From: Escherichia phage JEP8
Reading direction: 5' to 3' (one strand)
Sequence record: MT764208.1
DNA: 64,000 bases
In this document: one piece after another, positions 1 to 64,000 of the stretch
Layout: every line of letters starts with the position of its first letter
How positions within the stretch are numbered: the first letter of the stretch is position 1
Program-made: the position numbers and the translations under genes
The notes under the pieces: model-generated
Seen by the model: the letters and a program-made list of their open reading frames with translations, nothing else
Databases searched by the model: none
What the model was told of the DNA's origin: nothing

Positions 1-657
1 CGCGATCATATAAGATACGGTTTCACTTGCCAGCCATACAGCCTTACGGCGAGTGAAGCTCAGTTTGTAATCACCGAAGTCAGTAGCAACCAGTTTCATG
101 TTGTCTTTACGAATAAAGAAATGGAAGTCGGCGGTTCCGGTATATTCGCCCATGTCAAGACAAAACATCTCATTAGGATTGTTTTTGTCAATCTCTTCCC
201 AGCCTTTGATCATCAGACGACCATCAATCGGTAGAAATTCAAGGCGGTCCACTTTAAGCTGATTGCTCATTTTCATAAGCTGTTTCAGATCGTCGTTGCT
301 CAATTCGTAATCTACATCGCTTGCAGGTGGAGTAACTCGGCCTTTCGGTGATACGATAGCGGCAGCACTAGCACCAGGATAGTTAATTTTCAGTCGATCG
401 TTAGACACACGAATGTTTCCAGTGCGGTTATCAACCGTAATATCTGCTTCATCGCCTACCAGATTCAGAATACCCAAGAAAGAGTTAAGATCGTAAATCC
501 CAATTTCGTGTTCCAGTTCTTGATTCAGAGTCGCTTCACCATATACAACGTTTGTCATGTTTTTGGTGATCAGCACATTTCCTTTTTTCAGGATGATACC
601 TGGGTTAATAGCGGAAAAGTTTTTCAGGGTAGCAATGGTTTCTTTAGTCAGTTTCAT
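1..657 (-). CDS. 45: Sliding clamp gp45, C-terminal end cut by window edge
   Basis: Not in ORF track (no stop in window). Minus-strand translation from ATG at 655-657 reads MKLTKETIATLKNFSAINPGIILKKG...IYDLNSFLGILNLV, matching T4 gp45 as recalled; lies next to gp46 as in T4. Confidence 0.8.
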   Translation of the reverse strand, partial: MKLTKETIATLKNFSAINPGIILKKGNVLITKNMTNVVYGEATLNQELEHEIGIYDLNSFLGILNLVGDEADITVDNRTGNIRVSNDRLKINYPGASAAAIVSPKGRVTPPASDVDYELSNDDLKQLMKMSNQLKVDRLEFLPIDGRLMIKGWEEIDKNNPNEMFCLDMGEYTGTADFHFFIRKDNMKLVATDFGDYKLSFTRRKAVWLASETVSYMIA

Positions 658-687
658 CAAATCACCTTTATCATGTTAATCAATTAA

Positions 688-1065
688 TTACGGGTTCACT
701 TCGTGCTCATTTTGAATCTTTAGCATTCTTTCGATAAATTTTTTCTCGGCTTCCTTATCGGATGAGTGAGTATACTTCAATCCAATGTAAGCTGTCAAGT
801 ATTGTTGCAGAGCATAGACAGTAACAGGATTCTTTGCGGTCTTTTTTCCGTCGAGATATACCAGATCACCACGAACATCAAACGCAAGTTTACGACGAAT
901 CACATCATCAACAAATTTATCTAGGACAAAATACCACTCAATACACTCTATCCCGTGACGGTAGTTCATTACATCATTATCTTTGATATAATCAAACGGA
1001 ATATGACATAATTTACTATTTTGTAGGATGAATAGCATTTGTTCTTTTAAGCTCATACGTTTCAT
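688..1065 (-). CDS. Hypothetical protein (rpbA/45.2 position)
   Basis: ORF track 688-1086; start moved to ATG after SD GGGAAG (MKRMSLKEQ...). No recognisable motif. Confidence 0.45.
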   Translation of the reverse strand: MKRMSLKEQMLFILQNSKLCHIPFDYIKDNDVMNYRHGIECIEWYFVLDKFVDDVIRRKLAFDVRGDLVYLDGKKTAKNPVTVYALQQYLTAYIGLKYTHSSDKEAEKKFIERMLKIQNEHEVNP

Positions 1066-1069
1066 TCTA

Positions 1070-1447
1070 TCACTTCCCATCAGCAATTGCGATCAGACGA
1101 GTTACTACTACGCTAGCGGCTTCAATCAGCAGTTCATCAGTGTCAATCTGATAACTTTTTTCGAGAATATCTTTACCTCGAATAGTTTTAGCGCCTTTAG
1201 CAATTGAATCATCGTAATACTTGCGCATTGCAGCGATCCATTCTTTTTGCACCATATCATCAATATGCGCGTACAGTTCAAAGCGTGCTTGCTGCGGGAT
1301 AACCTTCATTTTAGCTTTCTCGCTTTCTGGCATTTGTAGTACCCACGCTTTACGGATCTTGTTCATTGCTCGGTCAAATTCGAGACTGGTTTTCTTGTTC
1401 TGAATGTCTGCTACAGTAATTTTAGCCAGGTTTGCGGAAGTAGTCAT
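1070..1447 (-). CDS. Hypothetical protein
   Basis: ORF track 1070-1462; start moved to ATG 9 nt after GGAG (MTTSANLAK...). Confidence 0.45.
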   Translation of the reverse strand: MTTSANLAKITVADIQNKKTSLEFDRAMNKIRKAWVLQMPESEKAKMKVIPQQARFELYAHIDDMVQKEWIAAMRKYYDDSIAKGAKTIRGKDILEKSYQIDTDELLIEAASVVVTRLIAIADGK

Positions 1448-1477
1448 AATATTAATCTCCAAAATAAAATCAGTATA

Positions 1478-1708
1478 TCACGTTCTAAAGTTTGTTGCAA
1501 CCCCAGCATCAGGGTAATCAAGTTTATCAAATTTGGGGACCAGCATAAACTCATGATGACGACAAGACAACATTTTTGTTATGTCTTCATCGCTGTATAT
1601 GCTGTTTTTCATATCCCCCATACTAACTACATATTCTTCACCGGAATATAGATTGATTAATGTATACAATTCTAACTCCGGCTGCGTTACTCTGTCAAAT
1701 GTTAACAT
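1478..1708 (-). CDS. Hypothetical small protein
   Basis: 76-aa ORF whose ATG overlaps the gp46 stop; possible translational coupling. Confidence 0.35.
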   Translation of the reverse strand: MLTFDRVTQPELELYTLINLYSGEEYVVSMGDMKNSIYSDEDITKMLSCRHHEFMLVPKFDKLDYPDAGVATNFRT

Positions 1709-3392
1709 TCATTTCAGTGAATCGCCCACGTTTAACCATCTTGAGATGACGGCTAAAATCATCAGGGTTATGGTCACGATGGCTGATAATATACACGTTA
1801 TCATCTAACTTGTCAATGATGGAATCAAGTGCTTTTACGCCTTGAACGTCAGTAGCCCCATCATAGATTTCATCGAGTACCAACAAAGAAATATTAGTAC
1901 CAGATACTTTACCAGCAACATCACGCCATGTAAAGAGCATCGCAAGATCAATACGTGCTTTTTCGCCTTGACTGAATGATGTATACGAAAACGATTCACG
2001 CCCCCGTGATTTGATTGTTTCGTTAAACTCTTCATCTAACGTAAAGATATAATCCGCTTCCATGATCTCCAGATAATAAGCAATTCGATCATTGAAATAT
2101 GGAATATATTTCTTGACGATAGACGCCTTAACACCGGAATCCTTCAACATTTCTGTTACAAATCCGCGATGATATTTTTCAAGAACTAGTTTTGATTTTT
2201 CATTGGTAATCTCTACCAGTTCGTGTTCCAGTTTAGCAAGTTCTTCGGAATTGTCAACCCTTTCTTTTTGTAATTCCTGAATTGCTTTCTGGATCTGTTT
2301 AGCCCGACCTACAGATGCCGTTAAATTAGCTCTCTGTGACTCTATAGCGCGTTTAATTTCCAAGACCTTAGTTTGTGCTGTCTGGAAAGAATTGGCTTTC
2401 TCTGCGTATTCTACGCGCTTCTCGTCAATCAGAGACAGCTTATGTTCTGCTTGTGCTTTTTGCTCGCGCACCGCTTGATCATTACCCTGAATGATCGGTT
2501 GTGTACACGTAGGACAGACACCGCCTTTCTCGTGCATATGGATAACACGATCAAAGTTCTGGATCTGTGCCCCAATCTGTGCGATAGCCGTATTAATTTT
2601 AGCCAATGCCGCGCTGGGATCTTCCGGCATAACAACAGCCAATAGCTCATCGGTCAAGCGAGTTTCTTCGGCTTTAAATGCTTTAGCCGATTCCACCTCT
2701 TTATCATACATATTCTGTAAACGCTGGAGATTCTCGGCACTCGCCTTGCTAGCGTCTTCTATGTACTTTTTATGAGTGTTGATTTGTTGCTGAACGTGAT
2801 TAGCTTTCATTTCCTGCATTTGGATATTCTGGGTAATCTCGCGCACATACGCTTTATTCAGTTTATCCATTTCGCCTAGCGTAGCAATATCAAGCAAATC
2901 CTCGACCAGCTTACGGCGACCCGCTGCCGGAAGACTCATAAACGGAACATAACCCGCAGTGCCTAAAACAACAATCTGCTTAAAGCTGGCTAGGTTCATG
3001 CCTATGATACCTTCAAAATATTCCTGAAAGTCTTTGGTGCTTGCGCTCTCATCGATCTTTTGACCGTCGCGATGCACTTCGAATACTTCCGGCTTTTGTC
3101 CACGTTTAATATAAAATTCTTTCCCGTCCAGTTCAAACCAGACTTCGACTAACAGTTTCTTTTTGTTGACGCTGTTAATCAATTGGCCTTTCTTGATACT
3201 ACGAAACGGTTTACCAAACAATACAAAGCAAAGCGCCTCGATCATTGTTGATTTACCAGCACCGTTAACACCAGTGATCAGTGTCTTTTTGAATCCGTCT
3301 AGCTGAATCTCAACAGGTTCAGCACCCACGCTCATTATATTTTGATAGCGCAAGGTTTTAAAATTTAACTTTGCCATTAAGCCACTCCGCAA
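1695..3392 (-). CDS. 46: Recombination endonuclease subunit gp46 (SbcC/Rad50-like ATPase)
   Basis: 565 aa; Walker A GVNGAGKST, long coiled-coil middle, C-terminal LVLDEIYDGATD; adjacent to gp47 as in T4. Confidence 0.9.
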   Translation of the reverse strand: MRSGLMAKLNFKTLRYQNIMSVGAEPVEIQLDGFKKTLITGVNGAGKSTMIEALCFVLFGKPFRSIKKGQLINSVNKKKLLVEVWFELDGKEFYIKRGQKPEVFEVHRDGQKIDESASTKDFQEYFEGIIGMNLASFKQIVVLGTAGYVPFMSLPAAGRRKLVEDLLDIATLGEMDKLNKAYVREITQNIQMQEMKANHVQQQINTHKKYIEDASKASAENLQRLQNMYDKEVESAKAFKAEETRLTDELLAVVMPEDPSAALAKINTAIAQIGAQIQNFDRVIHMHEKGGVCPTCTQPIIQGNDQAVREQKAQAEHKLSLIDEKRVEYAEKANSFQTAQTKVLEIKRAIESQRANLTASVGRAKQIQKAIQELQKERVDNSEELAKLEHELVEITNEKSKLVLEKYHRGFVTEMLKDSGVKASIVKKYIPYFNDRIAYYLEIMEADYIFTLDEEFNETIKSRGRESFSYTSFSQGEKARIDLAMLFTWRDVAGKVSGTNISLLVLDEIYDGATDVQGVKALDSIIDKLDDNVYIISHRDHNPDDFSRHLKMVKRGRFTEMNVNI

Positions 3393-3621
3393 TCACACAT
3401 TCCATAATATTAAATGCTAACACATCTTCATCAATGTTGTAAACACTTGCAGCCTTCACTTTAACTAGTGTGTCTCTGCGATCTGGCAACATGATCACAT
3501 AATCCAGTGTCGCCGGATCATATGTCATAAAGGGATCAATGTAAATCCCTTTATTCAATGCCAGATATTCGCGAAGACCTTCTATAACCCTGTGTCTAAG
3601 GTAGGTCATCGATAGAATCAT
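3358..3621 (-). CDS. Hypothetical protein
   Basis: 87-aa ORF between gp46 and gp47 (T4 46.1/46.2 position). Confidence 0.4.
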   Translation of the reverse strand: MILSMTYLRHRVIEGLREYLALNKGIYIDPFMTYDPATLDYVIMLPDRRDTLVKVKAASVYNIDEDVLAFNIMECVIAEWLNGKVKF

Positions 3622-4214
3622 TTTAGTTTATGTTCCTCTAAAAATTCTTCAATTTCACCTTGCAGGTCTTCCGCTTGCTGTTCCAGAATATCGCGAAATT
3701 CACCTACAGTCAAGCGGTGATCACATTTCACCAGTCTATGCGGGAGAATATACCCCTTGTACATTGTCTCTGACGCTTCCAGGAATACCCCGCTATGCAT
3801 GACAGAGATCCAACCTGTTAGAGTCAATGGAGTATTCGGAAAATAATATTTGCTGGATTGTTTCCACTGGACGAAAGCACCATATACAATCGGATTATAT
3901 TCACCAACCACACTCTTAATAATAGCTTCTACTTTGTCTTTTACAAATACGCCCATATCCATATTGATCATCAATTCTTGTGGATGTATCACTTTAAGAT
4001 AACGATGATAACCATCATCATAATACAGCTTAACCACTGGCTGACCCCACGTAGATGAAATATTCGCTTTCAGATAACCATAAATCGGATTCTTGTAATG
4101 TGATTGTTTTATCGTGTAGTTATGCAACAGCGTAATAAAATGTTGCATTACCAATTTATCTGGATCAGCCGCGACCATAGTCGTATTCATAATATGTTCC
4201 CCCTTCAATCTCAT
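3618..4214 (-). CDS. Hypothetical protein
   Basis: 198-aa ORF; start uncertain (overlaps upstream ORF by 50 nt). Confidence 0.45.
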   Translation of the reverse strand: MRLKGEHIMNTTMVAADPDKLVMQHFITLLHNYTIKQSHYKNPIYGYLKANISSTWGQPVVKLYYDDGYHRYLKVIHPQELMINMDMGVFVKDKVEAIIKSVVGEYNPIVYGAFVQWKQSSKYYFPNTPLTLTGWISVMHSGVFLEASETMYKGYILPHRLVKCDHRLTVGEFRDILEQQAEDLQGEIEEFLEEHKLK

Positions 4215-4482
4215 ATTGTTTCAGGTCTTCTAAAAGTTCATCCATTGCTTGTTTCAGCACATGACGCAGCGTAAAGTAATAGCTTTCATCAAATTCTATT
4301 TCATCGCGAGGAATAGAGCGAAACTTACACTTAACGGTAGTGTCAGTGAGTCGCTTTTCGAGCATCATCCGAACTTCTTCATGCTCTTTGGAATACCATA
4401 CATCAACGGAGATCCCCTTACGGCGAGCAAACATAGGCAACGCTGCATTAAATTCCATTACTTTTTGTGCAAGTGTTTTCAT
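4165..4482 (-). CDS. Hypothetical protein
   Basis: 105-aa ORF, co-oriented and tightly packed. Confidence 0.4.
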   Translation of the reverse strand: MKTLAQKVMEFNAALPMFARRKGISVDVWYSKEHEEVRMMLEKRLTDTTVKCKFRSIPRDEIEFDESYYFTLRHVLKQAMDELLEDLKQYEIEGGTYYEYDYGRG

Positions 4483-4730
4483 CGTACAGACTCCATAGAC
4501 CCACGAGCAATAACATTCTGGGTAATATCAGCAACCTTACGGGATACGATGGTTGCTAGTTCCAGTCTAGTGATATTGTCTCGGTCGAAAGGAATTTCAT
4601 CATGTGTCCACATCCCGTAATTAGAACGGAAGGATAGCATATGTTGACCATTCCGAACAACCTCAAAAACTCGGATCTTAGTAAACTTCTCTAAACTTGC
4701 GTTAAATTCTTTCAGTGTGTCGGTAATCAT
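4479..4730 (-). CDS. Hypothetical protein
   Basis: 83-aa ORF with SD GGGAGG before ATG. Confidence 0.5.
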   Translation of the reverse strand: MITDTLKEFNASLEKFTKIRVFEVVRNGQHMLSFRSNYGMWTHDEIPFDRDNITRLELATIVSRKVADITQNVIARGSMESVR

Positions 4731-4756
4731 AATAACCTCCCATCAATTTTTTAGAG

Positions 4757-4785
4757 AGTATAACGGGGATTTCTCCCCGCGTCAA
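4757..4785 (-). promoter_or_regulatory. PeSL-like early promoter (TTGACG - GGGG..CCCC hairpin spacer - TATACT)
   Basis: Minus strand reads TTGACG cggggagaaatccccgt TATACT; 17-nt spacer forms a hairpin. Confidence 0.55.
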
Positions 4786-5811
4786 CTAACTTTTTGCGCT
4801 ATTTACTTCGGCTAAAAGCTCATCGGAGATACGCTTAACTGCCGCAAGTTCTTCCGGTTCTAGGTTTTGTTCTTCCAGATATTCATAGACCATCTGAATA
4901 GTGCTTTTAACTTCAATAACACCTGTTTCCTGTGATGCGCTACTCTCCAGCTTATGGACCACTTTTAGCTTGTGTACAACGGCCTCTAACGCGCTTTCTA
5001 ACTTAGTTAACCCATTATCAGCGACCGTTGCAATTAGGCGCACACTAAGCCCTTTAAAGCGTTCTACATCGATTTTATCATCTGACGGGTAAGTGATACG
5101 CACATGATAAGTTTTGTCATTCTGGATAAACTCCTTTTTGTGTGTATCTGTATCGAATACCCAAAAACCACGCGGATCATTTTCGTCGCCAGCCGTTAGT
5201 GTGTATGGTGTACCGATATACGTTACGTTACCGCCATCACTGATAGTATGAAAGTGACCGGAAAACACTTCACGGTATTTCTTGAGGAAGTCCGCGCTAT
5301 AACCTTCGGATTTTAACCCTTTATAGAAATAGTAGCCGGACAATTCCCAATGGCCTACACAATATTCGCTGAATGAATTTTGAATAAACTCTAAAACCTC
5401 GGATTTATTGTCATCACAAAACCACGGGAACAGGTCGAATGATACCCCATCAAAGGTAACTGTTTCCGGCTTATCAATAACCTTAATGCAATCATACTGG
5501 CTTAACACTTCGCGCGGTGCGTTAGGCTGGATCTTATTGCGTTTAAACATATCATGATTCCCGACCGTGATATAACAGGTGATTCCTGCCTCTTCCAGTA
5601 ATGGGATGACCTTAGTACGGTTAAATTTCATGGTTTCATGTGTGATAGCCTTGCGACAATCAAACCAATCCCCTGTTTGAATCCATATCTTAATACCATT
5701 TTCTTTAGAATAATCAACAGCTTTCTTGATCGTGTCTAAAATATACTCATGCACCCACGGATCATCGCCACCGATACCAGTATGCAGATCACCCAAAAGC
5801 AAAATTTTCAT
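4786..5811 (-). CDS. 47: Recombination endonuclease subunit gp47 (SbcD/Mre11-like nuclease)
   Basis: 341 aa; calcineurin-like phosphoesterase motifs GDLH, GDWFD, GNHD, GHFH; SD GAGGAAGAG; pairs with gp46. Confidence 0.9.
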   Translation of the reverse strand: MKILLLGDLHTGIGGDDPWVHEYILDTIKKAVDYSKENGIKIWIQTGDWFDCRKAITHETMKFNRTKVIPLLEEAGITCYITVGNHDMFKRNKIQPNAPREVLSQYDCIKVIDKPETVTFDGVSFDLFPWFCDDNKSEVLEFIQNSFSEYCVGHWELSGYYFYKGLKSEGYSADFLKKYREVFSGHFHTISDGGNVTYIGTPYTLTAGDENDPRGFWVFDTDTHKKEFIQNDKTYHVRITYPSDDKIDVERFKGLSVRLIATVADNGLTKLESALEAVVHKLKVVHKLESSASQETGVIEVKSTIQMVYEYLEEQNLEPEELAAVKRISDELLAEVNSAKS

Positions 5812-5855
5812 AGTCTCTTCCTCTCTTCGTTTTCGATGCTCTCACTATATCATAG

Positions 5856-5890
5856 AAAAATAAAAAGGGAAACCCCTTTCGGAGTCTCCC
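5856..5890 (-). terminator. Rho-independent terminator (minus strand)
   Basis: Minus-strand hairpin gggagactcc-GAAA-ggggtttccc followed by TTTTTATTTTT, just after ORF 5902-6189. Confidence 0.55.
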
Positions 5891-5901
5891 TTATAAAGCC
5901 A

Positions 5902-6189
5902 TTACAGCATACTTAATACCGTTTGCCGTGTACTAATCCACATAGCAGAAAGCAGTTCTGGCGTGTGTGGCTGTTTGTAGATATCACGTAACTTTCCGAT
6001 AGCGTAGATATACGCATCACGGTTATCATCGATGATAGCTTGTTCAGCCCACCGCTTAAGGCGTGCAATCTCTCGCGAGTTCTTACGCAAGATCTTTTCC
6101 GCTTTCTTAGCGGCTTTAGCCTCTAGTTCTGCTTGTACTTTGTCTACTTCATTCACTGCAATCTTGTCATGCTGTTCATCGTAAGTCAT
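5902..6189 (-). CDS. Hypothetical protein
   Basis: 95 aa, charged/coiled-coil-like; SD GAGG before ATG. Confidence 0.5.
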   Translation of the reverse strand: MTYDEQHDKIAVNEVDKVQAELEAKAAKKAEKILRKNSREIARLKRWAEQAIIDDNRDAYIYAIGKLRDIYKQPHTPELLSAMWISTRQTVLSML

Positions 6190-6190
6190 G

Positions 6191-6424
6191 TTATTTTACC
6201 TCTGGGATATAATCAATTATTAAAGAAAATTCATCTTCTGATACATTATAGCTATGTGAGATTGTACCCGTCAAGACCTCAAGATCCGGTGATTTGATAT
6301 TGCACGGATCGATAATCACCGGAACGCCGCAATCTCTCAAAAATAATTTGGCGAAATACGGCACGAGGTCAGTTTCAAACTCTGCTTCTTCCAGCAAACG
6401 GGAAATGTTAATTTTCAATCTCAT
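6191..6424 (-). CDS. Hypothetical protein
   Basis: 77-aa ORF overlapping the 3' end of gene 55 by 17 nt. Confidence 0.4.
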
Positions 6425-6941
6425 AAAATTGGTCCAGGCTAGGCAATTCCTCAGTCAATACATCTTCAACCTTTGGCGCTTTCGGTTTATTGACCGATTC
6501 CTCGTAGTTGTTGATTTTATCGTAAATGTCCTGTATGAATGCCTCATCAGCAATCTGGCACATATCAGCGTCGCGTTCGTCATATACATGATGCACAAAA
6601 TATTTGTATTTTGCGGCTGTCGCTGTTCTCTCTTTTTTAATGCGCTGTACAAAAGCATTAAAGCACGCTTGCGTGATGTAAGCATGAGGATTTTTATACT
6701 TTGTCTCGTCAAAATTAATCAAACCCTTGACCGCCGCTTCGATTCCGTCGTCGATCATTTCTTCGCGCCATGTTTGACTATAACCAGAAAAGTTAAAACG
6801 ACGTGATAGATTTTTAGAGATTTGCATAATTGCTAGGCCGATTTGATCGCTCATTGGAACTTGCCGACCTTCTGCTGCAATTTGTTGTTTCCAACGGCAA
6901 ATTTCTTCGTAAAGCTCTTTATTGTTTACATAATCAGACAC
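6408..6941 (-). CDS. 55: Late-transcription sigma factor gp55
   Basis: 177 aa; long stretch FNFSGY...[28 protein letters not shown] matches T4 gp55 as recalled. Apparent GTG start after SD GAGGG (no in-frame ATG upstream). Confidence 0.9.
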
Positions 6942-6981
6942 TTCGCACCCTCGCTATTATTTAGGAAATAACCCTTTCGGG

Positions 6982-8451
6982 CTATTCCCCATTACCATTA
7001 TACTTTCTTTGCTTAGTTATCCACACTCTAACCATCTCTACTGATTCACCGTCAGACGGATCAAGAGTTTTTCCTTTTTTCTTCATGCGATACTTAAATC
7101 CGTTAAATCTTGCATTCTCTTGCTCGTTAAAGTCGAACATCTTTTTAAATGATTTTCTCCCTTTACGCTCACCACATTCTAGCGGAATCATTCGGTCTGT
7201 TATTACATTGGCATTAGGTAGAAACGTTTTTAGATAATCCACCAACGCCCAATCAGGAACATATAGATTAACATTCTCCTTGCTCTCGTTGTCTCTCAGG
7301 TTACAACGCAAACATAATTGAAATGCTGGTTCCAGATAATCAGACACATGACGCGCTTTCAAAAACTCGTTTGTCGGGAGATCACAACTATTAGCAAGAC
7401 CTTTTAAAATATCAATCTCCCATCGTTGAGGGTTAAAGCTGAACATCACAGCAACATTTTTATGATGAATGTAAGAGTTAAGACCATAAGATCCGTAAGG
7501 TATCCGCTCACCAATACCATTTGTGCACGCTTCACGGTCCCGATTCACGGTATAAATGAAGTCATCGCCACATTCATTTTTAACCATATCAACAAGACGT
7601 TCAAAGGTATTGTTTGTTTCTGACTGGTGACGCGACCAGCGTTCGGAGTCAGTCATAAGGATGATGTTAACTCTATCTGTATTTTTATACTCTTTGAAAT
7701 ATAGTCTGGATTCTAGCGCACTCGGAACAAAATCGCAATTTGCATAGTATCGTAGATACTTCCCACTATATGTATCAAAGAGATTTGCACATGCTATCGT
7801 AACCTTTTTAAAGTCTCCCCACGTACCGTGTTTGTTATCGTTCAAGAAAACAATTTTCGACCCATTCTTCCGGTGTCCTTCGTTATGTTTTACCATAACG
7901 TTGATTTTCTTCTCTAATAACGCCTCATAAAGCCCTCTAAGAGAAGAATCGATCATATCAGTACCATCCTTTGCACTTTCTATCTTTTCTTTGATAGCGG
8001 CCTTCTCAGAGTCTTTTAGAACTAAGTTCTGTAGGCATTCCGATTCGTCGGCGATTGGTTCGCAATGCTTCGTGATAAGTTCAAGATTAGACTTAAACGG
8101 ATACTCATTAAATTCAACCAGTTGAGGAACTTCATCAATGTAAAGAGCATATTCACCAAACATTTTTGAACGTTCCATATTAGATAACGCTGTATGTGTA
8201 ATGAATATCACATCAGCACCGTCTTTAACTGATTGCATTATCGACGCTTGCACTGTCTTAAGGCTTCTTAGTCTTGTGCTATCGATCAAGACAGCACGAC
8301 CGCCCATTCTTTTAAACTTATTGTAAGATTGTTCACTTAAAACACGAGATGGCGAAGCAATAACCGCTTTTTCTTTTGTCTCTAGGACGTGGGAAAGTAT
8401 AGCATCAGTTTTCCCCGCCGCTGGCAATGCGATTAATGTTTCAATCTTCAT
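6982..8451 (-). CDS. P-loop NTPase of unknown function (helicase-like N-terminal motifs)
   Basis: 489 aa; Walker A-like ALPAAGKT, then IASPSR, Walker B-like ALYIDEV. Occupies the position immediately upstream of gene 55; no alpha-glucosyltransferase-like gene present. Confidence 0.6.
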   Translation of the reverse strand: MKIETLIALPAAGKTDAILSHVLETKEKAVIASPSRVLSEQSYNKFKRMGGRAVLIDSTRLRSLKTVQASIMQSVKDGADVIFITHTALSNMERSKMFGEYALYIDEVPQLVEFNEYPFKSNLELITKHCEPIADESECLQNLVLKDSEKAAIKEKIESAKDGTDMIDSSLRGLYEALLEKKINVMVKHNEGHRKNGSKIVFLNDNKHGTWGDFKKVTIACANLFDTYSGKYLRYYANCDFVPSALESRLYFKEYKNTDRVNIILMTDSERWSRHQSETNNTFERLVDMVKNECGDDFIYTVNRDREACTNGIGERIPYGSYGLNSYIHHKNVAVMFSFNPQRWEIDILKGLANSCDLPTNEFLKARHVSDYLEPAFQLCLRCNLRDNESKENVNLYVPDWALVDYLKTFLPNANVITDRMIPLECGERKGRKSFKKMFDFNEQENARFNGFKYRMKKKGKTLDPSDGESVEMVRVWITKQRKYNGNGE

Positions 8452-8738
8452 TAGAAACCCTTACGTCGTGCTTTCTGGCATTTCTTGATCATTTTATCAG
8501 AAATTTCGCGCTTAGGTGCAAGCTCTTTCACACCGAAAGCACTAATGCCAAATTCAGAGAGAATATATTCAACCAACAATTCACGCACACGCGCTTTACC
8601 GATATTCACGCCGTTATTTTTCAGATATGTCTGGCCTTCGACTTGCATCAGATCTAAATCAGCGTCGGTAATATTGATTTCTTCCATGCGCCCAAATCGA
8701 GAGTAAACCATGTGTGCGATTGCATTGTGTACTAACAT
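8451..8738 (-). CDS. Hypothetical protein
   Basis: ORF track 8451-8756 starts at TTG; moved to ATG after SD GAGGAA (MLVHNAIAHM...). Confidence 0.45.
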   Translation of the reverse strand: MLVHNAIAHMVYSRFGRMEEINITDADLDLMQVEGQTYLKNNGVNIGKARVRELLVEYILSEFGISAFGVKELAPKREISDKMIKKCQKARRKGF

Positions 8739-8759
8739 AATATATTCCTCACTCAAGAA

Positions 8760-8867
8760 TTACTTAATGATACTTACTTTACCAGATCCATGACAATGAG
8801 CGCAACACCCATCACCACGTAATCCTGTTCCGTTACAGTGTTTACACTTCTTCAACGGTAAAGTCAT
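8760..8867 (-). CDS. Mini-protein with two DnaJ-type CxxCxGxG zinc-finger repeats (35 aa)
   Basis: Below ORF-track cutoff. Translation MTLPLKKCKHCNGTGLRGDGCCAHCHGSGKVSIIK; repeats CKHCNGTG and CAHCHGSG. No clear SD. Confidence 0.35.
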   Translation of the reverse strand: MTLPLKKCKHCNGTGLRGDGCCAHCHGSGKVSIIK

Positions 8868-8907
8868 TATAGCAAATAAAGCAATAATGAACACCGAAAC
8901 TAAATTC

Positions 8908-9177
8908 TCAATAATCATAAATCGCCCTCAGTTCTTTATAGCCTCCAATGTGCTCGTTGTCAATGAATATCTGGGGGTATACAAACCGGAGGCTCTTTGA
9001 GTTCAGCCTCCCCGCCAGTTCTTCAATCATATCACGGTCGGGAATAATGTCAACCCCGACCTGCTTGAATACTGGTTTAAGTGTATACGGAATACCCAGA
9101 TCATCCAGTAGCTTCATTGCACTAATACAACCATAACAATGATAAGCCTCTTTAGGTATACCGTATATCTCGATCAT
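8908..9177 (-). CDS. nrdH: Glutaredoxin-like protein (NrdH-like)
   Basis: 89 aa; CxxC active site (CYGC) near N-terminus; located next to the nrdG/nrdD cluster. Confidence 0.7.
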   Translation of the reverse strand: MIEIYGIPKEAYHCYGCISAMKLLDDLGIPYTLKPVFKQVGVDIIPDRDMIEELAGRLNSKSLRFVYPQIFIDNEHIGGYKELRAIYDY

Positions 9178-9650
9178 TTCTCAGCCTTTAATCTTTCTAG
9201 TTCTTCTTCCAGTTCCTTGATCCGTTGGTCACGTTCAAAGTCACGCTGTAACTTAGTGGCGAATACTCGTTTAAACTGATTGTAATCATCGATTTTAAAC
9301 ACTTCTTCTTCGCCATAGCGACGCACAGAAACTTCGTAGTTATTGAAGAATTGTTGCATCATTGCTTCGGATGATAGTTCTGCTGATACTACTTTAAAAT
9401 ATTGATCTTCGGTAGGTGAAAACCAATTACAAGCATAAAGATAAACCTTTTCATTGTCTGGACACTGATAAGCCTTACCATCGATTTCAATCACAGAAAC
9501 ATATTCAGGTATACTGGATGAATCAATAGCTAAGACTTTAAACGCACGGTCCCCGATAAACTCGGAGATCACACGATTCGCATCACTGGTTGCAAATGCT
9601 TTACGCGCTTGTTCGTTTTTCCACTGATAGGTCATACCAACAACAAACAT
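9174..9650 (-). CDS. Paralogous family member A (GKTY/DGK/ERK-F-F module)
   Basis: 158 aa; GMTYQW, IEIDGKAY, EDQYFKVV; charged C-terminal tail (ELEEELERLKAEK). Confidence 0.55.
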   Translation of the reverse strand: MFVVGMTYQWKNEQARKAFATSDANRVISEFIGDRAFKVLAIDSSSIPEYVSVIEIDGKAYQCPDNEKVYLYACNWFSPTEDQYFKVVSAELSSEAMMQQFFNNYEVSVRRYGEEEVFKIDDYNQFKRVFATKLQRDFERDQRIKELEEELERLKAEK

Positions 9651-9651
9651 A

Positions 9652-10476
9652 TTACCAACCTCGCTCTTTACCGATCAAAAATTCAACTTCACGACGTTTA
9701 ATATCTTCTTGAAGGTCTTTAATCTTCTGGCGATCTTGCATGATTTCGTCCATCTTGTCAAGTGCTGTAATGAAATCATCGAAACGTTCAAAGGTTTTAC
9801 CTTCATTTGCTTCGCCAAATTTAACCATTGTCAGGCCGTAACGACTACTAAACAGACGTTTCAACTGTCCAACGATCTTAGAATCAGTAGTGACGACTTC
9901 CAATTCTTCTACTTCTTGAAAGAATTTTCTATCAGAATCAATAAACCAGCTAATTCCTTTATGGTCTTTATCTTCGGTTGCACTCATTAGAGTATGGTCT
10001 TTACCATCAATTTCAATTACATCAATTTGCCCACATGGACTAACCTTTTTAACAGTAAAAGGTCTATAATTTATTGCTCGTGCAATAACATAATTAAGGT
10101 TTGATACGTTTTCAGCATAATGGCAGAAGTCGGTCATAGCATTCGCATCTTTCCAAGTATAAGTTTTACCAACTTCCCATTTCTGGGGAACTTCTTCGAC
10201 TTCACGAAAGAATTTTCTATCGAATGGACTAAAGAAATATGTTGCAGTCCAAATGTCTTTTCCTGTAGCAGTTTTCGCCGTATGATAAACACCGTCTAGC
10301 TCTATTGCATCAATCCAACCGTTACCCTCGATCTCGATGATGGTAAATGGCTTGTCACCAATAGCTGCACTAATATCGCTGTTAAGTGGAGAAAGAACAC
10401 CTTCTCCGTTAGTAATAAACTCAGTTTTAGCGTTTTCGTCTTTCCAAGTGTAAGTTTTACCAATTTCCCATTTCAT
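9652..10476 (-). CDS. Paralogous family member B (two tandem modules)
   Basis: 274 aa; MKWEIGKTYTWKD...IELDGVYH...DRKFFREV then KWEVGKTYTWKD...IEIDGKDH...DRKFFQEV. Confidence 0.6.
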   Translation of the reverse strand: MKWEIGKTYTWKDENAKTEFITNGEGVLSPLNSDISAAIGDKPFTIIEIEGNGWIDAIELDGVYHTAKTATGKDIWTATYFFSPFDRKFFREVEEVPQKWEVGKTYTWKDANAMTDFCHYAENVSNLNYVIARAINYRPFTVKKVSPCGQIDVIEIDGKDHTLMSATEDKDHKGISWFIDSDRKFFQEVEELEVVTTDSKIVGQLKRLFSSRYGLTMVKFGEANEGKTFERFDDFITALDKMDEIMQDRQKIKDLQEDIKRREVEFLIGKERGW

Positions 10477-10488
10477 AATATATTCCCC

Positions 10489-10974
10489 TTAACCGATTTT
10501 ATCAAGTTCGTTTAATGCTTTCTCTGCTTCCTGTATAGCTTGCACTCTTTCCGGCATTTTGTCAAGAAAATCTTTCAACTCTTCAAAACTGGAGATATGA
10601 CGCAAGGCATTAGCACCGATAGCCGCATGTGATTTGCATTCAAAGCGGATTTTATAATTATCCATAGCCAATTTGAGAAGATCAATTAGATCATGTTCAT
10701 GACCAGGCAATAAAACTTCTTTGAAGCACGCTCGGTCGTCATCGGAAAACCATATATTATCACCAACATCGATAGAACTAATATAATCCCCTTCGTGATT
10801 ATAGATTGAACGTACATTACCCCAACGGTCTACCGTAGCGACAGTAAATGGTTTATCTAGATATGTAAACACACCATCAATATTAGGTTTTTGTTCGTAA
10901 CGCCAACAATCACGCAAAATACGCTTTTCGTCCTCACCAACCAACTTATATGTCTTCCCTTCTTCCCATTTCAT
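10489..10974 (-). CDS. Paralogous family member C
   Basis: Start moved to MKWEEGKTYKL (SD GAGAGATGA); DRACFKEV motif; coiled-coil tail. Confidence 0.6.
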   Translation of the reverse strand: MKWEEGKTYKLVGEDEKRILRDCWRYEQKPNIDGVFTYLDKPFTVATVDRWGNVRSIYNHEGDYISSIDVGDNIWFSDDDRACFKEVLLPGHEHDLIDLLKLAMDNYKIRFECKSHAAIGANALRHISSFEELKDFLDKMPERVQAIQEAEKALNELDKIG

Positions 10975-10978
10975 AATA

Positions 10979-11506
10979 TCATCTCTCATTTTTGATACGT
11001 GATTCTAATTGGATCATACGGTCGCGCGTTTGCTTATATTCGCGGATAGCACCGATTCGGCTAGGCATACCATCCAGTACGCTCTTAATACCTTCTAGGG
11101 TAGTGATTTTAGCAATGCTATTATGCAATCCTGTCTTATCGATCAACTGAATGTCGTAGGCTTCCATAAGCAGACCCAGACGTTCTAAAGTTAGGTCTTC
11201 TTCTTTTTCTTCCGATTCTGGAATCTTAGGTTCAATAGTAACTTCGGTAAAGAAACGACGCTCACCAGCCCAAAACCACACACCGGAACAGCCAATAGGG
11301 GATTCTTTTAACGTCATAGAGTCGAAATCACTACCAATAATAGTAATTTCTCTAACATCACCATCATCGTCAATGTCTTCTACCATAAACGGGCGACCAG
11401 CCAACAAGTCCACAATACATCTGTTAATAGACGACGAAAATTTAGTCAGTTCGGCTTTCGACGCTTCGCATTCAATCTTGTAAGTTTTACCAACTTCCCA
11501 TTCCAT
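10979..11506 (-). CDS. Paralogous family member D
   Basis: Start moved to MEWEVGKTYKI (SD GAGGTGA); ERRFFTEV motif; charged tail. Confidence 0.6.
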   Translation of the reverse strand: MEWEVGKTYKIECEASKAELTKFSSSINRCIVDLLAGRPFMVEDIDDDGDVREITIIGSDFDSMTLKESPIGCSGVWFWAGERRFFTEVTIEPKIPESEEKEEDLTLERLGLLMEAYDIQLIDKTGLHNSIAKITTLEGIKSVLDGMPSRIGAIREYKQTRDRMIQLESRIKNER

Positions 11507-11516
11507 AATAATCACC

Positions 11517-12020
11517 TCAAATAATTTTCACTGGAATACTATTAACAATCTTGTATTGTACTTGATTGTCAGACCCCCGCCACGGCTTCTTCGTTGGCAT
11601 ATCTTTAATATAACGCCCATCGATGAACATGTCAACTGATTCTACAATTTTTCTTTGCTCATCATTCAATTGGTCAAGGGTATAACCGGACCATAGCCAA
11701 ATATCTTTATTTGGCATCCATGATTTTACTTCATCGATGATCCGCTGTACACCCTTTAAATTGCGTTTATACAGTGGATCGCCACCTAAGAATGTTAGCC
11801 CCTGAATAAAATCAGGACTAAGCAGATCCAGAATCAATCCCATTGTATCATCGGTGAATGGTTCCCCGTTCTTAGGATTGAGTATACTGGAATTAAAACA
11901 ACCATCACATGCGTGTGAACATCCGGTAACGTAAAGGGAGACTCTCACTCCCTCACCGTTAACCATATCACAATCTTTAATATCGGCATAGCGTAGTTTG
12001 CCGTATGTATCAGAACTCAT
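11517..12020 (-). CDS. nrdG: Anaerobic ribonucleotide reductase activating protein (radical SAM)
   Basis: ORF track starts at TTG; ATG at 12018-12020. Radical-SAM cluster motif CSHACDGC (Cx3Cx2C); adjacent to nrdD. Confidence 0.85.
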   Translation of the reverse strand: MSSDTYGKLRYADIKDCDMVNGEGVRVSLYVTGCSHACDGCFNSSILNPKNGEPFTDDTMGLILDLLSPDFIQGLTFLGGDPLYKRNLKGVQRIIDEVKSWMPNKDIWLWSGYTLDQLNDEQRKIVESVDMFIDGRYIKDMPTKKPWRGSDNQVQYKIVNSIPVKII

Positions 12021-12162
12021 ATTCAATTACCCCGAACTCGTTTACAATCTGCGCTTTATAGTAACCACCGCGAGATGCCAATAGATAAGCTGGTCTTAGG
12101 TATTCGTATTCACGGATTTCTACTTGTGCGTTTTCAGTTTCCCAAATCAGTAAAGTCCACAT
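12010..12162 (-). CDS. Small hypothetical protein (50 aa) overlapping nrdG start
   Basis: Below ORF-track cutoff; ATG preceded by the cassette RBS GGAGAATCAAAT; translation MWTLLIWETENAQVEIREYEYL... Confidence 0.3.
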   Translation of the reverse strand: MWTLLIWETENAQVEIREYEYLRPAYLLASRGGYYKAQIVNEFGVIEYEF

Positions 12163-12204
12163 ATTTGATTCTCCTGTAAAGTTGTATCTCGTCTTGATGA
12201 ATAT

Positions 12205-12233
12205 AGTATAGGGGATCTCGCGATCCCCGTCAA
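12205..12233 (-). promoter_or_regulatory. PeSL-like early promoter
   Basis: Minus strand TTGACG ggggatcgcgagatcccc TATACT (hairpin spacer). Confidence 0.55.
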
Positions 12234-12237
12234 GAAT

Positions 12238-12765
12238 TTATTTTAAATTTTTTCGAATGTATTCAGACCATTCCTTCCCTGTCATTTCGGACCCGTTCTG
12301 GAAACTGAAATATTCATAAGGCATCGAGTCAAGATAAAACAGGATCATACATCGCGCCATATAATACCAATCACGATTAAAGTAAACTACGTTATCACCA
12401 GTGCCATCAACCCCTTTATCATAACCATCGCGGGTACGGGCTACCCATTGAATAGTATCAGTTTTCTCACGGATAGTAACAGGTTCCCAATATCCAGCAC
12501 ATCCAGCATGACCACACGAACAAGTAAGGAAGTATTGGCCTTTTGCTTTGTTGTCATCCCATTCACGATGGATTGGTTCGACCTCGTGAAACAGTACCAA
12601 ACAATCATGATTATGCAACACTGGCTTACCATCAATCAATGCATGGAATGTATACAAACGACCAGTAGACAAATAGCTATCCTCACGCTCAACCAGTTCA
12701 ATAGCAATCTTTTTAGCTCGTTCTTTGTGTCGTTGTGCTTTACGCTTACGGTTTAATGATTTCAT
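12238..12765 (-). CDS. Hypothetical protein
   Basis: Start moved to MKSLNRKRK (SD GAGGTGAAT); basic N-terminus, Cys/His-rich middle (CSCGHAGCAGYW). Confidence 0.5.
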   Translation of the reverse strand: MKSLNRKRKAQRHKERAKKIAIELVEREDSYLSTGRLYTFHALIDGKPVLHNHDCLVLFHEVEPIHREWDDNKAKGQYFLTCSCGHAGCAGYWEPVTIREKTDTIQWVARTRDGYDKGVDGTGDNVVYFNRDWYYMARCMILFYLDSMPYEYFSFQNGSEMTGKEWSEYIRKNLK

Positions 12766-12782
12766 ATTCACCTCACACATTA

Positions 12783-13325
12783 TCAAAGGTCGCGATATAG
12801 TACATTATGAAAATGAGAACTTGCATTACCAATATTGTAGATAATAAATTCTTCATCCGGCGCTTGCGCTACAAATTGAGTATGAGCAACCGCCACAACC
12901 TTAAAAATACGATCCGTGATCTTGTGTTTAATTTCTGCCCCTACTTCCATAGGAACATATTCATTTGTTTCTGTTTCAGTCGCAAAACAGCCATCTTCTT
13001 CATAAGCACGAACAAATCGGTCGCAATCAGTACGCTTAACAAATTCAAGAGTATATAATTCTCGTGAATTGTCGGTATAGACCAATACAGAATTATTATG
13101 ATAGCGAATCACATACAGGTTATTATCATCGTCAATTACGCAAAAGCTACGGATTCCTTCGCCTTGACTCCAGCAGATATTAACCACCGTTCCTCTAATA
13201 AAAAAACTTTCCTTTAAATTAAAACTAGTCAATGTGCTAGCGTGCATTTTAACAACAACACCATCGCCAATTTCCAGTTTACGAAGTTTAACTTCTTTGC
13301 TCAGTACACAAAACATCATCATCAT
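12783..13325 (-). CDS. Hypothetical protein
   Basis: 180 aa; SD GAGAGGA before ATG. Confidence 0.5.
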   Translation of the reverse strand: MMMMFCVLSKEVKLRKLEIGDGVVVKMHASTLTSFNLKESFFIRGTVVNICWSQGEGIRSFCVIDDDNNLYVIRYHNNSVLVYTDNSRELYTLEFVKRTDCDRFVRAYEEDGCFATETETNEYVPMEVGAEIKHKITDRIFKVVAVAHTQFVAQAPDEEFIIYNIGNASSHFHNVLYRDL

Positions 13326-13354
13326 GTTGTCCTCTCGTTGTTTTCGATGTGAGC

Positions 13355-13382
13355 ATTATACATTAGCTAATCAAGTTGTCAA
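13355..13382 (-). promoter_or_regulatory. Early promoter (TTGACA-16-TATAAT) with conserved leader
   Basis: Minus strand TTGACA acttgattagctaatg TATAAT, then leader CACATCGAAAACAACGAGAGGA. Confidence 0.5.
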
Positions 13383-13392
13383 CACCCCAAAA

Positions 13393-13420
13393 CGAAAAAG
13401 CCGACCCTTTCGGATCGGCT
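13393..13420 (-). terminator. Rho-independent terminator downstream of nrdD
   Basis: Hairpin agccgatccgaaagggtcggct followed by TTTTTCGTTTT on the minus strand. Confidence 0.6.
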
Positions 13421-13425
13421 GAAAA

Positions 13426-15288
13426 TTACATGTGCTTAACGCGGTTTACCATCTCGGAGTGTTTCCCGTGGTTAAATGGACGCAGATCAACAGATCCAAG
13501 ATATCCACTAACGCGACGGATAACATTCATCTTTTCCAGATTGTCATTGCCGCAATCAGGGCAAACAAAACCAGACTCGGTCGCTCTCATTTCCTTATTA
13601 GATCCACATACATGACATACATCAGAAGGAGTATTAACACCGAAGTAGTGCAATTTATCCATTGCATAGTCTACTACAGTTTCAAGACCTTTCAGGTTGT
13701 TTTTCATGTCTGGGAACTCAACATAAGAGATCATGCCACCGGACGCCAGCCAGTGATAATCTTTCTCAAAGTCGATTTTCTCAAATGGTGTGACTTTCCG
13801 GTCTACGTCAAGGTGGAATGAGTTGGTGTACCAGTCTTTATCGGTAGCACCCTTAACAATACCAAATTGCTCTCTGTCCAGTCGATTAAATCGATAGCAA
13901 AGGCTCTCGGCTGGCGTACCGTAAAGACTAAACCCAAGTCCGGTTTCATCCTTCCATTTTTCAGTATAATGACGCAAGATCTTAAGAATATGTTTACCGT
14001 ATCGCTGCGCATCTTCCGAATCAAACGGATGAACACCAAACAGGACGCTCAATACCTCATGTAAACCAATATATCCAAGAGAGATACTAGCGCGACCATC
14101 TTTCAACACTTCCAAAATTTCATCGTTTTGATGAATACGGAAAAATGCACCTTCTGTATACAGCACCGGAGCAACATTGGCTTTAGCGCCTTTTAAAGCG
14201 TCTACGCGACTCATGAGCGCATCAAAGCAAATAGGCATACGATTGGCTAGCTCTTGTTCGAATAGCTCAATTCTGCGCATTACAGACGCTTTACCAGCAC
14301 GACGCGCGGCAATAAGGGCAATACGCGGAAGATTCAGAGTCACAACACCTAAGTTATTACGTCCGTCTAATACTTCTTCTCCTTTCTCATTATGCCACAC
14401 ACCCAGGAAGCTACGACAACCCATCGGGCTAACCGGAACACTAGATCCGGTGATACTACGGTTATTCTTCGCAGAGATATAATCAGGGTAAAGACGCTTA
14501 CTAGAACATTCCAATGCAAGTTGCTTAATGTCGTAGTTCGGATCTTCCGGTTTAAGGTTTAATCCTTCTTCTAAGAACATCACCAGCTTAGGAAACACCG
14601 GAGTGATACCATCTTTACCTAAACCTTTAGTTCGAACGTTCAGGATCGCTTTCTGAATCAGTTTTTCTTCCCAGCTAGTACCCATACCAAAGGTTAAAGT
14701 CACAAAAGGCGTTTGACCGTTGGTGGAGAACAAAGTGTTGATTTCATATTCCAACGCTTGATACCCGTCTAAAGTTTCTTTTTCTGTCTTCTCTTGTGCA
14801 TAGAGAGTATCAGCTTTGATTCCGTAGGTTTCGGCATCAGCAAGGTGTTTATGATATGTTTTCTCAACATACGGTGCTAACACCTGATCGATGTTTGCGA
14901 TTGTGGTCCCTCCATATTGATGACTTGCCACCTGTGCGATAATTTGAGCGGTCACAGCACATGCAACACCGATCGATTTAGGACTTTCGATTTGTGCGCT
15001 ACCCAATTTAAAACCATTCTCTAACATGTCTTTGAGATTAACAAGACAGCAGTTAGTAAACGGCATAGCGGGTGCATAATCCATATCATGATAATGAATA
15101 TCACCGTCTACATGCGCTTTATAGATGTGCTCAGGTAACACGGTTTTAGCAATCTGTTTAGACACAGCACCAGCAATCAGATCTCGACGTGTCGGGAATG
15201 TTCGCGCGTCTTTGTTCGCGTTCTCTTTACTTACTTCGTTTTCTTTACCCGTTGCGATCTCTGTAATGTCTTTGATTAGTTTTTCCAT
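13426..15288 (-). CDS. nrdD: Anaerobic ribonucleoside-triphosphate reductase
   Basis: 620 aa; C-terminal glycyl-radical motif RVSGYLG and Zn-ribbon cysteines (CHVCGS...CPDCG); uninterrupted ORF. Confidence 0.92.
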   Translation of the reverse strand: MEKLIKDITEIATGKENEVSKENANKDARTFPTRRDLIAGAVSKQIAKTVLPEHIYKAHVDGDIHYHDMDYAPAMPFTNCCLVNLKDMLENGFKLGSAQIESPKSIGVACAVTAQIIAQVASHQYGGTTIANIDQVLAPYVEKTYHKHLADAETYGIKADTLYAQEKTEKETLDGYQALEYEINTLFSTNGQTPFVTLTFGMGTSWEEKLIQKAILNVRTKGLGKDGITPVFPKLVMFLEEGLNLKPEDPNYDIKQLALECSSKRLYPDYISAKNNRSITGSSVPVSPMGCRSFLGVWHNEKGEEVLDGRNNLGVVTLNLPRIALIAARRAGKASVMRRIELFEQELANRMPICFDALMSRVDALKGAKANVAPVLYTEGAFFRIHQNDEILEVLKDGRASISLGYIGLHEVLSVLFGVHPFDSEDAQRYGKHILKILRHYTEKWKDETGLGFSLYGTPAESLCYRFNRLDREQFGIVKGATDKDWYTNSFHLDVDRKVTPFEKIDFEKDYHWLASGGMISYVEFPDMKNNLKGLETVVDYAMDKLHYFGVNTPSDVCHVCGSNKEMRATESGFVCPDCGNDNLEKMNVIRRVSGYLGSVDLRPFNHGKHSEMVNRVKHM

Positions 15289-15334
15289 TGTATCACCTAT
15301 GAAAAAGCGGGATTTTCTCCCGCTCGTTGATAGT

Positions 15335-15829
15335 TTATTTTACCAGTTCTGCTAATTCTTTTTCTTTAGCTTCCAGTTCAGCTTTAAGCTGTTTAATCTC
15401 TTGTCGCTTCTTATTAGCGGCTTCCTGCTTACTATTGCGGATAATCTGATCTAGATACAACTCCCAATCCTGAATATTTTTGATAATATAACCGTCAACA
15501 TTAATTGGTCGGATATTTAGTACAGCTTCCAGTTTAGTCGCAAAAACTTTAATTGCTGGTGTGAAGTATTCATATTCGTTATCTTCAAACCAATAACCTA
15601 GACTTGCATTCTCAATACGAAGACGAAGTTCAAGATCAAGGTCTTTATCTTCGGTGTAAAGATCTTGCACATGCCCCATCGAACTAACAACAACTTTAAA
15701 ACGAATTTTATCAACACCACCAAACACATCAGTAAGGATACCAGCAATTGAGCTATTAGCGCAAGATTGGTCGCTGAATGCGTCAAGGTTTTCTTTAGTT
15801 ACAGTATACCAAACATCTTGTACCCACAT
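15335..15829 (-). CDS. Paralogous family member E (divergent)
   Basis: 164 aa; NEYEYFTPAI motif and coiled-coil tail (KQLKAELEAKEKELAELVK); SD GAGAGGA. Confidence 0.5.
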   Translation of the reverse strand: MWVQDVWYTVTKENLDAFSDQSCANSSIAGILTDVFGGVDKIRFKVVVSSMGHVQDLYTEDKDLDLELRLRIENASLGYWFEDNEYEYFTPAIKVFATKLEAVLNIRPINVDGYIIKNIQDWELYLDQIIRNSKQEAANKKRQEIKQLKAELEAKEKELAELVK

Positions 15830-15859
15830 AATATAATCCTCTCGTTGTTAAGTGGGAGT

Positions 15860-15887
15860 ATTATAGCATACTCCCTTCGCATGTCAA
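15860..15887 (-). promoter_or_regulatory. PeSL-like early promoter
   Basis: Minus strand TTGACA ...gggagtatgc TATAAT actccc; hairpin spans the -10. Confidence 0.5.
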
Positions 15888-17062
15888 GCACTAACTTTTT
15901 TCTTTACTGCTTTCACCTTCTGGCGAATTGCTCGAATCTCTTCGATCTCTTTTTCAGTCTCTTTAACAATTTCTTTGCGATTCTGAATATCTGTATCGAG
16001 ATTATCATCAAGTTTAGGCAGCATGTCAATCAAGAACTTTTTAAAGTCTTTCAGGTTTCGGATAACAGCACCTTCACCCATTACCGCCACCCCTACACCA
16101 TCCGGCAGATCACCAAACAGCTTAACCAGTTCAGACAGATGATCATGATCTTCTAGTGCTTCTTCCGGTTCAGATGGCAGTTCAACAAAGTTATAACGTT
16201 CATCATTGCTGATCAAGTGATACCAGCAAAGCCCAAAAGATTTAGGAGTATATTCTACACCATCAACTTCAACCGCGTCAACACTTCCGAAAGAATCTAC
16301 TTTAGTTGCCTTAAATCCGTGTTCCAGCTTTTGAACAATTTCAATAACATGACTGGATACGGTTTCCGTATTAAACCAATGAGGCAAATTATGTGGATTT
16401 GGCTTGTAGCGTTCGCCTACTTTAAATCTCTGACCACGCTCTTGCATACGGACATATTCAACTCGCGTGATTTCCGCGAAGTATTCAAATTCGCCACCGT
16501 CAAACACACAAGCCCATTGATCACAAAAACGATCTGCCTTAACAGTTTCACCTTTCGCGGTGATCATGGTAGCTGATCCGTGCAATTCTTCTTCAACTAA
16601 AAAGCCATATTCGACAAAATCAACAAGTTTCATAGCTTCTTTGTGATCTGGATCATGCTCTCCCCAGAATCGCTTAAATTCTTGCAAACCTTCTGGGGTA
16701 AACGAATAACATTTACCTTTTTCAAAGTAAGTCGGCATTGCATCCTCTTTCTTGTTCATCGCTTCGTATGCCTCTTTTGAGATGCGTTTAAAGTATTTAC
16801 GCTCATTGTGCATAATCATAGTAGCCCAATAATCAACAATATCATTAGCGGAATAAACTACATCTCCAGCTTCAATAGTAATAACATGACCGTGGTCATC
16901 TTTTTCTAATACTTTAAAGCCCTTTTCTACGATTTCAGCAACCCGAATATGACCACGGCGCGAAGCATCGGTCAGAATAATTGAATAGCGAGAAAAGTCT
17001 AGAAACTCATCTTTACCACCTTCACGGAATGCATAGTAATGACCTTCAAAGAATTTAGCCAT
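15884..17062 (-). CDS. Paralogous family member F (multi-module, 392 aa)
   Basis: ERKYFKRI and ERYNFVEL motifs, VDAVEVDGVEY; C-terminal coiled-coil. Confidence 0.6.
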   Translation of the reverse strand: MAKFFEGHYYAFREGGKDEFLDFSRYSIILTDASRRGHIRVAEIVEKGFKVLEKDDHGHVITIEAGDVVYSANDIVDYWATMIMHNERKYFKRISKEAYEAMNKKEDAMPTYFEKGKCYSFTPEGLQEFKRFWGEHDPDHKEAMKLVDFVEYGFLVEEELHGSATMITAKGETVKADRFCDQWACVFDGGEFEYFAEITRVEYVRMQERGQRFKVGERYKPNPHNLPHWFNTETVSSHVIEIVQKLEHGFKATKVDSFGSVDAVEVDGVEYTPKSFGLCWYHLISNDERYNFVELPSEPEEALEDHDHLSELVKLFGDLPDGVGVAVMGEGAVIRNLKDFKKFLIDMLPKLDDNLDTDIQNRKEIVKETEKEIEEIRAIRQKVKAVKKKVSA

Positions 17063-17093
17063 AATATAATCCTCTCGTTGTTTAGATGTGAGT

Positions 17094-17122
17094 ATCTTAC
17101 TACTCCCGTTTCATCATGTCAA
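17094..17122 (-). promoter_or_regulatory. PeSL-like early promoter
   Basis: Minus strand TTGACA tgatgaaacgggagtag TAAGAT actccc. Confidence 0.55.
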
Positions 17123-17685
17123 GCGTTAAATGACTTTTGGATCTCTTTCAGTTCAGCTACTTTATCGGCGCTGAATTTAGCGTAGGTATCATGTCGAATA
17201 ATTTCACTTTCAAGAAAGGTTTCCAGCCGAGATCTATTTTCAATAAGGAACTCTTTCAGGTCTTCCGCGTTCTTGATAAAGATTTTATTGTCAGTAATGT
17301 CATCTTCAATCGCAAAGGAGATAGAGCGAACTTTACCAAACAAGTTAATCAGATCTTCCAGAGATTCTTCTTTCTTAACTGGTTTCATTTCTTCAAACTG
17401 CTTTTTAGTGATGCGTTTAAAGTATTTGCGCTCGCTTGCATCAATCATGATTGACGCACCCTCATAATCATGAGTTTCTACCAAATACACTTTACCCATA
17501 ACATTAACCGTAAGAACTTTAAAGCCCCTGTGAAGCACACCATACAGGAACTTGTTATGTTGTGGATAGCGTTTAACAAATTCCTCTGCGGACTCAGCAT
17601 TACGGAAAGTGTAATAACGACCTCGTTCAAAAACAGCATCATTTGAAGACTTAGCTGGATACAATTTATACGTTTTCTGTACCAT
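17119..17685 (-). CDS. Paralogous family member G
   Basis: Start moved to MVQKTYKLY (SD GAGGA); ERKYFKRI motif; coiled-coil tail. Confidence 0.6.
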   Translation of the reverse strand: MVQKTYKLYPAKSSNDAVFERGRYYTFRNAESAEEFVKRYPQHNKFLYGVLHRGFKVLTVNVMGKVYLVETHDYEGASIMIDASERKYFKRITKKQFEEMKPVKKEESLEDLINLFGKVRSISFAIEDDITDNKIFIKNAEDLKEFLIENRSRLETFLESEIIRHDTYAKFSADKVAELKEIQKSFNA

Positions 17686-17699
17686 AATATAATCCTCTA

Positions 17700-17972
17700 T
17701 CATTTCACTAATTGAACAGCACGGAACAGAATGCGCTCACACGGAAGCAGCATAAATTCCCAACGCGGATCAAAGTCTTTAGCGGTGTATGTTTTCCCAT
17801 CAACCGAGATTTCACTTACATAACCAACAGGTGACACTTTAAGAACAGTAAATCCATTCTTGATGACTTCGTAGGTATCTTTCACTCCTTCGTATTCATC
17901 ATCTAAGAAGTCTTTACGTGCTTGCTCAGATTTAAAAACATAGGCAACACCGGATTTAAACATCTTACGCAT
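17700..17972 (-). CDS. Paralogous family member H (single module, 90 aa)
   Basis: Start moved to MRKMFKSGVAYVFK after RBS GGAGAATCAAC; ISVDGKTYTAKDF motif. Confidence 0.5.
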   Translation of the reverse strand: MRKMFKSGVAYVFKSEQARKDFLDDEYEGVKDTYEVIKNGFTVLKVSPVGYVSEISVDGKTYTAKDFDPRWEFMLLPCERILFRAVQLVK

Positions 17973-18003
17973 TGTTGATTCTCCTTCTTGATTAGATGGG
18001 AGC

Positions 18004-18032
18004 ATTTTACTACTCCCATTTCTTATTGTCAA
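18004..18032 (-). promoter_or_regulatory. PeSL-like early promoter
   Basis: Minus strand TTGACA ataagaaatgggagtag TAAAAT; lies inside the TTG-extended ORF-track ORF, supporting the shorter CDS. Confidence 0.55.
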
Positions 18033-18035
18033 CTA

Positions 18036-18509
18036 CTATCTTAAACTTTTTATGAATTGTTTCTTATACTTCTTCGTGATCTCTTCTCTTGTATCAGCGT
18101 CGCAGTAATCGAAACCTTCTGCGTCCATAATAGCAACCATCTCCGCGCGGGTCAAGCGTGAAAATAGTTTTACTTTATCAACGGCATATTGAGGATGTAA
18201 ATGATTGTTGGTGTAGTCTCCTTTGATGTAATTAACATAGTTTGTAGCCCAAACAACGAAATCAGCACCTAAAGCACCAACACCAAACCGCTTAAAGTCT
18301 CCGGTCAACGATCCTTCTAGGCGGTTGCAACACGAATGAAGCAATCCCCTTACGCGGCCTTGCCCTTTCCCATCTAGATCATGATCATGGTCAAGATGGT
18401 TTTTGCTCATATCCTCAAAAAGTGGCAATTGACAAAGGGGGCAAATGCCCCCCTGTTTTTCGAATAGTTCTTGTTTGTACTCTTTAGCACTCTTAGCAGT
18501 CAGTAACAT
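18036..18509 (-). CDS. 49: Endonuclease VII (Holliday junction resolvase) gp49
   Basis: 157 aa from ATG (MLLTAKSAKEY) after SD GGAGGGTGA; Zn-binding CPLC...HLDHDHDLDG...GLLHSCCN resembles T4 endo VII. Confidence 0.85.
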   Translation of the reverse strand: MLLTAKSAKEYKQELFEKQGGICPLCQLPLFEDMSKNHLDHDHDLDGKGQGRVRGLLHSCCNRLEGSLTGDFKRFGVGALGADFVVWATNYVNYIKGDYTNNHLHPQYAVDKVKLFSRLTRAEMVAIMDAEGFDYCDADTREEITKKYKKQFIKSLR

Positions 18510-18533
18510 AAATTCACCCTCCAAAGAAGGTAT

Positions 18534-18815
18534 TTAACCATTAATCTTGTTTTTGACTACAAAGGATCTGAACTCATCAAAACCACCTATATAATCACCA
18601 TTATAGAAAATCTGCGGCATGGTGGCAATAACTTCTACCCCTGAGCGATCCTGAATGTCGGCAATGATAGAATCAATCTTTACCGGACGACCGTTTTCGT
18701 CTACACCATCATTAACCGGAATGTAGATGTAAGGGATCTTACGCGATTCACAAAGGCGCTTTGCATTCTGGCAATACTTACAGTTGTAACCTTCAAAACC
18801 AAAAATTTCTACCAT
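18534..18815 (-). CDS. nrdC: Glutaredoxin/thioredoxin NrdC
   Basis: 93 aa from ATG (MVEIFGFEGYNCKYCQNAKRL...TMPQIF...IGGFDEF); CxxC redox motif; resembles T4 NrdC. Confidence 0.8.
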   Translation of the reverse strand: MVEIFGFEGYNCKYCQNAKRLCESRKIPYIYIPVNDGVDENGRPVKIDSIIADIQDRSGVEVIATMPQIFYNGDYIGGFDEFRSFVVKNKING

Positions 18816-18823
18816 GTTATACC

Positions 18824-19636
18824 TCAATCTACGTTAGTTACATAAACTTCTTGCGTATCAGAAGACTTACCACCTGAACGATCTAGGCAATAGGTCTTAT
18901 TCAACAGGACGCAGTTTAAATCATTCCGCTTGATAAAGTCAAGGAGATGATCATTTACCTTTCCCTTATGATGTGTGACATTACTGATACCAAACTGAAA
19001 ACCACGCGCCATAATAGATTCTACCCACTGATAGAATTTAATCTCTTCCTCGTTACTCCAGAACTTATTGTATTCCGCAGAAGTGATAAGGTACGGCGGG
19101 TCCAAATAAACGAAATCACCTGGCAAGATCTCGATCTCGTCATAGCGACCAGACGTAAAACTGATTCGACCGTCTTTGTTTTCTTCCTTAAAATTCAGGA
19201 CACGCTCTACCGCGTTTTCGTTAAAAGTCCGGCGACCAAAATTAGCATTAAATTCTCCCTTTCGGTTATGGCGGTTAATGTTGCTAAAACTGTGCTGAAT
19301 CAACACAAACAGAGATAGCGGATCTGGATTCTCGTTATACTTCTTACGGAATATCATGTAAGCGTCTTTATCATCACGAGACAAATCATTTTCGGCAATA
19401 ATACGCTTGATCGTAGAAACCGGATCAGGACACTCGTCAATCGCTTTGTACGCGTCAATTAAGCGGTGATCATAGTCATTAGCCAGCACATCACCTTCGA
19501 CGTACAGAGACACGCTCAAGCCGCCACAGAAGGCATCAACAAAGCGGTTATAGCGCTTAGGGAAATACTTACTAACACCGGGCAATAGCTTTTCCTTATT
19601 GCCAGTATAGGGAATTAAACCTAATGCTTTCTTCAT
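18824..19636 (-). CDS. dam: DNA N6-adenine methyltransferase Dam
   Basis: 270 aa; PYTGNKEKLLP...FVDAFCGGLSVS...DFVYLDPPYLIT...YNKFW match T4 Dam as recalled; DPPY catalytic motif. Confidence 0.88.
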   Translation of the reverse strand: MKKALGLIPYTGNKEKLLPGVSKYFPKRYNRFVDAFCGGLSVSLYVEGDVLANDYDHRLIDAYKAIDECPDPVSTIKRIIAENDLSRDDKDAYMIFRKKYNENPDPLSLFVLIQHSFSNINRHNRKGEFNANFGRRTFNENAVERVLNFKEENKDGRISFTSGRYDEIEILPGDFVYLDPPYLITSAEYNKFWSNEEEIKFYQWVESIMARGFQFGISNVTHHKGKVNDHLLDFIKRNDLNCVLLNKTYCLDRSGGKSSDTQEVYVTNVD

Positions 19637-20067
19637 TATCCCTTCCTCAAATAAGTTCGCTCAATCTCTACCAGTTCGAAAAAATCTTGCCAGTCGCAAG
19701 GAAAATTGCAGTTTCCGAAATGATCCTCTTTGTAAAGTTCTTTACCGGATGGCAGCTTAATATCTGTTACGCTGTAGTATCCGCAACAATCGCAATCACC
19801 ATCTGTATATTCTGTTTTGGTAGGAATATCCATCATTGCCAGATACAAAGGTACATCGTCTTGCTCAAAGTTCATGTAACCTTCATGGTCGAATGAAACA
19901 AAGTTATCATCGCCACCGAAAGGGATATAATGGTCATAATCGGTTACAGGTTGACCGTGCAATTCCCATTCTACAATTTTAACATTACCGCTAAACTTGA
20001 TGCCCATAATTTCAACAAGAAAATGAGTATCGTCAATGTAAATCTTACTAGGAGTTGGATAACCCAT
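19636..20067 (-). CDS. Hypothetical Cys-rich protein
   Basis: 143 aa; DGDCDCCGYY...GNCNFPCDW. Confidence 0.5.
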   Translation of the reverse strand: MGYPTPSKIYIDDTHFLVEIMGIKFSGNVKIVEWELHGQPVTDYDHYIPFGGDDNFVSFDHEGYMNFEQDDVPLYLAMMDIPTKTEYTDGDCDCCGYYSVTDIKLPSGKELYKEDHFGNCNFPCDWQDFFELVEIERTYLRKG

Positions 20068-20077
20068 TATATAATCC

Positions 20078-20374
20078 TCATATCTCAGAGAATAGAATCT
20101 CTGTTAGCTTCACTGACTGCTCTCTGAATGTTAGCGTATACTCGAAAGGAAAGTCAACACCCAACTTCAAAAGAGAATAGCCTACCGCCTCTTTATGCTT
20201 ATCGGTTAGGGCGATCCTAACCAATTCCCGTTGAATCTCTTTAGGCGGTGAATGGATAGTAACACGGGTATCATGTAATGTCCAGTCACCATTTCGAATT
20301 AAGATTAACGGTTTATCATCATTGAAGATCACCGACCCCTTTCCGGTCGGTGAATGTTTTATATTAATCATCAA
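20078..20374 (-). CDS. Hypothetical protein
   Basis: 98-aa ORF, co-oriented. Confidence 0.45.
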   Translation of the reverse strand: MMINIKHSPTGKGSVIFNDDKPLILIRNGDWTLHDTRVTIHSPPKEIQRELVRIALTDKHKEAVGYSLLKLGVDFPFEYTLTFREQSVKLTEILFSEI

Positions 20375-20585
20375 ATTCTAAGAAATATTCTGGAACGATA
20401 TAACCGTTAAAGTCATTGCACTTATAAAAATGTGGTGCATTCAATGCTGGATGAGCATTAGTAAAGAGTTTACCCTCTAGAAACAGAATGTAATTAATCG
20501 GTCTAATACCGACAGAATCAGGATCTAAACCTTTTTCTTTCAGTTCAGCCAGCGTTAAAACTCGTCCAGATCGTAACTTAGCCAT
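20364..20585 (-). CDS. Hypothetical protein
   Basis: 73-aa ORF. Confidence 0.4.
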   Translation of the reverse strand: MAKLRSGRVLTLAELKEKGLDPDSVGIRPINYILFLEGKLFTNAHPALNAPHFYKCNDFNGYIVPEYFLEFDD

Positions 20586-20871
20586 GATTTACCCCCAATT
20601 CATCAAGATTATGTCGCAGCATTTCAGAGTATTTTTCTACTTCCTTGATCTTAGTGTGGATCTCCACGATCTCATCTTCACTATCAGATAGTTTAATGGC
20701 AATCGCGAGCGTGCTTTTACCAGCTTTCATAGTCTCTTTCCGTTCAACCAATAGATCCGCGTGTTTCAATAGCAATTCTTCACGTCGAACATAAGCGACG
20801 GTCAAAGCCTCATCAGCGATTTCTAAAGCATTTTCAGCGACACCAACAACCATTTTACGAGTAGACAGCAT
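20578..20871 (-). CDS. Hypothetical protein
   Basis: 97-aa ORF, helical/charged. Confidence 0.45.
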   Translation of the reverse strand: MLSTRKMVVGVAENALEIADEALTVAYVRREELLLKHADLLVERKETMKAGKSTLAIAIKLSDSEDEIVEIHTKIKEVEKYSEMLRHNLDELGVNHG

Positions 20872-20885
20872 AAATTCACCTCACA

Positions 20886-21194
20886 TTATTTCACGTTAAC
20901 GCCGTCATCAATCCAGCCGACGCTATTTTGTTTAACAGTTTTACCATAGGATGCATACTTAATCAAGCATGGTTTAACATCATTATCAAATCTTCCTAAA
21001 CGTACTCCCAAATCAGGAATATCCATGTATGCGGCTTTATATCCCCATGTGCCGTATTCAGAATCAATCTCAACCGGACGGCCTTTAAAAGCATACACTA
21101 CACCGTGACGGTCAACGATAACATAGCGATAGCCAGCCGGAAGATACACAGTTTCGCCGTAAACTTTAACTGGAGTAGCAGAAGAGATAAACAT
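20886..21194 (-). CDS. Hypothetical protein
   Basis: Start moved to MFISSATPVKVYG after SD GAGGA. Confidence 0.45.
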   Translation of the reverse strand: MFISSATPVKVYGETVYLPAGYRYVIVDRHGVVYAFKGRPVEIDSEYGTWGYKAAYMDIPDLGVRLGRFDNDVKPCLIKYASYGKTVKQNSVGWIDDGVNVK

Positions 21195-21220
21195 AATATA
21201 ATCCTCACATCGTTCATTTG

Positions 21221-21257
21221 ATGCGGTCATTATATGATAACCGCATTTTCATGTCAA
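21221..21257 (-). promoter_or_regulatory. PeSL-like early promoter
   Basis: Minus strand TTGACA tgaaaatgcggttatca TATAAT; gcggt/accgc hairpin spans the -10. Confidence 0.45.
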
Positions 21258-21264
21258 CAGTTTT

Positions 21265-21603
21265 TTAAAAATCTTCTTCCGGTTTATATCGACCGTCATC
21301 GACTGGTTTTGGACTGAATCCTTTATGCGTGCGCGGCTTCGCTTCCGGTTTACCAGCAATCATCAAACCAAAACATTTCAGCCCCTTATAACACATAACA
21401 ATATCAACCACGGTCCACGTTATAGGCCATACGATTGCAGCAATACAAAATGCTCCTGTATCGACCTCTTTGGTGTCCTTGTCGAATCTGGCGTACAAGC
21501 AGAATACTAGATACGAGATCATTGCACCAGTAGTCCAGATATAAAGCACATTAACAATATCTTGTGTTGTCACATTATCCTCCTTACATGTCTTGCAGTG
21601 CAT
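21265..21603 (-). CDS. Hypothetical membrane protein (start uncertain)
   Basis: Two hydrophobic segments (LYIWTTGAMISYLVFCLYA, AFCIAAIVWPITWTVVDIV). Confidence 0.4.
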   Translation of the reverse strand: MHCKTCKEDNVTTQDIVNVLYIWTTGAMISYLVFCLYARFDKDTKEVDTGAFCIAAIVWPITWTVVDIVMCYKGLKCFGLMIAGKPEAKPRTHKGFSPKPVDDGRYKPEEDF

Positions 21604-21862
21604 AAAAGCATTTTTCTTCATAGTCATAGAAAATGTCAAAGTATGCTTTTTCCACATACTCGCCATTAATCCAAGCGGCAGTAACAATCAGAGTGGTCCA
21701 GTTAGATCCGCTCTCAACGGTAAAGGTTTTAATACCCAGCTTCGCTGCCAAGTCGAACGCAAACCGGACGCAACCACGGCAGGAAGTGATATTGGAAGTT
21801 TTGATTTTAAAGCCACCGCGAGTTTTAGAAATTTCTACTTTAGCGAAAGACAGGTTGCTCAT
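21584..21862 (-). CDS. Hypothetical protein
   Basis: 92 aa from ATG (MSNLSFAKVEI...) after cassette RBS AGGAGAATCAAA. Confidence 0.5.
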   Translation of the reverse strand: MSNLSFAKVEISKTRGGFKIKTSNITSCRGCVRFAFDLAAKLGIKTFTVESGSNWTTLIVTAAWINGEYVEKAYFDIFYDYEEKCFYALQDM

Positions 21863-21904
21863 TTTGATTCTCCTTAAGAAAGTGTGTTTCGTTTTGATGT
21901 GTGT

Positions 21905-21933
21905 AGTATAGGGGATCACCGATCCCCTGTCAA
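21905..21933 (-). promoter_or_regulatory. PeSL-like early promoter
   Basis: Minus strand TTGACA ggggatcggtgatcccc TATACT; perfect 17-nt hairpin spacer. Confidence 0.6.
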
Positions 21934-21941
21934 CAACTTTT

Positions 21942-22205
21942 TTATGATTTTAGTGAATTAACCACCACATCAAAATGATGTACAGAGTACACCTTATTAA
22001 ACACATATTCATCGTGTTTAGGAATCGCCCCTAATCGCTCTATTTCGCTCGCTAACACGATAAAACGTTTATCCGGTGCATTTACCTTATATGCTTCAAC
22101 AACGCACGGAAAACGCGTTTTAGCGAGTTCGGGATAGTTTTCTGACTCCATCAGGACAATGAATACCCTATTACATTGATTGTAGAATCCGGTTTTTGAT
22201 TTCAT
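21942..22205 (-). CDS. Hypothetical protein (start uncertain)
   Basis: ORF track 21942-22271 begins with GTG; likely ATG at MKSKTGFYNQ. Confidence 0.35.
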   Translation of the reverse strand: MKSKTGFYNQCNRVFIVLMESENYPELAKTRFPCVVEAYKVNAPDKRFIVLASEIERLGAIPKHDEYVFNKVYSVHHFDVVVNSLKS

Positions 22206-22509
22206 CAAGTTTTCTTCTCTGTGAAATTCGTGCAATCTTCCTTTCATGATTTCGTTGGTTCTTGTCTTCACAGTTTACCCACTCAACAAGGTCTTTACCT
22301 AACTCGAAAGCCCATTCTCGGTCCTGCTTTACGTTTTGTAGGTATGGACTTTCCGACACTCGAAGAAGTGATCTTGTCGTAACAAGAATGATCTCAGGAA
22401 TGTTCGGATGTTCCTTTCCATATACAATAGGACGCGAGTCACTATCAATACCCTGTAAGAAGGTGTATCCTGAATCACTTAGAATCATATACTTTTTCAT
22501 TTCACACAT
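22171..22509 (-). CDS. Hypothetical protein
   Basis: 112 aa from ATG after SD GAGGAA. Confidence 0.45.
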   Translation of the reverse strand: MCEMKKYMILSDSGYTFLQGIDSDSRPIVYGKEHPNIPEIILVTTRSLLRVSESPYLQNVKQDREWAFELGKDLVEWVNCEDKNQRNHERKIARISQRRKLDEIKNRILQSM

Positions 22510-22766
22510 CACAGTTTCCTCAACCAGTTATTAAAGCGAGCAAACCATGACGCTTTTCGTGCTTCTTTTACTTTATGTGCACGCAAACCACTGAAACACC
22601 ATTCATAATCATCACTGAAATATGATTCAACAGGAACACCCGCATTTCGTAGTTCTCTGGTCTTTATCATGAATCCTTGACATAAGGGGCGACCTTCAAC
22701 AATGATAGGAAGTTTAACTTTTTCCATGAAAGTATACCCAGCACGGTCAATAATTTCAATTTTCAT
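22509..22766 (-). CDS. Hypothetical protein
   Basis: 85 aa; SD GGAGATAA. Confidence 0.45.
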   Translation of the reverse strand: MKIEIIDRAGYTFMEKVKLPIIVEGRPLCQGFMIKTRELRNAGVPVESYFSDDYEWCFSGLRAHKVKEARKASWFARFNNWLRKL

Positions 22767-23010
22767 TTACATTATCTCCATAGATCTTTCCATCAATATC
22801 AATTTCACCAGCACGAACATCTAGGATAAGATGCGGTAGGTGAATGCAGTTTTCCCACCCTACTCGCTTCATTTCTGAAACAGTGACGTAAGCCCACCCG
22901 TTCGCTGTAATAAAGTCTACTTCAACCTTGAGAGGAAAGCAAGACTTTTCTATGTCTTCAAATCCGATAATGTGTTTTGTCGTTGAATATGGAATATATC
23001 CGGTGATCAT
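22756..23010 (-). CDS. Hypothetical protein
   Basis: 84 aa; SD AAGGAGA. Confidence 0.45.
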   Translation of the reverse strand: MITGYIPYSTTKHIIGFEDIEKSCFPLKVEVDFITANGWAYVTVSEMKRVGWENCIHLPHLILDVRAGEIDIDGKIYGDNVNEN

Positions 23011-23441
23011 TTTGTGATCTCCTTATACTCAACACACCATAAGCGGGTAGCCCATGATAAACGCTCATAACGCTGGCAGAAATCGGACCATAGATATTGT
23101 GTACCGTCTTGCATGGTTGAAATATGCGTTTTCTCACCTACTTTCACGAAAGAAGTATTCGATTTTGTGATCTCGACCGGAGTATATCCGAAAGCGGGTT
23201 CCAAGCCAACATCTGAACTAAATGCCAATTTAACAGAATTTGTTTTTCTGACCGCTGTCCGGTTTCCTTCTGGGTACAGCACAGCAGGTTTAGCGCCTAA
23301 GCGGATAAACTCAGTGTTTTTAATAAACAGAATATCATGATAACCGTCATATTCCGACACTTCCATAGTAACAGGAAAATCGACATGTTCTAAACCTGGT
23401 AGATCTCGCATATCATGAAAGGTCGCCATCAACTTTTTCAT
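23007..23441 (-). CDS. Hypothetical protein
   Basis: Start moved to MKKLMATFHDM after SD GAGGAA. Confidence 0.45.
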   Translation of the reverse strand: MKKLMATFHDMRDLPGLEHVDFPVTMEVSEYDGYHDILFIKNTEFIRLGAKPAVLYPEGNRTAVRKTNSVKLAFSSDVGLEPAFGYTPVEITKSNTSFVKVGEKTHISTMQDGTQYLWSDFCQRYERLSWATRLWCVEYKEITK

Positions 23442-23451
23442 TCTATATTCC

Positions 23452-23649
23452 TCACTCTTCTGTTTCATTTCTTTTATATGGTACTATAACAGGATTAATA
23501 CAGCAAGCACCAATTACGTTATGAGCACCACAATTTAAGCATTTATAATCATGGAACTTATTAAGGAATCGACCAAACTCATAACCGACTAGCGCCGCAT
23601 GTACTTGAGTCTCGATCTCATCCATATCAGCCAATGTTTTAACCTTCAT
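23452..23649 (-). CDS. Hypothetical small Cys-containing protein
   Basis: Start moved to MKVKTLADMDEI after SD GAGGA; contains CLNCG...CC. Confidence 0.4.
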   Translation of the reverse strand: MKVKTLADMDEIETQVHAALVGYEFGRFLNKFHDYKCLNCGAHNVIGACCINPVIVPYKRNETEE

Positions 23650-23659
23650 AATATAATCC

Positions 23660-23950
23660 TCAAATTGTAGTTTTGCGAAGATGGTCATTACATGCTTTTA
23701 ATGCATCGGTCGCGGTGTCATAGCGAGTATTATCATAGCACCAATAACCATCTGTCAACTGATAAATTAATCCATCCTTTTTAGCTTCGATGAAAGACAA
23801 TTCTTTGAAAGTTTCTACTTTCTTTGCTGATACTCCACGGTCACGTCGCTTATACAGTTTAGCTAAAATGCGTTCAGCTTGTTCCTCTTTATCTCCAGAC
23901 AGATCCCAGATGATGTTTCGGATATGCTTGATTAATTGTTCAGTGGTCAT
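23660..23950 (-). CDS. Hypothetical protein
   Basis: 96 aa after cassette RBS AGGAGAATCAAAG. Confidence 0.5.
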   Translation of the reverse strand: MTTEQLIKHIRNIIWDLSGDKEEQAERILAKLYKRRDRGVSAKKVETFKELSFIEAKKDGLIYQLTDGYWCYDNTRYDTATDALKACNDHLRKTTI

Positions 23951-23969
23951 CTTTGATTCTCCTTAGTTG

Positions 23970-23997
23970 GTATGCGTGCATTATAGCATTGTGATTA
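23970..23997 (-). promoter_or_regulatory. Early promoter (TTGACA-16/17-TATAAT) with conserved leader
   Basis: Minus strand TTGACA ...TATAAT then leader and GGAGAATCAAAG. Confidence 0.5.
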
Positions 23998-24051
23998 TCT
24001 TTGTCAACACCCAAAAACAAAAAAGGCTACCCCGAAGGATAGCCCATAAAA

Positions 24052-24831
24052 TTACACGCGAGCACCGTAGATCGTGCCTACTTTATCCCAGCGAGGGGCA
24101 TTGCCAGTAACAGCCTTACCAGCCGCTCCGCCATTATATTCCGATCCCCGTCCACGGATATTACATTTACCACCAGCGCCACCAGCATCACCACCGTTAC
24201 CGCCATTATATACACCGTTGACAGACCCTTTACCTGGCGCGGAAATAGTACCAGCAGTAGCACCCTGTTCCATTTTAGCAGACCCACCAGCAGCGCCAAA
24301 TGGACGACCGCCGCCACCTCCAAAAGTCAATTTCATTTGTGGAAAAGGAGACCAGTATCCTCCGCCACCACCACCACCGCCACCGCAAATAGCGCCGTTA
24401 TTTGTGATGCGTAAGCGTGTGCCTATACCGTTGTTAATTGCATTACCACCAGCACCACCAGCGGAGTTATTGCCACCATTACCACCACGCCCCCAAACAT
24501 GAACACCTGCATTAATGATCAATGTTACATATTCGTTTGTTAACGAGCTAGGGAAGTCAAGACAAGGAACGCCAGTAGATTGGGAAACAATATTACCCGT
24601 GATAGTAATTACTACCGGAGTAGATCCTTGTGCTTTCATCCAGTTAATAAGAGTGTCTTTATTGTAAGAGTTACTAGCACCAATGCTATAATGAATCTCT
24701 TTAGAGCGTCCGACCATTGCCGACATATACGCCGGACGACCTAAGCGTACAGCTTGCATTGCGGCGCTCATCCACCGTTGACCAGTCTCGGACACCGCAG
24801 ATGATCCTACCCATCCAGAAGATATTGCCAT
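24052..24831 (-). CDS. Glycine-rich protein resembling T2/T6-type gp38 tail-fibre adhesin
   Basis: 259 aa; N-terminus MAISSGWVGSSAVSETGQRWMSAAMQAVRLG..., then glycine-rich blocks (GRGGNGGNNSAGGAGGN, GGGGGGGGGYW, GGGGGRPFGAAGG, GGNGGDAGGAGG). Resemblance to gp38 is from memory, not a search. Confidence 0.55.
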   Translation of the reverse strand: MAISSGWVGSSAVSETGQRWMSAAMQAVRLGRPAYMSAMVGRSKEIHYSIGASNSYNKDTLINWMKAQGSTPVVITITGNIVSQSTGVPCLDFPSSLTNEYVTLIINAGVHVWGRGGNGGNNSAGGAGGNAINNGIGTRLRITNNGAICGGGGGGGGGYWSPFPQMKLTFGGGGGRPFGAAGGSAKMEQGATAGTISAPGKGSVNGVYNGGNGGDAGGAGGKCNIRGRGSEYNGGAAGKAVTGNAPRWDKVGTIYGARV

Positions 24832-24845
24832 AAAATTTCCTCACA

Positions 24846-24868
24846 AGAAAAGCCCCAATTAAGGGGCA
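24846..24868 (-). terminator. Rho-independent terminator (minus strand)
   Basis: Hairpin gccccttaattggggc followed by TTTTCTTGT, directly upstream of the gp38-like gene. Confidence 0.5.
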
Positions 24869-24885
24869 TTGATTGATAATATTAC

Positions 24886-25107
24886 TTAGATGACCTCTGC
24901 TTCACCATCCAGGAAGAAAGACCATGTTTTGTTAGGATAGCGAAGCGCCCATGATTCAGCAGTTTTAACACCAGCTTCGAACAATTGACGGCTGGTTACT
25001 TTAGCCATACCATCTTCGATGGCAACGTTTTCAATAATCATCGGGTACTTAGCGCCACGCATGAAACCGAAACCAGCGGAAGATTTGATAATTTTAACAG
25101 TTGCCAT
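24886..25107 (-). CDS. Hypothetical protein
   Basis: 73 aa after cassette RBS AGGAGAATCAAAA. Confidence 0.5.
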   Translation of the reverse strand: MATVKIIKSSAGFGFMRGAKYPMIIENVAIEDGMAKVTSRQLFEAGVKTAESWALRYPNKTWSFFLDGEAEVI

Positions 25108-25148
25108 TTTTGATTCTCCTAGAAAGTGTATCTCGTTTCGATGTGTGT

Positions 25149-25177
25149 ATTATGCAATAACACCGGAACGCTGTCAA
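25149..25177 (-). promoter_or_regulatory. Early promoter (TTGACA-17-CATAAT) with conserved leader
   Basis: Minus strand TTGACA gcgttccggtgttattg CATAAT then CACACATCGAAACGAGATACAC leader. Confidence 0.5.
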
Positions 25178-25195
25178 CACTTTCTAAGAAAAATT

Positions 25196-25480
25196 TTAAA
25201 CTAATCGAATGTAGCCCAAAATTTCAGCACTTTTAGCCAGATCTAAAATTTCCCATTCAAGATCGCCGTAGTCATAATTTGCAACCATCAACTGACCATT
25301 TTTCATGCAGCAATCATGAGAGAAAATTTGCCCCGCATAAACTACGATAGTGATAAACTTTCCTGATTCTGGCGGTGTGGAAGACAAAGCGACCATATGA
25401 CCATTCAGCTTAGTCACCAGTGATGGAACAATAAAATTCGGGCTTACCTTAATACCGTTAAATTCGTTTGTGTCTTTCAT
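25196..25480 (-). CDS. Hypothetical protein
   Basis: 94-aa ORF. Confidence 0.45.
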   Translation of the reverse strand: MKDTNEFNGIKVSPNFIVPSLVTKLNGHMVALSSTPPESGKFITIVVYAGQIFSHDCCMKNGQLMVANYDYGDLEWEILDLAKSAEILGYIRLV

Positions 25481-25827
25481 GCCAGACCTCGCAAAACACT
25501 AATAGCATAATCATGCTGGTTATTCATAATATCAATTGCATTGTGATAACGAGCTAAACCATCAAGGATAAATTCTTGTTTATCCTGTTTCAGTTTGGTA
25601 TCACGCGCAGCCATAAGAGCATCGAGAACAGGTCCAAAGTGATTATCTAATTCATCTTCGGTTGCAATGTTTCCTATTGCCTCGTCGATCCGTGATTCTA
25701 ATGCTTGCTTTTCGTTGATCACTTGCTGGGTATATTCCAACACATCAAGAATATCGCGGGTAACGTCGCCGTGATAAGGTATTCCCGCATGAAGATGATC
25801 AATTAATCGCTGAATATCGATGTTCAT
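25477..25827 (-). CDS. Hypothetical protein
   Basis: 116-aa ORF, helical. Confidence 0.45.
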   Translation of the reverse strand: MNIDIQRLIDHLHAGIPYHGDVTRDILDVLEYTQQVINEKQALESRIDEAIGNIATEDELDNHFGPVLDALMAARDTKLKQDKQEFILDGLARYHNAIDIMNNQHDYAISVLRGLA

Positions 25828-26162
25828 TTGTAACCCTCCTCTGAAAGCACATCCCAGATCGTTGAGTCAAGGTGCATTAAATTCCACATAATAGAGTCAT
25901 AACTACCGAAGCCAGAAGTAAAAATTACATCACACTGGCGATAGGTCTTATGAAAATCGGTGGCTGTCTCTGCATCAATCGGCATATCGTCACCAGAAAG
26001 CACCAGACATTTAAGAATCATAACTCTGTTAGCCGTTGGCGCTTGCTTAGTCTTTTCAGCATATTTTTCGATGATCCGTTTTGCCTTTTCTTCTTTGATA
26101 CGTCCAGACCAAATCCGGTTTCGGTATTGATTCATAATAATTTCAATCACATCATTTTGCAT
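25824..26162 (-). CDS. Hypothetical protein
   Basis: 112-aa ORF. Confidence 0.45.
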   Translation of the reverse strand: MQNDVIEIIMNQYRNRIWSGRIKEEKAKRIIEKYAEKTKQAPTANRVMILKCLVLSGDDMPIDAETATDFHKTYRQCDVIFTSGFGSYDSIMWNLMHLDSTIWDVLSEEGYK

Positions 26163-26361
26163 TCTTCACGGTCTCCATAATTGTTTTGTAAGCCAGTTTA
26201 AGATGATCACCGAAAAACTTTGCAGTGTTACCCTTCGGATCGCGGAGCATGGTTTCTACGATCTCATCGGCAGTAACAATTTCTCCTTTCTTTGCTGCAT
26301 GTTCTACCATATACTTCAAAGTTTCTTCGGAAGCAAGTGCTGCGGCTACTGGATTAATCAT
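26152..26361 (-). CDS. Hypothetical protein
   Basis: 69 aa after cassette RBS AAGGAGAATCAAA. Confidence 0.45.
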   Translation of the reverse strand: MINPVAAALASEETLKYMVEHAAKKGEIVTADEIVETMLRDPKGNTAKFFGDHLKLAYKTIMETVKNAK

Positions 26362-26390
26362 TTTGATTCTCCTTTGTTGTCGATGTATGC

Positions 26391-26419
26391 ATTATGCTAT
26401 ACCCTATTCCGGTTGTCAA
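26391..26419 (-). promoter_or_regulatory. Early promoter (TTGACA-17-CATAAT)
   Basis: Minus strand TTGACA accggaatagggtatag CATAAT. Confidence 0.5.
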
Positions 26420-26430
26420 CACCTAAAAAC

Positions 26431-26460
26431 GAAAAAGCCACCCTTTCGGATGGCTTTTGA
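26431..26460 (-). terminator. Rho-independent terminator (possibly bidirectional)
   Basis: Hairpin agccatccgaaagggtggct flanked by A-run and T-run. Confidence 0.55.
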
Positions 26461-26688
26461 TTATATTTTATTCTAATCCATTTGTATAGTAGTGTTTGAA
26501 TCGACCTTTGCTAAACTCGTTAAACATAGTAACCAATTTACCACCACTTTCCAATGATAGCACTTCCTCGTCTTAGACGGGTCTTCCGATTCGGCAGTAA
26601 TTGAACACGCGAAAGTATGAGGAAGCCAAATAGTTGTGTTAATGCTAGTATTCTTTTACTTCTGGTATGCATCCCACAGTGACTAACA

Positions 26689-27087
26689 TTAAGCCAGTCG
26701 AGTGAGTTTATAAATTGTTTTAAAGCATAGAGCTTTGATATCGTCTAAAACGCTCTGTAACGAGCTATCAACATCATTATAAATCTCACTAGCCATTTGC
26801 GTTAACTCTTGCAAATAGGCAATTTCGCTCATCTCCTTGCGGACGACCAACGTTGGCTGATAACGACCAGTGATCCCAATATTGGTTTCAGTGAAATCAT
26901 CAACCAATTCTTGCATTTCAAGATAGAACTCTTCTAGAGCCTTATGTTTTGCATAAGATCCAGGACCAGTTACTCCAAAATGCGCAGAATGCATATAAGT
27001 AACACTCATCAGACATTCACCGATAAAGCGGTCAACTTTATTAGCTTTCCCCTCTTCGGACGTCTTTAGAAAATCAATGAATTTCAT
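26689..27087 (-). CDS. Hypothetical protein
   Basis: Start moved to MKFIDFLKTSEEG after SD GGAGAA. Confidence 0.45.
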   Translation of the reverse strand: MKFIDFLKTSEEGKANKVDRFIGECLMSVTYMHSAHFGVTGPGSYAKHKALEEFYLEMQELVDDFTETNIGITGRYQPTLVVRKEMSEIAYLQELTQMASEIYNDVDSSLQSVLDDIKALCFKTIYKLTRLA

Positions 27088-27376
27088 GTTCTTTATTCTC
27101 CATATTATGCAACATAACAAACTGTTGTGCGGCATATTCCCCCATAATAAAACACTGCTTAGAATCCATACATTTACTACGAGCATACATCTTCATAATA
27201 TGGGCATGAAATTTCTGGCTGGTTTCAATGGAAGGAGATATTTTGTTTACATATACTATCATTGCACCGTCGAAATAATCAGTAAAGTCACCAGTTGGAT
27301 CATATTGATCAGCACTGACGCTTCCGACCGCAGTAAAGCATATTGCCGCTGTTAGAGTTTTACGAATAAATGACAT
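27074..27376 (-). CDS. Secreted/periplasmic protein with signal peptide
   Basis: 100 aa; N-terminal MSFIRKTLTAAICFTAVGSVSA looks like a cleavable signal peptide. Confidence 0.5.
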   Translation of the reverse strand: MSFIRKTLTAAICFTAVGSVSADQYDPTGDFTDYFDGAMIVYVNKISPSIETSQKFHAHIMKMYARSKCMDSKQCFIMGEYAAQQFVMLHNMENKEHEIH

Positions 27377-27445
27377 AAGTCATTCCCCCAGATTTAAAAA
27401 TATTCAGTTATATTTATAATCTGGGGCTTTATTTATGATTAACTC

Positions 27446-28042
27446 TTAGTTGGTAGTACCATCAATAAAATGTTTACGGCACACAGAAACATATTTATCC
27501 TCTGCACCAACTTCGATTTGAGCACCATCGCGAATAACATTACCCTCTTTATCTACACGAAGGACCATTGTTGCTTTCTTGCCACAATGACAAATACCCT
27601 TCATTTCGACCAGTTTATCAGCAAATGCCATTAATGCCGCAGATCCTTCAAATAGATTGCCCTGAAAGTCAGTGCGAAGGCCATAGCACAGTACAGGGAT
27701 ATTTGCATCATCAACAAGCGCACACAAGCCTAAAACATGCTCTTTAGTCATAAATTGGGCTTCATCTACAAAAACTGCATCTGGACGCCATCGATCCGGT
27801 CTACGCTTACCTAACGATTCACGATAAACCAAGTCGAAAAGATCATCCGATTTAGTGAAGGTGATCGCTGGAGCACTTAGGCCAATTCGGGAAACAACTT
27901 CACTTTCTGAATCTCGATTATCAATCGCTGGCTTAAGAATTAATACTCGCATATCACGTTCGGTATAGTTATAAGCACTTTGTAACAGGGAAGTTGATTT
28001 GCCAGCGTTCATAGATGCATAGTAGAAATATAATTGCGCCAT
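27446..28042 (-). CDS. tk: Thymidine kinase
   Basis: 198 aa; Walker A MNAGKST, FVDEAQF, C-terminal Zn cysteines (CHCGKKA...VCRKHF); typical TK1-family layout. Confidence 0.9.
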   Translation of the reverse strand: MAQLYFYYASMNAGKSTSLLQSAYNYTERDMRVLILKPAIDNRDSESEVVSRIGLSAPAITFTKSDDLFDLVYRESLGKRRPDRWRPDAVFVDEAQFMTKEHVLGLCALVDDANIPVLCYGLRTDFQGNLFEGSAALMAFADKLVEMKGICHCGKKATMVLRVDKEGNVIRDGAQIEVGAEDKYVSVCRKHFIDGTTN

Positions 28043-28335
28043 TAATTAATCTCCAAAAATCCAGCAAGACCTAAACCGATATAAACCCAGATACAAAGGA
28101 AAAAGAAGCAAACACCCATAGCAAAGATAAATCCGCGTAGTGTCTTTGGATAACCTACCCAATATTCCCGACCATCTTCTAACCGGATCAGCTTATTTCC
28201 TTGAGAGTCCATATCAATTACAACATGTTTATTTCTGGATTGTAACAGATACTGCTTGACAATCTCAATACCCGCCATAATAACAATAACGAAAATAAAA
28301 GTCCACACAACAAGATTAATGATAGTCTCAAGCAT
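28042..28335 (-). CDS. Membrane protein (two TM segments)
   Basis: 97 aa; hydrophobic N- and C-terminal helices. Confidence 0.5.
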   Translation of the reverse strand: MLETIINLVVWTFIFVIVIMAGIEIVKQYLLQSRNKHVVIDMDSQGNKLIRLEDGREYWVGYPKTLRGFIFAMGVCFFFLCIWVYIGLGLAGFLEIN

Positions 28336-28570
28336 TTTCTATCACCTCCACCCAATCAGGTGTTTCCTGAAAGACTCCTTCGCCTTCATGATGGTCGCAA
28401 CCTTTATTGCTGCAATACATCCACCAATCCCACATTCCCCACGGTAAACGATGCATATCGTCGTTACAGCAAGTGAAGATGATAGGCCAACCACATCTAC
28501 CACAACGGCAGTTTTCCTTCATGTGAGCGGTATTAGGCTTCTTCATAGATGACTCCAATATAATCGACAT
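28328..28570 (-). CDS. Cys-rich small protein
   Basis: 80 aa; CRCGRCG...CCNDD...CSNKGCDHHEG. Confidence 0.4.
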   Translation of the reverse strand: MSIILESSMKKPNTAHMKENCRCGRCGWPIIFTCCNDDMHRLPWGMWDWWMYCSNKGCDHHEGEGVFQETPDWVEVIENA

Positions 28571-28737
28571 TTACATTTAGGGCAATGCGGTTCTTTAATA
28601 TAATACCCGTCTGTCTTCGGAACACTAACAGGAGCGGTTTTTATATTGTATTCAGTGAAACAACGAAAACAAGTTACGTTTTCTACAGACTGACGTTTCA
28701 CCCAATCACCGGAATATAGATCATTTTTATTTGTCAT
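28543..28737 (-). CDS. Zinc-ribbon small protein
   Basis: Start moved to MTNKNDLYSG after SD GGTGG; CFRCF...CPKCKC. Confidence 0.4.
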   Translation of the reverse strand: MTNKNDLYSGDWVKRQSVENVTCFRCFTEYNIKTAPVSVPKTDGYYIKEPHCPKCKCRLYWSHL

Positions 28738-29182
28738 ATTCAACCACCACAATGTTAATGTCTGGAGTAGCAATATTAATGATCTCTTCTACACATTCCC
28801 ACTCAAGGCCACCGATACCGCAACCGATTTTAGGAATATAGAAAGGCTGTATAGCACCCTCAAAAACATCATTGAGAGACTCAAATCCTTTCAGGATAGC
28901 ACCATATTCAGCATTTGGACCCGGTCGGAATTGGGTATAGAGATTCACCCCGCACCAGTTATAACCATTAACTTGATGCGTCCAGATACTAAACCCACCC
29001 AACTTTTCTACCTTACCGCGAGAAGTTTGCTTGTCAATCTCTAACGCTTGCGGGAACTCTTTCGCGATCTTCGCAGCAATACCAGCGCCCATAGTATGAA
29101 AACAATTACAACCATGAATTAAATGACCGTTTCCTTGTTTAAACAGGGCGATGAGATCGCCCTTTACAGTATCAATAATCAT
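28727..29182 (-). CDS. Macro-domain protein (ADP-ribose binding/processing)
   Basis: 151 aa; HGCNCFHTMGAGIAAKIAKEF and IGCGIGGLEW are typical macro-domain signatures. Confidence 0.65.
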   Translation of the reverse strand: MIIDTVKGDLIALFKQGNGHLIHGCNCFHTMGAGIAAKIAKEFPQALEIDKQTSRGKVEKLGGFSIWTHQVNGYNWCGVNLYTQFRPGPNAEYGAILKGFESLNDVFEGAIQPFYIPKIGCGIGGLEWECVEEIINIATPDINIVVVEYDK

Positions 29183-29197
29183 AATATAAACCTCTCA

Positions 29198-29557
29198 TTA
29201 GTCACGGGAAGACAACCCAGCCATAAAACGGCTTAACAGTGTGTCGCGATAAGCAAAGCATAATTGCTTATCAGGGGCAGTATCACACAGGTTGCGTTTT
29301 GTTTTAGCAAAGCTGGCAATACTCAGATCCCATGCTCGATTTTTTCGTTTTTCGTCTCGACCTTGTTTATATGCTTCATCAAGTTCGAGCGCGATAAAAT
29401 CACTACACATGTTATCATCATCACAGAAAGTTTTAATGATCTTTTTGTTGATCTCAAATCCTTTGTATTCGAACTTTGGATAAGGGCGCTCATTACTAGC
29501 AAGCGCACCAGCCGAGAACATCATAACAATCATAGCAATTATTGTCAACTTTTTCAT
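29198..29557 (-). CDS. Secreted Cys-containing protein (signal peptide)
   Basis: 119 aa; N-terminal MKKLTIIAMIVMMFSAGALA; four cysteines in the mature part. Confidence 0.5.
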   Translation of the reverse strand: MKKLTIIAMIVMMFSAGALASNERPYPKFEYKGFEINKKIIKTFCDDDNMCSDFIALELDEAYKQGRDEKRKNRAWDLSIASFAKTKRNLCDTAPDKQLCFAYRDTLLSRFMAGLSSRD

Positions 29558-29564
29558 ATATTCC

Positions 29565-30155
29565 TCAATAGCGTTTAGTCTTAAGAATGCCTTTACTCTT
29601 TAGATGGTTAGCCTTTTTTAGTACGTCATCAGCATAACCTAATCCGGCTTTATAGTTCCATCCAGCATTGTAAGAAGCTAGCGCGAGTCTGATATTACCG
29701 TTTCGAATATCCAGCCAGTATGCTAACTCATCCATCGCGTAGAATGCAGAAACCTCGCGATTCATGATAAAGTTGATAGTCTGGCGATCACTCATTTTAA
29801 CACCGCGCTTTGCATTTTTCGCTTTCACCGTTTTAAGGTAATTTTGAAATAATCCATAAGCATGATGATTTTTCTTTGGTGCTAAGTTTGCACCCGCGCT
29901 TGATTCTTGCCATGCGATACCCGCCAGGATGTGACCTAAACCCTTTCCGTTATAGCGAATATTCGGATGGTACTTTTTCAACTTACCGCTTTTCTCGAAT
30001 TGCTCGCCGTATTGATAGGCGAAATGTAAATTATCTAGTTGGTGTGCTGTAAAGTTGTCTATCGGCGCTTTTTTGATCGGTGCGCTAGTCGATGCGTGTG
30101 TAGCACCAACGGCTAGTGACAGACTCAATACTATCGCTTTTAGAACTTTTAACAT
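29565..30155 (-). CDS. Secreted lytic transglycosylase-like protein (SLT domain)
   Basis: 196 aa; signal peptide MLKVLKAIVLSLSLAVGATHA; SLT motifs AWQESS, YGLFQ, ASYNAG. Confidence 0.6.
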   Translation of the reverse strand: MLKVLKAIVLSLSLAVGATHASTSAPIKKAPIDNFTAHQLDNLHFAYQYGEQFEKSGKLKKYHPNIRYNGKGLGHILAGIAWQESSAGANLAPKKNHHAYGLFQNYLKTVKAKNAKRGVKMSDRQTINFIMNREVSAFYAMDELAYWLDIRNGNIRLALASYNAGWNYKAGLGYADDVLKKANHLKSKGILKTKRY

Positions 30156-30240
30156 TAATTTCTCCTGTTTGGCTTAACTTTCTGATTTCATAATATAGCC
30201 CTATCACCAGAAAGTCAAGCATTAACTCAACCAATTTCCA

Positions 30241-30663
30241 TTATTGGTCTACCTTCAAAACAACCGCCGACATTTTACCCGCCAGTCGTTTTGGATTCTC
30301 TATAATCATTCGGCAGCATAGACCGTGATATGGCTTACCCTCTTCGATTAGATCTACTGTCATCCCGATCCACATGTTACCGTCAGTAATTTCTAATCGA
30401 TTAGGTCGGTCTTCCATTTTCAGGAAGTCGAAGATCTCCGGCAAACGAGTTTCTATCTTATTGAATAGTTCCATTGTCTTATGTTCATCGATATGACGAT
30501 CGGTTAGACGGTCGATCATATGCGGACTAAAGCGAATGAAAATATACTCGCCGTAACCATCATTCAAGCACTTTTCTTTGATCTGCGCATTGGTTTTGCG
30601 CATTTCGGTTTCGAAGAATCTACGCAGCTTACTACGGCGAACATGTACGTTAATTGTTTCCAT
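30241..30663 (-). CDS. Hypothetical protein
   Basis: Start moved to METINVHVRR after SD AAGGA. Confidence 0.45.
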   Translation of the reverse strand: METINVHVRRSKLRRFFETEMRKTNAQIKEKCLNDGYGEYIFIRFSPHMIDRLTDRHIDEHKTMELFNKIETRLPEIFDFLKMEDRPNRLEITDGNMWIGMTVDLIEEGKPYHGLCCRMIIENPKRLAGKMSAVVLKVDQ

Positions 30664-30667
30664 TTTA

Positions 30668-31003
30668 TTATCCTTTCTTAAACAAATTGCGAAGCCAGTA
30701 TACAAACGGGATTTCTTTAAACTTGAACTTGTCAATAGTTAATTCTTTAGTAGCAAGATGAATACCATAAGCATCATGTGTAACTATATGCCATTTTCTA
30801 TAGTCCAAATGTGAACAACCGTCTGGATCTAGGTTAATAAGAGTTTCTCGCTCACTAGGATTATTTTTCCACAATTTTGTAATAGGATCGCACATAATTC
30901 GACCTAGCGTACCATGAATAATCTCACAACGGTAAAGTTTTCCAGCAGTGAGATAGGCGCACCCGTCATAGTCGGTATAAACAAACACTTCTTTAACACT
31001 CAT
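30668..31003 (-). CDS. Small paralog 3 (C[SA]HL motif family)
   Basis: Start moved to MSVKEVFVYTDYDG after SD AAGGAG; DGCSHLDYRKWHIV. Confidence 0.45.
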   Translation of the reverse strand: MSVKEVFVYTDYDGCAYLTAGKLYRCEIIHGTLGRIMCDPITKLWKNNPSERETLINLDPDGCSHLDYRKWHIVTHDAYGIHLATKELTIDKFKFKEIPFVYWLRNLFKKG

Positions 31004-31031
31004 TTTAATACTCCTTTGTTTCGATGGGGGT

Positions 31032-31060
31032 ATATTACTACCCCCGATCATGTGTGTCAA
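31032..31060 (-). promoter_or_regulatory. PeSL-like early promoter
   Basis: Minus strand TTGACA cacatgatcgggggtag TAATAT; gggggta..taccccc hairpin. Confidence 0.5.
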
Positions 31061-31306
31061 CTACTTTTTCAAGATTTTTTTGATCACATTCCAAAGACCT
31101 TTATTCTCAGGTTGTTTTGGTTCTTCGATCAGTGTCCATGTTCGACCGTCTAAGTGTGCACAATTTTTAAGACAAATAAAAATCTGGTGTCCCTTATCAT
31201 CACGGATATAACCACTATTCGCAAATCTTTCATGTGGTGTATATTCATACAGTGTATTTGGTGTAATATACTTGCGGTTACTATAAGGTGTCATCACATA
31301 CATCAT
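31061..31306 (-). CDS. Small paralog 2 (C[SA]HL motif family)
   Basis: Start moved to MMYVMTPYSN after SD GGGAG; CAHLDGRTWTLI. Confidence 0.45.
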   Translation of the reverse strand: MMYVMTPYSNRKYITPNTLYEYTPHERFANSGYIRDDKGHQIFICLKNCAHLDGRTWTLIEEPKQPENKGLWNVIKKILKK

Positions 31307-31497
31307 GGTACTAACTCCCATTTATCACCGCGAAGATGAGAACATCCACCATCAAGAAGGATCGTAATACGAAACCCCGCATCATCTTCAATATACCCGA
31401 TAGTCGGTGGATGTTCGTCGTCTCGTGCCGGGGTAAAATCATACATCTTCCCCGGTGTGATATCATTGCCTTTATTGCTATTGGTATAAACTTGCAT
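31303..31497 (-). CDS. Small paralog 1 (C[SA]HL motif family)
   Basis: 64 aa; GGCSHLRGDKWELV. Confidence 0.45.
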   Translation of the reverse strand: MQVYTNSNKGNDITPGKMYDFTPARDDEHPPTIGYIEDDAGFRITILLDGGCSHLRGDKWELVP

Positions 31498-31518
31498 TTT
31501 CTTAATCTCCTATATTAA

Positions 31519-32217
31519 CTAACCACGGGTATAGTGTTCCAGAACAACTGTCAGATGAATATATTCTAATAGATCTTTCCAAAAGTCAACATCTGGTTCT
31601 TCCGGCATACCGTTTTTCTTTGCCTCTTCACGAGCGAGTTTAACACGCTCGTAGAGATCTTTCAATTCTTCCCGCACATTATCAAAGGTTCTTTCTCCTA
31701 ACTTACACGCTAAAATCGAAGAACGTCTCGCGAGCGGGAATTGTATATCACCTGTCTGATAGATTTCAAGTAGCTGATAACCAACACGCAGAGCATGAGA
31801 AAGATCTTTCCAGTTACTGAAATACTTTTCAGATTTGGCTACCTGTTTCTTGAGATAACCAGACAAACCCCACATACCAACATGATAGAATTTATCGCGA
31901 TGTGTTCGGATGTATTCCCATTCTCTGGAGGATTCAACCAACATGTTACTAGGCGCGTGCACCATGTCAATAGCACCGATATCGCCTTTACATGCCAGAT
32001 TGATAAACCGTTTTAGACTGAACATATTAACGTCAATATCGTCTTTGGTGTTCTTGATACCTTGACCGCTAGTGCTTTGGTCATAGTGTTCTTTCATCGA
32101 TCCTAAGATAATTTCTTTCGCAGTCGGAACAAAGATACCACGATAATCTTTATCGGAATTTTCAGTATCAAGGCCGTATAAGTGAGACCCGAAGACCATT
32201 TTAACCATTGTATGCAT
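31519..32217 (-). CDS. Predicted nucleotidyltransferase (Pol-beta-like fold)
   Basis: 232 aa; N-terminal VFGSHLYGLDTENSDKDYRGIF fits the G[GS]x9-13 D-x-[DE] signature; SD GAGGG. Confidence 0.55.
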   Translation of the reverse strand: MHTMVKMVFGSHLYGLDTENSDKDYRGIFVPTAKEIILGSMKEHYDQSTSGQGIKNTKDDIDVNMFSLKRFINLACKGDIGAIDMVHAPSNMLVESSREWEYIRTHRDKFYHVGMWGLSGYLKKQVAKSEKYFSNWKDLSHALRVGYQLLEIYQTGDIQFPLARRSSILACKLGERTFDNVREELKDLYERVKLAREEAKKNGMPEEPDVDFWKDLLEYIHLTVVLEHYTRG

Positions 32218-32303
32218 AATTAAACCCTCAGTTGATTAAGAGATTGCATCATACCATCATAAAAATAAAAAGCCAACCCTTTTCGGATTGGCTTGATGAA
32301 AAA

Positions 32304-32720
32304 TTAGAGAGATTCGGTAAAGGTACGAGCGATAACATCACGTTGCTGGTCTGGAGTCAGACTATTGAAGCGCACTGCGTAACCAGAAACGCGAATTGTA
32401 AGCTGCGGGTACTTCTCAGGATGTTCAACAGCGTCCAGCAACATTTCTCGTAACAATACATTAACATTCAAATGCTGACCACCTTCGACAACCGGAGCAC
32501 CATTATCTACAATGACAGGACGGAAGCTAGTTGTGTGCAGTGCCAGCGAATCGACGTCTTCTGCGGTGATCACATGGTCTTCTGCGAAAGTTTTACTAAC
32601 AATTACTTTAGCACCGATCAGTGCTTTCGGTTCGGATACCAGAATCATAGGCGCGAAGTGTCCACCAATAATAGTACCTTTATGCTCACCTTTCATGATT
32701 TGAATTGCTTTAAATTCCAT
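32304..32720 (-). CDS. grcA: Autonomous glycyl-radical cofactor (GrcA/YfiD-like)
   Basis: 138 aa; C-terminus [11 protein letters not shown]...[39 protein letters not shown] nearly identical to E. coli GrcA as recalled; glycyl-radical motif RVSGYAV. Confidence 0.85.
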
Positions 32721-32855
32721 AATTCACCTCTTATAGATCAGGACGTTCGTCATTAACTTTTCCAACCAAAACACCATAGAGTTTATCAGGTTGGACTTTA
32801 CGATTCTTTTTAATTGTAGCACGAAATCGACGAGCTACGCTATCTTTATTTTTCA

Positions 32856-33341
32856 TTAGTTGATACCTAAGCCAATGAAAATAGGTTGGTCTTCTACATT
32901 ACCCATCCCAACACTAAGTCGATTCACTTCTAAAAACTGCAATACGCTGTCAGTAAATCCGCGCATGGTAGTATCTAGGATAAAAATTGTTTTGTCAAGA
33001 CTACGACCTCGCCATGTGATCGGATTCAGGAAAGTTCGGATCGACGTACAATCTACATTTGAAATATTTACATTTTCACCGCGACCGCGATCTCGGATCG
33101 TTTTGGCATGTTCCCGCGTCGTTGAAACGATAAAGACACTATAGCCTTTTCTAGTATAATGGTCATATAACTTGATTGTAGCGTCTGTATGCCCTGTCTG
33201 ACGTCCTAAATTGATTGAGACGATGGAATCTAGGTCATCAGCAAAATTGCGTCGCTTACGACGTTCTATGATGCCATTTACGGCAGATACACACGCAGCA
33301 TAAATCAAATCTTTACTTTCTAATTTTACATCAATATTCAT
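32856..33341 (-). CDS. Hypothetical protein
   Basis: 161 aa; SD GGAG. Confidence 0.5.
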   Translation of the reverse strand: MNIDVKLESKDLIYAACVSAVNGIIERRKRRNFADDLDSIVSINLGRQTGHTDATIKLYDHYTRKGYSVFIVSTTREHAKTIRDRGRGENVNISNVDCTSIRTFLNPITWRGRSLDKTIFILDTTMRGFTDSVLQFLEVNRLSVGMGNVEDQPIFIGLGIN

Positions 33342-33403
33342 GGTAAAGTCTCCAGTGAACGGGGAGAGATCCTTAGATTGTCTCCCCGTTGATGGTTAAT
33401 ATT

Positions 33404-33793
33404 TTATTTTGGATCTGGGTATTTGCTGTGTGGTAATTGTAGATGAGGACCATCTTTAAAACTAGTCCAATCCCCACCCCATTCAACAGGAACACCCAAT
33501 TCTCGACCAGCTTGTTTAAATGCATCAGCGATCATGCGGTAATATTTCATGTTCCATGTATCTTTATCTTTCGGATACGCTACAACGTCAACCGCGAAAC
33601 CGTGAAGATGACGAGATTTCATAGTCTTAGATTTACCTTCCGCAACATATTTCTTTTGCGTTTCTAGACTACGCACACCTTCCGTAATACCAAAATCGAC
33701 CGGAGTCAGTTCTAATGCACGATGAACGACTTTTACCAGGTCTGGATGTACACCAACAAGCCGATCTTTGCTTCTTTGAGATAATCTAAACAT
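33404..33793 (-). CDS. Endolysin, L-alanyl-D-glutamate peptidase (peptidase M15, T5-like)
   Basis: 129 aa; VHPDLVKVVHRALELTPVDFGITEGVRS...SRHLHGFAVDV...WGGDW resembles T5-type endolysin; HxxxxxxD and H motifs for Zn binding. Confidence 0.75.
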   Translation of the reverse strand: MFRLSQRSKDRLVGVHPDLVKVVHRALELTPVDFGITEGVRSLETQKKYVAEGKSKTMKSRHLHGFAVDVVAYPKDKDTWNMKYYRMIADAFKQAGRELGVPVEWGGDWTSFKDGPHLQLPHSKYPDPK

Positions 33794-33821
33794 TATTCAC
33801 CCCCTTTGTGAGTGATAATAT

Positions 33822-34013
33822 TTAGATTCCTGCAATCCTGCATAGAGTTCTTGTATTAGCACCAATCAGGATAGCATTGACTACAACCATTCCCCAATCA
33901 ACCCACGGATTATTATAAATGCTAAATCCGTTTGTTATGCCAAATACAAGCATTCCGGTACACATACTCAGAGCAATAATCAACATCACGGTAAAACCAA
34001 ATGCAAATTTCAT
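33822..34013 (-). CDS. Small membrane protein
   Basis: 63 aa, two hydrophobic helices. Confidence 0.45.
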   Translation of the reverse strand: MKFAFGFTVMLIIALSMCTGMLVFGITNGFSIYNNPWVDWGMVVVNAILIGANTRTLCRIAGI

Positions 34014-34014
34014 A

Positions 34015-34281
34015 TTATTTTCCTTTTCTCTGTTTACGTTTATAAAAGTAATACATTACCTCATCGCGTCCGGTGATCCAACATGCTAGGGCAGTAAACA
34101 GGTTTACAATTCCCAACACACCTACTGACGCGGCGCTGTCAACAGACATAGGAACAGTAAAGGCCATAGCTAACATAGCAATGCCACAAATGACATTAAG
34201 CACCATTATAATAAGACCGAAGAAAACCATTGTCAATCCTCCCAAATAAGAAAACCAACAATCACGCCAGTGATAAGACAT
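34015..34281 (-). CDS. Small membrane protein
   Basis: 88 aa, hydrophobic, basic C-terminus. Confidence 0.45.
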   Translation of the reverse strand: MSYHWRDCWFSYLGGLTMVFFGLIIMVLNVICGIAMLAMAFTVPMSVDSAASVGVLGIVNLFTALACWITGRDEVMYYFYKRKQRKGK

Positions 34282-34412
34282 GATGCGCCGCTAATAAGAC
34301 AACCAGCACCAAGTGATTCCCACCAGATCAGAGAAGCGACAATAACGCAAATTCCCCAGACTACCGCAATCACAACATAGGCAAGGGTCGCCCAAAACAT
34401 ATATTTGTTCAT
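34233..34412 (-). CDS. Small membrane protein (59 aa)
   Basis: Below ORF-track cutoff; ATG overlaps the upstream stop in ATGA; MNKYMFWATLAYVVIAVVWGICVIVASLIWW... Confidence 0.4.
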   Translation of the reverse strand: MNKYMFWATLAYVVIAVVWGICVIVASLIWWESLGAGCLISGASCLITGVIVGFLIWED

Positions 34413-34597
34413 AATAAACCCAACTCACCAAACAAATAAGAAAAAAGCCATATCAACAGAAACGAGGCAATTGATCCGACAAGCAAAATGATATTAGAGA
34501 ATCCACCGTCTACCCAGGCAACAAAACAGAATACGCTAGTATAGAAGCATAAACCCATTACAAAGCATACTATAAGCAACCATAGATAAAACGTCAT
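34409..34597 (-). CDS. Small membrane protein
   Basis: 62 aa, hydrophobic. Confidence 0.45.
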   Translation of the reverse strand: MTFYLWLLIVCFVMGLCFYTSVFCFVAWVDGGFSNIILLVGSIASFLLIWLFSYLFGELGLL

Positions 34598-34658
34598 AGA
34601 AAGTCCTCCAGCGAGATAAATTAGTGCGGGTAGTGGAATGTACTACCCGCTTTGTTAA

Positions 34659-34817
34659 TCAACGCAGAGCTTCTTCTAGCGCGATCCCAAACCATCCACA
34701 AACAACGCCCATACAGACAGCTACAAGAAGATTCATTCTCTCTTTAGGGATCATTGCAATCATAACAACAACCATACAGAAAGCCATTACCATTGATGTT
34801 AACATTTGTTCAACCAT
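34659..34817 (-). CDS. Small membrane protein (52 aa)
   Basis: Below ORF-track cutoff; SD AAGGTG; MVEQMLTSMVMAFCMVVVMIAMIPKE... Confidence 0.4.
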   Translation of the reverse strand: MVEQMLTSMVMAFCMVVVMIAMIPKERMNLLVAVCMGVVCGWFGIALEEALR

Positions 34818-34819
34818 TA

Positions 34820-35152
34820 TCACACCTTTAAAGTCATAGACGCATAAACATTAATGCCAGGCCAGTTAGGATCGCAATTATACTCAACATCCCACAAATA
34901 AAGCGGTTTAGATGTATCAGCCAAGTTTTTAAAATCTTCTACCCACATTTCAAGGCTATATGATGGATAAACTAGGCTATCATATCCGCCGTAACGTTGG
35001 CCTACTGGTCGGTCAGTAAAAACTACCTCAAGATCCGGTAATTCTTTTTCAAGGATAACCGCCAGCGCATAAATCAGACGGTCTTCCTTGTTACGCTGCC
35101 GAAGGACCGTTGTCAGTTGGTTTTTCTGGTTCACTAGCAAGCACCTCCACAT
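34820..35152 (-). CDS. Hypothetical protein (start uncertain)
   Basis: ORF track 34820-35158 begins with GTG; overlaps the upstream ORF. Confidence 0.35.
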   Translation of the reverse strand: MWRCLLVNQKNQLTTVLRQRNKEDRLIYALAVILEKELPDLEVVFTDRPVGQRYGGYDSLVYPSYSLEMWVEDFKNLADTSKPLYLWDVEYNCDPNWPGINVYASMTLKV

Positions 35153-35411
35153 TTTCACAGAATGAAATTTTCACAGACACAATTTTACCATAAGTGAAGA
35201 ATGAATATACATTATCGATATATTCAACGTCACCTACAATCACATCAAACTGCGGATCAGCAACCGCCGCAACATATTCTACCAGTTCATCAAGAGAATG
35301 CAACTTAATTTCATCAATTCGGCTGTATTTGGTTGCATCTTTGATTTTAAAACCACGTTCTTTCAGCTTATCAATTAGAATTTCACGCGGAGTTTCAAAC
35401 AGTTTGCTCAT
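35091..35411 (-). CDS. Hypothetical protein
   Basis: 106 aa; SD GAGGA. Confidence 0.45.
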   Translation of the reverse strand: MSKLFETPREILIDKLKERGFKIKDATKYSRIDEIKLHSLDELVEYVAAVADPQFDVIVGDVEYIDNVYSFFTYGKIVSVKISFCENVEVLASEPEKPTDNGPSAA

Positions 35412-35432
35412 AATATAATCCTCACATTAAAT

Positions 35433-35633
35433 CTAAAATTTGTTAACGACGAATTGCATAATTAGACTAATCATAAACATTGCAAACCAAGTATAAATGC
35501 AACAGATAAAAGCTACATACAATTCAATCTGGTCAGAGAATACACCGGGTAAAAGCATTAGCAAAATAACAACAGTAAAGACGCTAGCGATACCCGCAAC
35601 AAAACCAATATCATTTTTACTAATCGTCATCAA
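35433..35633 (-). CDS. Small membrane protein
   Basis: 66 aa, two hydrophobic helices. Confidence 0.45.
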   Translation of the reverse strand: MMTISKNDIGFVAGIASVFTVVILLMLLPGVFSDQIELYVAFICCIYTWFAMFMISLIMQFVVNKF

Positions 35634-35827
35634 GTCACCGTTTTGTAAAGAAACACAATAAAATCCAAGACAAGAAAGACAGTGTAAATGATCATCGTCA
35701 AGACAGTAAACACTGTCAAATTTTCATCGTTAGTTAATTCATAGTCGCCCATCCATACAATAACAAGATATAGCATTGAAAGAATGGAAGCACCTACTAA
35801 GTTAAAAAACATATTCTTTAGCGTCAT
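35630..35827 (-). CDS. Small membrane protein
   Basis: 65 aa; ATGA overlap with upstream gene. Confidence 0.45.
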   Translation of the reverse strand: MTLKNMFFNLVGASILSMLYLVIVWMGDYELTNDENLTVFTVLTMIIYTVFLVLDFIVFLYKTVT

Positions 35828-35828
35828 G

Positions 35829-36011
35829 TTAACAATCCTCGCGGCTTAAGTCAACAGCAATTGCATACAGAATAATGAATATACTAGCAGATCCGAGAAT
35901 CAATGCACCGTCACATTTTGAAACTCGCTCATCAAAATGCAACATTATCCATCCGAGGATGTTAAAGGCGCACACCGCGCCTATGTTATCTAACCAATTA
36001 ATCTTTTTCAT
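35829..36011 (-). CDS. Small membrane protein
   Basis: 60 aa, hydrophobic. Confidence 0.4.
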   Translation of the reverse strand: MKKINWLDNIGAVCAFNILGWIMLHFDERVSKCDGALILGSASIFIILYAIAVDLSREDC

Positions 36012-36019
36012 AATATACC

Positions 36020-36346
36020 TTAGAAAGAAACAGTTTTCAAGAAATCCAGATTTTCAGTACCGAATACAGAAAAGTAGTGTTTTCCTTTTTCGGTTTTAGA
36101 GAAAGCGATTGTCTTCTCTACATGGTGACGGAAGCCAGACAGACGATCACCCAGGTCAAGGCGGCAAGCGTAAGTAGTGCCGTTTTCGAAAGTAACCTCG
36201 ATTTGAGTTTTGTCGTATTCGCTTTCATAGGCTTTTGCTGCCGCTTCCAGTGCTTTACGCTCGAAGTCTTCGAAGTGGAATACTTCGTTTGCGTTAGCGA
36301 ATACAGAAGATTCAGAGAAGATAACTTTAACAGATACTGGTTTCAT
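36020..36346 (-). CDS. Hypothetical protein
   Basis: 108 aa, soluble. Confidence 0.5.
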   Translation of the reverse strand: MKPVSVKVIFSESSVFANANEVFHFEDFERKALEAAAKAYESEYDKTQIEVTFENGTTYACRLDLGDRLSGFRHHVEKTIAFSKTEKGKHYFSVFGTENLDFLKTVSF

Positions 36347-36387
36347 TTGATACTCCTTAGTAGTTCGTGTTTCGTTTCGATGGGTGT

Positions 36388-36416
36388 ATTATGCTATACA
36401 CCCTCTCGTGTGTCAA
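36388..36416 (-). promoter_or_regulatory. PeSL-like early promoter
   Basis: Minus strand TTGACA cacgagagggtgtatag CATAAT; gggtgta..tacaccc hairpin spans the -10. Confidence 0.5.
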
Positions 36417-36424
36417 CAACTTTT

Positions 36425-36613
36425 TTAGTCTTTTTTCATAATTTCTAGAGCAGTTTCTACAGCACCTTTCCAACCCTCCCACATAATGGACATAGTAATG
36501 AAGTTAAAGCACCCGCAGGAATCAGCCTTTTTAGAAATAAACCATTCTGCAAACTCTTCGCTCATACCATGCTCTTTAGCGGATTCGCGTAATTGTTCAA
36601 TTTGGTCTTCCAT
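36425..36613 (-). CDS. Hypothetical protein
   Basis: 62-aa ORF. Confidence 0.4.
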   Translation of the reverse strand: MEDQIEQLRESAKEHGMSEEFAEWFISKKADSCGCFNFITMSIMWEGWKGAVETALEIMKKD

Positions 36614-36622
36614 AGTATCACC

Positions 36623-36823
36623 TCAACACTTAACGTTATTCAAACGATTTTGAAAGTACATATAGCAAGCATAATTTTGTTTTGGCTGTACCGTATCAGA
36701 TAAGCACGCTTTTACAGCCTCGCGGTCCGATGGGTCTACGCCCTCAGCGTTAAGCAATGCTAAGATCTGATAATAGCGTACTCTCAGTTGCGTTAATGGT
36801 TTCTCTCCCATAAAACCCTCCAA
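36623..36823 (-). CDS. Hypothetical protein
   Basis: 66-aa ORF. Confidence 0.4.
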   Translation of the reverse strand: MEGFMGEKPLTQLRVRYYQILALLNAEGVDPSDREAVKACLSDTVQPKQNYACYMYFQNRLNNVKC

Positions 36824-37051
36824 TTAAAGTTGTTCTGCAATGTATGCGGTGCATTTACGGAGTTTAGCCATCGCACCACCTTTCATGTCGCTTGCACCTA
36901 CAAGGTTCATAATCTCTAAGCGGTCAGCCGGATTCAGTCTAGTAGCCCAGATCTGGTTAGCCAGTTCCATTTTACCCATCTGCGGTTCCATCTCTAACAG
37001 TTCGCGCTCAAATTCGATAATTTCTTTTGCTGCGTCTTTAAAGTTAATCAT
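36824..37051 (-). CDS. Hypothetical protein
   Basis: 75-aa ORF. Confidence 0.45.
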   Translation of the reverse strand: MINFKDAAKEIIEFERELLEMEPQMGKMELANQIWATRLNPADRLEIMNLVGASDMKGGAMAKLRKCTAYIAEQL

Positions 37052-37080
37052 TTTGGTCCTCCCGTTTCGTTGATGGTTAT

Positions 37081-37109
37081 ATTGTAGGGGAGTTATCCTC
37101 CCCTGTCAA
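37081..37109 (-). promoter_or_regulatory. PeSL-like early promoter
   Basis: Minus strand TTGACA ggggaggataactcccc TACAAT; perfect hairpin spacer. Confidence 0.55.
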
Positions 37110-37117
37110 CACTTTTA

Positions 37118-37303
37118 TCAGAAATATGCAATATAGTTTGCCAGTCCTACAGAGTCATCATTCGGCATTGCTTTTACTGCCAGTTCAAACCCTGCTTCAA
37201 CTTTCTGTTTAGCGGATTCTTCGTTATAACCCCAGATTACCAGAATAGCTACTACGTTTTCTTTGCTTACTGCTTTAAGTGCTTTAGTGATGCGACGTGC
37301 CAT
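37118..37303 (-). CDS. Hypothetical protein
   Basis: 61 aa after cassette RBS GGAGAATCAAATT. Confidence 0.45.
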   Translation of the reverse strand: MARRITKALKAVSKENVVAILVIWGYNEESAKQKVEAGFELAVKAMPNDDSVGLANYIAYF

Positions 37304-37349
37304 AATTTGATTCTCCGTTTAAGAAAGTGTGTTTCGTTTCGATGGGTGT

Positions 37350-37378
37350 ATTATGCTATAGGCCGGATCTGGTGTCAA
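37350..37378 (-). promoter_or_regulatory. Early promoter (TTGACA-17-CATAAT)
   Basis: Minus strand TTGACA ccagatccggcctatag CATAAT then conserved leader. Confidence 0.5.
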
Positions 37379-37403
37379 CAACTTTTTTAAAAAAATTTTA
37401 GGC

Positions 37404-37431
37404 AATAAAAAAGCCACTCCGAAGAGTGGCT
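37404..37431 (-). terminator. Rho-independent terminator
   Basis: Hairpin agccactcttcggagtggct followed by TTTTTTATT on the minus strand. Confidence 0.55.
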
Positions 37432-37576
37432 TATAGGGAAGGTAGCGAATCTTCCTTGTCTCCAACCTGCTAGCGGACTAGCAAGTGAATGCTTTAGCGT
37501 ACCGGATCGCCCACATACGCTGTAATAAATGCGGCTAGGTGACGTCCAAATCATTCTAACCGCGCTGTCTTTAGTT
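37432..37576 (-). ncRNA. Candidate small structured RNA (late-promoter to terminator, no ORF)
   Basis: About 150-190 nt without an ORF of 12 aa or more; bounded upstream by minus-strand TATAAATA (37583-37590) and downstream by the terminator; four or five predicted hairpins; GC-richer than flanks. Confidence 0.25.
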
Positions 37577-37581
37577 CACTA

Positions 37582-37800
37582 TTATTTATATCGCTTTCTC
37601 TCGCGACGTTTTTGATCTTCTTCCTTGATAGAGTTAAATGCATCAAAAAGACACATGACACTGATAATGAACATAACCGTATTTTCTACGATATCCCACG
37701 GCTTCGCATCAGTACAGATCCCCCAAACGGTAAGAAATGCAAATAAGGCAGAAGAGATCACAAGCATGATACTTGCTAAGATATAAAAAGTCATTTTCAT
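37582..37800 (-). CDS. Small membrane protein
   Basis: 72 aa; hydrophobic with basic C-terminus (KRRERKRYK). Confidence 0.45.
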   Translation of the reverse strand: MKMTFYILASIMLVISSALFAFLTVWGICTDAKPWDIVENTVMFIISVMCLFDAFNSIKEEDQKRRERKRYK

Positions 37801-37991
37801 GGTTTTACCTCAATTCTTCGATATTCATCACACATCCACGCAGTAAGCAAGAATCCCAACACATAAGCAACAAAATACGTTAATGCTTCTTCTGGTTCGG
37901 TGCTATGCGCCATCATCAGACCAGCGAGAAAGGTCTTAACAATTACATTTAAAATAATTAGCCACGCAAATAATTTCATCGTTTGCCCCAT
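37797..37991 (-). CDS. Small membrane protein
   Basis: 64 aa; ATGA overlap with upstream gene. Confidence 0.45.
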   Translation of the reverse strand: MGQTMKLFAWLIILNVIVKTFLAGLMMAHSTEPEEALTYFVAYVLGFLLTAWMCDEYRRIEVKP

Positions 37992-38200
37992 TTCGGACGA
38001 GTCTGTTCAAACTTATACATTACGTAACAATCTCGAATCATCCACGTAACAAGAGCACCAGTCAACACAGACAACACACAGAAGAAGTAAAACGGTCCGG
38101 TTGCATTATCAACATGAGCAAGCCATGTAAAGAAAACACATGCAAGGAATGTAAAGAACATCATAAAGCACAAAAAAGCGAAATATTTTATACTACTCAT
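37976..38200 (-). CDS. Small membrane protein
   Basis: ORF track starts at TTG; ATG at MSSIKYFAFLCFMMFF... Confidence 0.45.
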   Translation of the reverse strand: MSSIKYFAFLCFMMFFTFLACVFFTWLAHVDNATGPFYFFCVLSVLTGALVTWMIRDCYVMYKFEQTRPKWGKR

Positions 38201-38307
38201 ATCGCCACCATACAACAGATCATAAGAAAACCCAACGCAATAAGAATTGCATCAAATTTAGTGAACTCCGGTCCACCTATCAACATCATTCGTTCCTGTT
38301 CAGTCAT
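38197..38307 (-). CDS. Small membrane protein (36 aa)
   Basis: Below ORF-track cutoff; ATGA overlaps at both ends; MTEQERMMLIGGPEFTKFDAILIALGFLMICCMVAI. Confidence 0.3.
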   Translation of the reverse strand: MTEQERMMLIGGPEFTKFDAILIALGFLMICCMVAI

Positions 38308-38546
38308 AGATCACAGATCCATCTAAAAGCACCACATACAGCGATCAGGAGTGTAGGAACACTTGAGAAGAAAACCAACGTACAAAAATCATCTAGTGTA
38401 ATACCGGAATAACTACCGACTGCAATCACACCGATGATCAGACACAGAAAGAAAACAAATGCAATCAGAAACAAAGTATTGCTAAACAGTTTAGTGATCA
38501 TTAGACACCCCACGACGATCAATTTCAAAAACTTTTTTATCATCAA
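38304..38546 (-). CDS. Small membrane protein
   Basis: 80 aa, three hydrophobic segments. Confidence 0.45.
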   Translation of the reverse strand: MMIKKFLKLIVVGCLMITKLFSNTLFLIAFVFFLCLIIGVIAVGSYSGITLDDFCTLVFFSSVPTLLIAVCGAFRWICDL

Positions 38547-38694
38547 CGAAGCATGTCACAACTGCCTCGTTGACTTCCGCAAATTGTTGTGTTACCCACT
38601 TAAGGTCAGATCGAAACAATGTTCTATTAATAACAAATGTTTTACCGCTCTTATCCTTACCCATAAATTTTGCTTTAACCATATCCAATTCCAT
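38491..38694 (-). CDS. Hypothetical protein
   Basis: 67 aa; SD AAGGTGA. Confidence 0.45.
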   Translation of the reverse strand: MELDMVKAKFMGKDKSGKTFVINRTLFRSDLKWVTQQFAEVNEAVVTCFVDDKKVFEIDRRGVSNDH

Positions 38695-38703
38695 ATTATC
38701 ACC

Positions 38704-38862
38704 TTATTTGCTAATCGCTAAACCTAATCCGAAGAGAGCACCCGAGGCTACAGTATACCCGAAAGTTTCAAAGGCAGTAAAGACATCTAAGCCACCAGCT
38801 AACAGAGTTGCAGTAAACAGAGTACCAGCTACGAACATAAAAGTTTTACCGATAAATTTCAT
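38704..38862 (-). CDS. Small membrane/secreted protein (52 aa)
   Basis: Below ORF-track cutoff; cassette RBS GGAGAATCAAAAA; MKFIGKTFMFVAGTLFTATLLAGG... Confidence 0.4.
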   Translation of the reverse strand: MKFIGKTFMFVAGTLFTATLLAGGLDVFTAFETFGYTVASGALFGLGLAISK

Positions 38863-38898
38863 TTTTTGATTCTCCTTTCGTTTCGTTTCGATGGGAGT

Positions 38899-38927
38899 AT
38901 CTTACTACCCCCGTTTCATGTTGTCAA
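38899..38927 (-). promoter_or_regulatory. PeSL-like early promoter
   Basis: Minus strand TTGACA acatgaaacgggggtag TAAGAT then conserved CGAAACGAAACGAAAGGAG leader. Confidence 0.5.
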
Positions 38928-38933
38928 CTATTT

Positions 38934-39308
38934 TTAAGAATATTTTACTTCGTCTACAATGTCTTTCATGACATTGATTTCCATTCCGGTCAGAACACGT
39001 TGGAACATGTGCTGCACATACGCTTTCAGATATTCATTTGATGGCTTGCTATCGAAAGTCTTTTTAGTGTAGTAGTCATCACCGAAAGCTACTGTAATTA
39101 CATTTTCGTCGTCGTTCCAAGCGATATAAGCAAATTTGCCGTTATCCCAGAAGCGAGCACTAATTGCTACTTTTGTTGAATCGAATCCTACTTCGCTGTG
39201 AGATTCAAGAACTACTTGCGTGCCAGTTTCTTTATGAATGTAGTAGCGGGATACTAAGTCAAAGTTACGGGTGTAGTGACATTCGAATTTATCTTTAAAC
39301 ATCATCAT
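38934..39308 (-). CDS. Hypothetical protein
   Basis: 124 aa; cassette RBS GGAGAATCAAAAA. Confidence 0.5.
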   Translation of the reverse strand: MMMFKDKFECHYTRNFDLVSRYYIHKETGTQVVLESHSEVGFDSTKVAISARFWDNGKFAYIAWNDDENVITVAFGDDYYTKKTFDSKPSNEYLKAYVQHMFQRVLTGMEINVMKDIVDEVKYS

Positions 39309-39342
39309 TTTTTGATTCTCCTAAGTGTGTTTCGATGTGTGC

Positions 39343-39371
39343 ATTATGCTATAGTCGTTTATGGTTGTCAA
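39343..39371 (-). promoter_or_regulatory. Early promoter (TTGACA-17-CATAAT)
   Basis: Minus strand TTGACA accataaacgactatag CATAAT. Confidence 0.5.
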
Positions 39372-39381
39372 CACATAAAAA

Positions 39382-39407
39382 CAAAAAACCCCGAAAAATT
39401 TTCGGGG
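39382..39407 (-). terminator. Rho-independent terminator downstream of gp57B
   Basis: Hairpin ccccgaaaatttttcgggg followed by TTTTTTGTTTTT on the minus strand. Confidence 0.6.
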
Positions 39408-39414
39408 TATAAAA

Positions 39415-39879
39415 TTACAGTTTGGTCGTCCACTCCAGGTCTAGATCTTCGACATACTCATGAGATCGGACAATCTCTAAATCGAACTCTAGGTCAGTGC
39501 CAAATTTACGCGCACCAACATCATAAGAAAGCGTGATATGCGGTACATATTCAGGATAATCCCACGTCGCACCTAAAGCAGTTCCGATATCGTGTCTGAA
39601 TTGCATGTAGTCGCTTTCAAATGCCAGCACAAGTGCATTAGTACCGGATTGAGTTTCAAACACTTTAAGATGACACAGAGAGCCTAAGAACTTTTCCCCT
39701 TCTTCTGGGATAAACGGAACATAGACACGAGAATATAAGATAGTGCTATGCAGTTTATCACGAGGAACGGCATTAGGCAGATCGTAGAACTCCTGCAATT
39801 TTTCAATGCGGTCTAGTGTATCCTCAGTGAATTTAACAGCCGCATATGTACCTTTAACGGATTCTCGAAACGGGGTCAT
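39415..39879 (-). CDS. 57B: gp57B-like protein
   Basis: 154 aa from ATG after SD GGAGG; size and position relative to 57A/gene 1 match T4 57B. Confidence 0.6.
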   Translation of the reverse strand: MTPFRESVKGTYAAVKFTEDTLDRIEKLQEFYDLPNAVPRDKLHSTILYSRVYVPFIPEEGEKFLGSLCHLKVFETQSGTNALVLAFESDYMQFRHDIGTALGATWDYPEYVPHITLSYDVGARKFGTDLEFDLEIVRSHEYVEDLDLEWTTKL

Positions 39880-39881
39880 AA

Positions 39882-40142
39882 TCAAGCCTCCGTGATCAGT
39901 TCTACTTCCTCTTTATCGTCTTCCGCTGCTTCGTCTTTAGGGAGAAGTGCTTTCACTTCTTCGACAATAGCATCAAGGGAAACAGTGCCGTTTTCGTCTG
40001 GCTGAATACCCAGAATGCGTACCAGTTCCATCAATACACGCTCACGATCTTTCAGTTGGCCTTCTAAGAATGCGGCCTTTTCTTGAGTGTCAAACAGACG
40101 TACTTTCAGGACATTAATCATTTGTTCATGCTGATTGGACAT
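39882..40142 (-). CDS. 57A: Tail-fibre assembly chaperone gp57A
   Basis: 86 aa from ATG after SD AGGAGATG; small acidic coiled-coil protein; position before gene 1 as in T4. Confidence 0.7.
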   Translation of the reverse strand: MSNQHEQMINVLKVRLFDTQEKAAFLEGQLKDRERVLMELVRILGIQPDENGTVSLDAIVEEVKALLPKDEAAEDDKEEVELITEA

Positions 40143-40174
40143 ATTCACATCTCCTACTTGTTGATAACTTTTTA

Positions 40175-40831
40175 TTAAATGTTCGCGAGAATCGCGCTTT
40201 CAAATTCTTCTAATGTGCCATTATTTATAATGATGGTTTCACCGTCAATAGGCAAAATTCCTTTTTCGGTGGAGTGAGTCGATACAATACCAGTATCACG
40301 CTGAATATGCAACACCTTAGCACCCATAGCACGCATGAGAGCAATTTCAATAGGCTGACGCACATCAACCACTACAAAATACCCTTCTTCATTTTTGCGC
40401 TTCATAAACTCATCCACAAAGAGATTACACCAATAAAGCGGATTGATCAAGTTAACCATTATATCAGTACCGAGAGTGGTTAACATGAGACGAATAGACC
40501 AGACGTTATTATGTTTTTCGCCGATCTCATTAACAACCTTGTAAATCTCAGCCAGACGATCACAAGTAAAGGAGCTACCGCCATACTTCGAATCTAGCAT
40601 AAGCAGACACTGAATAAACCACTTATGCGCGGTATAGGTATCAATACCTAGATCGGCTTCTCTGTCACGCCCTAACCCGTCAAAGTCAAGATAAGTCAGA
40701 CCTAAGTCTGGTTGACATTCGCATAAGATTTCTTTGATCGGTGCTGCCAGTTGATAACTGTGTCCATCAATGATTAACGCGGCAGTGTCTTTTCCTACTC
40801 GCTTTTTACCACAAAGTGCAATCAATTTCAT
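40175..40831 (-). CDS. 1: Deoxynucleoside monophosphate kinase (gene 1)
   Basis: 218 aa; P-loop CGKKRVGKDT; LTTLGTDIMVN and VDVRQP resemble T4 dNMP kinase as recalled. Confidence 0.85.
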   Translation of the reverse strand: MKLIALCGKKRVGKDTAALIIDGHSYQLAAPIKEILCECQPDLGLTYLDFDGLGRDREADLGIDTYTAHKWFIQCLLMLDSKYGGSSFTCDRLAEIYKVVNEIGEKHNNVWSIRLMLTTLGTDIMVNLINPLYWCNLFVDEFMKRKNEEGYFVVVDVRQPIEIALMRAMGAKVLHIQRDTGIVSTHSTEKGILPIDGETIIINNGTLEEFESAILANI

Positions 40832-40846
40832 TATATAAGCCTCTTA

Positions 40847-41437
40847 TTATTTTCTAAAAACAGGGTGCATAGCTTTAATACCTTCCACCCGCTGACGATC
40901 CGCCGCCTGAATTGCTGGGCGAGGAACGATCAGTTGACCATCACGTTCAATGCTCATTGTTTTAAAGGGAAGAATTGCAGTACACACCAGAGATTCATGC
41001 ATATCATCGGTGTATGTTAACTCAAGTTCCCCCAATTGTGAACACCAACAACCATAAAAGTTAAAGGTGCAAACAATGTTACGGCGTTCATTGTCCATCA
41101 TGTGGACTTGAACGGCTTCCGGCATTGAATCCTTCCACGCTGTGGAGTTACCGTTATTGTAGTCTACTATAGAAAGCATCCATGTGTAAAGGTTTAGATA
41201 GCTTTCCAAATGCTCATCGACAATAAACCGGACTACCAACGGGTCAAACTCCACATGACTAGACGGATAATCAGCAACCGCCAAACCATATTGACCAGCA
41301 ACTTGCTTAGTCGGTGGAATGGTTATAGCAGGAAGTGTAACACCTTGAGCATTTAAAGTAAAGCCTTTTGTTAGCTGTCCATCTGGAATATTGATCTGCC
41401 AGTTACTAGGGTTAGCATAGTTAAAGAGATTAGACAT
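40847..41437 (-). CDS. 3: Tail completion/sheath stabiliser protein gp3 (by synteny)
   Basis: 196 aa between gene 1 and gp2, the T4 gp3 position. Confidence 0.55.
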   Translation of the reverse strand: MSNLFNYANPSNWQINIPDGQLTKGFTLNAQGVTLPAITIPPTKQVAGQYGLAVADYPSSHVEFDPLVVRFIVDEHLESYLNLYTWMLSIVDYNNGNSTAWKDSMPEAVQVHMMDNERRNIVCTFNFYGCWCSQLGELELTYTDDMHESLVCTAILPFKTMSIERDGQLIVPRPAIQAADRQRVEGIKAMHPVFRK

Positions 41438-41626
41438 TACTGATTCCTCAAATGAAAATATTTATTAACAATTGTCGCTTTGCGACGTGCCGTAGGCACT
41501 GACTAATTTTTAACCGAAACAAATTTTTATTATTCTAAAGATCTTTCTTCGTTTTGGTTATGTTTTAACCAATAACTATATTTTTATACAGTAATAAATA
41601 AAACGGGTACTATACGAGGACTTCTT

Positions 41627-41881
41627 ATGACAGAAGACATTTTGTTAAAACTCTATGATCGTTTGGATAACGAATTAGCAACATTGCGGGGTGAAGTTCT
41701 CTATTTGTCTAAATGCAATACAGATCTGCTTAAGCAGATTGCAGAAAGGGATGATCAAATAAAATCCCTTTCAGGTGCATTACGTGATCGCGACAAGGCA
41801 TTAGAGATTTTACAGCGTGTTACCAATAAGGAAGAATTAAAAGACTTCTTACATGGTTATGCTCATGCCATCGATCTATAA
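41627..41881 (+). CDS. Small coiled-coil protein on the opposite strand between gp3 and gp2
   Basis: 84 aa; SD GAGGA 6 nt before ATG; near-late-promoter AATAAATA about 30 nt upstream; ends at a bidirectional terminator. Confidence 0.5.
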   Translation: MTEDILLKLYDRLDNELATLRGEVLYLSKCNTDLLKQIAERDDQIKSLSGALRDRDKALEILQRVTNKEELKDFLHGYAHAIDL

Positions 41882-41907
41882 TAAAAAAGCCCGTCATTGA
41901 CGGGCTT
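41882..41907. terminator. Bidirectional terminator between convergent ORF 41627-41881 and gp2
   Basis: Palindrome gcccgtca-t-tgacgggc flanked by A-run (plus) and T-rich sequence. Confidence 0.55.
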
Positions 41908-41911
41908 AATC

Positions 41912-42733
41912 TTATGCATCCTTCCAAACTTTCCTTGCGTCGTATTTCTTGCCTTTTGACATAAACTGATATGTAGGCATATAGATAATATTGCTCCAGT
42001 CTTTCGGGCTAATCTCAACAAGTTTTGTTTTAATGTGTCCCGGTAGATATGCTTTGATCATATGGTCACTACCACGCATACCTTTTACATCGCTCCATTT
42101 GATTTTTAAGCGTGTTTTATTGCTCAAGGTAGGAGTAGATGCATATTGCTTTAAAAGTGCCTCTAAAAACTGCTGACGGGCTTTAGGAGTTACATAGTGT
42201 AAGTTAAGACCCAACATTACAGTATTACCCGCCTTTGTCTTAGAATCACCCAGACAAATGATCAGCGGGAAAACATCCCAATATGGCAAAGTGTCTTTAT
42301 ACTTCGCATCATACATAAAGGTATAGATTCGCCCTACTTGCGGTTTTACAATCTGGTGTCCCTTTATTCCCGCTTTTATTGTTTTAGTAAACCACTCCTG
42401 TGATTTTTCTTTAGGGCGACTCTTTGATACAGCACGCATAGACGCACGAAAATCATTAATCATCATCATTGCGCGTTGCTGCTTATTGAGACCCTTTGCG
42501 CCTTTCCCTTTTAGTTTTTCAACTTCTATTGCTGTTTTAATTTCGCTGGCATAACGAGACATACTTTTAGTGAAAGTCGCATAGGCTATTCCCTTAGAAT
42601 CTGCAAATGCTTTAGCTGTCATGCCTTTGGCTTTTGCTTTCGCAAATTCTACACCCAATTCGACCCACTGTTTAGACTTTCGTTTTTGGGGAGACGGCTT
42701 TTCGTCTTCGGTGATTATTTCAAATACGCTCAT
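41912..42733 (-). CDS. 2: DNA end protector protein gp2
   Basis: 273 aa (T4 gp2 about 274 aa), basic; position between gp3 and gp4. Confidence 0.7.
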   Translation of the reverse strand: MSVFEIITEDEKPSPQKRKSKQWVELGVEFAKAKAKGMTAKAFADSKGIAYATFTKSMSRYASEIKTAIEVEKLKGKGAKGLNKQQRAMMMINDFRASMRAVSKSRPKEKSQEWFTKTIKAGIKGHQIVKPQVGRIYTFMYDAKYKDTLPYWDVFPLIICLGDSKTKAGNTVMLGLNLHYVTPKARQQFLEALLKQYASTPTLSNKTRLKIKWSDVKGMRGSDHMIKAYLPGHIKTKLVEISPKDWSNIIYMPTYQFMSKGKKYDARKVWKDA

Positions 42734-42744
42734 AATATTATCCT

Positions 42745-43221
42745 CTATTTGTTAAGCCCTTTAAAGCCAAACACTTTCTTTAATGCATGTTCGGTTATGA
42801 TCTTAAACTCCATGTTATGCTTTTGGCACAAATCAACCGCAGCTTTCCACTTTTCCGTGTTTACAGTATATGTGTAACACTCTTGCATGTATCTTTGCTT
42901 AGTCTTAGTGGTTATTCTTTTTGGCCTTTCCGGTGGCCGTGTCTCTTTTGCCGGTTTAACTTCCCACAAGAACTCTTTACCATCTACAAATTTCACCCAA
43001 AAATCCATATGATACTTTCTGGATCGTTTATCTGCGCTAGACCAGTAAGGTATAATCACACACTCAGAGTTCCATTTAGACACGCTAGGACTACGGTCCA
43101 AAAATTTCATTATGTGCAATTCCCAGCTTGATCTATAAGTGATTTTATGCAAGTTGTTTCCTTTGTACTTCTCAGGATTTTCTGGCTTGAACTTGCCCTT
43201 ATAAGTGTTAGATCCTCCCAT
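42745..43221 (-). CDS. 4: Head completion protein gp4
   Basis: 158 aa; MGGSNTYKGKFKPENPEKYKGNN...ITYRSSWEL...KPAKETRPPE resembles T4 gp4 as recalled. Confidence 0.8.
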   Translation of the reverse strand: MGGSNTYKGKFKPENPEKYKGNNLHKITYRSSWELHIMKFLDRSPSVSKWNSECVIIPYWSSADKRSRKYHMDFWVKFVDGKEFLWEVKPAKETRPPERPKRITTKTKQRYMQECYTYTVNTEKWKAAVDLCQKHNMEFKIITEHALKKVFGFKGLNK

Positions 43222-43236
43222 TTTAGCACCCTTTAT

Positions 43237-43244
43237 TATAAATA
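43237..43244 (+). promoter_or_regulatory. T4-type late promoter TATAAATA upstream of gp53
   Basis: Exact TATAAATA about 33 nt upstream of the gp53 ATG, followed by CATAATACTATT. Confidence 0.6.
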
Positions 43245-43276
43245 CATAATACTATTTATCAATTGAGGGTGCTAAA

Positions 43277-43831
43277 ATGCTCTTTTCTTTCTTCCCTGCC
43301 ATTGAATACAACGGCAAGATGATTACTGACATTGTGCGCAATTACCGCGCATATTTCAACGCAATAATTTCTGATTATAACATACAAACATATTACATTC
43401 AAGGTAGTCCACGACCGGAACAAGTTGCATATGAAGTATACGGAAACCAACAACTTTATTGGATCTTGCTGATGCTTAATGACGTATACGATCCGTTCCA
43501 TGACTGGATCACCGATCAAGAGACAGCATATGAATCAGCCGAACAACGATATGCAAACGTAGGAGGAAATCAAGTATTATACCACGTTGATATTGACGGA
43601 AACAAGTATTGGAATCTTACCGAATATCCGAAAGGATCAAGCAATTGGTATGATAAAGGGGATATTCATCATCGTCATTTGCAGTTTCAAGGTGCATTAT
43701 CGGCGGTAGACACACTGGAAGATGCGATCCTCCGCAATGAGGAACGACGCAAGATCAAGATCATAGATCCTACACAAATTAAACAATTTATTAACGCATT
43801 CATTCGAGAAATGGAAAAGGCTGATGTGTAA
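43277..43831 (+). CDS. 53: Baseplate wedge protein gp53
   Basis: 184 aa; MLFSFFPAIEY...YYIQGSPRPEQVAYEVYGNQQLYWILLM resembles T4 gp53 as recalled; precedes gp5. Confidence 0.85.
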   Translation: MLFSFFPAIEYNGKMITDIVRNYRAYFNAIISDYNIQTYYIQGSPRPEQVAYEVYGNQQLYWILLMLNDVYDPFHDWITDQETAYESAEQRYANVGGNQVLYHVDIDGNKYWNLTEYPKGSSNWYDKGDIHHRHLQFQGALSAVDTLEDAILRNEERRKIKIIDPTQIKQFINAFIREMEKADV

Positions 43832-43842
43832 GGTGATTAATT

Positions 43843-45642
43843 ATGCTAATGTTTAATAACTCCGTTAAATGGTTTACCGGAATTGTAGAAAACAGGGAAG
43901 ACCCATTAATGCTGGGGCGTGTTCAGGTTAGGATTCATGGTATACATCCCTCGCTATCCGCGCACGGTGACATTCAAGGTCTTCCAACCGAAGATCTATT
44001 ATGGATTACGCCAGTACAAGATATTACAAGCGCGGCGATCTCCGGTATAGGTCAAAGCCCTACTGGTATTGTTGAAGGTTCAATGGTATTTGGTTTGGCT
44101 TTAGATGAACGTTATTTAAACTGCGTTATTCTTGGTACTATTGCCGGACAATATACAGAGAAACCACTCACTACAGAAGGTTTTTGCGACCCTTCTGGTG
44201 CATATCCTCGTTATATTGGTAATGATGTTAATATTCTTGCTCGTGGCGGTATTAACCCAGAAACCGGGCAAACAACAAAACCTGATAGTGTCTATATTCG
44301 AGATGAAAACACTGGAGTTGCAGTAAATCCAGACGACGAGCCATTAGACCAAATTCCGGTTGATGATAATCCTGATTTTACAATAGAAAAAATGCTGCGG
44401 GGCGATGAGGGATATCGCGAGAAATGGTATCTTGATTCAGAAGGATATCCGACAATAGGCATCGGGCATTTGATCATTTATAAGAAAACCAGTGATCTTG
44501 ATATTATCAATAATGAACTTTCTAAGCTGGTAGGGCGTGAAGTTACAAACGGAAGACTTACCGCCGAAGAAGTTAGTAAAGTATTTGCCGACGATATAGA
44601 AAAGACTCGTCGTGATATGCGCAAACATCCACGAATTGCACCTGTCTATAATAAATGTAATGCCTCACGTCGTATGGCATTAGAAAATATGGCGTTTCAA
44701 ATGGGTGTTGGTGGATTGGGTAAATTTAAGAATAGTCTTGCTGCGATGTTAGCGGAAGAATGGAAACAAGCCTATGATGGATTACGTCAATCGGTATGGG
44801 CTAACCAAACTCCAGGACGATCCAGCCGTGTTTCTAAAATTATTCTTACTGGCAACTTAGAATCATATGGCGTAATTGCTCCAAAGAAAGAGGAATCAAT
44901 TTCTGATGATCCGCGAGCACGTTTGAGAAATGCCCGTATTGCTGCCTATAAGACGCAGAGAGCAGAAGAAGACCCAGAAGCACCGTTTACCCCACAAGAC
45001 ACACGAATCATGTTTAAAGAGCCTAAGAGTTCGTATTCTGCAAGGTATCCTTATAACCATGTGTACGAGTCAGAGAGCGGTCATATTATCGAGATTGATG
45101 ATACTCCTTCTCATGAGCGATATCATCGTAAACATCCTTCGGGTACATTTGAAGAAACCAGACCGGACGGAACGAGGGTAGAAAAGATTGAAGGCGATGA
45201 TTATCTGATCGTTAAACAAGGCCGGAAAGTAAACGTTAAGGGTAATTTGCAAGTTGTTGTTGAAGGTGACGCGCAAGTTTATTATATGGGTAATGTGATG
45301 CAAACCGTTGATGGTAACGTCACTGAATTTATTCGTGGTAATGTTAATCAGACCGTTGAAGGTACTGCTAACATGCATGTTGTAGGTGATGTTACCGCTC
45401 AGCTTGACGCTAATTTGACGGCTAACGTCAAGGGTAATGCTGAATTAATGATCGAGGGTAACACTACCGAAACAATTAAAGGTAACTATGATTTAACCGT
45501 TGAGGGTAATTTTAATATGACCGTCAATGGCACTAAATCAGATCAGGTTAATGGTGACTGGTCCCGTAATTGTGGTGCAAGCGTTAAAGATATTGCATCT
45601 GGTACAGTTAAAATTGATGGTAGCCGTATTGATCTTGGGTGA
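43843..45642 (+). CDS. 5: Baseplate hub/central spike protein with lysozyme domain gp5
   Basis: 599 aa; N-terminal OB-like part, T4-lysozyme-like segment (YLDSEGYPTIGIGHLI), C-terminal VxGxxxxxV beta-helix repeats. Confidence 0.9.
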   Translation: MLMFNNSVKWFTGIVENREDPLMLGRVQVRIHGIHPSLSAHGDIQGLPTEDLLWITPVQDITSAAISGIGQSPTGIVEGSMVFGLALDERYLNCVILGTIAGQYTEKPLTTEGFCDPSGAYPRYIGNDVNILARGGINPETGQTTKPDSVYIRDENTGVAVNPDDEPLDQIPVDDNPDFTIEKMLRGDEGYREKWYLDSEGYPTIGIGHLIIYKKTSDLDIINNELSKLVGREVTNGRLTAEEVSKVFADDIEKTRRDMRKHPRIAPVYNKCNASRRMALENMAFQMGVGGLGKFKNSLAAMLAEEWKQAYDGLRQSVWANQTPGRSSRVSKIILTGNLESYGVIAPKKEESISDDPRARLRNARIAAYKTQRAEEDPEAPFTPQDTRIMFKEPKSSYSARYPYNHVYESESGHIIEIDDTPSHERYHRKHPSGTFEETRPDGTRVEKIEGDDYLIVKQGRKVNVKGNLQVVVEGDAQVYYMGNVMQTVDGNVTEFIRGNVNQTVEGTANMHVVGDVTAQLDANLTANVKGNAELMIEGNTTETIKGNYDLTVEGNFNMTVNGTKSDQVNGDWSRNCGASVKDIASGTVKIDGSRIDLG

Positions 45643-45650
45643 GGTAACTA

Positions 45651-46217
45651 ATGGTTGAAATTCTTCCGATGAGTTCAAAATTGGAGGATATCAGCGAGCG
45701 AGAAATCTTTGAGGTGGTGTTCTCTTATAAAGCAACGCCACCGGATGCAAATACCACATACACGATTAAAGAGTTTAAGATCAGCGAGTATCGCCCTAAT
45801 AAGGGCGTTACCGTTGAAGAAACTAAAATATCTGGTGAGTATCGGGATAGTTTTTCGCTTGGCACGGATTCTCTTAAATATATAACGAAAGATAGAATTA
45901 AAAAATCTGCCGGAAGTTTTGATGATTTACCAGATCCAACTACCGCAGATCTATATTATTTTAACGCTCCTACACGTCTACAGGAGGTTTATACTTATAA
46001 AGTCACCCTAACCTATATCCAATCTGTTTCAGAGTCTTCTGGTGGTTCTGGTGAAGGAAATAGTGGTGGTTCCAATAGCCGAGAGGGTGCTGGTGAAACT
46101 AATCCGCCTCCGGTAGTAACCGAACACACAATAGAGAAAGTTTATACTCAAACCGTTTTTGGAAATTGGGATGTGTGGTCGCAGCAACTAAGAGATTATG
46201 TACATAGGGGTGTTTAA
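45651..46217 (+). CDS. Hypothetical protein (gp5.1 position)
   Basis: 188 aa directly after gp5; Gly/Ser-rich linker SSGGSGEGNSGGSNS. Confidence 0.5.
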   Translation: MVEILPMSSKLEDISEREIFEVVFSYKATPPDANTTYTIKEFKISEYRPNKGVTVEETKISGEYRDSFSLGTDSLKYITKDRIKKSAGSFDDLPDPTTADLYYFNAPTRLQEVYTYKVTLTYIQSVSESSGGSGEGNSGGSNSREGAGETNPPPVVTEHTIEKVYTQTVFGNWDVWSQQLRDYVHRGV

Positions 46218-46283
46218 TGGCTGGCGGGTGTCGATGCCCCGCCGTCATAAATAGTTATATAATGATTTAATATGAGGTGTTTT

Positions 46284-47024
46284 ATGATTAAAGTGCATGA
46301 CGATTTCAAAGAACTTTATAATGTATGCTCTGAACGTTTTTATTATGATGAAACGAGCGGAACAATTAGACGAAAATATGATTGTAAGAGCAATCATTAT
46401 AAAGCGGGTGATGTAGTAGGATATAAAAGAAAACAAAAAAGAACAAATAGTGAAGATGATGTGTGCTATCTGTTTACTAAGATTGATGGAGTTTCTTATT
46501 CAATTCAACAAATTGTCTTCTTGCTTACCGACGGATATATACCAAATTGCATCGATCATATTAACAGAGACACACTAGATAATCACCGTGAAAATCTTCG
46601 TGATGCATCGCGAAGCGGAAATGCTCGCAATAAGTGCAAAGTATATAAAAATGGTTTCGCCTCTTCCGATTACATTGGTGTGTCTAAGCGGGGTTCTGGA
46701 TTTAGGTGTCGTATTAGAATAAACCATGTTATTGCATATGATGAAACGTTCGAAAATGAAACATCTGCTGCATATGCATATAACGTAGAATGTATAAAAT
46801 TAGGTGTCAGTGAGTATACCAACTTTAATAAATTTGAAGACGAAGAATCTGTTAGGAAACTTTACGAAAAAGAGAAAGAAAATAAAGAGTTTCAAGAATA
46901 TTGGAAGGGAACACATAAACAGGGTAAAAGATGGGGTGCTAAAGTTAAGAGTGTGCGTTTGGGTACATTCGAAACAAGGGAAGAAGCTAGACTAGCTATA
47001 ATTCGCTACAAAGAGGGGTTTTGA
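46284..47024 (+). CDS. Free-standing HNH homing endonuclease with AP2-like DNA-binding domains
   Basis: Start moved to ATG 46284 after SD GAGGTG; HNH motif [26 protein letters not shown]; two AP2-like segments ([19 protein letters not shown]; [22 protein letters not shown]). Inserted between gp5.1 and gp5.4. Confidence 0.75.
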
Positions 47025-47317
47025 TGGCTGGTTTATCATATGACAAAGCAAAAACTACTGGACATGGTAATTACGGTCCGACAATAATTAATGCAACTCA
47101 ATCTAAGGTATTTGTTGAGGGTATCCCTGTATTAGTCGAAGGAGACCCAATTACACCACACACAAAAACAACAAAGCCTTATGATACACACGGGGGAACT
47201 ACGGTCGCCAGTACCCCGAAAGTATTTGTTACCGGAAAGAAAGCAATTCAAATGGCAGATCGTATTAGCTGTGGCGATACCGTCGCTATGGCATCACCGA
47301 AGGTATTCATAAAATGA
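47021..47317 (+). CDS. 5.4: PAAR-repeat spike tip protein gp5.4
   Basis: 98 aa; size, position before gp6 and repeated G..V..G.P segments fit gp5.4/PAAR. Confidence 0.7.
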
Positions 47318-49218
47318 CAAAGCAAAAGATTACACAAATTCCTGATATTTTTAATGCTGCTACATTCGATGAAATTAAAAGCGCATTAACAGACTGGATG
47401 AGAAACCAGGAAGAATTTAAAGATTTTGATTTTAATGGTGCTGGTATTAACGTATTGATGGACTTGCTCGCATATAACACTCTGTATATTCAGCAATTCG
47501 CTAACGCCGCGCTATATGAATCTTTTATCAGAACTGCAATTAAGCGTAGTTCAGTTGTTCAAGCCGCGCAAGATTTAGGATATTTGCCAGCAAGTAAAAC
47601 TAGTGCATCGACTACAATTATGTTGCACGTAACACATCCTCGAAATCCGGCAAGTATTCGAATCCCACGAGGAACTAAATTTATTGCAAGTGTGGACCGC
47701 CAGACGTCTTATACGTTTGTTACTACAGAAGACGTTGTGAGCGTTTTAGGTTCAAATGGTTTATATACGCCTATGCTTAAAGTCGCGCAAGGTCGTATTG
47801 TTCGTACAGAAATGTTATTTGATCCGAAGAAACAAATTCTGATCCGCGATCCAGATATTGACCGCGCTCAGGTTAAGTTGTGGGTAGACGGTGCTGAATG
47901 GAAAGACTGGACGCGAGAAAGTATTGTTAATGCAACTGGCGCTAGTAATATTTTCTATATGCGTGAAACCGTAGACGGTCATACCGAAATCTTCTTTGGT
48001 GAAGGTGAATCAACTTTATCTGCTGCTGGCGGTGCACTGGAAGCAAATTATATTGGTGGACTTAAGCCGTCAACTGGTGCTAATATCGTAATTGAATATA
48101 TTAGCACTAAAGGCGCGGAAGCAAACGGATCTGTCAATTTCACATACGCGGATACCCTTGCATCTATCTCTATTGTTAAAATTATTGAGAATCCGACAAA
48201 TGATCGTGATTATGTCGGTGCAGATGGTGGTGGTGATCCTGAATCAATCGAACGTATTCGTGAACTTGCTCCGGTAATGCGTGAATCTCAGCGTCGTTGT
48301 GTTACTGCTTCCGACTATGAGGCTTTTGTGTCTAGCCGTTTTGGTAGTATTGTTCAGGCGGTACAATGTTTCACCGACCGAGAAAAACCGGGTTATGCTT
48401 TTGTTGCGGTTAAGCCTAAATCTGGCTTGCGCTTGACAACTGTTCAAAAAGAAGATATGCGGGATTATCTGGCAAAATATAATCTTGCCCCTATCACGCC
48501 GAGCATCATTGACCCTAACTATCTGTATATTAAACAGAATATTAAAGTTTCCTATTCAATCAATGACTTGTCAGAATCAGAGCAGTGGTTGCGCGGTGCG
48601 GTTATTGATCAGATTGATGCATATTATACCGACGAAGTGGAAATTTTTAACCAGACCTTTAGTAAGTCTAAAATGCTTGCGCGTATTGACAAAGCTGATG
48701 TATCTGTGATAGGTTCTAGTGCAGAAATCGAGATGGTGCGAGAGATCGACAACTTCTATAAAGCACCGATGGCTGGAATCAAGTTTTTAAACCAGTATAA
48801 GAGCGGAATCAAGTCTAGTTCATTCAACTTCGAAAAGGACGACAAGCAATATCCGATCCATTATGTAAGTACAGAAATGAACAAAGAATCCGGTTTAGCT
48901 AAATTGCTGGTTGGACCTTTCCCTGTTGGTTCTGCAATCGCTTTACCGCACTATTCCGGCACTGATTTTGATAAAGAGGTTATCGACGGTGCAGACCTAT
49001 ACTTTGAGGTTGGAGAGGTTCAGCATTATGAAGACCTTATTTCATGGGATCTGGGTAAACTGAATATCAATAGCGATCGCTTTACGGGTTCATATATTGA
49101 GTTGACAGCTAAACCGATTGCTGATAACATCTTTACTAAAGACGGTTCTTTGATCGTGTTTGAAAACGATCTCCGTCCTCAGTACACAACTATTAGTCTG
49201 GAGGCAATTGCTCAATGA
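47314..49218 (+). CDS. 6: Baseplate wedge protein gp6
   Basis: 634 aa; N-terminus [54 protein letters not shown] resembles T4 gp6 as recalled. Confidence 0.88.
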
Positions 49219-52200
49219 TTAAAGCGCCTAGTGTAACTAGCTTGACAATAGAAAAATTGTCTGCTAATCAGGCGTATATCACATGGGATGACGTAGGCGA
49301 AAACTTCTTTTATTTTGTGGAGTTAGCCGAAACCAGAACACGAGACGGGGAGATCATCCCCGTCGATGAGTTAAGCTGGGTAAACCTGGGATATACTGCC
49401 GAACAAAACTGGTTTGAGGATAAAAACCTTTTTCCAGAATATTATTACAAATTTCGTGTAGCAGTAGCCGCAGAAGGATTTGAACAAAGTAAATGGATTG
49501 AAACCGAAGAGTTTCAGACATTTAAAACAAACGCATATAATTTTTCTATGATGCGAGAGTTCAACCTTGCAAACGAGTTTGTTAAGCAAAAGTTTACATA
49601 TGATAATCGTGATTATATTAAATTCAATACTGATTTAATTCAAGCATCATTGATGAAGGAAGATTTTGTCTTTAGTCCTGAATATGCAAACATGACAAAT
49701 ATCTCAAACTACATTGTAGTTGATGAGAACTTTCATGAAATACAGGATCACATAGAAAAAGTTTGTATTGATATAAACCGCACTATGTTAGCGGAAATGA
49801 ACGGTGTTTTGTACCTTTTCGAACGGTTCCAGCCGATCGTGAAAGTGTCAAATGATAAAGGTCAATCATGGAAAGCATACAAGGCTTTTAATGACCGTGT
49901 AGGAAATCCGGTTTCCCGCACATGCGTTTATCAGTCTAAAACCACTACTTACGTTTTAGGATATGACCGAATCTTTTACGGACGACAAGCTAGAGATACT
50001 CGATGGAGCGCGGACGATGTTCGATTTAGTGATGATACGATCACTTTTGCAAAGGTTGGTGACGAGAACGATTTAGGCTTTGACGTTGAGGTCTTTGGTG
50101 TGTTTTCCAGATTAACAGGGGACACCACAAAATACGCCGAAGCTATGGCGTGCAGTGATGACTATTTGTGGGTTGGTGCTAAAGATGTTATTCGCCGGAT
50201 TCGTCTTAAGAATACTCCAGTTGATACCGTACAGGGTTCGCCTACGTTTGGCGAAAAAATATTCGACCCTGATGTTATCCGAGTAACAGGAAATGATAAA
50301 GCTGTCATTCAGAAAATGGATGTGATCGACGGTAAATTGCTTGTGTTTGTTACTGGTGAAGTTAAACAGCGTTATCAAGATCCAACTAAACCAGAAAACG
50401 TTGTTCCGTCAGATGATGCGGGTGTATACTTAATCGAGAGTGATGGTCTGTCTTTTCAGAGAGTATTTGGCAACACTCCGCAGGAAAGGGAATATATTCA
50501 GCATGGGTTCAGTAATATGTCAACCAATGGTGATGAGGTGTTCATAAGCCATTATAATCATCACTTCGAAAGCATTTTACCTGATCCAGAAACTGCCGCG
50601 AAATATGAATTAAGCGAAGCCGTAAAATATTCTCAGGAGCCAACTTATCTAACTGATAAGAAAATACATCAAACTACTTTCAGAGCAAGTTATGATGATT
50701 TGCGTATCTGGGAGTTAGGACCGCAAGCGTATTATAATGAGGCTGATTATACATGGATGCGTCGAAACGGTGTTCGTGTGTGGATCACAAATGATAATCG
50801 CCCGTTGGTTGTTTATCCAGAGGTTATCTATACTCAAGAAGTTGATACGTCTGGCATTCTTGACCAAAATAGGGTTAACCGAGAAGTTTATGATAAGGGG
50901 ACCGTGACCTGTTATCTGAACAATGTTAAATTTGAAGGATTCAAACAATATGCATCCGGTGTAATGTTCCATAAAAACACGGGAGAGATCATAGGATTCT
51001 ATCAATTTAATTACCGTGTTCGTGATCAAGTTGGTGTATACTGGAAGCCAACAAATGTAGCATTTGTTGCTGAATTGCAAAATCAGGTTCGAGAGGTTCC
51101 CTGGGTTCCGGTTCACTACGATCGAGAGCAAGATCCAGATTTGCGACCTTTACTGAATAAGATGACACCGGATAGCTTTTTACTTGAGAACGAAAATTTC
51201 AGAAAATTCTCTGAATATTATCTGCAATTCTTAAGTGATGGTTCAGGAACATATTATAATAAACTAAAAAATCTGATTAAAAACAAATATCCACGCGAGC
51301 AAGATGCATATGAGTATCTTTGGTCAGAAATGAACAAACGAAACATCTATGCAGACAAAAACAAGCGAGATGCGGTAGTAAGATTCTTTGAATCCCGCAA
51401 ATCAGATTTTTATTCCACTAAGGGCGTGGAGGCTTCTTATAAGTTCCTGTTTAAGTTACTGTATAATGAAGATGTGGAAATTGAGGTTGAATCGCAAGCC
51501 GGACTAGAGTATGATATTGTCGTTAGTTCAACGAACATTGACGAGGATATCGTAGGTCGCACGATCTATACTCAAACCGGACGGGCTAACGTGACGTATC
51601 TTGAAAGGGAATATGAAGGTGGTCGCCTACGCTGGCGAGTAACCATTCATAACCTGATCGGGCGGTTCGAAGAAGGTCAAGTGATCAAATCAGAGAAAAC
51701 AGCGTTTGAAGGGATGATCCTTGTTGGTGTACGTGGTAAAGAGTTGTTGAGTAGTTCAATCGACTATATCAACCGCTCACGAAGCCAATACACCATGAAG
51801 ATTAAAAGTGCATTGCCAGTTTCTCGCTATGCAAATGATGTAATGCGATTCGTTCATCCTGTCGGCTTTGGGTTTATCGGTGTTACCCTGCTTACGATGT
51901 TCATTAACAGCGGGTTAAGCATGAAACACACAGAGACGATAATTCAATCTCTAAAAAATTATAAGTTTGACAGCGGATTGCCTAGCGTGTATCCTGATCG
52001 GGTGGCAGACCTTGACGTTGACGGAAACATTAAGAAAGACCCGCTTACCGGAAAAGCATTATACTTAACGTCACCGACAATGGGCGAAGAGTTCCCCGTT
52101 CCTCCTGAATATGATCAGGAGAACAGCGAATTGTTCCACGGACTTAAAGCAAGCGAACGAAGATTTGCAATGAGTCCACTGTTTGACCAGTCGGCGGTAA

Positions 52201-52301
52201 CATTCTCTATGTTCCGTGAACTTGTAGATAAACGGTTGAAGGATAATATAGGGAATCCACGAGATCCGAAGAATCCGACACAGAGGAAAATTAATGGCTA
52301 A
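49215..52301 (+). CDS. 7: Baseplate wedge protein gp7
   Basis: 1028 aa; N-terminus [39 protein letters not shown] resembles T4 gp7; size matches. Confidence 0.88.
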   Translation: MIKAPSVTSLTIEKLSANQAYITWDDVGENFFYFVELAETRTRDGEIIPVDELSWVNLGYTAEQNWFEDKNLFPEYYYKFRVAVAAEGFEQSKWIETEEFQTFKTNAYNFSMMREFNLANEFVKQKFTYDNRDYIKFNTDLIQASLMKEDFVFSPEYANMTNISNYIVVDENFHEIQDHIEKVCIDINRTMLAEMNGVLYLFERFQPIVKVSNDKGQSWKAYKAFNDRVGNPVSRTCVYQSKTTTYVLGYDRIFYGRQARDTRWSADDVRFSDDTITFAKVGDENDLGFDVEVFGVFSRLTGDTTKYAEAMACSDDYLWVGAKDVIRRIRLKNTPVDTVQGSPTFGEKIFDPDVIRVTGNDKAVIQKMDVIDGKLLVFVTGEVKQRYQDPTKPENVVPSDDAGVYLIESDGLSFQRVFGNTPQEREYIQHGFSNMSTNGDEVFISHYNHHFESILPDPETAAKYELSEAVKYSQEPTYLTDKKIHQTTFRASYDDLRIWELGPQAYYNEADYTWMRRNGVRVWITNDNRPLVVYPEVIYTQEVDTSGILDQNRVNREVYDKGTVTCYLNNVKFEGFKQYASGVMFHKNTGEIIGFYQFNYRVRDQVGVYWKPTNVAFVAELQNQVREVPWVPVHYDREQDPDLRPLLNKMTPDSFLLENENFRKFSEYYLQFLSDGSGTYYNKLKNLIKNKYPREQDAYEYLWSEMNKRNIYADKNKRDAVVRFFESRKSDFYSTKGVEASYKFLFKLLYNEDVEIEVESQAGLEYDIVVSSTNIDEDIVGRTIYTQTGRANVTYLEREYEGGRLRWRVTIHNLIGRFEEGQVIKSEKTAFEGMILVGVRGKELLSSSIDYINRSRSQYTMKIKSALPVSRYANDVMRFVHPVGFGFIGVTLLTMFINSGLSMKHTETIIQSLKNYKFDSGLPSVYPDRVADLDVDGNIKKDPLTGKALYLTSPTMGEEFPVPPEYDQENSELFHGLKASERRFAMSPLFDQSAVTFSMFRELVDKRLKDNIGNPRDPKNPTQRKING

Positions 52302-53289
52302 TGAAAATAGTGTGATCTATCGCTCAATAATTACTAGTAAATTTAGAACGGAAAAACTTCTGAATTTCTATAATTCTGTAGGCGATGAGGCAAATCAAAT
52401 TACAATTTATGGAACGTTTGGACGTTCGGAGCCGTGGTCAGAAAACGAAAAAGAGGTGGGCTTTGCCCCACCTTATCCGACCGATTCAACGGCTGGCGTT
52501 GTTGATATGTGGACCCATATGATGGGGGCGGTTAAGATTAACAAATCACTTCTTGATGCGGTTATCCCTCGTAAAGATTGGGGTGATACCGGACAGGATA
52601 ACCCGCGCACGTTCTTTATCAATGACGTTGTTGTTGTAAACTCAGCACCATATAACCGTACAGATGTTGGTAGCGGTTGGATGGTGTATCGAGTGACAGA
52701 TGTTCCTGATCGCGGTTATTGTTCTATTTCAAGCATTGACGCAAAAGTAGAGTGTTTGAAATTGGGTGGAAAATGGACCCCTACGCATGAATCAATCGCG
52801 CCACCAGTAGGGAAAGGCGATTCTATTGATATGGGTGACGGATATCGTTGGGAATATTTGTACACAATTCCACCTGATGCGGCGATCAACCGTTGCACCA
52901 ATGAACATATTGTTGTACCGTTCCCCGATGAACTGCGACAAGATCCGGCGCGTTGGGGCTATGACAATGTGATCACCTGGTATAATGACTATAATCTGCT
53001 TTATCGGCTGAAAGTAGTAACTTTGCGTTTTCAGGCTTATATGGACTCTGCGCAATTCCCAACTACCGCGTTAGTGGGTAATACTGGTTTCCGTCAGTTA
53101 AGCATTATCCTTAACCCATTGGAAAAGAAAGCACGCCCTAGCGATCCAGACGTTAAAGCGGTTAAAGATCAGTACCGTCCGCAAGACTTAGAGCCACACT
53201 CAGGAGAAATGATCTACATGGAAAACCGACAACCTATCGTTCGGTCATTAGATCAAACAGAACTTGTTTCTGTATTGTTTGAGTTCTAA
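52294..53289 (+). CDS. 8: Baseplate wedge protein gp8
   Basis: 331 aa; SVIYRSIITSKFRTEKLLNFYNS...FGRSEPWSENEKEVGFAPPYPTDS resembles T4 gp8. Confidence 0.88.
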   Translation: MANENSVIYRSIITSKFRTEKLLNFYNSVGDEANQITIYGTFGRSEPWSENEKEVGFAPPYPTDSTAGVVDMWTHMMGAVKINKSLLDAVIPRKDWGDTGQDNPRTFFINDVVVVNSAPYNRTDVGSGWMVYRVTDVPDRGYCSISSIDAKVECLKLGGKWTPTHESIAPPVGKGDSIDMGDGYRWEYLYTIPPDAAINRCTNEHIVVPFPDELRQDPARWGYDNVITWYNDYNLLYRLKVVTLRFQAYMDSAQFPTTALVGNTGFRQLSIILNPLEKKARPSDPDVKAVKDQYRPQDLEPHSGEMIYMENRQPIVRSLDQTELVSVLFEF

Positions 53290-53303
53290 GTGTATGATTT
53301 AAA

Positions 53304-53336
53304 AGCCAATTCGAGAGAGTTGGCTTTTCTGTTTTT
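53304..53336 (+). terminator. Rho-independent terminator after gp8
   Basis: Hairpin agccaattcgagagagttggct followed by TTTTCTGTTTTT. Confidence 0.6.
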
Positions 53337-53340
53337 GGTG

Positions 53341-53369
53341 TTGACAATCTTGTCTGGTAAAGGTATAAT
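53341..53369 (+). promoter_or_regulatory. Consensus sigma70 promoter (TTGACA-17-TATAAT) inside the late module
   Basis: TTGACA atcttgtctggtaaagg TATAAT, then leader GCTCACATCTAAACAACGGAGGATAAATT-ATG (same leader family as the minus-strand cassettes). Confidence 0.7.
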
Positions 53370-53398
53370 GCTCACATCTAAACAACGGAGGATAAATT

Positions 53399-53632
53399 AT
53401 GGCACGTCGTAAATTTACAGATAATTGTGAAGCAATTCAGGTATCCCCTTGCGGTTGGGATGTGATCGCGAACGGTGAAAAGATCGGAGAGATCATCGAT
53501 CATACTCATTCATCATTAGCCGATTACACCGATGAACTATGGGAGGGTATCAACTTCATGAATGACACTAAACGATTCAAGACTATCGACGAAGCTATCT
53601 ATTTTGTGTATAATCCAACTTTCGGTATGTGA
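53399..53632 (+). CDS. Hypothetical protein, cassette ORF 1
   Basis: 77 aa (MARRKF...); SD GGAGGA. Confidence 0.55.
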   Translation: MARRKFTDNCEAIQVSPCGWDVIANGEKIGEIIDHTHSSLADYTDELWEGINFMNDTKRFKTIDEAIYFVYNPTFGM

Positions 53633-53643
53633 GGAACTAGAAA

Positions 53644-53976
53644 ATGGCACGCGTAAATATTAAATTGCATTACACAATGAATAAAGCTAAGTTCCCAATG
53701 CAAAAGCATTACTATGGTCTACGTGCACAAGATCCTAAACTCTATGGTACTCATTGGTTTTGTAAACATGATAACCAATGGCACACATACGAAGAAATGC
53801 ACGAGATGATGAAACAGGGTATTGAATTTAGTTATTCTAATTATGACCATCGTATAACTTGCATTCGAAAATTGAAACGATGGATTCGTAAGAATCCGCA
53901 ATTTAAAAACTTTGTGTTCTTTATGTCTCATGTTTATTTGGGGCATAGCGTTACCGTCACAGCAAAGGTTAAATAA
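53644..53976 (+). CDS. Hypothetical protein, cassette ORF 2
   Basis: 110 aa (MARVNI...), His/Tyr/Trp-rich; SD GAGGAA. Confidence 0.55.
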   Translation: MARVNIKLHYTMNKAKFPMQKHYYGLRAQDPKLYGTHWFCKHDNQWHTYEEMHEMMKQGIEFSYSNYDHRITCIRKLKRWIRKNPQFKNFVFFMSHVYLGHSVTVTAKVK

Positions 53977-54815
53977 TGGCACGACTTTCTAAACAAGAAC
54001 AAAAATTACACGACCGAGCAATGGAGTTGATTAATTCAGATCGCCCATTGACATATGAAGAAAAAGAATTTTGCTATAATAACTATCATGGCGATGGGCT
54101 AGGTGGTTCCGGTGCATTCTTTACCCCAGAAGGGCTTGCATGGGATTTTACCATCGATGCACATTGCACAGGAAAAGTATTGGATCTTTGTGCTGGGATC
54201 GGTCGCTTATCTTTTTGTATGTTACATCGTTGTAAGCCAGAAAAGATCGTATGCGTCGAACTCAATCCAGAATTTGCGCGGATTGGCAAGCGACTATTAC
54301 CGGAAGCAGAATGGATCACCAGCGATGTATTCGAATTTGAGTCAAACGAAAAATTCGATGTTGTAATTAGCAATCCACCTTTCGGGAAAATCAATACAAC
54401 CGACACAAAGGATGTATTTGAGTACACTGGCGGCGAATTTGAATTTAAGGTTATGACGCTAGGGCAAAAGTTTGCCGATGTTGGCTATTTTATTGTTCCT
54501 GTGGGTTCCGCTGGTTTTGCTTATTCCGGCAGACCTTATTATGACGGGACCATGAAGTCTAATAAATATCTAAAATGGAGCAAACAAACTGGTTTGGTGA
54601 CTTATGCCGGATGTGGGATCGATACATCAATCTATCGCGATGAATGGCACAGTACCAACGTTTTAACAGAAGTGGTTGAGGTTCGGTATTACGAGAAAGA
54701 AGCCGTAGAAGCGCCTAAATCGCGTCCTAACGAACAAATAGAAGAAAGTAAGGAGATTACCTTACCGAAACAGGAAAGCGAGTCTGGGACGCTCTCAGAT
54801 TTGTTTGACATTTAA
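53976..54815 (+). CDS. SAM-dependent amino-methyltransferase (putative DNA N6-adenine/N4-cytosine MTase), cassette ORF 3
   Basis: 279 aa (MARLSK...); motif I VLDLCAGIGRLS then motif IV NPPFG (gamma-class order); target cannot be resolved from sequence. Confidence 0.6.
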   Translation: MARLSKQEQKLHDRAMELINSDRPLTYEEKEFCYNNYHGDGLGGSGAFFTPEGLAWDFTIDAHCTGKVLDLCAGIGRLSFCMLHRCKPEKIVCVELNPEFARIGKRLLPEAEWITSDVFEFESNEKFDVVISNPPFGKINTTDTKDVFEYTGGEFEFKVMTLGQKFADVGYFIVPVGSAGFAYSGRPYYDGTMKSNKYLKWSKQTGLVTYAGCGIDTSIYRDEWHSTNVLTEVVEVRYYEKEAVEAPKSRPNEQIEESKEITLPKQESESGTLSDLFDI

Positions 54816-54819
54816 TTAT

Positions 54820-54846
54820 AAGCCGTCCTTGTGGGCGGCTTTTTTG
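54820..54846 (+). terminator. Rho-independent terminator after the MTase cassette
   Basis: Hairpin aagccgtccttgtgggcggctt followed by TTTTTTG. Confidence 0.55.
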
Positions 54847-54855
54847 TATGTATTT

Positions 54856-54863
54856 TATAAATA
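54856..54863 (+). promoter_or_regulatory. T4-type late promoter TATAAATA upstream of gp9
   Basis: Exact TATAAATA 28 nt upstream of the gp9 ATG. Confidence 0.6.
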
Positions 54864-54890
54864 ATACATCATAACATGAGGAATTAAACA

Positions 54891-55745
54891 ATGGCACAAG
54901 TTCCAAAGAAAAGAATAGACACAGGTACTGTCGGCAATCCATCGACTGGCGATATCTTATATGATGGCGGCAATAAAATTAACGATAACTTTGATTCAAT
55001 ATATGACGCATTTGCTGATCAGCGGTTTAAAGACGTAGACCACGGTGTGGGAAGAATGGTTATTCATGCAACCGGATACTATCAGAAGCATCCACGTCAA
55101 AGCTACGCTGGTTCCGCTGTTGAGATTGGGAGTCTACACGATATCGATACAACTCAAGGCGCACTTATTGCTATTCTACCTAAAGCAAAGGTCGGCGAGG
55201 GTGTTGTATTCATAAATAGTAACGGTAGCCTTTCAACGACGACACCGCTCAATATTCGAACTCAAGCAGGTGATTCTATTAGCGGTTATTCCGGTGATGC
55301 TACAATAACACAACCATTTTCAAAAGTCACTGTTTGGTGTACTGCCGTTGAAGGTAGTCGCGTAACGTGGCGATTGGGTATCGAAAGTATGTTTACCGAT
55401 ACAACAACGCCATTAGATAAAACAGTTAACGTAACTGGAGTAGCAACAAACGTTGCTATTGCCGCAAAAACAGAATACGTTTCCATCAAATTATTAACTA
55501 CCGCTAGCAATACATCCGGTTCAAAAATGCGTTCAAGTGAAACGCTACTGATGATTGATTCTAAAGCCGGAAAAGTTTATGCGACGGAATATGCAGTTTT
55601 GCAGAAGACAGAAGATGAACTATACACGGTTCGTTATTTCATCGGTTCCGGCGATAAAGTATATGCAGAGTATAAGGCTACTGGCGAAAATATTCGTTTA
55701 GCAGTTAAAGCCGTAGACACTATTAAAATCGGGGTTGCTACATGA
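54891..55745 (+). CDS. 9: Baseplate wedge / long-tail-fibre attachment protein gp9
   Basis: 284 aa; IDTGTVGNPSTGDILYDGGNKINDNFDSIYDAF resembles T4 gp9. Confidence 0.88.
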   Translation: MAQVPKKRIDTGTVGNPSTGDILYDGGNKINDNFDSIYDAFADQRFKDVDHGVGRMVIHATGYYQKHPRQSYAGSAVEIGSLHDIDTTQGALIAILPKAKVGEGVVFINSNGSLSTTTPLNIRTQAGDSISGYSGDATITQPFSKVTVWCTAVEGSRVTWRLGIESMFTDTTTPLDKTVNVTGVATNVAIAAKTEYVSIKLLTTASNTSGSKMRSSETLLMIDSKAGKVYATEYAVLQKTEDELYTVRYFIGSGDKVYAEYKATGENIRLAVKAVDTIKIGVAT

Positions 55746-57544
55746 AACAATTAATTAATATCGGTAACGTTGTTGATGACGGTACAGGTGATTATCTAAG
55801 AAAAGGTGGTCAAAAGATTAATGACAACTTTTCTGAACTTTATAATAAGCTGGGGGATGGTGATATCCCTCATGCATCCGGCGCATGGAAAACTCACACA
55901 CAACCAGTATTAAAACCAAATTTTGGTGATGCATGGGCGATTAATACAACGAACAACGCTGTTTCTGTTGAATTGCCTAAAGGAAGCGCGAGTGATTATA
56001 ATAAAACAATTAAACTTCGTGATGTTTGGCGCTCATGGGCTGCACATAACGTAACGTTGAAGCCAGCACAAGGTGATACCATTAAGGGATCTCCAATCGA
56101 CCGTGAGTTGTATAAAGATTTCATGGATGTTGAATTGGTTTATTGTGCGCCTGGACGTTGGGAATATGTCGAAAATAAACGAGTAGATACTATCACCACT
56201 TCCGATTTAAGCACAGTCGCCAAAGAAGTTTATATTGCAACCGAAGGACAAACAGACTTCCCCAATGTGTTTGGTTCCAATACTTACAATATTCGAAATG
56301 TTGAAGTGTATTATCGCGGTAACTTGCTTTATTATGGCAAGGATTTAACCGATGATTCTAACTATGGTTCAATCGGTGAAAACGGTGATATTGTTCCGCT
56401 GGACGGTAAAAGCATTAAATTACGCTTCCCTTGTTCGGCTGGTGATACCATTCAAATCATCACTTATATGGACGGTATCGCATCTTTCCGGTCAAGCTAT
56501 ATTACTCATACAATCCGCGTTTATGAAACAGGAATGACCACTTTGGAATCCATCCCTGGTGAAGTTTGGGTTGGTGAACTGGCTAATAAGAAAGAATTTA
56601 CTAATGCGGAATTAGGCGTAAGTAAGAGAGATCTTATTAATCCAAATTCATTTGAATTGCTGATCAACGGCACACAAATGATTAAAGCGGGTGATGCTGA
56701 TTTACCTTCCTTTATTTGTGAAGGCGCTGACGGTGAAACGGAAGAAACCTGCGTACTTGCTGGCGGTCAATGGGTGGAATCTGGGGAAGATTATTCATTG
56801 ATGTTCGACGAAAACAGCGTGGTGACTGGTATTAAATTATCTAAAGCACTAGATAACCGAGATACTATCACAATTCGCTGGTTTAATAATGATATCGGAA
56901 CATTAATGGAATGGGACGGTGTAGGCGGTATTAAAGAAAAAGCAGATAAAATCTATCTTAATAACGAAGATGAAGTTACTCTGACAAATCGAATTGAATA
57001 TACCGATTTCCAGAATCCAAGCCAAGCAACTAAACGCCCAATGGAAGATTATACAGGTCGTGTGATGGATATCTATTCCATATTCGATATTTTCTATCCT
57101 ATAGGCACAATTTATGAAAATGCGCATAACCCAGCTAACCCAGCGACATATATGGGATTTGGTACATGGGTACGTTATGCAGAAAAAGAATTTTTAGTTG
57201 GTTGGTCTTCTGACGCAAGCGATCAAAACTTCGCACTAAACAACAACGATCTTGATACACATGGTCAACCTACACACACCGCAGGTGGTAACGGTGGTGA
57301 TGTTGCATACCAGATCAAGAAAAATATGATTCCTGAATTACAGAGCGACGTTCGAGTTCTTGTAAAAGATGATAACGGAAATATTATCATTGGTGGTTGT
57401 CAGGTAGACCCTGATGCAGTAGGTCCAGCGTTTACCAAATATCGCGAAGATAATGTTAAAGTTAATCAGGGAAATACCGACCCATCAATGATTGGTATTC
57501 TTCCTCCATACAGAACTGTCTATCGTTGGCTAAGGGTAGGTTAA
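55742..57544 (+). CDS. 10: Baseplate wedge / short-tail-fibre attachment protein gp10
   Basis: 600 aa; MKQLINIGNVVDDGTGDYLRKGGQKINDNF and C-terminal YTKYRED...YRWLRVG resemble T4 gp10. Confidence 0.88.
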   Translation: MKQLINIGNVVDDGTGDYLRKGGQKINDNFSELYNKLGDGDIPHASGAWKTHTQPVLKPNFGDAWAINTTNNAVSVELPKGSASDYNKTIKLRDVWRSWAAHNVTLKPAQGDTIKGSPIDRELYKDFMDVELVYCAPGRWEYVENKRVDTITTSDLSTVAKEVYIATEGQTDFPNVFGSNTYNIRNVEVYYRGNLLYYGKDLTDDSNYGSIGENGDIVPLDGKSIKLRFPCSAGDTIQIITYMDGIASFRSSYITHTIRVYETGMTTLESIPGEVWVGELANKKEFTNAELGVSKRDLINPNSFELLINGTQMIKAGDADLPSFICEGADGETEETCVLAGGQWVESGEDYSLMFDENSVVTGIKLSKALDNRDTITIRWFNNDIGTLMEWDGVGGIKEKADKIYLNNEDEVTLTNRIEYTDFQNPSQATKRPMEDYTGRVMDIYSIFDIFYPIGTIYENAHNPANPATYMGFGTWVRYAEKEFLVGWSSDASDQNFALNNNDLDTHGQPTHTAGGNGGDVAYQIKKNMIPELQSDVRVLVKDDNGNIIIGGCQVDPDAVGPAFTKYREDNVKVNQGNTDPSMIGILPPYRTVYRWLRVG

Positions 57545-57545
57545 T

Positions 57546-58190
57546 ATGATTTCGAAAACACGTTCAAAAGCTAGTGTATTTTCCAGCGATGCGGCGTTTA
57601 TTTCATACGATCCAGGATCGAAAGATCCTGTTATCGGTGGTTCTCGTCCTATTGGTGGTGTTAATGTCGATCAATCAAGAAAAGGTTCCTATGTAAGCAA
57701 CGTTCAATCTGCAATTGATGACCTTTATTCATTGTCAATGATCCGAATTGGTGATGTGTTGGTTACAACCAACTCAACTCCACCACAAGCCGCAGGACAG
57801 ATTGAAACTCTGTCATTTTCTGGTTCTGTTAACAATCAGCATAATCCAGACGCAAACAAAGTATTAATTGATGTTTTGGGTTATCCATTTATTGTTGATG
57901 TTGGGTCTTCCGGTGTTTCTCTATGTGAAAAAGTAACGGAAAAATTTACCGAACTAATGAATAAAAACATTATGTTCAAAGAAGTAAAAAGAAAAGGAAG
58001 TAGCAACGACCAATTAGAAATTCATTATATCGATTCTCTTGAACATCCACCAACCGATATTAACAAGTACGGAATTACAATTACAGGAAATGTTGATTCT
58101 CCTGCTCGTGTTGGTTATGGTTCATGGTCTCGAATGGGTACAGAAGAGAAATTTGGAACTACCCTATATTATTTCAAACGTATTGCATAA
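57546..58190 (+). CDS. 11: Baseplate wedge protein gp11
   Basis: 214 aa (T4 gp11 219 aa); position between gp10 and gp12. Confidence 0.8.
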   Translation: MISKTRSKASVFSSDAAFISYDPGSKDPVIGGSRPIGGVNVDQSRKGSYVSNVQSAIDDLYSLSMIRIGDVLVTTNSTPPQAAGQIETLSFSGSVNNQHNPDANKVLIDVLGYPFIVDVGSSGVSLCEKVTEKFTELMNKNIMFKEVKRKGSSNDQLEIHYIDSLEHPPTDINKYGITITGNVDSPARVGYGSWSRMGTEEKFGTTLYYFKRIA

Positions 58191-58201
58191 GGTGATGTAT
58201 A

Positions 58202-59602
58202 ATGGCAAACAATACTATTAACCATGTAAAAGACGATGCTCAATACGTCAAGTTTAACCCTGTAAATGATTGGCCTCAAAGCATTACCAACGTACAAGCG
58301 GCTTTAGCCGCTATTAATGGCTTTGCCGTAAATGGATTACCAGACGCTACGGAAGATACAGCCGGGATCGCTGCAATCGCAACTCAGGAAGAAGTAAACG
58401 ACGGGACAGTAGACAATAAGATCGTGACTCCAAAAACACTGGCTGTTAAAATGTCACGTCCAGATGCCACAAAAGAAGTAAAAGGCATTACCCGATTTGC
58501 CACGATGGAAGAATCGCTGCAAGAGAGCAACGAGAACATGGCAATCGGTCCAGACACACTAAACCATTACTTCACCACTAAAAAGGCGTCAGAGAGCGTT
58601 CAGGGGACTATTAAGATATGTTCTCTTGAGGCGGCAAAGATTGGCAGTGATGACACAATGGCAGTAACACCGAAAAAGATGCACACTGCCATTGCACAGA
58701 TTGTACCTGGATTAATTCCAGATCAAAACACAGCAACCGAAAGCGCACAGGGTTTAGTTCAGTTAGCAACCAATGCGCAAGTTTTACAAGGCCAGATTCG
58801 AGAAGGTTTTGCAATTAGTCCTTATGCATTTGCAAATGCTCGCGCCAATGAGAATCAGGCGGGTACTGTTAAGATCGCCAGTCAGTCACAGATGAATGCT
58901 GGTTCAGATGATACTGTAGTTGTTTCTGCTAAGAAGTTTGCAAGCACTAAGGCAACAACGTCTCAATACGGTATTGTTAAACTACGAGACACCGTAGGAA
59001 GTGAGGCTAACGCTGCACTATCAGCAAATGCTAAGGTTCTTCCTAGCACTGGCGGTACGGTAAGCGGAAACGTCTATAAAGGTTCAAACTCAGACGGCAA
59101 CCAGTTTGTTACTAAAAATGAATTAGCAAATCACGCAATGCCAATTGGTGGTATTATCCTTTCTGGATTCAATGCCGATCGAGGTGACTTTCTGATCTGT
59201 AATGGTCGTTCACTGAATAAAAATCAATATCCGCAATTATTTTCTGCGATTGGTTATACATTTGGTGGTTCAGGTGACAATTTTAACATTCCTGATATGC
59301 GCGGTTTAGTTGCTCGTGGTTGCGATCATGGAAGAAACCTTGATCCAGGTCGTCGATTTGGTTCTTATCAAGAAGATGCAATGCAGAGAATTACTGGTAA
59401 ATTCCCTGTAGCTGACCGCTGGCGCGGTTGGTATGGTGGCGCATTTACTGCCCAGCGCGGTCAATGGAGCACGAACTATAAAAACGGTGGTGGTGATGAT
59501 TGGGGTACTACTGTTAACTTTGACTCAGGAAGATCCGTAAGAACGGCTAACGAGACTCGCGTCAAGAGTCTGGCATTAAACTATATCATAAGGGTGCGCT
59601 AA
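58202..59602 (+). CDS. 12: Short tail fibre protein gp12
   Basis: 466 aa; N-terminus and C-terminal LNYIIRV resemble T4 gp12; shorter than T4 (527 aa). Confidence 0.85.
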   Translation: MANNTINHVKDDAQYVKFNPVNDWPQSITNVQAALAAINGFAVNGLPDATEDTAGIAAIATQEEVNDGTVDNKIVTPKTLAVKMSRPDATKEVKGITRFATMEESLQESNENMAIGPDTLNHYFTTKKASESVQGTIKICSLEAAKIGSDDTMAVTPKKMHTAIAQIVPGLIPDQNTATESAQGLVQLATNAQVLQGQIREGFAISPYAFANARANENQAGTVKIASQSQMNAGSDDTVVVSAKKFASTKATTSQYGIVKLRDTVGSEANAALSANAKVLPSTGGTVSGNVYKGSNSDGNQFVTKNELANHAMPIGGIILSGFNADRGDFLICNGRSLNKNQYPQLFSAIGYTFGGSGDNFNIPDMRGLVARGCDHGRNLDPGRRFGSYQEDAMQRITGKFPVADRWRGWYGGAFTAQRGQWSTNYKNGGGDDWGTTVNFDSGRSVRTANETRVKSLALNYIIRVR

Positions 59603-61371
59603 TGATTGAACAATTAAACATCCACGAGATCCCACATGTTGACGGTGTACCAAGCGAAGGACAGCACCGTATTAACTGGATCAAGAATGGCGAATGTTTA
59701 AGCGCAGCAACGACACAGACTGGCAATGACGGGACGCTTAACCGCGCCCCGGTTGCAATTCAAGAAAACGTTGCACGCGTAAACGAAAACGCAAAATCAA
59801 CCGTTGCTAAAGTTAACGAGGTTGTAACGGCGGTTAACGATATTAAAACAACTTTAGGGGTAATTTCTGACGGAAGTATCATTGATGTGGTTAACCAGAC
59901 TGTCGCAAAAGTTGAATCCGTCGAAGAGAACTTAGGAGAAACAGCAAGAACTCTACAAACAACGGTAGACGCTGTATCAGAACTTAACATCAAGATTGGT
60001 GATCGCCCCGCTGCCGATCCGAGCACAAGAACAATCTATGATGACATTTCTTTCATCAAACAAGAAATGGGTTCTTATCCTAACTTTAATATCAATGGTT
60101 CCCCTGATGCTGGCAGTTCCGGTTCTGGCATCAAATACCGAGTTATTCAGAATACCGCAGCATTAAATGACCACGGTCGCCGAATCATTCAGCTTGAAAA
60201 CGACTGGCAAGATTCTGACGTAGGCGAGTTAACAAGACAAGTTAACAAAATGCGCAGTGAGATCGGCGACACGTCTCTTGCAACACAAGAAAATGTGTAT
60301 GTTCGTCTCCGCACCAACGCAAGAAACATTGCTAACTTATCAAACGAAGTTCTAGAAGTCAAGAAAGCAATTTTGTTTGATTCAATCCCTGATATCGGGA
60401 CTAAAGTCACTACGCTGGGAACTAATTATGAACGTCTAAACAATGATGTTAATGGTGTAGATTCCGGTATTCGTCCTCGTCTTCTGGCTGTCGAGAATAA
60501 GATCGGAACGCCTCAATCGGCTGGAAGCATTGACTATCGATTAACCAACACAGAGCGAGAATTTTTAGATCTTAAACAGGTTGTTGGTGTAAGCGGTGCT
60601 GACGGTTTGCGCGGTGAAGTTGTTCGACTTTCCAATGAGATTGGCACTGACAGCGATCGACATACTCTAGCCGGACGTATTAAAGTTGTAGAAAACACTC
60701 AGGGTCGGTTAGAAGCAAGCGTACAGGACATGGAACAGCTTGTAGGTGATCGCGAATCAGGTTTGACCGCTGGCGTTATTAAACTATCAAGTGATATCTA
60801 TGGCGATGATGGTTCAGAAGATCCATTTACTCAGAAAGGCGTGATTAAAATCGTCAAAGAGCTACAAACATCTAACGGAAACAAAGTAGATGATGTACCT
60901 GATGACGGTTTCCATTATCTGCGTAAGCGCGGAGAATGGGTGCAAGTTGCATATGCTGCTGGAGCATTTAAAAATACCGCAGATATTACGGTTGAACTTG
61001 ACGAACAGGATGTTTATAAACCGATTCCGCTAAACGATATGACCGAAGAAGTTCCTGCGCGTGGAATGGTTAAGAGCGAATCTCTTGTTACGGTTAACGA
61101 CAAAGGCTTATTCCGTTGTGATTTCCGTTGTTCTGTAAATGCGGCACATAACGCTACTTTCGTAGTCGGTATTGCTAAAAATGGTCTGATTGTACATGAG
61201 GTACGAAATGGTCATTATGGAGCTGATGATTTAATTAGCTATTCTACCAGTGCTTTCCTAAATATTGAAAAGGGCGACCGGATCGATATTCGCATTAAGG
61301 GCGTATCCGAAGAAGCATTAGCGCAACAGCTACAAATTAAAGAGTTCCTCTTTGGGATTTCTCCGGTATAA
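59602..61371 (+). CDS. wac: Fibritin (whisker/neck fibre, wac) with extra C-terminal domain
   Basis: 589 aa; N-terminus IPHVDGVPSEGQHRINWIKNGE resembles T4 fibritin; coiled-coil middle; foldon-like DDGFHYLRKRGEWVQV followed by about 130 more residues. Confidence 0.8.
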   Translation: MIEQLNIHEIPHVDGVPSEGQHRINWIKNGECLSAATTQTGNDGTLNRAPVAIQENVARVNENAKSTVAKVNEVVTAVNDIKTTLGVISDGSIIDVVNQTVAKVESVEENLGETARTLQTTVDAVSELNIKIGDRPAADPSTRTIYDDISFIKQEMGSYPNFNINGSPDAGSSGSGIKYRVIQNTAALNDHGRRIIQLENDWQDSDVGELTRQVNKMRSEIGDTSLATQENVYVRLRTNARNIANLSNEVLEVKKAILFDSIPDIGTKVTTLGTNYERLNNDVNGVDSGIRPRLLAVENKIGTPQSAGSIDYRLTNTEREFLDLKQVVGVSGADGLRGEVVRLSNEIGTDSDRHTLAGRIKVVENTQGRLEASVQDMEQLVGDRESGLTAGVIKLSSDIYGDDGSEDPFTQKGVIKIVKELQTSNGNKVDDVPDDGFHYLRKRGEWVQVAYAAGAFKNTADITVELDEQDVYKPIPLNDMTEEVPARGMVKSESLVTVNDKGLFRCDFRCSVNAAHNATFVVGIAKNGLIVHEVRNGHYGADDLISYSTSAFLNIEKGDRIDIRIKGVSEEALAQQLQIKEFLFGISPV

Positions 61372-61380
61372 GAAATTAAA

Positions 61381-61403
61381 GGGGCGTTAAGCCCCTTTTT
61401 CGT
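61381..61403 (+). terminator. Rho-independent terminator after wac
   Basis: Hairpin ggggcgttaagcccc followed by TTTTTCGTTT. Confidence 0.6.
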
Positions 61404-61417
61404 TTATAGGTGATATT

Positions 61418-62350
61418 ATGTCAGGATATGTAACAAATAACCCAAGAGAATTAAAAGACGCTATTCTGCGTCGTTTAGGCGCACCAGTAATTAACGTAGA
61501 AGTAACAGAAGACCAGATTTACGATTGTATTCAGAGAGCACTAGAACTCTATGGGGAATATCATTTCGATGGTGTGAATAAAGGATATAAAGTATTTCGT
61601 GTTAGTGCAGAGCAAGCGCAACACGGGGTATTTGATTTAAGCGATTCTGGGGTATTCGCAGTAACTAAAATAATTAGAACAAACGTAGGTAGCGCGGCTA
61701 CGATGGATGGCACTGCCGTTTATCCGTGGTTTACTGACTTTCTGTTGGGTTTAGCTGGTGTAAATGGCGGTTTAGGATCTGGATGTAGTAAATTTTATGG
61801 TCCAAATGCAATGGGCGGTGATCTAGGATATTTCGAACAGCTTATGAGCTATCGAGCCACTATGCAAAATATGCTTAATCCACTGCCAGACTATTGGTAT
61901 AATAGCGCAAACGGACAACTTAAGATTACAGGAAACTTCCGAGAAGGTGATCTCATTGTTGTTGAATTATATGTTAAAAGCTATGTAGACGTTCCTGATA
62001 TGATCGGCGCGGTTGCTGGTTATGCTCATGCTGGAGGATGTTCTACCGCTGGCGGGATTAGCGCCGTTTATGATAATCCAACTGCTGGTTTAAGCGGGAT
62101 TGTTGCTGGCATGGGACCGATCAGTGAGAACAAGCAGGGCGCATATAATAACCGTTGGGTTAAAGACATGGCAACCGCTTTCACTAAGGAGGTGTGGGGG
62201 TCCATCATGGCTAAACATCAAGGTCTGCAATTACCAGGTGGTGTCACTGTTGATGGTATCCGAATCATTGAAGAAGCACGCGCCGACATTGAGAAATTGC
62301 GACAAGAACTAGAATTATTAGATCCTCCGTTCGGCATCCTCATGATTTGA
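61418..62350 (+). CDS. 13: Neck protein gp13
   Basis: 310 aa (T4 gp13 309 aa); SD GGTGA; position before gp14. Confidence 0.8.
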
Positions 62351-62356
62351 TTTATT

Positions 62357-62372
62357 GGGGGAGTATTCCCCC
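62357..62372 (+). promoter_or_regulatory. Intercistronic stem-loop between gp13 and gp14
   Basis: GGGGG-agtatt-CCCCC hairpin immediately upstream of the gp14 SD (GGAG); no strong U-tract. Confidence 0.35.
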
Positions 62373-62386
62373 ATTTGGAGTAACAT

Positions 62387-63127
62387 ATGTTTAACAACAC
62401 TCTTTTTGCTCGCCTTGAATCGCAAAAGGATTATGAGAATACACGACAAACAGAGATTCTTAATCCTTATGTGAACTTTCACAAATATACAAATACTCAG
62501 ACGTTAGCCGACGTTATGGTCGCCGAAGCTATACAGATGCGAGGTGTAGAATTATATTACATCCCTCGTGAATTTGTCAAGCCAGATATGATCTTTGGTG
62601 AGGATGTTCAAAGCAAATTTACTAAAGCATGGAAATTTGCGGCTTATATTAACTCATTTGATGGGTATGAAGGAGCGGGTAATTTCTTCTCTAGTTTCGG
62701 GTATCAAGCTAATGACGAACTAACTTTTACGGTTAACCCCAACCTATTCAAACATCAAGTAGATGATCAAGAGCCAAAATCAGGTGACTTGATTTATATT
62801 CCAATGAGTAATGATCTATTTGAAATTAATTACGTCGAGCCATATCAGCCGTTTTTTCAGGCTGGCAAAAATGCCATGCGTAAAATTATTGCAGAGAAAT
62901 TCGTGTATAGCGGCGAGGAATTGCGACCAGAATTACAACGCAATGAGGGCATTAATGTTGATGAGTTCGCAGATCTGGATCTTGCACCGATCACTAATCT
63001 GGACGGGTTAACAGATATCAACTTAGATCAGTACAAAGAAGATAAGCAATTCAGAAGCGAAGGACAAGATTTTATTGATCCGTTTGATCCTATTAATGGC
63101 ACTGGTTCACCTTTGGCTAATTTTTGA
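62387..63127 (+). CDS. 14: Neck protein gp14
   Basis: 246 aa (T4 gp14 256 aa); position between gp13 and gp15. Confidence 0.8.
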
Positions 63128-63987
63128 TAAATACTCATAAACAAGGGGGTCAAATGTTTGGATGGCACTACAATTCGTCACTACGAAGATATATTGTATT
63201 GCTGGGTAATTTATTCTCCGGCGTACAAATTAAAAGGGTGCGTAGCGACGGTGAGCGTTTTATTAAAGTTCCTATCACCTACGCAAAGAAAGAAAAATTC
63301 ATGATGAGTCTGGACAAATATAACAATATCTCAAGTGAGGAAGACGTAGCAAAGGTAGAAACTATTTTACCACGTATGTGTCTTTCTTTGATTGATATGA
63401 CATACGCCCAGAACTTTAAAACCAATATTGCAAATAAGACAGTACCAAAATATACAGCGGATGGAATCAGGAGCGTAACACAATATAATCCTGTACCATA
63501 TAAGTTTACTTTCGAGTTAGGGATTTATACGCGTAACGAAGATGATATGTTTCAGATAATTGAACAGATTCTTCCTTACTTCCAGCCTCATTTTAACTGT
63601 AAGATTAAAGAACTACACGGTAATGATGTATGGATTGATCGAGATATTCAGGTCACAATTAGTTCTATTACTCCAGATGAACAGGTAGGCGAAGATAAGT
63701 TTTCTCGTCGTCGTCTTGAGTGGACCATTATGTTTGAGTTCATCGGGTTTATCTATCCTCCAGCTACCGACGTTAAGGGGGAAATTAGAACGATTTATCT
63801 TGATTTTCATGCCAATTCTCGTGAATTGAATCCTAGCGGTAATTTTGAATCAGTGGATCACGAGGTCGTTAAACGTGATGTTGAGCAAGAAGAATGGGAC
63901 GGAACTATCAAAGAATCATATTCTAGTGATATTCCAATACCAGTTGCGCCGACTCCACCGGGTCCACGTATTGTAAGAGAATTTTAA
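63124..63987 (+). CDS. 15: Tail sheath stabiliser / tail completion protein gp15
   Basis: 287 aa; [27 protein letters not shown]...[16 protein letters not shown]...[19 protein letters not shown] resembles T4 gp15. Confidence 0.88.
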
Positions 63988-64000
63988 GAGGTATTTTATT

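What the first reader, a model, noticed from the sequence alone, without database searches (positions are those of the whole stretch)
9174..17972. Eight-gene expansion of an unrecognised paralogous module bracketing nrdG-nrdD
Genes at 9174-9650, 9652-10476, 10489-10974, 10979-11506, 15335-15829, 15884-17062, 17119-17685 and 17700-17972 share a ~90-aa module: an N-terminal W-x-x-GKTY-x-[WKL] motif, a central [IV]-[ED]-[IV]-DGK motif and a C-terminal [DE]-R-[KRA]-[YFC]-F-[KRTQ]-[ER]-[VI] motif, usually followed by a charged coiled-coil tail. Two genes carry the module in tandem (at least ten copies overall). Several have their own promoter cassette. I do not recognise it as a named domain. Tandem amplification next to the anaerobic RNR genes suggests diversifying selection, for example host takeover, anti-defence or exclusion.
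Basis: seen in the sequence. Interest (0 to 1): 0.78.

Follow-up and report, generated by a model that had tools for sequence, protein, structure and literature searches.

The report
Expanded GoF/Frd.2 early-protein family
Eight early genes beside the anaerobic ribonucleotide reductase genes of this RB49-like coliphage are an expansion of the T4 GoF/Frd.2/MotB.1 family, which is published but of unknown function, and closely related phages swap its N-terminal barrel domain while its C-terminal tail stays almost unchanged.

Summary
All eight genes (minus strand) share a module of about 90 aa, 11 copies in all: g2 has two and g6 has three. Leave-one-gene-out HMMs recover every gene.

The module is not unrecognised. 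It is the N-terminal SH3/LSm-like beta-barrel of T4 GoF (ComC-alpha), Frd.2 and MotB.1, described as a phage family in 2025 (PMC12152347). PHROGs and RefSeq already name two of the eight genes "goF mRNA metabolism modulator". The "promoter cassettes" are the known PeSL elements of RB49-type phages.

I found no earlier description of the following:
- RB49 carries 9 family genes with 12 modules. T4 has 3 genes with 3 modules.
- Seven of the eight window genes share a C-terminal unit with a long helix that was not detected in T4 GoF, Frd.2 or MotB.1.
- Among near-identical Krischviruses the barrel is mosaic (down to 41% aa identity, synonymous divergence saturated). The tail (84-100%) and the flanking nrd genes (97-100%) are conserved.
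- Module number changes by recombination between short direct repeats.
- A family member lies directly downstream of nrdG in three other genera.

Function is still inferred: early, non-enzymatic binders acting on mRNA fate or on host proteins. Anti-defence is untested.

The parts
9174..9650 (-). g1 (158 aa): one N-terminal barrel module (9375-9650) plus the C-terminal unit with a coiled-coil helix
9652..10476 (-). g2 (274 aa): two tandem modules, g2a (10189-10476) and g2b (9895-10185), 49% identical, plus the C-terminal unit (9652-9894)
   Evidence: phage AV108 has a single-module version
10489..10974 (-). g3 (161 aa): module plus C-terminal unit. Its barrel is the most variable among Krischviruses; residues 98-161 are invariant except at position 97 in seven allele clusters
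10979..11506 (-). g4 (175 aa): module plus C-terminal unit. AF2 model m04c63cff335b has pLDDT of about 90 over residues 1-93
15335..15829 (-). g5 (164 aa): divergent module plus C-terminal unit with a 45-residue helix. AF2 model mcd186b10e658
15884..17062 (-). g6 (392 aa; 'frd.2'/'goF' in RB49 annotation): three tandem modules (16775-17062, 16445-16744, 16163-16438) plus the C-terminal unit (15884-16162)
17119..17685 (-). g7 (188 aa; annotated goF): one basic module (pI 9.4) plus the C-terminal unit
17700..17972 (-). g8 (90 aa): a module alone, with no C-terminal unit
15830..15900 (-). PeSL cassette upstream of g5: TTGACA, 16 nt, TG-TATAAT (12/12), with the stem GGGAGTA/TACTCCC overlapping the -10 box, then the Shine-Dalgarno sequence GAGAGGA
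   Evidence: PMC2839356
17063..17135 (-). PeSL cassette upstream of g6 (TTGACA, 17 nt, TAAGAT, same stem and Shine-Dalgarno block)
17973..18045 (-). PeSL cassette upstream of g8 (TTGACA, 17 nt, TAAAAT, same stem; Shine-Dalgarno sequence GAAGGAG)
10477..10505 (-). Weaker sigma-70-like match upstream of g2 (TTGATA, 17 nt, TATATT). It does not align with the PeSL cassette
10127..10474 (.). 57-nt direct repeats (10127-10183 and 10418-10474; 82% identical, 291 nt apart) encoding the KWE.GKTYTWKD starts of g2b and g2a. They are the likely substrate for module loss or gain. A related 32-nt repeat also lies at the starts of g3 and g4
11517..12020 (-). nrdG, a conserved anchor gene. A family member lies immediately downstream of nrdG in three other genera
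13426..15288 (-). nrdD, a conserved anchor gene (100% aa identity across the sampled Krischviruses)

Best explanation
SHOWN. The eight genes are a Krischvirus-specific expansion of the T4 GoF (ComC-alpha)/Frd.2/MotB.1 family. Each protein has one to three N-terminal SH3/LSm-like beta-barrels carrying a two-helix insert. A low-confidence acidic linker follows. In seven of the eight genes this leads to a C-terminal helix, beta-hairpin, helix unit that ends in a long helix. Three of the genes (g5, g6, g8) sit directly behind sigma-70-type PeSL promoter cassettes. The two clusters occupy the nrdH|nrdG and nrdD|gene 49 junctions, which are uninterrupted in T4. Between otherwise near-identical phages the barrel is replaced by old, divergent alleles, while the C-terminal unit and neighbouring genes are conserved. 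Module number changes by recombination between short direct repeats.

INFERRED. These are abundant, non-enzymatic immediate-early binding proteins. The variable barrel, and especially its helical insert, is the target-recognition surface. The constant tail probably oligomerises the protein through a coiled coil. My preferred mechanism is that they alter mRNA fate early in infection. They would protect or redirect transcripts against host nucleases or Rho, by binding either RNA or RNA-metabolism proteins. Different paralogues and alleles would be tuned to different targets or host strains.
Confidence: 0.4

Rival explanations
1. They are protein-binding inhibitors or decoys. Each SH3-like barrel binds a host protein, such as a defence-system component, nuclease, protease or transcription factor. 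The array would be an anti-defence or host-takeover arsenal whose alleles track variation among host strains.
For: The barrel-only allelic mosaicism on a conserved backbone resembles arms-race loci. The modules are mostly acidic. The closest solved fold is FeoA, and other SH3/Tudor-type hits are protein-interaction domains. The genes are early and, in T4, dispensable in laboratory strains. Wild-type GoF lacks RNA activity.
Against: No partner is known. The GoF pull-down recovered mainly GoF itself. There was no significant PADLOC hit (one match at E 0.007). dN/dS never exceeds 1. The only experimental phenotype in the family concerns RNA.
Confidence: 0.33
2. They are accessory or scaffold factors for nucleotide metabolism, for example for the anaerobic reductase NrdD/NrdG or the dNTP-synthesising complex.
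For: A family member sits directly downstream of nrdG in Krischvirus, Pseudotevenvirus, a Klebsiella straboviridae phage and Gelderlandvirus. T4 frd.2 lies beside frd/td/nrdA.
Against: T4 has none at the nrd locus. T4 goF and motB.1, and RB49 dc2, lie next to unrelated genes. These junctions are known hyperplastic insertion sites rich in PeSLs. Extreme barrel variability contrasts with NrdD/NrdG that are 98-100% conserved.
Confidence: 0.08
3. They are functionally neutral ORFan cargo spread and duplicated by PeSL-mediated recombination.
For: They lie in PeSL-rich plastic regions where shuffling is documented. T4 relatives are dispensable.
Against: All eight ORFs are intact, in the same order, in each of the five Krischvirus loci retrieved, and 55 of 58 records match at least 80% of the region. 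dN/dS is below 1 and the tails are near-invariant. The family is conserved across Straboviridae genera.
Confidence: 0.05

Closest known systems
T4 GoF (ComC-alpha), Frd.2 and MotB.1: the phage 'LSm-like fold' family (Kim et al. 2025, PMC12152347)
   Same: The N-terminal barrel of about 90 aa is homologous. The barrel, linker, C-terminal domain layout is the same. The genes are early, and the family was found only in phage or phage-sized metagenomic contigs.
   Different: T4 has 3 dispersed single-module genes. RB49 has 9 genes with 12 modules, 8 of them in two tandem clusters at the nrd locus. g2 and g6 carry two and three modules. The C-terminal unit with its long helix is not detected in the T4 proteins. 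The goF and frd.2 slots of T4 are empty in RB49.
FeoA-type SH3-like domains (CATH 2.30.30.90)
   Different: There is no sequence match (Pfam) and no feoB context. The phage barrel carries a two-helix insert between strands 1 and 2.
Hfq / Sm-LSm RNA chaperones
   Same: A small bent five-stranded antiparallel sheet. A GoF mutant stabilises an mRNA.
PeSL promoter/stem-loop cassettes of RB49 and phi1 (Arbiol et al. 2010, PMC2839356)
   Same: The cassettes upstream of g5, g6, g8 and orf180 have a consensus -35/-10, a stem-loop overlapping the -10 box, and a Shine-Dalgarno sequence.
   Different: None; these are ordinary PeSLs. The barrel allele exchanges seen here have one breakpoint inside the gene, at the barrel/tail boundary, and not only at PeSLs.

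Membership tests
GoF/Frd.2/MotB.1 phage LSm-like-fold family | [quoted passage not shown] | tested here: met
   Window-only HMM: GoF 5e-10 and Frd.2 1e-4, full module length. Family HMM: GoF 6e-18, Frd.2 7e-11, MotB.1 3e-6. PHROGs goF families hit g1, g2, g6, g7 and g8.
GoF/Frd.2/MotB.1 phage LSm-like-fold family | Predicted bent antiparallel beta-sheet barrel (SH3/LSm-like) forming the first half of the protein | tested here: met
GoF/Frd.2/MotB.1 phage LSm-like-fold family | Flexible linker to a C-terminal domain whose structure varies between members | tested here: met
   pLDDT is below 50 at residues 94-100 of g4. The C-terminal unit is specific to the Krischvirus subgroup.
GoF/Frd.2/MotB.1 phage LSm-like-fold family | Early-gene expression | tested here: inconclusive
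   Consensus sigma-70 PeSL promoters lie upstream of g5, g6 and g8. No transcript data are available here.
GoF/Frd.2/MotB.1 phage LSm-like-fold family | Post-transcriptional effect on mRNA stability (shown only for GoF D25Y) | not testable with these tools
   Needs reporter or half-life assays. Sequence hint only: Y/F at the D25 column in 4 modules and K/R at the G84 column in 5.
Hfq / Sm-LSm | Sm1/Sm2 sequence motifs detectable by family profiles | tested here: not met
   No LSM or Hfq Pfam hit at E <= 1 and no NCBIfam hit.
Hfq / Sm-LSm | Ring-shaped homo-oligomer (hexamer or heptamer) | not testable with these tools
   No multimer prediction is available here. The 2025 paper reports no confident AF3 dimers or hexamers for GoF or MotB.1.
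FeoA (PF04023) | Sequence membership and feoB genomic context | tested here: not met
   No Pfam hit. Neighbours are nrdH, nrdG, nrdD and gene 49. The resemblance is in fold only.
PeSL cassette | AT-rich leader, sigma-70 -35/-10, stem-loop, Shine-Dalgarno sequence and start codon in an intergenic gap | tested here: met
   (7 matches against 1.2 expected for TTGACA-N9-GGGAGTA with up to 2 mismatches).
Diversity-generating retroelement target protein (considered because one domain is hypervariable) | Variation by adenine-directed mutagenesis from a nearby template repeat, leaving synonymous background low | tested here: not met
   Synonymous divergence in variant barrels is saturated (dS 1.07-1.9) where the tail has dS of 0.1-0.5. 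No long template-like repeat was found in the 9.1-11.6 kb cluster scanned. I did not scan the window for a reverse transcriptase.

The most novel reading that the evidence does not exclude
The array is a combinatorial recognition battery. A near-invariant coiled-coil scaffold displays interchangeable SH3/LSm-like barrels. Their alleles are kept as an old polymorphism and exchanged by intragenic recombination, because each barrel neutralises or evades a different strain-specific host factor, such as a defence system or an RNA-decay component. That would make the GoF family a previously unrecognised class of phage counter-defence or host-range determinants and would finally give wild-type GoF and Frd.2 a function.
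Probability: 0.25. Interest if true: 0.75.

Novelty: new variant of a known kind. Interest (0 to 1): 0.5.

Why it matters
GoF has lacked a wild-type function since the rho(nusD) suppressor genetics reviewed in PMC12152347 and PMC2988021. Frd.2 is the only T4 gene of unknown function scored as fitness-relevant by CRISPRi-ART (PMC11879866). Krischviruses offer a natural experiment. Nine paralogues and many barrel alleles sit on an otherwise isogenic backbone, so allele swaps and cluster deletions could link individual barrels to targets or host strains. The pattern of a variable barrel on a constant tail also predicts which surface, the helical insert carrying the D25 position, does the recognising.

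Tried and rejected
- Pfam, NCBIfam and PADLOC gave no meaningful hits. A profile search of PDB sequences found nothing.
- The profile search with the search for homologous proteins reached only Krischvirus proteins, because of its word prefilter. tblastn with g2 behaved the same way.
I therefore sampled other genera through nrdG.
- Marginal HMM hits at 35091-35411 and 38934-39308 are partial and not significant (E >= 0.007), so I rejected them as members.
- orf182 and orf180, between nrdG and nrdD, are not family members.
- Targeted hypermutation (a DGR) was rejected because synonymous divergence is saturated in the variant barrels.
- Gene conversion from another paralogue was rejected for g3. 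Its variant alleles keep g3-specific barrel residues.
- The C-terminal-unit HMM does not detect T4 GoF, Frd.2, MotB.1 or Dc2. I therefore do not claim homology of the tails across genera.
- One literature search on 'goF' was swamped by 'gain of function' papers.
- No paper found describes this paralogous expansion in RB49.
Full report
**Where the window comes from**

The 9.1-kb region is 95-98% identical to about 55 complete genomes of the genus Krischvirus, including RB49, phi1, JSE, GEC-3S and ECD7. They correspond to RB49p048-051 and RB49p057-060.

The gene order is nrdH, g1, g2, g3, g4, nrdG, three unrelated small ORFs, nrdD, g5, g6, g7, g8, gene 49. In T4 the equivalent stretch, nrdH-55.8-nrdG-mobC-nrdD-49, contains no such genes.

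**Checking the observation**

All-against-all BLASTP links the eight proteins. A MAFFT alignment of the extracted modules is positionally conserved, with Y9, F40 and F86 invariant and G6 and G49 nearly so.

An HMM of the modules finds 11 copies: one each in g1, g3, g4, g5, g7 and g8, two in g2 and three in g6. It finds nothing else in the window at E < 0.03. Leave-one-gene-out HMMs recover every gene over the full module length, with E from 5e-16 to 2.6e-4 among 608 ORFs. The best unrelated ORF scores E >= 0.007.

The weakest member is g5. Its AlphaFold2 model (pLDDT 82) has the same order of secondary-structure elements as g4. Foldseek matches it to orthologues of g1, g2, g4 and g7, to Dc2, and to a protein named GoF.

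Seven of the eight proteins (all but g8) also share a defined C-terminal unit: helix, beta-hairpin, helix, then a long helix.

**What the module is**

Pfam and NCBIfam have no model for it. PHROGs connects all eight genes through overlapping families, several labelled 'goF mRNA metabolism modulator'. RefSeq names g6 and g7 goF, and the original RB49 annotation called g6 frd.2.

| HMM | T4 GoF | T4 Frd.2 | T4 MotB.1 |
|---|---|---|---|
| Window modules only | 5e-10 | 1e-4 | not scored |
| Family (window modules plus database representatives) | 6e-18 | 7e-11 | 3e-6 |

Every one of these hits spans the whole module.

Kim et al. [quoted passage not shown] FeoA-type SH3 domains were their closest solved structures.

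An exhaustive profile search of 1.84 billion representative proteins finds only 66 hits at E <= 1e-3. Most are 130-190 aa. About ten have two modules and two have three. The members I could trace come from phage genomes or from metagenomic contigs of up to about 178 kb.

**The promoter cassettes**

Upstream of g5, g6 and g8 lie homologous cassettes. Each has TTGACA, a stem GGGAGTA/TACTCCC overlapping the -10 box, and a shared Shine-Dalgarno block. The same cassette precedes the unrelated orf180.

These are the PeSL elements of RB49 and phi1, shown by Arbiol et al. 2010 to act as strong early promoters and terminators and to mediate gene shuffling (PMC2839356). They imply immediate-early expression.

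**Copy number and location**

Scanning the whole RB49 genome with the family HMM gives the eight nrd-locus genes plus Dc2. Dc2 (RB49p021) lies directly upstream of gene 41, outside this window. The total is nine genes and 12 modules.

T4 has three genes, according to the paper. My scan covered only T4 positions 1-50 kb and 140-148 kb, and found exactly those three. The T4 goF and frd.2 slots hold no family member in RB49.

A family member lies immediately downstream of nrdG in three other phages:
- UPEC03 (Pseudotevenvirus), two modules
- Klebsiella phage CP-p-KP-21068, two modules
- STML-198 (Gelderlandvirus), one module

So the nrdG slot looks ancestral and was expanded in Krischvirus.

Other T4-like phages also appear to carry several members. 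This rests on runs of consecutive UniProt accessions, which is an inference. If correct, multi-copy status is not unique to this genus.

**Evolutionary pattern**

I found no earlier description of what follows.

All eight genes are present, in the same order, in RB49, GEC-3S, FL04, JK32 and AV108. The flanking NrdH, NrdG, NrdD, gp49 and NrdC proteins are 97-100% identical to the window's. Yet individual family genes drop to 63-77% identity, and the divergence is confined to the barrel:

| Gene | Compared phage | Barrel aa identity | Tail aa identity |
|---|---|---|---|
| g3 | RB49, JK32, AV108 | 41-42% | 96-97% |
| g4 | FL04 | 47% | 88% |
| g5 | JK32 | 49% | 84% |
| g1 | FL04 | 66% | 92% |
| g2 | FL04, JK32 | 68-69% | 95-96% |
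| g7 | GEC-3S | 82% | 99% |

In seven g3 allele clusters from public data, residues 98-161 are invariant, while overall identity to the window protein falls in steps from 94% to 65%. Barrel identity reaches 41-42% in the RB49-type allele. The steepest fall is in the two-helix insert between strands 1 and 2, from 82% to 14%.

Synonymous divergence is saturated in most variant barrels (dS 1.07-1.9; 0.45-0.57 for g2). The adjoining tails of g1-g4 have dS of 0.1-0.35, and the g5 tail in JK32 has 0.50. These are therefore old alleles moved by recombination, with a breakpoint at the barrel/tail boundary. They are not the product of recent hypermutation.

dN/dS is 0.24-0.55 in variant barrels, against about 0.02 for nrdD. 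That points to weaker constraint or mixed selection, but never to dN/dS above 1.

Module number is also polymorphic. AV108 has a single-module g2 whose sequence is the first residues of g2a fused to g2b. That is the product expected from recombination between the 57-nt direct repeats that begin the two modules.

**Mechanism**

What is established for the family comes from the literature:
- GoF is an abundant early protein, and it is dispensable in the laboratory.
- The D25Y and G84R mutants let T4 grow on rho(nusD) hosts.
- GoF(D25Y), but not wild-type GoF or MotB.1, stabilises an mRNA carrying the gene 41 leader, independently of Hfq.
- frd.2 scored as fitness-relevant in a CRISPRi-ART screen, although an frd.2 amber mutant plates normally.

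From the window I add three observations:
- The variable barrel on a constant tail indicates a division into recognition domain and scaffold.
- At the aligned D25 column, four modules natively carry Y or F, and at the G84 column five carry K or R. The alignment near D25 is uncertain.
- Nine of the 11 modules are acidic, with pI 4.3-5.7 in eight of them; g7 is basic at pI 9.4.

I favour early, non-enzymatic binders that alter mRNA fate, at a confidence of about 0.4. Protein-binding inhibitors or decoys, including anti-defence factors, are a close rival at about 0.33. The rival's support is the acidity, the FeoA/SH3 resemblance and the arms-race-like allele pattern. An nrd-accessory role (0.08) and neutral PeSL cargo (0.05) are less likely.

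**Verdict**

The module already has a name and a 2025 paper, and the promoter cassettes are known.

Still of interest are the size and architecture of the Krischvirus expansion, its distinctive tail, and the domain-level allelic mosaicism. Together these make the genus a good system for finding out what the GoF family does.

Noticed in passing
outside the window: RB49 NC_005066 11993-12628 (L005): Dc2 (211 aa), directly upstream of helicase gene 41, is a ninth family member (family HMM E 8e-8; Foldseek hit). GoF(D25Y) in T4 acts on the gene 41 leader mRNA, so the position is intriguing.
   Followed up: partly
window 12783-13325 (-): orf180 (phrog_14838, unknown function), between nrdG and nrdD, is preceded by the same PeSL cassette. 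It is replaced by a 59%-identical allele in phage JK32 (dS 1.4) while its neighbours stay 96-100% identical.
   Followed up: partly
window 8760-8918 (-): A 52-aa ORF has an N-terminal hydrophobic segment and two CxxCxGxG motifs (CKHCNGTG, CAHCHGSG) of the DnaJ zinc-finger type. It is conserved at 96-100% among Krischviruses.
   Followed up: no
window 6982-8451 (-): A 489-aa protein with a weak DEAD/DEAH-box helicase (P-loop) match (Pfam E 3e-6; phrog_2467, unknown function). It is about 100% identical across the sampled Krischviruses.
   Followed up: no
window 18824-19636 (-) versus GEC-3S (L002 10823-11106): The window and RB49 carry dam next to nrdC. GEC-3S instead has a putative HNH homing endonuclease at that position, and tblastn found no dam match in the retrieved GEC-3S locus.
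   Followed up: no
L013 9670-10665; L014 9562-10521; L015 9552-9950: A GoF-family protein lies immediately downstream of nrdG in Pseudotevenvirus UPEC03 (2 modules), Klebsiella phage CP-p-KP-21068 (2 modules) and Gelderlandvirus STML-198 (1 module). T4 lacks one there.
   Followed up: partly
window 13399-13420 (-): A strong terminator-like hairpin (9 bp, 6 GC, followed by a T-run) lies just after nrdD and immediately upstream of the orf180 PeSL promoter (13355-13382).
   Followed up: no
window ~44000: GC skew changes sign from negative to positive near 44 kb. In RB49 the switch from minus-strand early genes to plus-strand virion genes maps there.
   Followed up: no
window 26398-26419, 31039-31060, 38906-38927 (-): Further near-matches to the PeSL core TTGACA-N9-GGGAGTA occur elsewhere in the window (7 matches against 1.2 expected).
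   Followed up: no

What the first reader, a model, noticed from the sequence alone, without database searches (positions are those of the whole stretch)
15289..15334. Terminator-like hairpin immediately upstream of the nrdD ribosome-binding site
Minus-strand hairpin agcgggagaaaatcccgct plus a T-run ends about 15 nt before the nrdD ATG, with no recognisable promoter between. This could attenuate or otherwise regulate nrdD expression.
Basis: seen in the sequence. Interest (0 to 1): 0.35.

Follow-up and report, generated by a model that had tools for sequence, protein, structure and literature searches.

The report
Weak terminator hairpin before phage nrdD
This is a real but ordinary stem-loop with a short T-run between a small unknown gene and the anaerobic ribonucleotide reductase gene of an RB49-like coliphage, and it was already predicted and annotated as a terminator in published relatives.

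Summary
On the minus strand, AGCGGGA-GAAAA-TCCCGCT (15324..15306) is followed by a T-run ending at 15302. The T-run lies 13 nt before the nrdD ATG (15288), with the ribosome-binding site AGGTGAT between them and no room for a promoter. The hairpin is far beyond chance and forms with probability about 1 in every sequence context tested.

The window is a Krischvirus (RB49-like T4-type phage). All 58 related phage records carry the element with an invariant stem. Nolan et al. 2006 predicted it as a rho-independent terminator in RB49 ("nrdD<--RB49ORF057c", confidence 98). Several GenBank records annotate it as "terminator".

It scores as the weakest of the T-tailed hairpins in the window, and it starts only 10 nt after the orf057 stop codon. 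nrdD has no consensus promoter of its own, so it must be transcribed by read-through from the early promoter at 15887..15860.

The best reading is a leaky intrinsic terminator, which may also protect the 3' end of the orf057 mRNA. It would lower nrdD transcription relative to orf057. I found no sign of a switchable attenuator: no leader peptide, no alternative fold and no Rfam family. No termination has been measured at this site. Interest is low.

The parts
15860..15887 (-). Early sigma-70 promoter, TTGACA-16-TATAAT preceded by TG. It is the nearest consensus promoter upstream of nrdD and drives orf057.
   Evidence: scores it 12/12. One search shows it aligns with the other early promoters of the window. 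It is annotated as a promoter in GEC-3S.
15335..15829 (-). orf057, 164 aa, function unknown. Its stop codon TAA is at 15337..15335.
   Evidence: There is no Pfam family. It matches phrog_15067, unknown function. It corresponds to RB49p057.
15337..15345 (-). Extended -10-like motif TGGTAAAAT inside the end of orf057. It is a candidate only, with no -35 element.
   Evidence: 30 such motifs in the window against 11.3 expected; the combined -10 plus ATC motif is not significantly enriched (18 against 11.4).
15306..15324 (-). Stem-loop AGCGGGA-GAAAA-TCCCGCT. The 5' arm is 15324..15318, the loop 15317..15313 and the 3' arm 15312..15306.
   Evidence: The stem is invariant in all related records examined.
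15302..15306 (-). T-run (U-tract) of five T, the first shared with the stem, followed by CATAGG.
   Evidence: Tail score 3.36 and d-score 4.7, against 15-37 for the other T-tailed hairpins.
15292..15298 (-). nrdD ribosome-binding site AGGTGAT.
   Evidence: Ec_Makalu_002 annotates a ribosome_binding_site at this position.
13426..15288 (-). nrdD, the class III anaerobic ribonucleotide reductase large subunit, 620 aa.
   Evidence: Pfam NRDD 2.6e-175 and Gly_radical 5.2e-23. Annotated as nrdD in the relatives.
13399..13420 (-). Strong terminator after nrdD: a 9-bp stem, GAAA loop and tail TTTTCGTTTT. It ends the orf057-nrdD unit.
   Evidence: (d = 23.2). Predicted in RB49 with TransTerm confidence 100.
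13355..13382 (-). The next early promoter, TTGACA-16-TATAAT. Together with the preceding terminator it forms a promoter-early stem-loop (PeSL)-type cassette.
   Evidence: scores it 12/12. The PeSL definition is from PMC2839356.

Best explanation
The element is a weak (leaky) rho-independent terminator in the 46-nt gap between orf057 and nrdD of an RB49-like phage.

Host RNA polymerase starts at the early promoter at 15887..15860, and probably also at the upstream promoters at 17122 and 18032. It transcribes orf057 and then meets a very stable 7-8 bp G+C-rich hairpin followed by only five U. Some transcripts should end there, giving an orf057 mRNA whose 3' end is protected by the hairpin. The rest read through and are the only source of nrdD mRNA until the strong terminator at 13420..13399.

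The net effect is a fixed step-down of nrdD transcription relative to the upstream small gene. It also limits the transcription that accumulates from several strong promoters.

Read-through is probably helped by the position of the stem, only 10 nt after the orf057 stop codon (9 nt in most relatives). A ribosome finishing orf057 can hinder hairpin folding at that distance.

Shown here: the anatomy, the stability of the hairpin, its conservation, the absence of a consensus promoter for nrdD, and its weak score relative to neighbouring terminators. Inferred: that termination actually occurs, its efficiency, and the ribosome effect.
For: - Hairpin plus T-run anatomy, with fold z-scores of -3.9 and -4.3.
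- The stem forms with probability about 1 in all contexts tested.
- Such hairpins with an adjacent TTTT number 6 in the window against 0.07 in shuffles. All lie at gene ends or in gaps of the crude gene map.
- TransTerm predicted the same element in RB49 at 36406..36422 with confidence 98 (PMC1524935 Additional file 6).
- It is annotated as 'terminator' in GEC-3S, TB34, the Makalu phages and the vB_EcoM_G phages.
- All 58 Krischvirus records carry it. The stem is identical in every sequence read, and the identity values of the other records fit only the loop-length variant.
- No promoter scoring 9/12 or better lies between 15860 and the nrdD ATG, and there is no late promoter TATAAATA nearby. 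RB49 has no MotA middle mode (PMC1524935). nrdD therefore needs read-through.
- The d'Aubenton-type score is 4.7 here, against 15-37 for the other T-tailed hairpins in the window.
- Stem-loops of RB49/phi1 early-promoter cassettes act as terminators or attenuators in a lacZ assay and were proposed to limit accumulated transcription (PMC2839356).
- A T4 precedent exists: a weak terminator with a short poly(U) in the nrdA-mobE-nrdB region stops about 30% of transcripts (PMC2988022).
- Terminators closer than about 27 nt to a stop codon are repressed by the translating ribosome (PMC4824070).
Against: - No transcript 3' or 5' ends are available for this or any Krischvirus; I found no transcriptome paper.
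- The U-tract is short, so termination could be negligible.
- The simple scan did not list the element, and the d-score turns negative (-6.5) if the G.U pair is counted in the stem.
- Stem invariance among genomes that are 94-99% identical gives no covariation support.
- The strong terminator after nrdD sits even closer to its stop codon (5 nt). The ribosome-proximity argument therefore does not single out this site.
Confidence: 0.6

Rival explanations
1. The hairpin is mainly an RNA-stability element and not a terminator. RNA polymerase reads through almost fully. The intercistronic hairpin then blocks 3'-to-5' exonucleases after endonucleolytic cleavage in the AU-rich stretch UUUUUCAUAGG. 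orf057 mRNA therefore outlives nrdD mRNA.
For: The stem is very stable and independent of context. The U-tract is short and the terminator score marginal. In T4-type phages mRNA decay by RNase E and RegB shapes early expression (PMC3014915).
Against: Five consecutive U directly after a G+C-rich stem is the core terminator signal, and TransTerm gives confidence 98. No cleavage site can be predicted reliably. This reading and termination are not mutually exclusive.
Confidence: 0.2
2. The hairpin is the 5'-proximal stem-loop of a separate nrdD transcript. This transcript would start at a weak extended -10 promoter (TGGTAAAAT, 15345..15337) near the ATCAACG at 15331. The hairpin would then stabilise the nrdD mRNA 5' end while also stopping upstream transcripts.
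For: TGnTAWAAT motifs are enriched in the window, 30 against 11.3 expected. The downstream ATCAACGAG resembles the conserved start region ATCGAAAC/ATCAACGA of the early promoters, for example the one at 37109. One promoter in the window (gap 5901..5812) seems to work with an extended -10 and no -35.
Against: There is no -35 element (2/6). The spacing from -10 to ATC is 4-5 nt instead of 6. The combined motif is not significantly enriched, 18 against 11.4 expected, and ATCAACGA occurs 3 times against 3.25 expected. The motif lies in coding sequence (Leu-Val-Lys-stop). A terminator 7-30 nt after a start site would also abort its own transcript.
Confidence: 0.07
3. The hairpin is a solo or decayed stem-loop from a promoter-early stem-loop (PeSL) recombination cassette. 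It would be a leftover of modular shuffling that placed orf057 next to nrdD, with little present function in expression.
For: The stem has the RB49-type G-run/C-run form. It resembles the spacer hairpin GCGGGGAGAAATCCCCGT of the intact cassette at 4785..4752, and it is flanked by TCAACG and TTTCAT where that cassette has TTGACG and TATACT. Arbiol et al. name nrdD as a gene associated with these cassettes. Other T4-like genera have no hairpin here, and nrdD overlaps the upstream stop codon.
Against: The promoter-like hexamers match only 4/6 each with a 19-20 nt spacer. The resemblance rests on a short G/C hairpin with a GAAA loop (4 matches at up to 3 mismatches against 1.3 expected). The element is kept unchanged in 58 genomes while nearby synonymous sites vary. 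The one mosaic allele found (L159) has its junctions inside orf057 and not at the hairpin.
Confidence: 0.08
4. The hairpin is a translational or RNase control element. It, or the U-run pairing with GGAAAA after the AUG, would modulate ribosome access to nrdD. Alternatively, the GGAG in the 5' arm would be a RegB cleavage site.
For: The minimum-free-energy fold of the 91-nt context pairs UUUUCA with UGGAAA around the start codon. GGAG followed by A-rich sequence is present, and RB49 has a divergent regB.
Against: Accessibility of the ribosome-binding site and AUG changes with each window length, so no robust structure exists. The GGA of GGAG is paired in a stem with probability about 1, and secondary structure protects against RegB. 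Only 7 of 11 positions of GGAGRAYARAA match.
Confidence: 0.03

Closest known systems
The same element in phage RB49 and other Krischvirus genomes: TransTerm prediction 'nrdD<--RB49ORF057c' (Nolan et al. 2006) and GenBank 'terminator' features in GEC-3S, TB34, Ec_Makalu_001-003 and the vB_EcoM_G phages
   Same: The sequence is orthologous and identical apart from loop length (GAAA or GAAAA) and one A after the stop codon. Position and flanking genes are the same.
   Different: Nothing of substance. Those entries are computational predictions too, so the function is equally untested there.
Weak intrinsic terminators inside T4 prereplicative transcription units, for example the mobE terminator between nrdA and nrdB (about 30% termination)
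   Same: A G+C-rich hairpin with a short poly(U), placed inside a polycistronic unit for a ribonucleotide reductase. It is proposed to tune downstream transcript levels (PMC2988022).
   Different: The T4 case lies inside a coding region and is followed by a middle promoter that rescues nrdB. Here the hairpin is intergenic and no promoter follows, so read-through is obligatory. The two are not homologous.
Stem-loops of promoter-early stem-loop (PeSL) cassettes of RB49 and phi1 (Arbiol et al. 2010)
   Same: The hairpin has the same G-run/C-run style, the same intergenic placement just before a ribosome-binding site, and the same phage group. One such stem-loop was shown to terminate in a lacZ assay.
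   Different: The defining early promoter is missing, so this is a stand-alone stem-loop. Unlike most hairpins that sit in the promoter spacer of these cassettes, it has a T-run.
Intercistronic hairpins that give differential mRNA stability within operons, such as REP in malE-malF or the puf operon (from general knowledge, not tested here)
   Same: A stable hairpin between two cistrons that would favour the upstream one.
   Different: Those act after transcription and lack a U-tract. Here a U-tract is present.

Membership tests
Rho-independent (intrinsic) terminator | G+C-rich stem-loop on the transcribed strand | tested here: met
   The stem has 7 Watson-Crick pairs, 5 of them G-C. The energy is -11.9 to -13.8 kcal/mol and pair probability is about 1.
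Rho-independent (intrinsic) terminator | U-rich tract immediately 3' of the stem | tested here: inconclusive
   Five U including the stem-closing one, then CAUAGG. The d-score is 4.7, or -6.5 with the G.U pair counted, against 15-37 for neighbouring terminators. The element is missed by the scan but TransTerm gives it confidence 98.
Rho-independent (intrinsic) terminator | Location downstream of a gene, in the sense orientation | tested here: met
   The stem starts 10 nt after the orf057 stop codon on the coding strand. On the plus strand no T-run follows it.
Rho-independent (intrinsic) terminator | Transcript 3' ends at the U-tract that depend on the hairpin | not testable with these tools
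   No transcript data are available, and no Krischvirus transcriptome paper was found.
PeSL (promoter-early stem-loop) cassette | Near-consensus sigma-70 early promoter joined to the stem-loop | tested here: not met
   No promoter scoring 9/12 or better lies in or around the gap. The flanking TCAACG and TTTCAT match 4/6 each, with a 19-20 nt spacer and no A at -10 position 2 (comparison).
PeSL (promoter-early stem-loop) cassette | Stem-loop of G-run ... C-run type in an intergenic space ending with a ribosome-binding site and ATG | tested here: met
   The sequence is GGGA-GAAAA-TCCC, followed by AGGTGAT and ATG.
Leader-peptide or switchable transcription attenuator | Short leader ORF and mutually exclusive terminator and antiterminator folds | tested here: not met
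   The 46-nt gap has no ORF. The terminator stem keeps a probability of 0.85-1.0 in seven contexts of 82-501 nt.
Known structured RNA family (riboswitch, leader, sRNA) | Match to an Rfam covariance model | tested here: not met
   cmscan of 12500..17500 at E up to 10 gives only two chance-level hits, both elsewhere.
RegB/S1 cleavage site | Unpaired GGAG within GGAGRAYARAA | tested here: not met
   GGAG is present at 15320..15317, but GGA is paired in the stem. Only 7 of 11 consensus positions match; the consensus is.

The most novel reading that the evidence does not exclude
The hairpin may be a translation-gated attenuator. Because the stem starts only 9-10 nt after the orf057 stop codon, it would terminate efficiently only when no ribosome closely follows RNA polymerase. 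nrdD transcription would then depend on active translation of orf057. That would give a phage without MotA middle promoters a built-in delayed-early timer for nrdD.
Probability: 0.12. Interest if true: 0.35.

Novelty: already known. Interest (0 to 1): 0.1.

Why it matters
It matters little beyond annotation. The architecture makes orf057 and nrdD a two-gene early unit: promoter at 15887, orf057, weak hairpin, nrdD, strong terminator at 13420. It suggests how an RB49-like phage keeps the anaerobic reductase below the level of the promoter-proximal small gene. If read-through proved to depend on translation of orf057, this would be a simple, testable example of how T4-type phages without MotA delay some early genes. 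That idea is an inference only.

Tried and rejected
- **Covariation:** All 58 phage records and two metagenome loci carry the element, and the 13 sequences actually read have an identical stem. The only changes are loop GAAA/GAAAA, one A after the stop codon, one T>C upstream (Sf20) and one C>A after the T-run (kvi, W115, GoldenSnicker). No test of pairing is therefore possible.
- **Metagenome scan:** The scan with a back-translated MEKLIKDI pattern was too degenerate.
- **Exact-pattern scan of viral contigs and orf057 protein scan:** These found only 2-3 Krischvirus contigs.
- **More distant T4-like phages:** They have no hairpin here, and nrdD overlaps the upstream stop codon, so there is no deeper homologue.
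- **Rfam:** No match.
- **Late promoter TATAAATA:** None nearby.
- **Hidden promoter (extended -10 plus ATCAACGA):** The motif statistics are at chance level.
- **FNR site:** Checked by eye in the sequence. Only an ATCAA half-site is present, with no partner.
- **Ribosome-binding-site or AUG masking:** Not robust across contexts.
- **RegB site:** GGA is paired, so this was rejected.
- **Papers not held:** Desplats 2002 (RB49 transcript mapping) and Miller 2003 (T4 genome).
- **Transcriptome data:** No Krischvirus transcriptome paper was found.

Full report
**What is there.**
The minus strand between 15337 and 15286 reads TAA-ACTATCAACG-AGCGGGA-GAAAA-TCCCGCT-TTTTC-AT-AGGTGAT-ACA-ATG.
- The TAA at 15337..15335 ends a 164-aa ORF, orf057.
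- The ATG at 15288 starts a 620-aa protein. It is an anaerobic class III ribonucleotide reductase large subunit (Pfam NRDD E = 2.6e-175, Gly_radical 5.2e-23).
- The stem is 15324..15318 paired with 15312..15306, with 7 Watson-Crick pairs of which 5 are G-C. The loop is GAAAA.
- Five T (15306..15302) follow, the first being part of the stem.
- The T-run ends 13 nt before the ATG, and the ribosome-binding site AGGTGAT (15298..15292) lies between.

**Is it more than chance?**
- The 91-nt context folds at -19.9 kcal/mol with z = -3.9.
- The 34-nt core folds at -13.8 kcal/mol with z = -4.3, and no shuffle does as well.
- Hairpins with at least 7 Watson-Crick pairs, at least 5 G-C and an adjacent TTTT occur 6 times in the window. 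Dinucleotide-preserving shuffles give 0.07 each.
- The stem pairs have probability 0.85-1.0 in seven contexts from 82 to 501 nt. The hairpin is therefore constitutive and has no competing fold.
- One caveat: the simple terminator scan did not list it. If the stem is extended by the A-U and G.U pairs, only 4 of the next 8 bases are T.

**Where the window comes from.**
The region is 94-99% identical to 58 phage records of the genus Krischvirus, including RB49, phi1, GEC-3S and JSE. The gene order matches RB49p059, frd.2, RB49p057, nrdD.

**Already described.**
- Nolan et al. 2006 list a TransTerm terminator in RB49 at 36406..36422, minus strand, confidence 98, labelled "nrdD<--RB49ORF057c" (PMC1524935, Additional file 6). 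This is the same element.
- GenBank records of GEC-3S, TB34, Ec_Makalu_001 to 003 and several vB_EcoM_G phages annotate it as "terminator".

**Conservation.**
- All 58 records carry the element.
- In 35 there is a single difference. In the sequences actually read, that difference is always a loop of GAAA instead of GAAAA.
- In four there is also one substitution, always outside the stem: T>C upstream in Sf20, and C>A just after the T-run in kvi, W115 and GoldenSnicker.
- The two loop forms are equally stable, at -13.8 and -13.9 kcal/mol.
- Because the stem never varies, there is no covariation evidence for or against pairing. At this low divergence the invariance itself is weak evidence.
- In other T4-like genera the nrdD start overlaps the stop of the upstream gene (TTTAAAATG) and there is no hairpin. 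The element is specific to the RB49 group.

**Transcriptional context.**
- A perfect sigma-70 promoter with a TG extension sits at 15887..15860, in front of orf057.
- No promoter scoring 9/12 or better lies between it and the nrdD ATG.
- There is no late promoter TATAAATA within many kilobases.
- RB49 has no MotA or middle-promoter system (PMC1524935).
- After nrdD comes a strong terminator (13420..13399: 9 bp, GAAA loop, tail TTTTCGTTTT), followed at once by another perfect promoter (13382..13355). That is the promoter-early stem-loop (PeSL) arrangement described for RB49 and phi1 (PMC2839356).
- nrdD therefore has to be transcribed by read-through of the hairpin in question.
- Upstream promoters at 18032 and 17122 are not followed by any T-tailed hairpin before 15324. 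This hairpin is thus the first terminator-like signal met by transcription accumulated from several strong promoters.

**How strong is it?**
I applied a d'Aubenton-Carafa-type score with modern energy parameters, so it is valid for ranking only. The element scores 4.7, or -6.5 if the G.U pair is counted in the stem. Best-delimited T-tailed hairpins elsewhere in the window score 15-37, and the terminator after nrdD scores 23.2. It is the weakest of its class here.

In addition, the stem starts 10 nt after the stop codon, or 9 nt in most relatives. Li et al. showed in E. coli that terminators closer than about 27 nt to a stop codon are partly or fully repressed by the translating ribosome (PMC4824070). 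That would favour read-through. However, the strong terminator after nrdD is only 5 nt from its stop codon, so the argument is not specific to this site.

**Best explanation (confidence about 0.6).**
The element is a leaky intrinsic terminator that ends part of the transcripts after orf057. Its hairpin then protects that 3' end. The remainder continue into nrdD, which gives a fixed step-down in nrdD transcription.

This matches the role Arbiol et al. proposed for RB49 stem-loops, which was to attenuate transcription accumulating from upstream promoters. They showed that one such stem-loop terminates in a lacZ assay.

It also parallels a T4 case. A weak terminator with a short poly(U) in the nrdA-mobE-nrdB region stops about 30% of transcripts and is thought to tune nrdB levels (PMC2988022). 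T4-type phages are known to express many genes by extension of early transcripts (PMC2988021).

The anatomy and context are shown here. Termination itself, its efficiency and the ribosome effect are inferred.

**Rivals.**
- (a) A pure RNA-stability barrier with little termination (about 0.2). This is compatible with the short U-tract and is not exclusive of termination.
- (b) A 5' stem-loop of an nrdD transcript started at an extended -10 motif, TGGTAAAAT (15345..15337), followed by ATCAACGAG. That sequence resembles the start region of the window's early promoters. However, there is no -35, the spacing is off, and the motif statistics are at chance level. About 0.07.
- (c) A solo or decayed stem-loop of a PeSL cassette. 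The hairpin resembles the spacer hairpin of the intact cassette at 4785..4752 and is flanked by weak look-alikes of its -35 and -10. The similarity is short, though, and the element is kept intact in all relatives. About 0.08.
- (d) Translational masking or a RegB site. Ribosome-binding-site and AUG accessibility is inconsistent across contexts. The GGA of the GGAG is locked in the stem, and structure protects against RegB. About 0.03.

**No sign of a regulated switch.**
There is no Rfam family, no leader ORF and no alternative structure.

**Verdict.**
This is a real, conserved, terminator-like hairpin. It is ordinary for this phage group and already predicted and annotated in the literature and databases. 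Interest is low (0.1).

Noticed in passing
window minus strand, just upstream of start codons at 12165, 17975, 21864, 23953, 25110, 26363, 37307, 38866 and 39312: Many small early ORFs driven by PeSL cassettes share the ribosome-binding site AGGAGAATCAAA(A)ATG. GGAGAATCAA occurs 16 times, allowing one mismatch, against 5.1 expected. It fits the T4 RegB/S1 target consensus GGAGRAYARAA in 10 of 11 positions. The ribosome-binding sites of nrdD (AGGTGATACA) and orf057/orf058 (GAGAGGATTATATT) do not fit it. This suggests selective RegB targeting of the small early ORFs.
   Followed up: partly
window 24852..24867 (minus), gap 24885..24832: A second case of the same architecture. The hairpin GCCCCTTAATTGGGGC plus TTTTCTTG lies directly before the ribosome-binding site of a gp38-like tail-fibre adhesin gene (24831..24052; phrog_2056, E = 4.9e-102), with no promoter between. 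Nolan 2006 lists the same site in RB49 as a predicted terminator, '38<--RB49ORF080c'.
   Followed up: partly
L159 (metagenome contig) against window 15484..15810: A divergent allele of orf057. Identity is 50-70% across the central 330 nt but 93-100% on both sides, including the hairpin and nrdD. The mosaic junctions lie inside the coding sequence and not at the hairpin or the promoter cassette.
   Followed up: partly
window 33342..33403 (minus): A 10-bp hairpin, CGGGGAGA...TCTCTCCCCG, preceded by ATCAACG. It has no T-run and no promoter, and it lies directly before a 161-aa ORF. Its function is unknown.
   Followed up: no
window 5812..5901 (minus): A strong terminator (5892..5865) is followed by what looks like an extended -10 promoter without a -35 (TGATATAGT), then the usual ATCGAAAAC start region.
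   Followed up: no
L026 (IMGVR_UViG_3300033120_000502), about 25-55 nt upstream of its nrdD ATG: An unrelated phage contig with a 60%-identical NrdD also has a hairpin plus T-run (AGAGGG-TTTATT-CCCTCT, then TTTATTATCTTT) directly before the nrdD ribosome-binding site. This is a single case and may be coincidence.
   Followed up: no
window 4752..4785, 12205..12233 and 21905..21933 (minus): These are intact PeSL cassettes in which a G-run/C-run hairpin fills the spacer between the -35 and -10 elements. An example is TTGACG-CGGGGAGAAATCCCCGT-TATACT.
   Followed up: partly

What the first reader, a model, noticed from the sequence alone, without database searches (positions are those of the whole stretch)
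24052..24831. Ectopic gp38-adhesin-like glycine-rich gene in the early region, with a slippage-prone poly-Gly codon tract
The 259-aa protein has an N-terminus and glycine-rich blocks (GRGGNGGNN, GGGGGGGGGYW, GGGGGRPFGAAGG, GGNGGDAGGAGG) that I recall as hallmarks of T2/T6-type gp38 receptor adhesins, which normally sit after gene 37 in the late tail-fibre locus. Here it is on the early-gene strand between tk and nrdC, preceded by a terminator and with no late promoter. The nine-Gly run is encoded by near-repetitive GGN codons (about 24360-24390), which could slip. It may be a reservoir adhesin, a decoy or exclusion factor, or a recombination donor for host-range switching.
Basis: partly seen in the sequence, partly recalled or inferred. 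Interest (0 to 1): 0.75.

Follow-up and report, generated by a model that had tools for sequence, protein, structure and literature searches.

The report
Displaced gp38 tail-fibre adhesin gene
This is the phage's one and only long-tail-fibre tip adhesin (gp38), sitting far from the other fibre genes as is already known for RB49-like phages, so it is a working host-recognition gene in an odd place and not a spare or decoy copy.

Summary
In detail: a 259-aa ORF at 24052..24831 (-) is a full-length gp38 adhesin (Pfam GP38 5e-73; S16 gp38 structure 2e-50). It lies between tk and nrdC on the early strand, behind a hairpin, with no TATAAATA late promoter nearby.

The window is a Krischvirus (RB49-like). 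The displacement of g38 in this group has been published since 2002 and restated in 2011, 2025 and 2026.

It is the only gp38 in these genomes. The slot after g37 holds a 79-aa ORF, and RB49 host-range mutations map to this gene. The spare, decoy and exclusion readings are therefore rejected.

The poly-Gly run is the conserved central polyglycine-II helix. Its length is 7-9 in 96 of 104 sequences, so slippage is not supported.

New detail from this work:
- The gene sits on a 911-bp cassette bounded by stem-loop/promoter elements (PeSL).
- The cassette is absent from 14 Krischvirus records, which instead carry a Tequatrovirus-like g38 after g37 (11) or no g38 at all (3). No record has two.
- Ectopic and canonical genes have swapped specificity segments, with breakpoints at the Gly motifs.

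The predicted receptor is Tsx. How the gene is transcribed remains unresolved.

The parts
24052..24831 (-). g38, the 259-aa long-tail-fibre tip adhesin (receptor-recognising protein)
   Evidence: ORF. Pfam GP38 5.4e-73 plus Gp38_N 3.9e-18. PHROG 2056 4.9e-102. PDB 6F45_D (S16 gp38) 2e-50 over aa 1-257.
24712..24831 (-). N-terminal gp37-attachment domain (aa 1-40). This is the Krischvirus-specific type, with W7, W20 and Tyr35 in place of the third anchoring Trp.
   Evidence: Pfam Gp38_N covers 1-40. This domain is 98-100% identical among ectopic Krischvirus genes but 77% to slur13 and about 46% to kvi/FL04.
24097..24495 (-). C-terminal specificity region (about aa 113-245), made of glycine-rich motifs alternating with hypervariable loops. 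This is a Tsx-type allele.
   Evidence: Identity drops to 67-75% versus RB49/Cognac/kaaroe while the flanks stay at 95-100%. The HVS core is 93% identical to JK38 gp38 (Tsx) and 58-60% to OmpA-type alleles.
24358..24384 (-). Nine-Gly codon run (aa 150-158). It is the central polyglycine-II helix (GRM3) and also the 5' junction of exchanged specificity modules.
   Evidence: It aligns to S16 151-GGGGGGGG-158. Run length is 7-9 in 96 of 104 sequences. It coincides with the breakpoint of the 93-96% identity patch between kvi and RB49.
24839..24842 (-). Shine-Dalgarno GAGG, 7 nt before the ATG
   Evidence: Sequence. The same TGAGGA-type site is used by internal cistrons of neighbouring operons.
24852..24867 (-). 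Upstream hairpin (5 GC pairs, 6-nt loop) followed by TTTTCTT. It is probably an attenuator between ORF73 and g38, and it is part of the cassette.
   Evidence: dG -11.2. It is annotated as a terminator in GEC-3S and is absent from the empty site in kvi.
24024..24045 (-). Downstream terminator hairpin (9 pairs, TTCG loop) followed by a T6 tract. This is the stem-loop half of a PeSL.
   Evidence: dG -14.7. Its T-tract plus -35 box is 92% identical to the PeSL at 26413-26437.
23980..24007 (-). Perfect sigma-70 promoter TTGACA-N16-TATAAT that drives the downstream ORF96. This is the promoter half of the PeSL.
   Evidence: Scores 12 of 12. It is one of 6 perfect sites in the window against 0.13 expected. 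It is annotated as a promoter in GEC-3S.
23975..24885 (-). The 911-bp g38 cassette: hairpin, SD, g38, terminator, promoter. This is the segment with no counterpart at the empty site of 14 Krischvirus records.
   Evidence: Homology to kvi ends at the ORF73 stop codon (24886) and resumes at 23974. In kvi, 37 bp (TTGACA-CGGGGAGAAATCCCCG-TATAAT) occupy the same place.
24886..25107 (-). ORF73, a small early ORF of unknown function (phrog_7345) directly upstream. It is co-oriented with g38 and probably co-transcribed with it.
   Evidence: It is conserved next to ORF96 in empty-site genomes.
25149..25177 (-). Sigma-70 early promoter TTGACA-N17-CATAAT upstream of ORF73. It is the nearest promoter able to feed g38.
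   Evidence: Scores 11 of 12. It is annotated as a promoter in GEC-3S.
23660..23950 (-). ORF96, a small early ORF (phrog_14129) directly downstream, served by the PeSL promoter
27411..27418 (-). Nearest T4-type late promoter (TATAAATA) on the g38 strand. It lies upstream of rI, 2.6 kb from g38, and is separated from g38 by two terminator hairpins.
   Evidence: It equals RB49 Pl:48756. The intervening terminator at 26458..26433 is.

Best explanation
The gene is the phage's single, functional gp38. This monomeric adhesin caps the gp37 trimer at the tip of each long tail fibre and reads the host receptor through hypervariable loops displayed on a polyglycine-II sandwich. The window comes from a Krischvirus (RB49-like phage). 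In this genus g38 lies about 55 kb from g37, inside the hyperplastic early region between tk and nrdC. It sits on a 911-bp cassette bounded by a hairpin on one side and a stem-loop plus consensus sigma-70 promoter (PeSL) on the other.

Shown here: the protein's identity, that it is the only copy, the cassette boundaries, the presence/absence polymorphism, and module exchange with canonical-locus g38 genes at the Gly motifs.

Taken from the literature: adhesin function, based on RB49 host-range mutants.

Inferred:
- The receptor is Tsx, from 93% identity of the loop region to the JK38 adhesin.
- With no late promoter of its own, the gene is probably transcribed from the early promoter at 25177 through the weak ORF73-g38 hairpin. 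I give this about 0.5; the alternative is read-through from the rI late promoter or an unrecognised late promoter.
- The cassette was placed or removed by PeSL-mediated recombination.
For: Identity: Pfam GP38 5.4e-73 and Gp38_N 3.9e-18, PHROG 2056, S16 gp38 structure 6F45_D 2e-50 over the full length.

Genus: 98.4% nt identity to Sf20 and 97.5% to GEC-3S across 2 kb.

Sole copy: one tblastn place per Krischvirus record; no second copy in the window; GEC-3S has g34-g35-g36-g37-ORF79-holin; 41 records have a contiguous g37-ORF79-t stretch.

Partner: GEC-3S gp37 carries the Peptidase_S74 chaperone domain.

Function: RB49 mutants E230K and Y231S in gp38 change host range, and RB49 gp38 is paired with OmpA.

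Cassette: boundaries; 14 empty-site records against 43 occupied; PeSL features.

Selection on specificity: flanks and N-domain are 95-100% identical while the C-domain is 67-75%.

Module exchange: kvi canonical versus RB49 ectopic g38 are 45-57% nt identical, then 93-96% over about 240 nt, with breakpoints at Gly motifs.

Receptor: together.
Against: No expression data exist for any Krischvirus in the searched literature. A virion protein driven only by an early promoter would be unusual, and the hairpin before the gene could terminate most transcripts.

The window does not contain its own tail-fibre locus, so 'sole copy' rests on relatives that are 97-98% identical.

KFS-EC combines the ectopic g38 with a kvi-like gp37 tip, so pairing between adhesin N-domain type and gp37 tip is not strict.

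The third anchoring Trp is a Tyr in this N-domain.

The empty-site PeSL is not a simple deletion product of the occupied allele, so the direction of the event is unresolved.
Confidence: 0.9

Rival explanations
1. It is an additional adhesin kept alongside a canonical g38: a reserve allele, or an intragenomic recombination donor for host-range switching.
For: It lies far from g37 and is flanked by recombinogenic PeSL elements. Its specificity segment is exchangeable with canonical g38 genes of other phages.
Against: None of the 57 Krischvirus records examined has two g38 genes. The 41 type-A records and KFS-EC have none after g37, and all 14 empty-site records lack the ectopic one. There is only one tblastn place per record.
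Confidence: 0.03
2. It is an early-expressed decoy or superinfection-exclusion factor that blocks the receptor, and is not a virion component.
For: It is on the early-gene strand, has no late promoter, and the nearest promoter is sigma-70 type.
Against: The N-terminus (MAISSGWVGSSAVSETGQRW) has no signal peptide, so the protein cannot reach an outer-membrane porin from inside the cell. It has an intact gp37-attachment domain. Host-range mutations in RB49 map to it. Without it, these genomes would have no adhesin for a gp37 that ends in a cleavable S74 chaperone domain.
Confidence: 0.02
3. The GGN tract is a slippage-prone contingency tract that varies the length of the Gly run to alter specificity or to switch the gene.
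For: Nine consecutive GGN codons include (GGT)4. TRF gives period 3, 6.7 copies. One homologue has a run three residues shorter in an otherwise identical context (VIAGGGGGGYWSP versus VIAGGGGGGGGGYWSP).
Against: Slippage by whole codons cannot switch the frame. The run is 9 Gly in all 7 close Krischvirus genes compared, and 7-9 in 96 of 104 sequences; most differences are substitutions at its C-terminal end. It is the central, fully hydrogen-bonded PGII helix 3 of the sandwich, so its length is structurally constrained. Codon choice is mixed (GGT/GGC/GGA), and the longest perfect repeat is 12 nt.
Confidence: 0.05
4. The gene is a normal late gene. It is transcribed by gp55 polymerase from the rI late promoter at 27411 by read-through, or from a non-consensus late promoter that consensus searches miss.
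For: Late read-through past hairpins occurs elsewhere in this genus: g37 in GEC-3S also has a hairpin and no TATAAATA of its own, and must be read from the g36 promoter. The rI promoter is on the same strand.
Against: The promoter is 2.6 kb away, and two terminator-like hairpins lie in between, including an 11-pair stem at 26458..26433. There is no match with one mismatch or fewer within 690 nt upstream, and none in the published HMM scan of RB49.
Confidence: 0.4

Closest known systems
RB49 g38 (RB49p079, NP_891650) and the ectopic g38 of other Krischvirus phages (Phi1, JSE, GEC-3S, Sf20, Cognac49, FL37/FL38)
   Same: Same locus, same flanking genes, same cassette. The N-domain is 98-100% identical. 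It is 98% identical overall to the Sf20 and GEC-3S proteins. Displacement from g37 has been described in print.
   Different: The specificity domain is a different allele from RB49's: 70% identity over aa 146-259, Tsx-like here versus OmpA-like in RB49.
Salmonella phage S16 gp38 (PDB 6F45 chain D)
   Same: It aligns over the full length at E 2e-50, covering the attachment domain, the beta-helix and the polyglycine-II sandwich, including the long central Gly helix.
   Different: In S16 the gene follows g37. The hypervariable loops differ. The third anchoring Trp of S16 is Tyr35 here.
Canonical-locus T6/T2-type g38 of Tequatrovirus (slur13, JK38, T6)
   Same: Same family and same architecture. 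The specificity core is 90-93% identical to slur13 and JK38. JK38 and T6 use Tsx.
   Different: Those genes sit in the late operon g37-g38-t. DNA homology to the window stops at the ORF ends, from codon 5 to 4 nt past the stop. Nucleotide identity is only 78-82%, so the shared allele is not a recent transfer.
PeSL promoter-early stem-loop cassettes (Arbiol et al. 2010; Comeau et al. 2014)
   Same: A stem-loop plus a near-perfect TTGACA-N16/17-TATAAT promoter, located in a hyperplastic region at the edge of an insertion/deletion difference between close relatives.
   Different: Those papers describe mostly ORFans of unknown function as cargo, and neither mentions g38 as a PeSL-bounded module. 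Here the cargo is an essential virion protein.

Membership tests
gp38 tail-fibre adhesin (Pfam PF05268 + PF21721; T2/T6/S16 type) | Full-length match to the GP38 and Gp38_N profiles above the curated cut-off | tested here: met
   GP38 scores 245.9 bits (cut-off 25) over aa 45-259, covering profile positions 1-218 of 218. Gp38_N scores 65.6 bits over aa 1-40.
gp38 tail-fibre adhesin (Pfam PF05268 + PF21721; T2/T6/S16 type) | Sequence homology to the solved adhesin across all three domains | tested here: met
   6F45_D at E 2e-50, query 1-257 against chain 1-247. Also 9v85 (a gp38 fusion) at 5.5e-31.
gp38 tail-fibre adhesin (Pfam PF05268 + PF21721; T2/T6/S16 type) | Conserved glycine-rich motifs alternating with hypervariable segments, including the long central Gly helix | tested here: met
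   The motifs are visible in the translation. They are position-conserved in 103 homologues. Variation is confined to the segments between them. The architecture is as described.
gp38 tail-fibre adhesin (Pfam PF05268 + PF21721; T2/T6/S16 type) | Three conserved anchoring tryptophans in the attachment domain | tested here: inconclusive
   W7 and W20 are conserved. The position aligned to S16 W36 is Tyr35 in all ectopic Krischvirus genes, whereas slur13 and kvi keep Trp there.
gp38 tail-fibre adhesin (Pfam PF05268 + PF21721; T2/T6/S16 type) | Partner gp37 ending in a self-cleaving S74 chaperone domain, and not in a T4-type receptor-binding tip | tested here: met
   GEC-3S gp37 has Peptidase_S74 at aa 814-873, E 9.8e-12. 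This was tested in a 97.5%-identical relative, because the locus lies outside the window.
gp38 tail-fibre adhesin (Pfam PF05268 + PF21721; T2/T6/S16 type) | Gene lies immediately downstream of g37, in the late g37-g38-t operon | tested here: not met
   The gene lies between tk and nrdC. In GEC-3S the slot after g37 holds a 79-aa ORF. Synteny is typical of the family but does not define the protein. Type-B Krischvirus phages keep the canonical arrangement.
gp38 tail-fibre adhesin (Pfam PF05268 + PF21721; T2/T6/S16 type) | [quoted passage not shown] | not testable with these tools
   Literature evidence for the orthologue: RB49 gp38 E230K extends host range, and the RB49-OmpA assignment comes from genome-wide screens.
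PeSL-bounded mobile module | Stem-loop joined to a near-consensus sigma-70 early promoter at the module edge | tested here: met
   Hairpin 24045..24024 plus TTGACA-N16-TATAAT at 24007..23980. It is similar to the PeSL at about 26437-26413.
PeSL-bounded mobile module | The module is present or absent between closely related genomes, with break points at the element | tested here: met
   911 bp in the window against a 37-bp PeSL in kvi, which is the same species as RB49. There are 14 empty and 43 occupied records.
PeSL-bounded mobile module | Recombination at the element actually moved the module | not testable with these tools
   The two alleles cannot be derived from each other by a single deletion or insertion, because the promoter spacers differ and no copy of the kvi variant exists in the window.
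Slippage-prone contingency repeat | Long perfect tandem repeat with length polymorphism among close relatives | tested here: not met
   The longest perfect repeat is (GGT)4, with a TRF score of 33. The run is 9 Gly in all close relatives and 7-9 in 96 of 104 sequences.
T4-type late gene | TATAAATA late promoter shortly upstream of the gene or its operon | tested here: not met
   No match with one mismatch or fewer within 690 nt upstream, and none in the published RB49 list. g34 and g36 of GEC-3S have exact sites at -36 and -41.

The most novel reading that the evidence does not exclude
The only adhesin of the long tail fibre is made from a sigma-70 early transcription unit (promoter 25177, ORF73, attenuator hairpin, g38), so an essential virion protein is uncoupled from the gp55 late programme. 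Phages of the same species carry g38 either on this early-region PeSL cassette or in the late g37-g38-t operon, and never both. The genus therefore offers a natural experiment on whether the timing of adhesin synthesis matters. It also shows that PeSL elements can relocate a structural gene and not only accessory ORFans.
Probability: 0.4. Interest if true: 0.45.

Novelty: already known. Interest (0 to 1): 0.2.

Why it matters
As stated, the finding re-describes a published feature of RB49-like phages, so it matters little by itself.

Two side results may be useful to people who engineer or predict host range.

First, the position of g38 is not fixed in the genus. 43 records have the early-region cassette, 11 have a Tequatrovirus-like g38 after g37, and 3 have no g38 at all. 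Annotation pipelines and receptor predictors that look only next to g37 will therefore miss or mis-assign the adhesin. The 2026 statement that displacement dates to the last common ancestor of the genus also needs qualifying.

Second, specificity segments have moved between ectopic and canonical genes, with junctions at the Gly motifs. The two loci therefore draw on one shared pool of receptor-binding modules.

The unanswered question is how a late-acting protein is expressed from an early-type context. A single time-course RNA-seq experiment would answer it.

Tried and rejected
1. RegB escape. I asked whether g38 avoids the GGAG motif that the phage RegB nuclease cuts in early mRNAs. Its SD is GAGG, but only 16 of 36 neighbouring genes have GGAG, so this does not discriminate.

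2. Cryptic late promoter. There is no TATAAATA with one mismatch or fewer within 690 nt upstream. The TAATATTAT string shared by the g37 and g38 leaders has 3 mismatches to the consensus and was dismissed.

3. Remnant of g38 in the canonical slot. ORF79 has no similarity to gp38, and KFS-EC ORF107 has none either.

4. Strict co-variation between gp37 tip type and gp38 N-domain type. KFS-EC breaks this, because it pairs a kvi-like gp37 with the ectopic g38.

5. Recent transfer from Tequatrovirus into the ectopic gene. Rejected: nt identity is 78-82%, and homology is confined to the ORF.

6. A recombination partner for the empty-site PeSL within the window. None was found.

7. Literature search for Krischvirus transcriptomes. 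One query was too broad to be useful, and a stricter one returned nothing. The Desplats 2002 paper is not held.

8. Structure prediction was not run, because the match to a solved structure made it unnecessary.

Full report
**Observation.** The ORF is exactly as described: 24052..24831 on the minus strand, 259 aa, with all four quoted glycine blocks. The nine-Gly run is aa 150-158 (nt 24358-24384), encoded as GGT GGC GGT GGT GGT GGT GGC GGA GGA. TRF scores it as a weak period-3 repeat (6.7 copies, score 33). A hairpin with a T-rich tail lies 21 nt before the ATG (24867..24852, dG -11.2). On that strand there is no TATAAATA, even with one mismatch, for 690 nt upstream. The nearest exact site is at 27411-27418, in front of rI. 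The published late-promoter scan of RB49 agrees: its only site in this neighbourhood is the one before rI. The genus does use the T4-type late promoter, since g34 and g36 of GEC-3S carry exact TATAAATA at -36 and -41.

**Identity.** The protein matches Pfam GP38 over the whole profile (5.4e-73) and Gp38_N (3.9e-18), and PHROG 2056, 'tail fiber protein; host specificity'. It also matches the solved Salmonella phage S16 gp38 over aa 1-257 (E 2e-50). The window itself is a Krischvirus: the 2-kb neighbourhood is 98.4% identical to Shigella phage Sf20, 98.2% to GoldenSnicker, 97.5% to GEC-3S and about 90% to RB49.

**Already published.** Trojet et al. [quoted passage not shown] The RefSeq RB49 record annotates the orthologue as 'g38; similar to T2 and RB69 gp38 adhesin'. 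A 2025 paper notes that gp38 of Krischvirus FL37 and FL38 is not near the holin. A 2026 preprint says gp38 lies about 55 kb from gp37 in its five Krischvirus phages. In GEC-3S the fibre locus reads g34-g35-g36-g37-ORF79-holin, and g38 lies 55.4 kb further round the map on the opposite strand.

**Sole copy and function.** tblastn finds one gp38 place per Krischvirus record. The window has no second copy and no g37. GEC-3S gp37 ends in a Peptidase_S74 chaperone domain, the arrangement in which gp38 caps the cleaved fibre tip. RB49 mutants selected for a new host carry E230K, with or without Y231S, in this gene, and genome-wide screens pair RB49 with OmpA. The protein has no signal peptide. The reserve, decoy and exclusion readings are therefore rejected.

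**The Gly tract.**
- The run aligns to S16 151-GGGGGGGG-158, the central, fully hydrogen-bonded polyglycine-II helix of the sandwich domain.
- Among 104 sequences (the window protein and 103 full-length homologues), the block is fixed in position, and the run is 7-9 residues in 96. Most differences are substitutions at its C-terminal end.
- All 7 close Krischvirus genes compared have nine.
- Whole-codon slippage could not switch the frame, and the longest perfect repeat is 12 nt. The tract is a structural element, not a contingency locus.

**A cassette, and a polymorphism.** In phage kvi (classified in the species Krischvirus RB49), the homologues of ORF73 and ORF96 are adjacent, 61 nt apart, with no g38 between them. 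Alignment shows that homology to the window ends at the ORF73 stop codon (24886) and resumes at 23974, just after the -10 box. In the window, 911 bp replace 37 bp of kvi. The 911 bp comprise the hairpin, SD, g38, the terminator hairpin and TTGACA-N16-TATAAT. The 37 bp in kvi are TTGACA-CGGGGAGAAATCCCCG-TATAAT, a stem-loop lying between the promoter hexamers. Both are PeSL-type elements as defined by Arbiol et al. and Comeau et al.. The one after g38 resembles another 2.4 kb upstream, and the window holds six perfect consensus promoters against 0.13 expected.

Across the phage collection, the ectopic site is occupied in 43 records and empty in 14. The 14 empty-site records split as follows:
- Eleven have a g38 directly after g37: kvi, FL04, FL15, FL20, MIZ4, MIZ5, LF73P4, KMB43, G5211, Skers and G2494.
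- Three have no g38 at either site: G2248, UPWr_E1 and G37-3. They have a longer g37 followed by three paralogous ORFs of about 100 aa.

The 43 occupied records are the 41 with contiguous g37-ORF79-holin plus KFS-EC, which is counted twice. No record has two g38 genes.

The g37-3'-end plus g38-5'-half module of the canonical-slot genomes is 88-90% nt-identical to many Tequatroviruses such as HP3, RB14, KEP10 and fPS-65. The Krischvirus flanks find no such matches. That module therefore looks imported.

KFS-EC is an exception to neat pairing. Its gp37 is kvi-like, its slot holds a fused remnant of the three-ORF array, and it depends on the ectopic g38.

Which state is ancestral is not settled. 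The two alleles of the ectopic site cannot be interconverted by one simple deletion or insertion.

**Module exchange.**
- Among ectopic genes, the flanks and the N-domain are 95-100% identical, while the C-terminal domain falls to 67-75% against RB49, Cognac and kaaroe.
- The kvi canonical g38 and the RB49 ectopic g38 are 45-57% identical at DNA level over the first 420 columns, then 93-96% over about 240 nt, then divergent again. The junctions fall at the poly-Gly tract and at the last Gly motif.
- FL04 (canonical) and GEC-3S (ectopic) share a 60-nt stretch at 100% identity just after the poly-Gly tract.

This is the motif-mediated shuffling already described for T-even adhesins, here operating between genes at two different loci.

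**Receptor.** The loop-bearing core (aa 159-240) is 93% identical to JK38 gp38, 78% to T6 and 74% to FL04, all of which use Tsx. It is 58-60% identical to the OmpA-type RB49 and kvi/FL20 alleles. Tsx is therefore the prediction. This is an inference, not a test.

**Expression: the open point.** The nearest promoter able to feed g38 is the sigma-70 site at 25177..25149 before ORF73 (11 of 12), which the GEC-3S authors also annotated. The intervening hairpin is modest, with five GC pairs and a broken T-tract. g38's ribosome-binding site looks like those of internal cistrons in neighbouring early operons. Read-through past a similar hairpin is evidently how g37 is expressed in GEC-3S. RB49 lacks a motA orthologue and T4-type middle promoters. 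I consider early-promoter transcription slightly more likely than late read-through from the rI promoter, which lies 2.6 kb away behind an 11-pair terminator. No transcript data were found, so this stays an inference.

**Verdict.** It is a known, genus-typical, functional adhesin gene, not a spare or a decoy, and the Gly tract is not a slippage device. Interest is low for the finding as stated. It rises to modest for the cassette polymorphism and the unexplained expression route.

Noticed in passing
L014:498-1404 (G2248); also L016:503-1403 (UPWr_E1) and L018:493-1399 (G37-3): Three Krischvirus genomes have neither an ectopic nor a canonical g38. A longer g37 is followed by three tandem paralogous ORFs of about 100 aa (starting MGYW, MAGW and MAFW, each with an FDIPNGW motif and Gly-rich stretches), then Dc5 and holin. 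This may be a different fibre-tip system.
   Followed up: partly
L011:4071-4394 (KFS-EC): The 107-aa ORF in the slot after g37 looks like a fusion of the first and third of those paralogues. It has no PHROG match. KFS-EC combines it with a kvi-like gp37 and the ectopic g38.
   Followed up: partly
L002:18807-19046 (GEC-3S ORF79 / RB49 Dc5): A 79-aa protein with a hydrophobic N-terminus (phrog_402, function unknown) is conserved immediately upstream of the holin gene in all three fibre-locus types. It has no similarity to gp38.
   Followed up: partly
window:24726-24728 (codon 35 of g38): All ectopic Krischvirus gp38 proteins have Tyr where S16, Tequatrovirus and kvi-type gp38 have the third of the three anchoring tryptophans. 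This may reflect a different gp37 tip pocket.
   Followed up: no
window: 13355-13382, 15860-15887, 21229-21257, 23980-24007, 62551-62580 (all -) and 53341-53369 (+): There are six perfect TTGACA-N15-18-TATAAT promoters in 64 kb against 0.13 expected by shuffling. This fits the dense PeSL-type early promoters reported for RB49 and phi1.
   Followed up: partly
window:18534-19636, compared with L001:91-1922: GEC-3S has an HNH homing-endonuclease gene between dam and nrdC. In the window dam abuts nrdC, so the endonuclease seems to be absent.
   Followed up: no
L013:595-1394 (G5211): The canonical-slot g38 of G5211 is annotated as two overlapping CDS (595-708 and 657-1394). This suggests a frameshift, a sequencing error near the 5' end, or a mis-called start.
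   Followed up: no
L010:3048-4187 (kvi): The last ~626 nt of g37 and the first ~476 nt of g38 in kvi-type Krischvirus phages are 88-90% nt-identical to many Tequatroviruses. This indicates exchange of the fibre-tip module between genera.
   Followed up: partly
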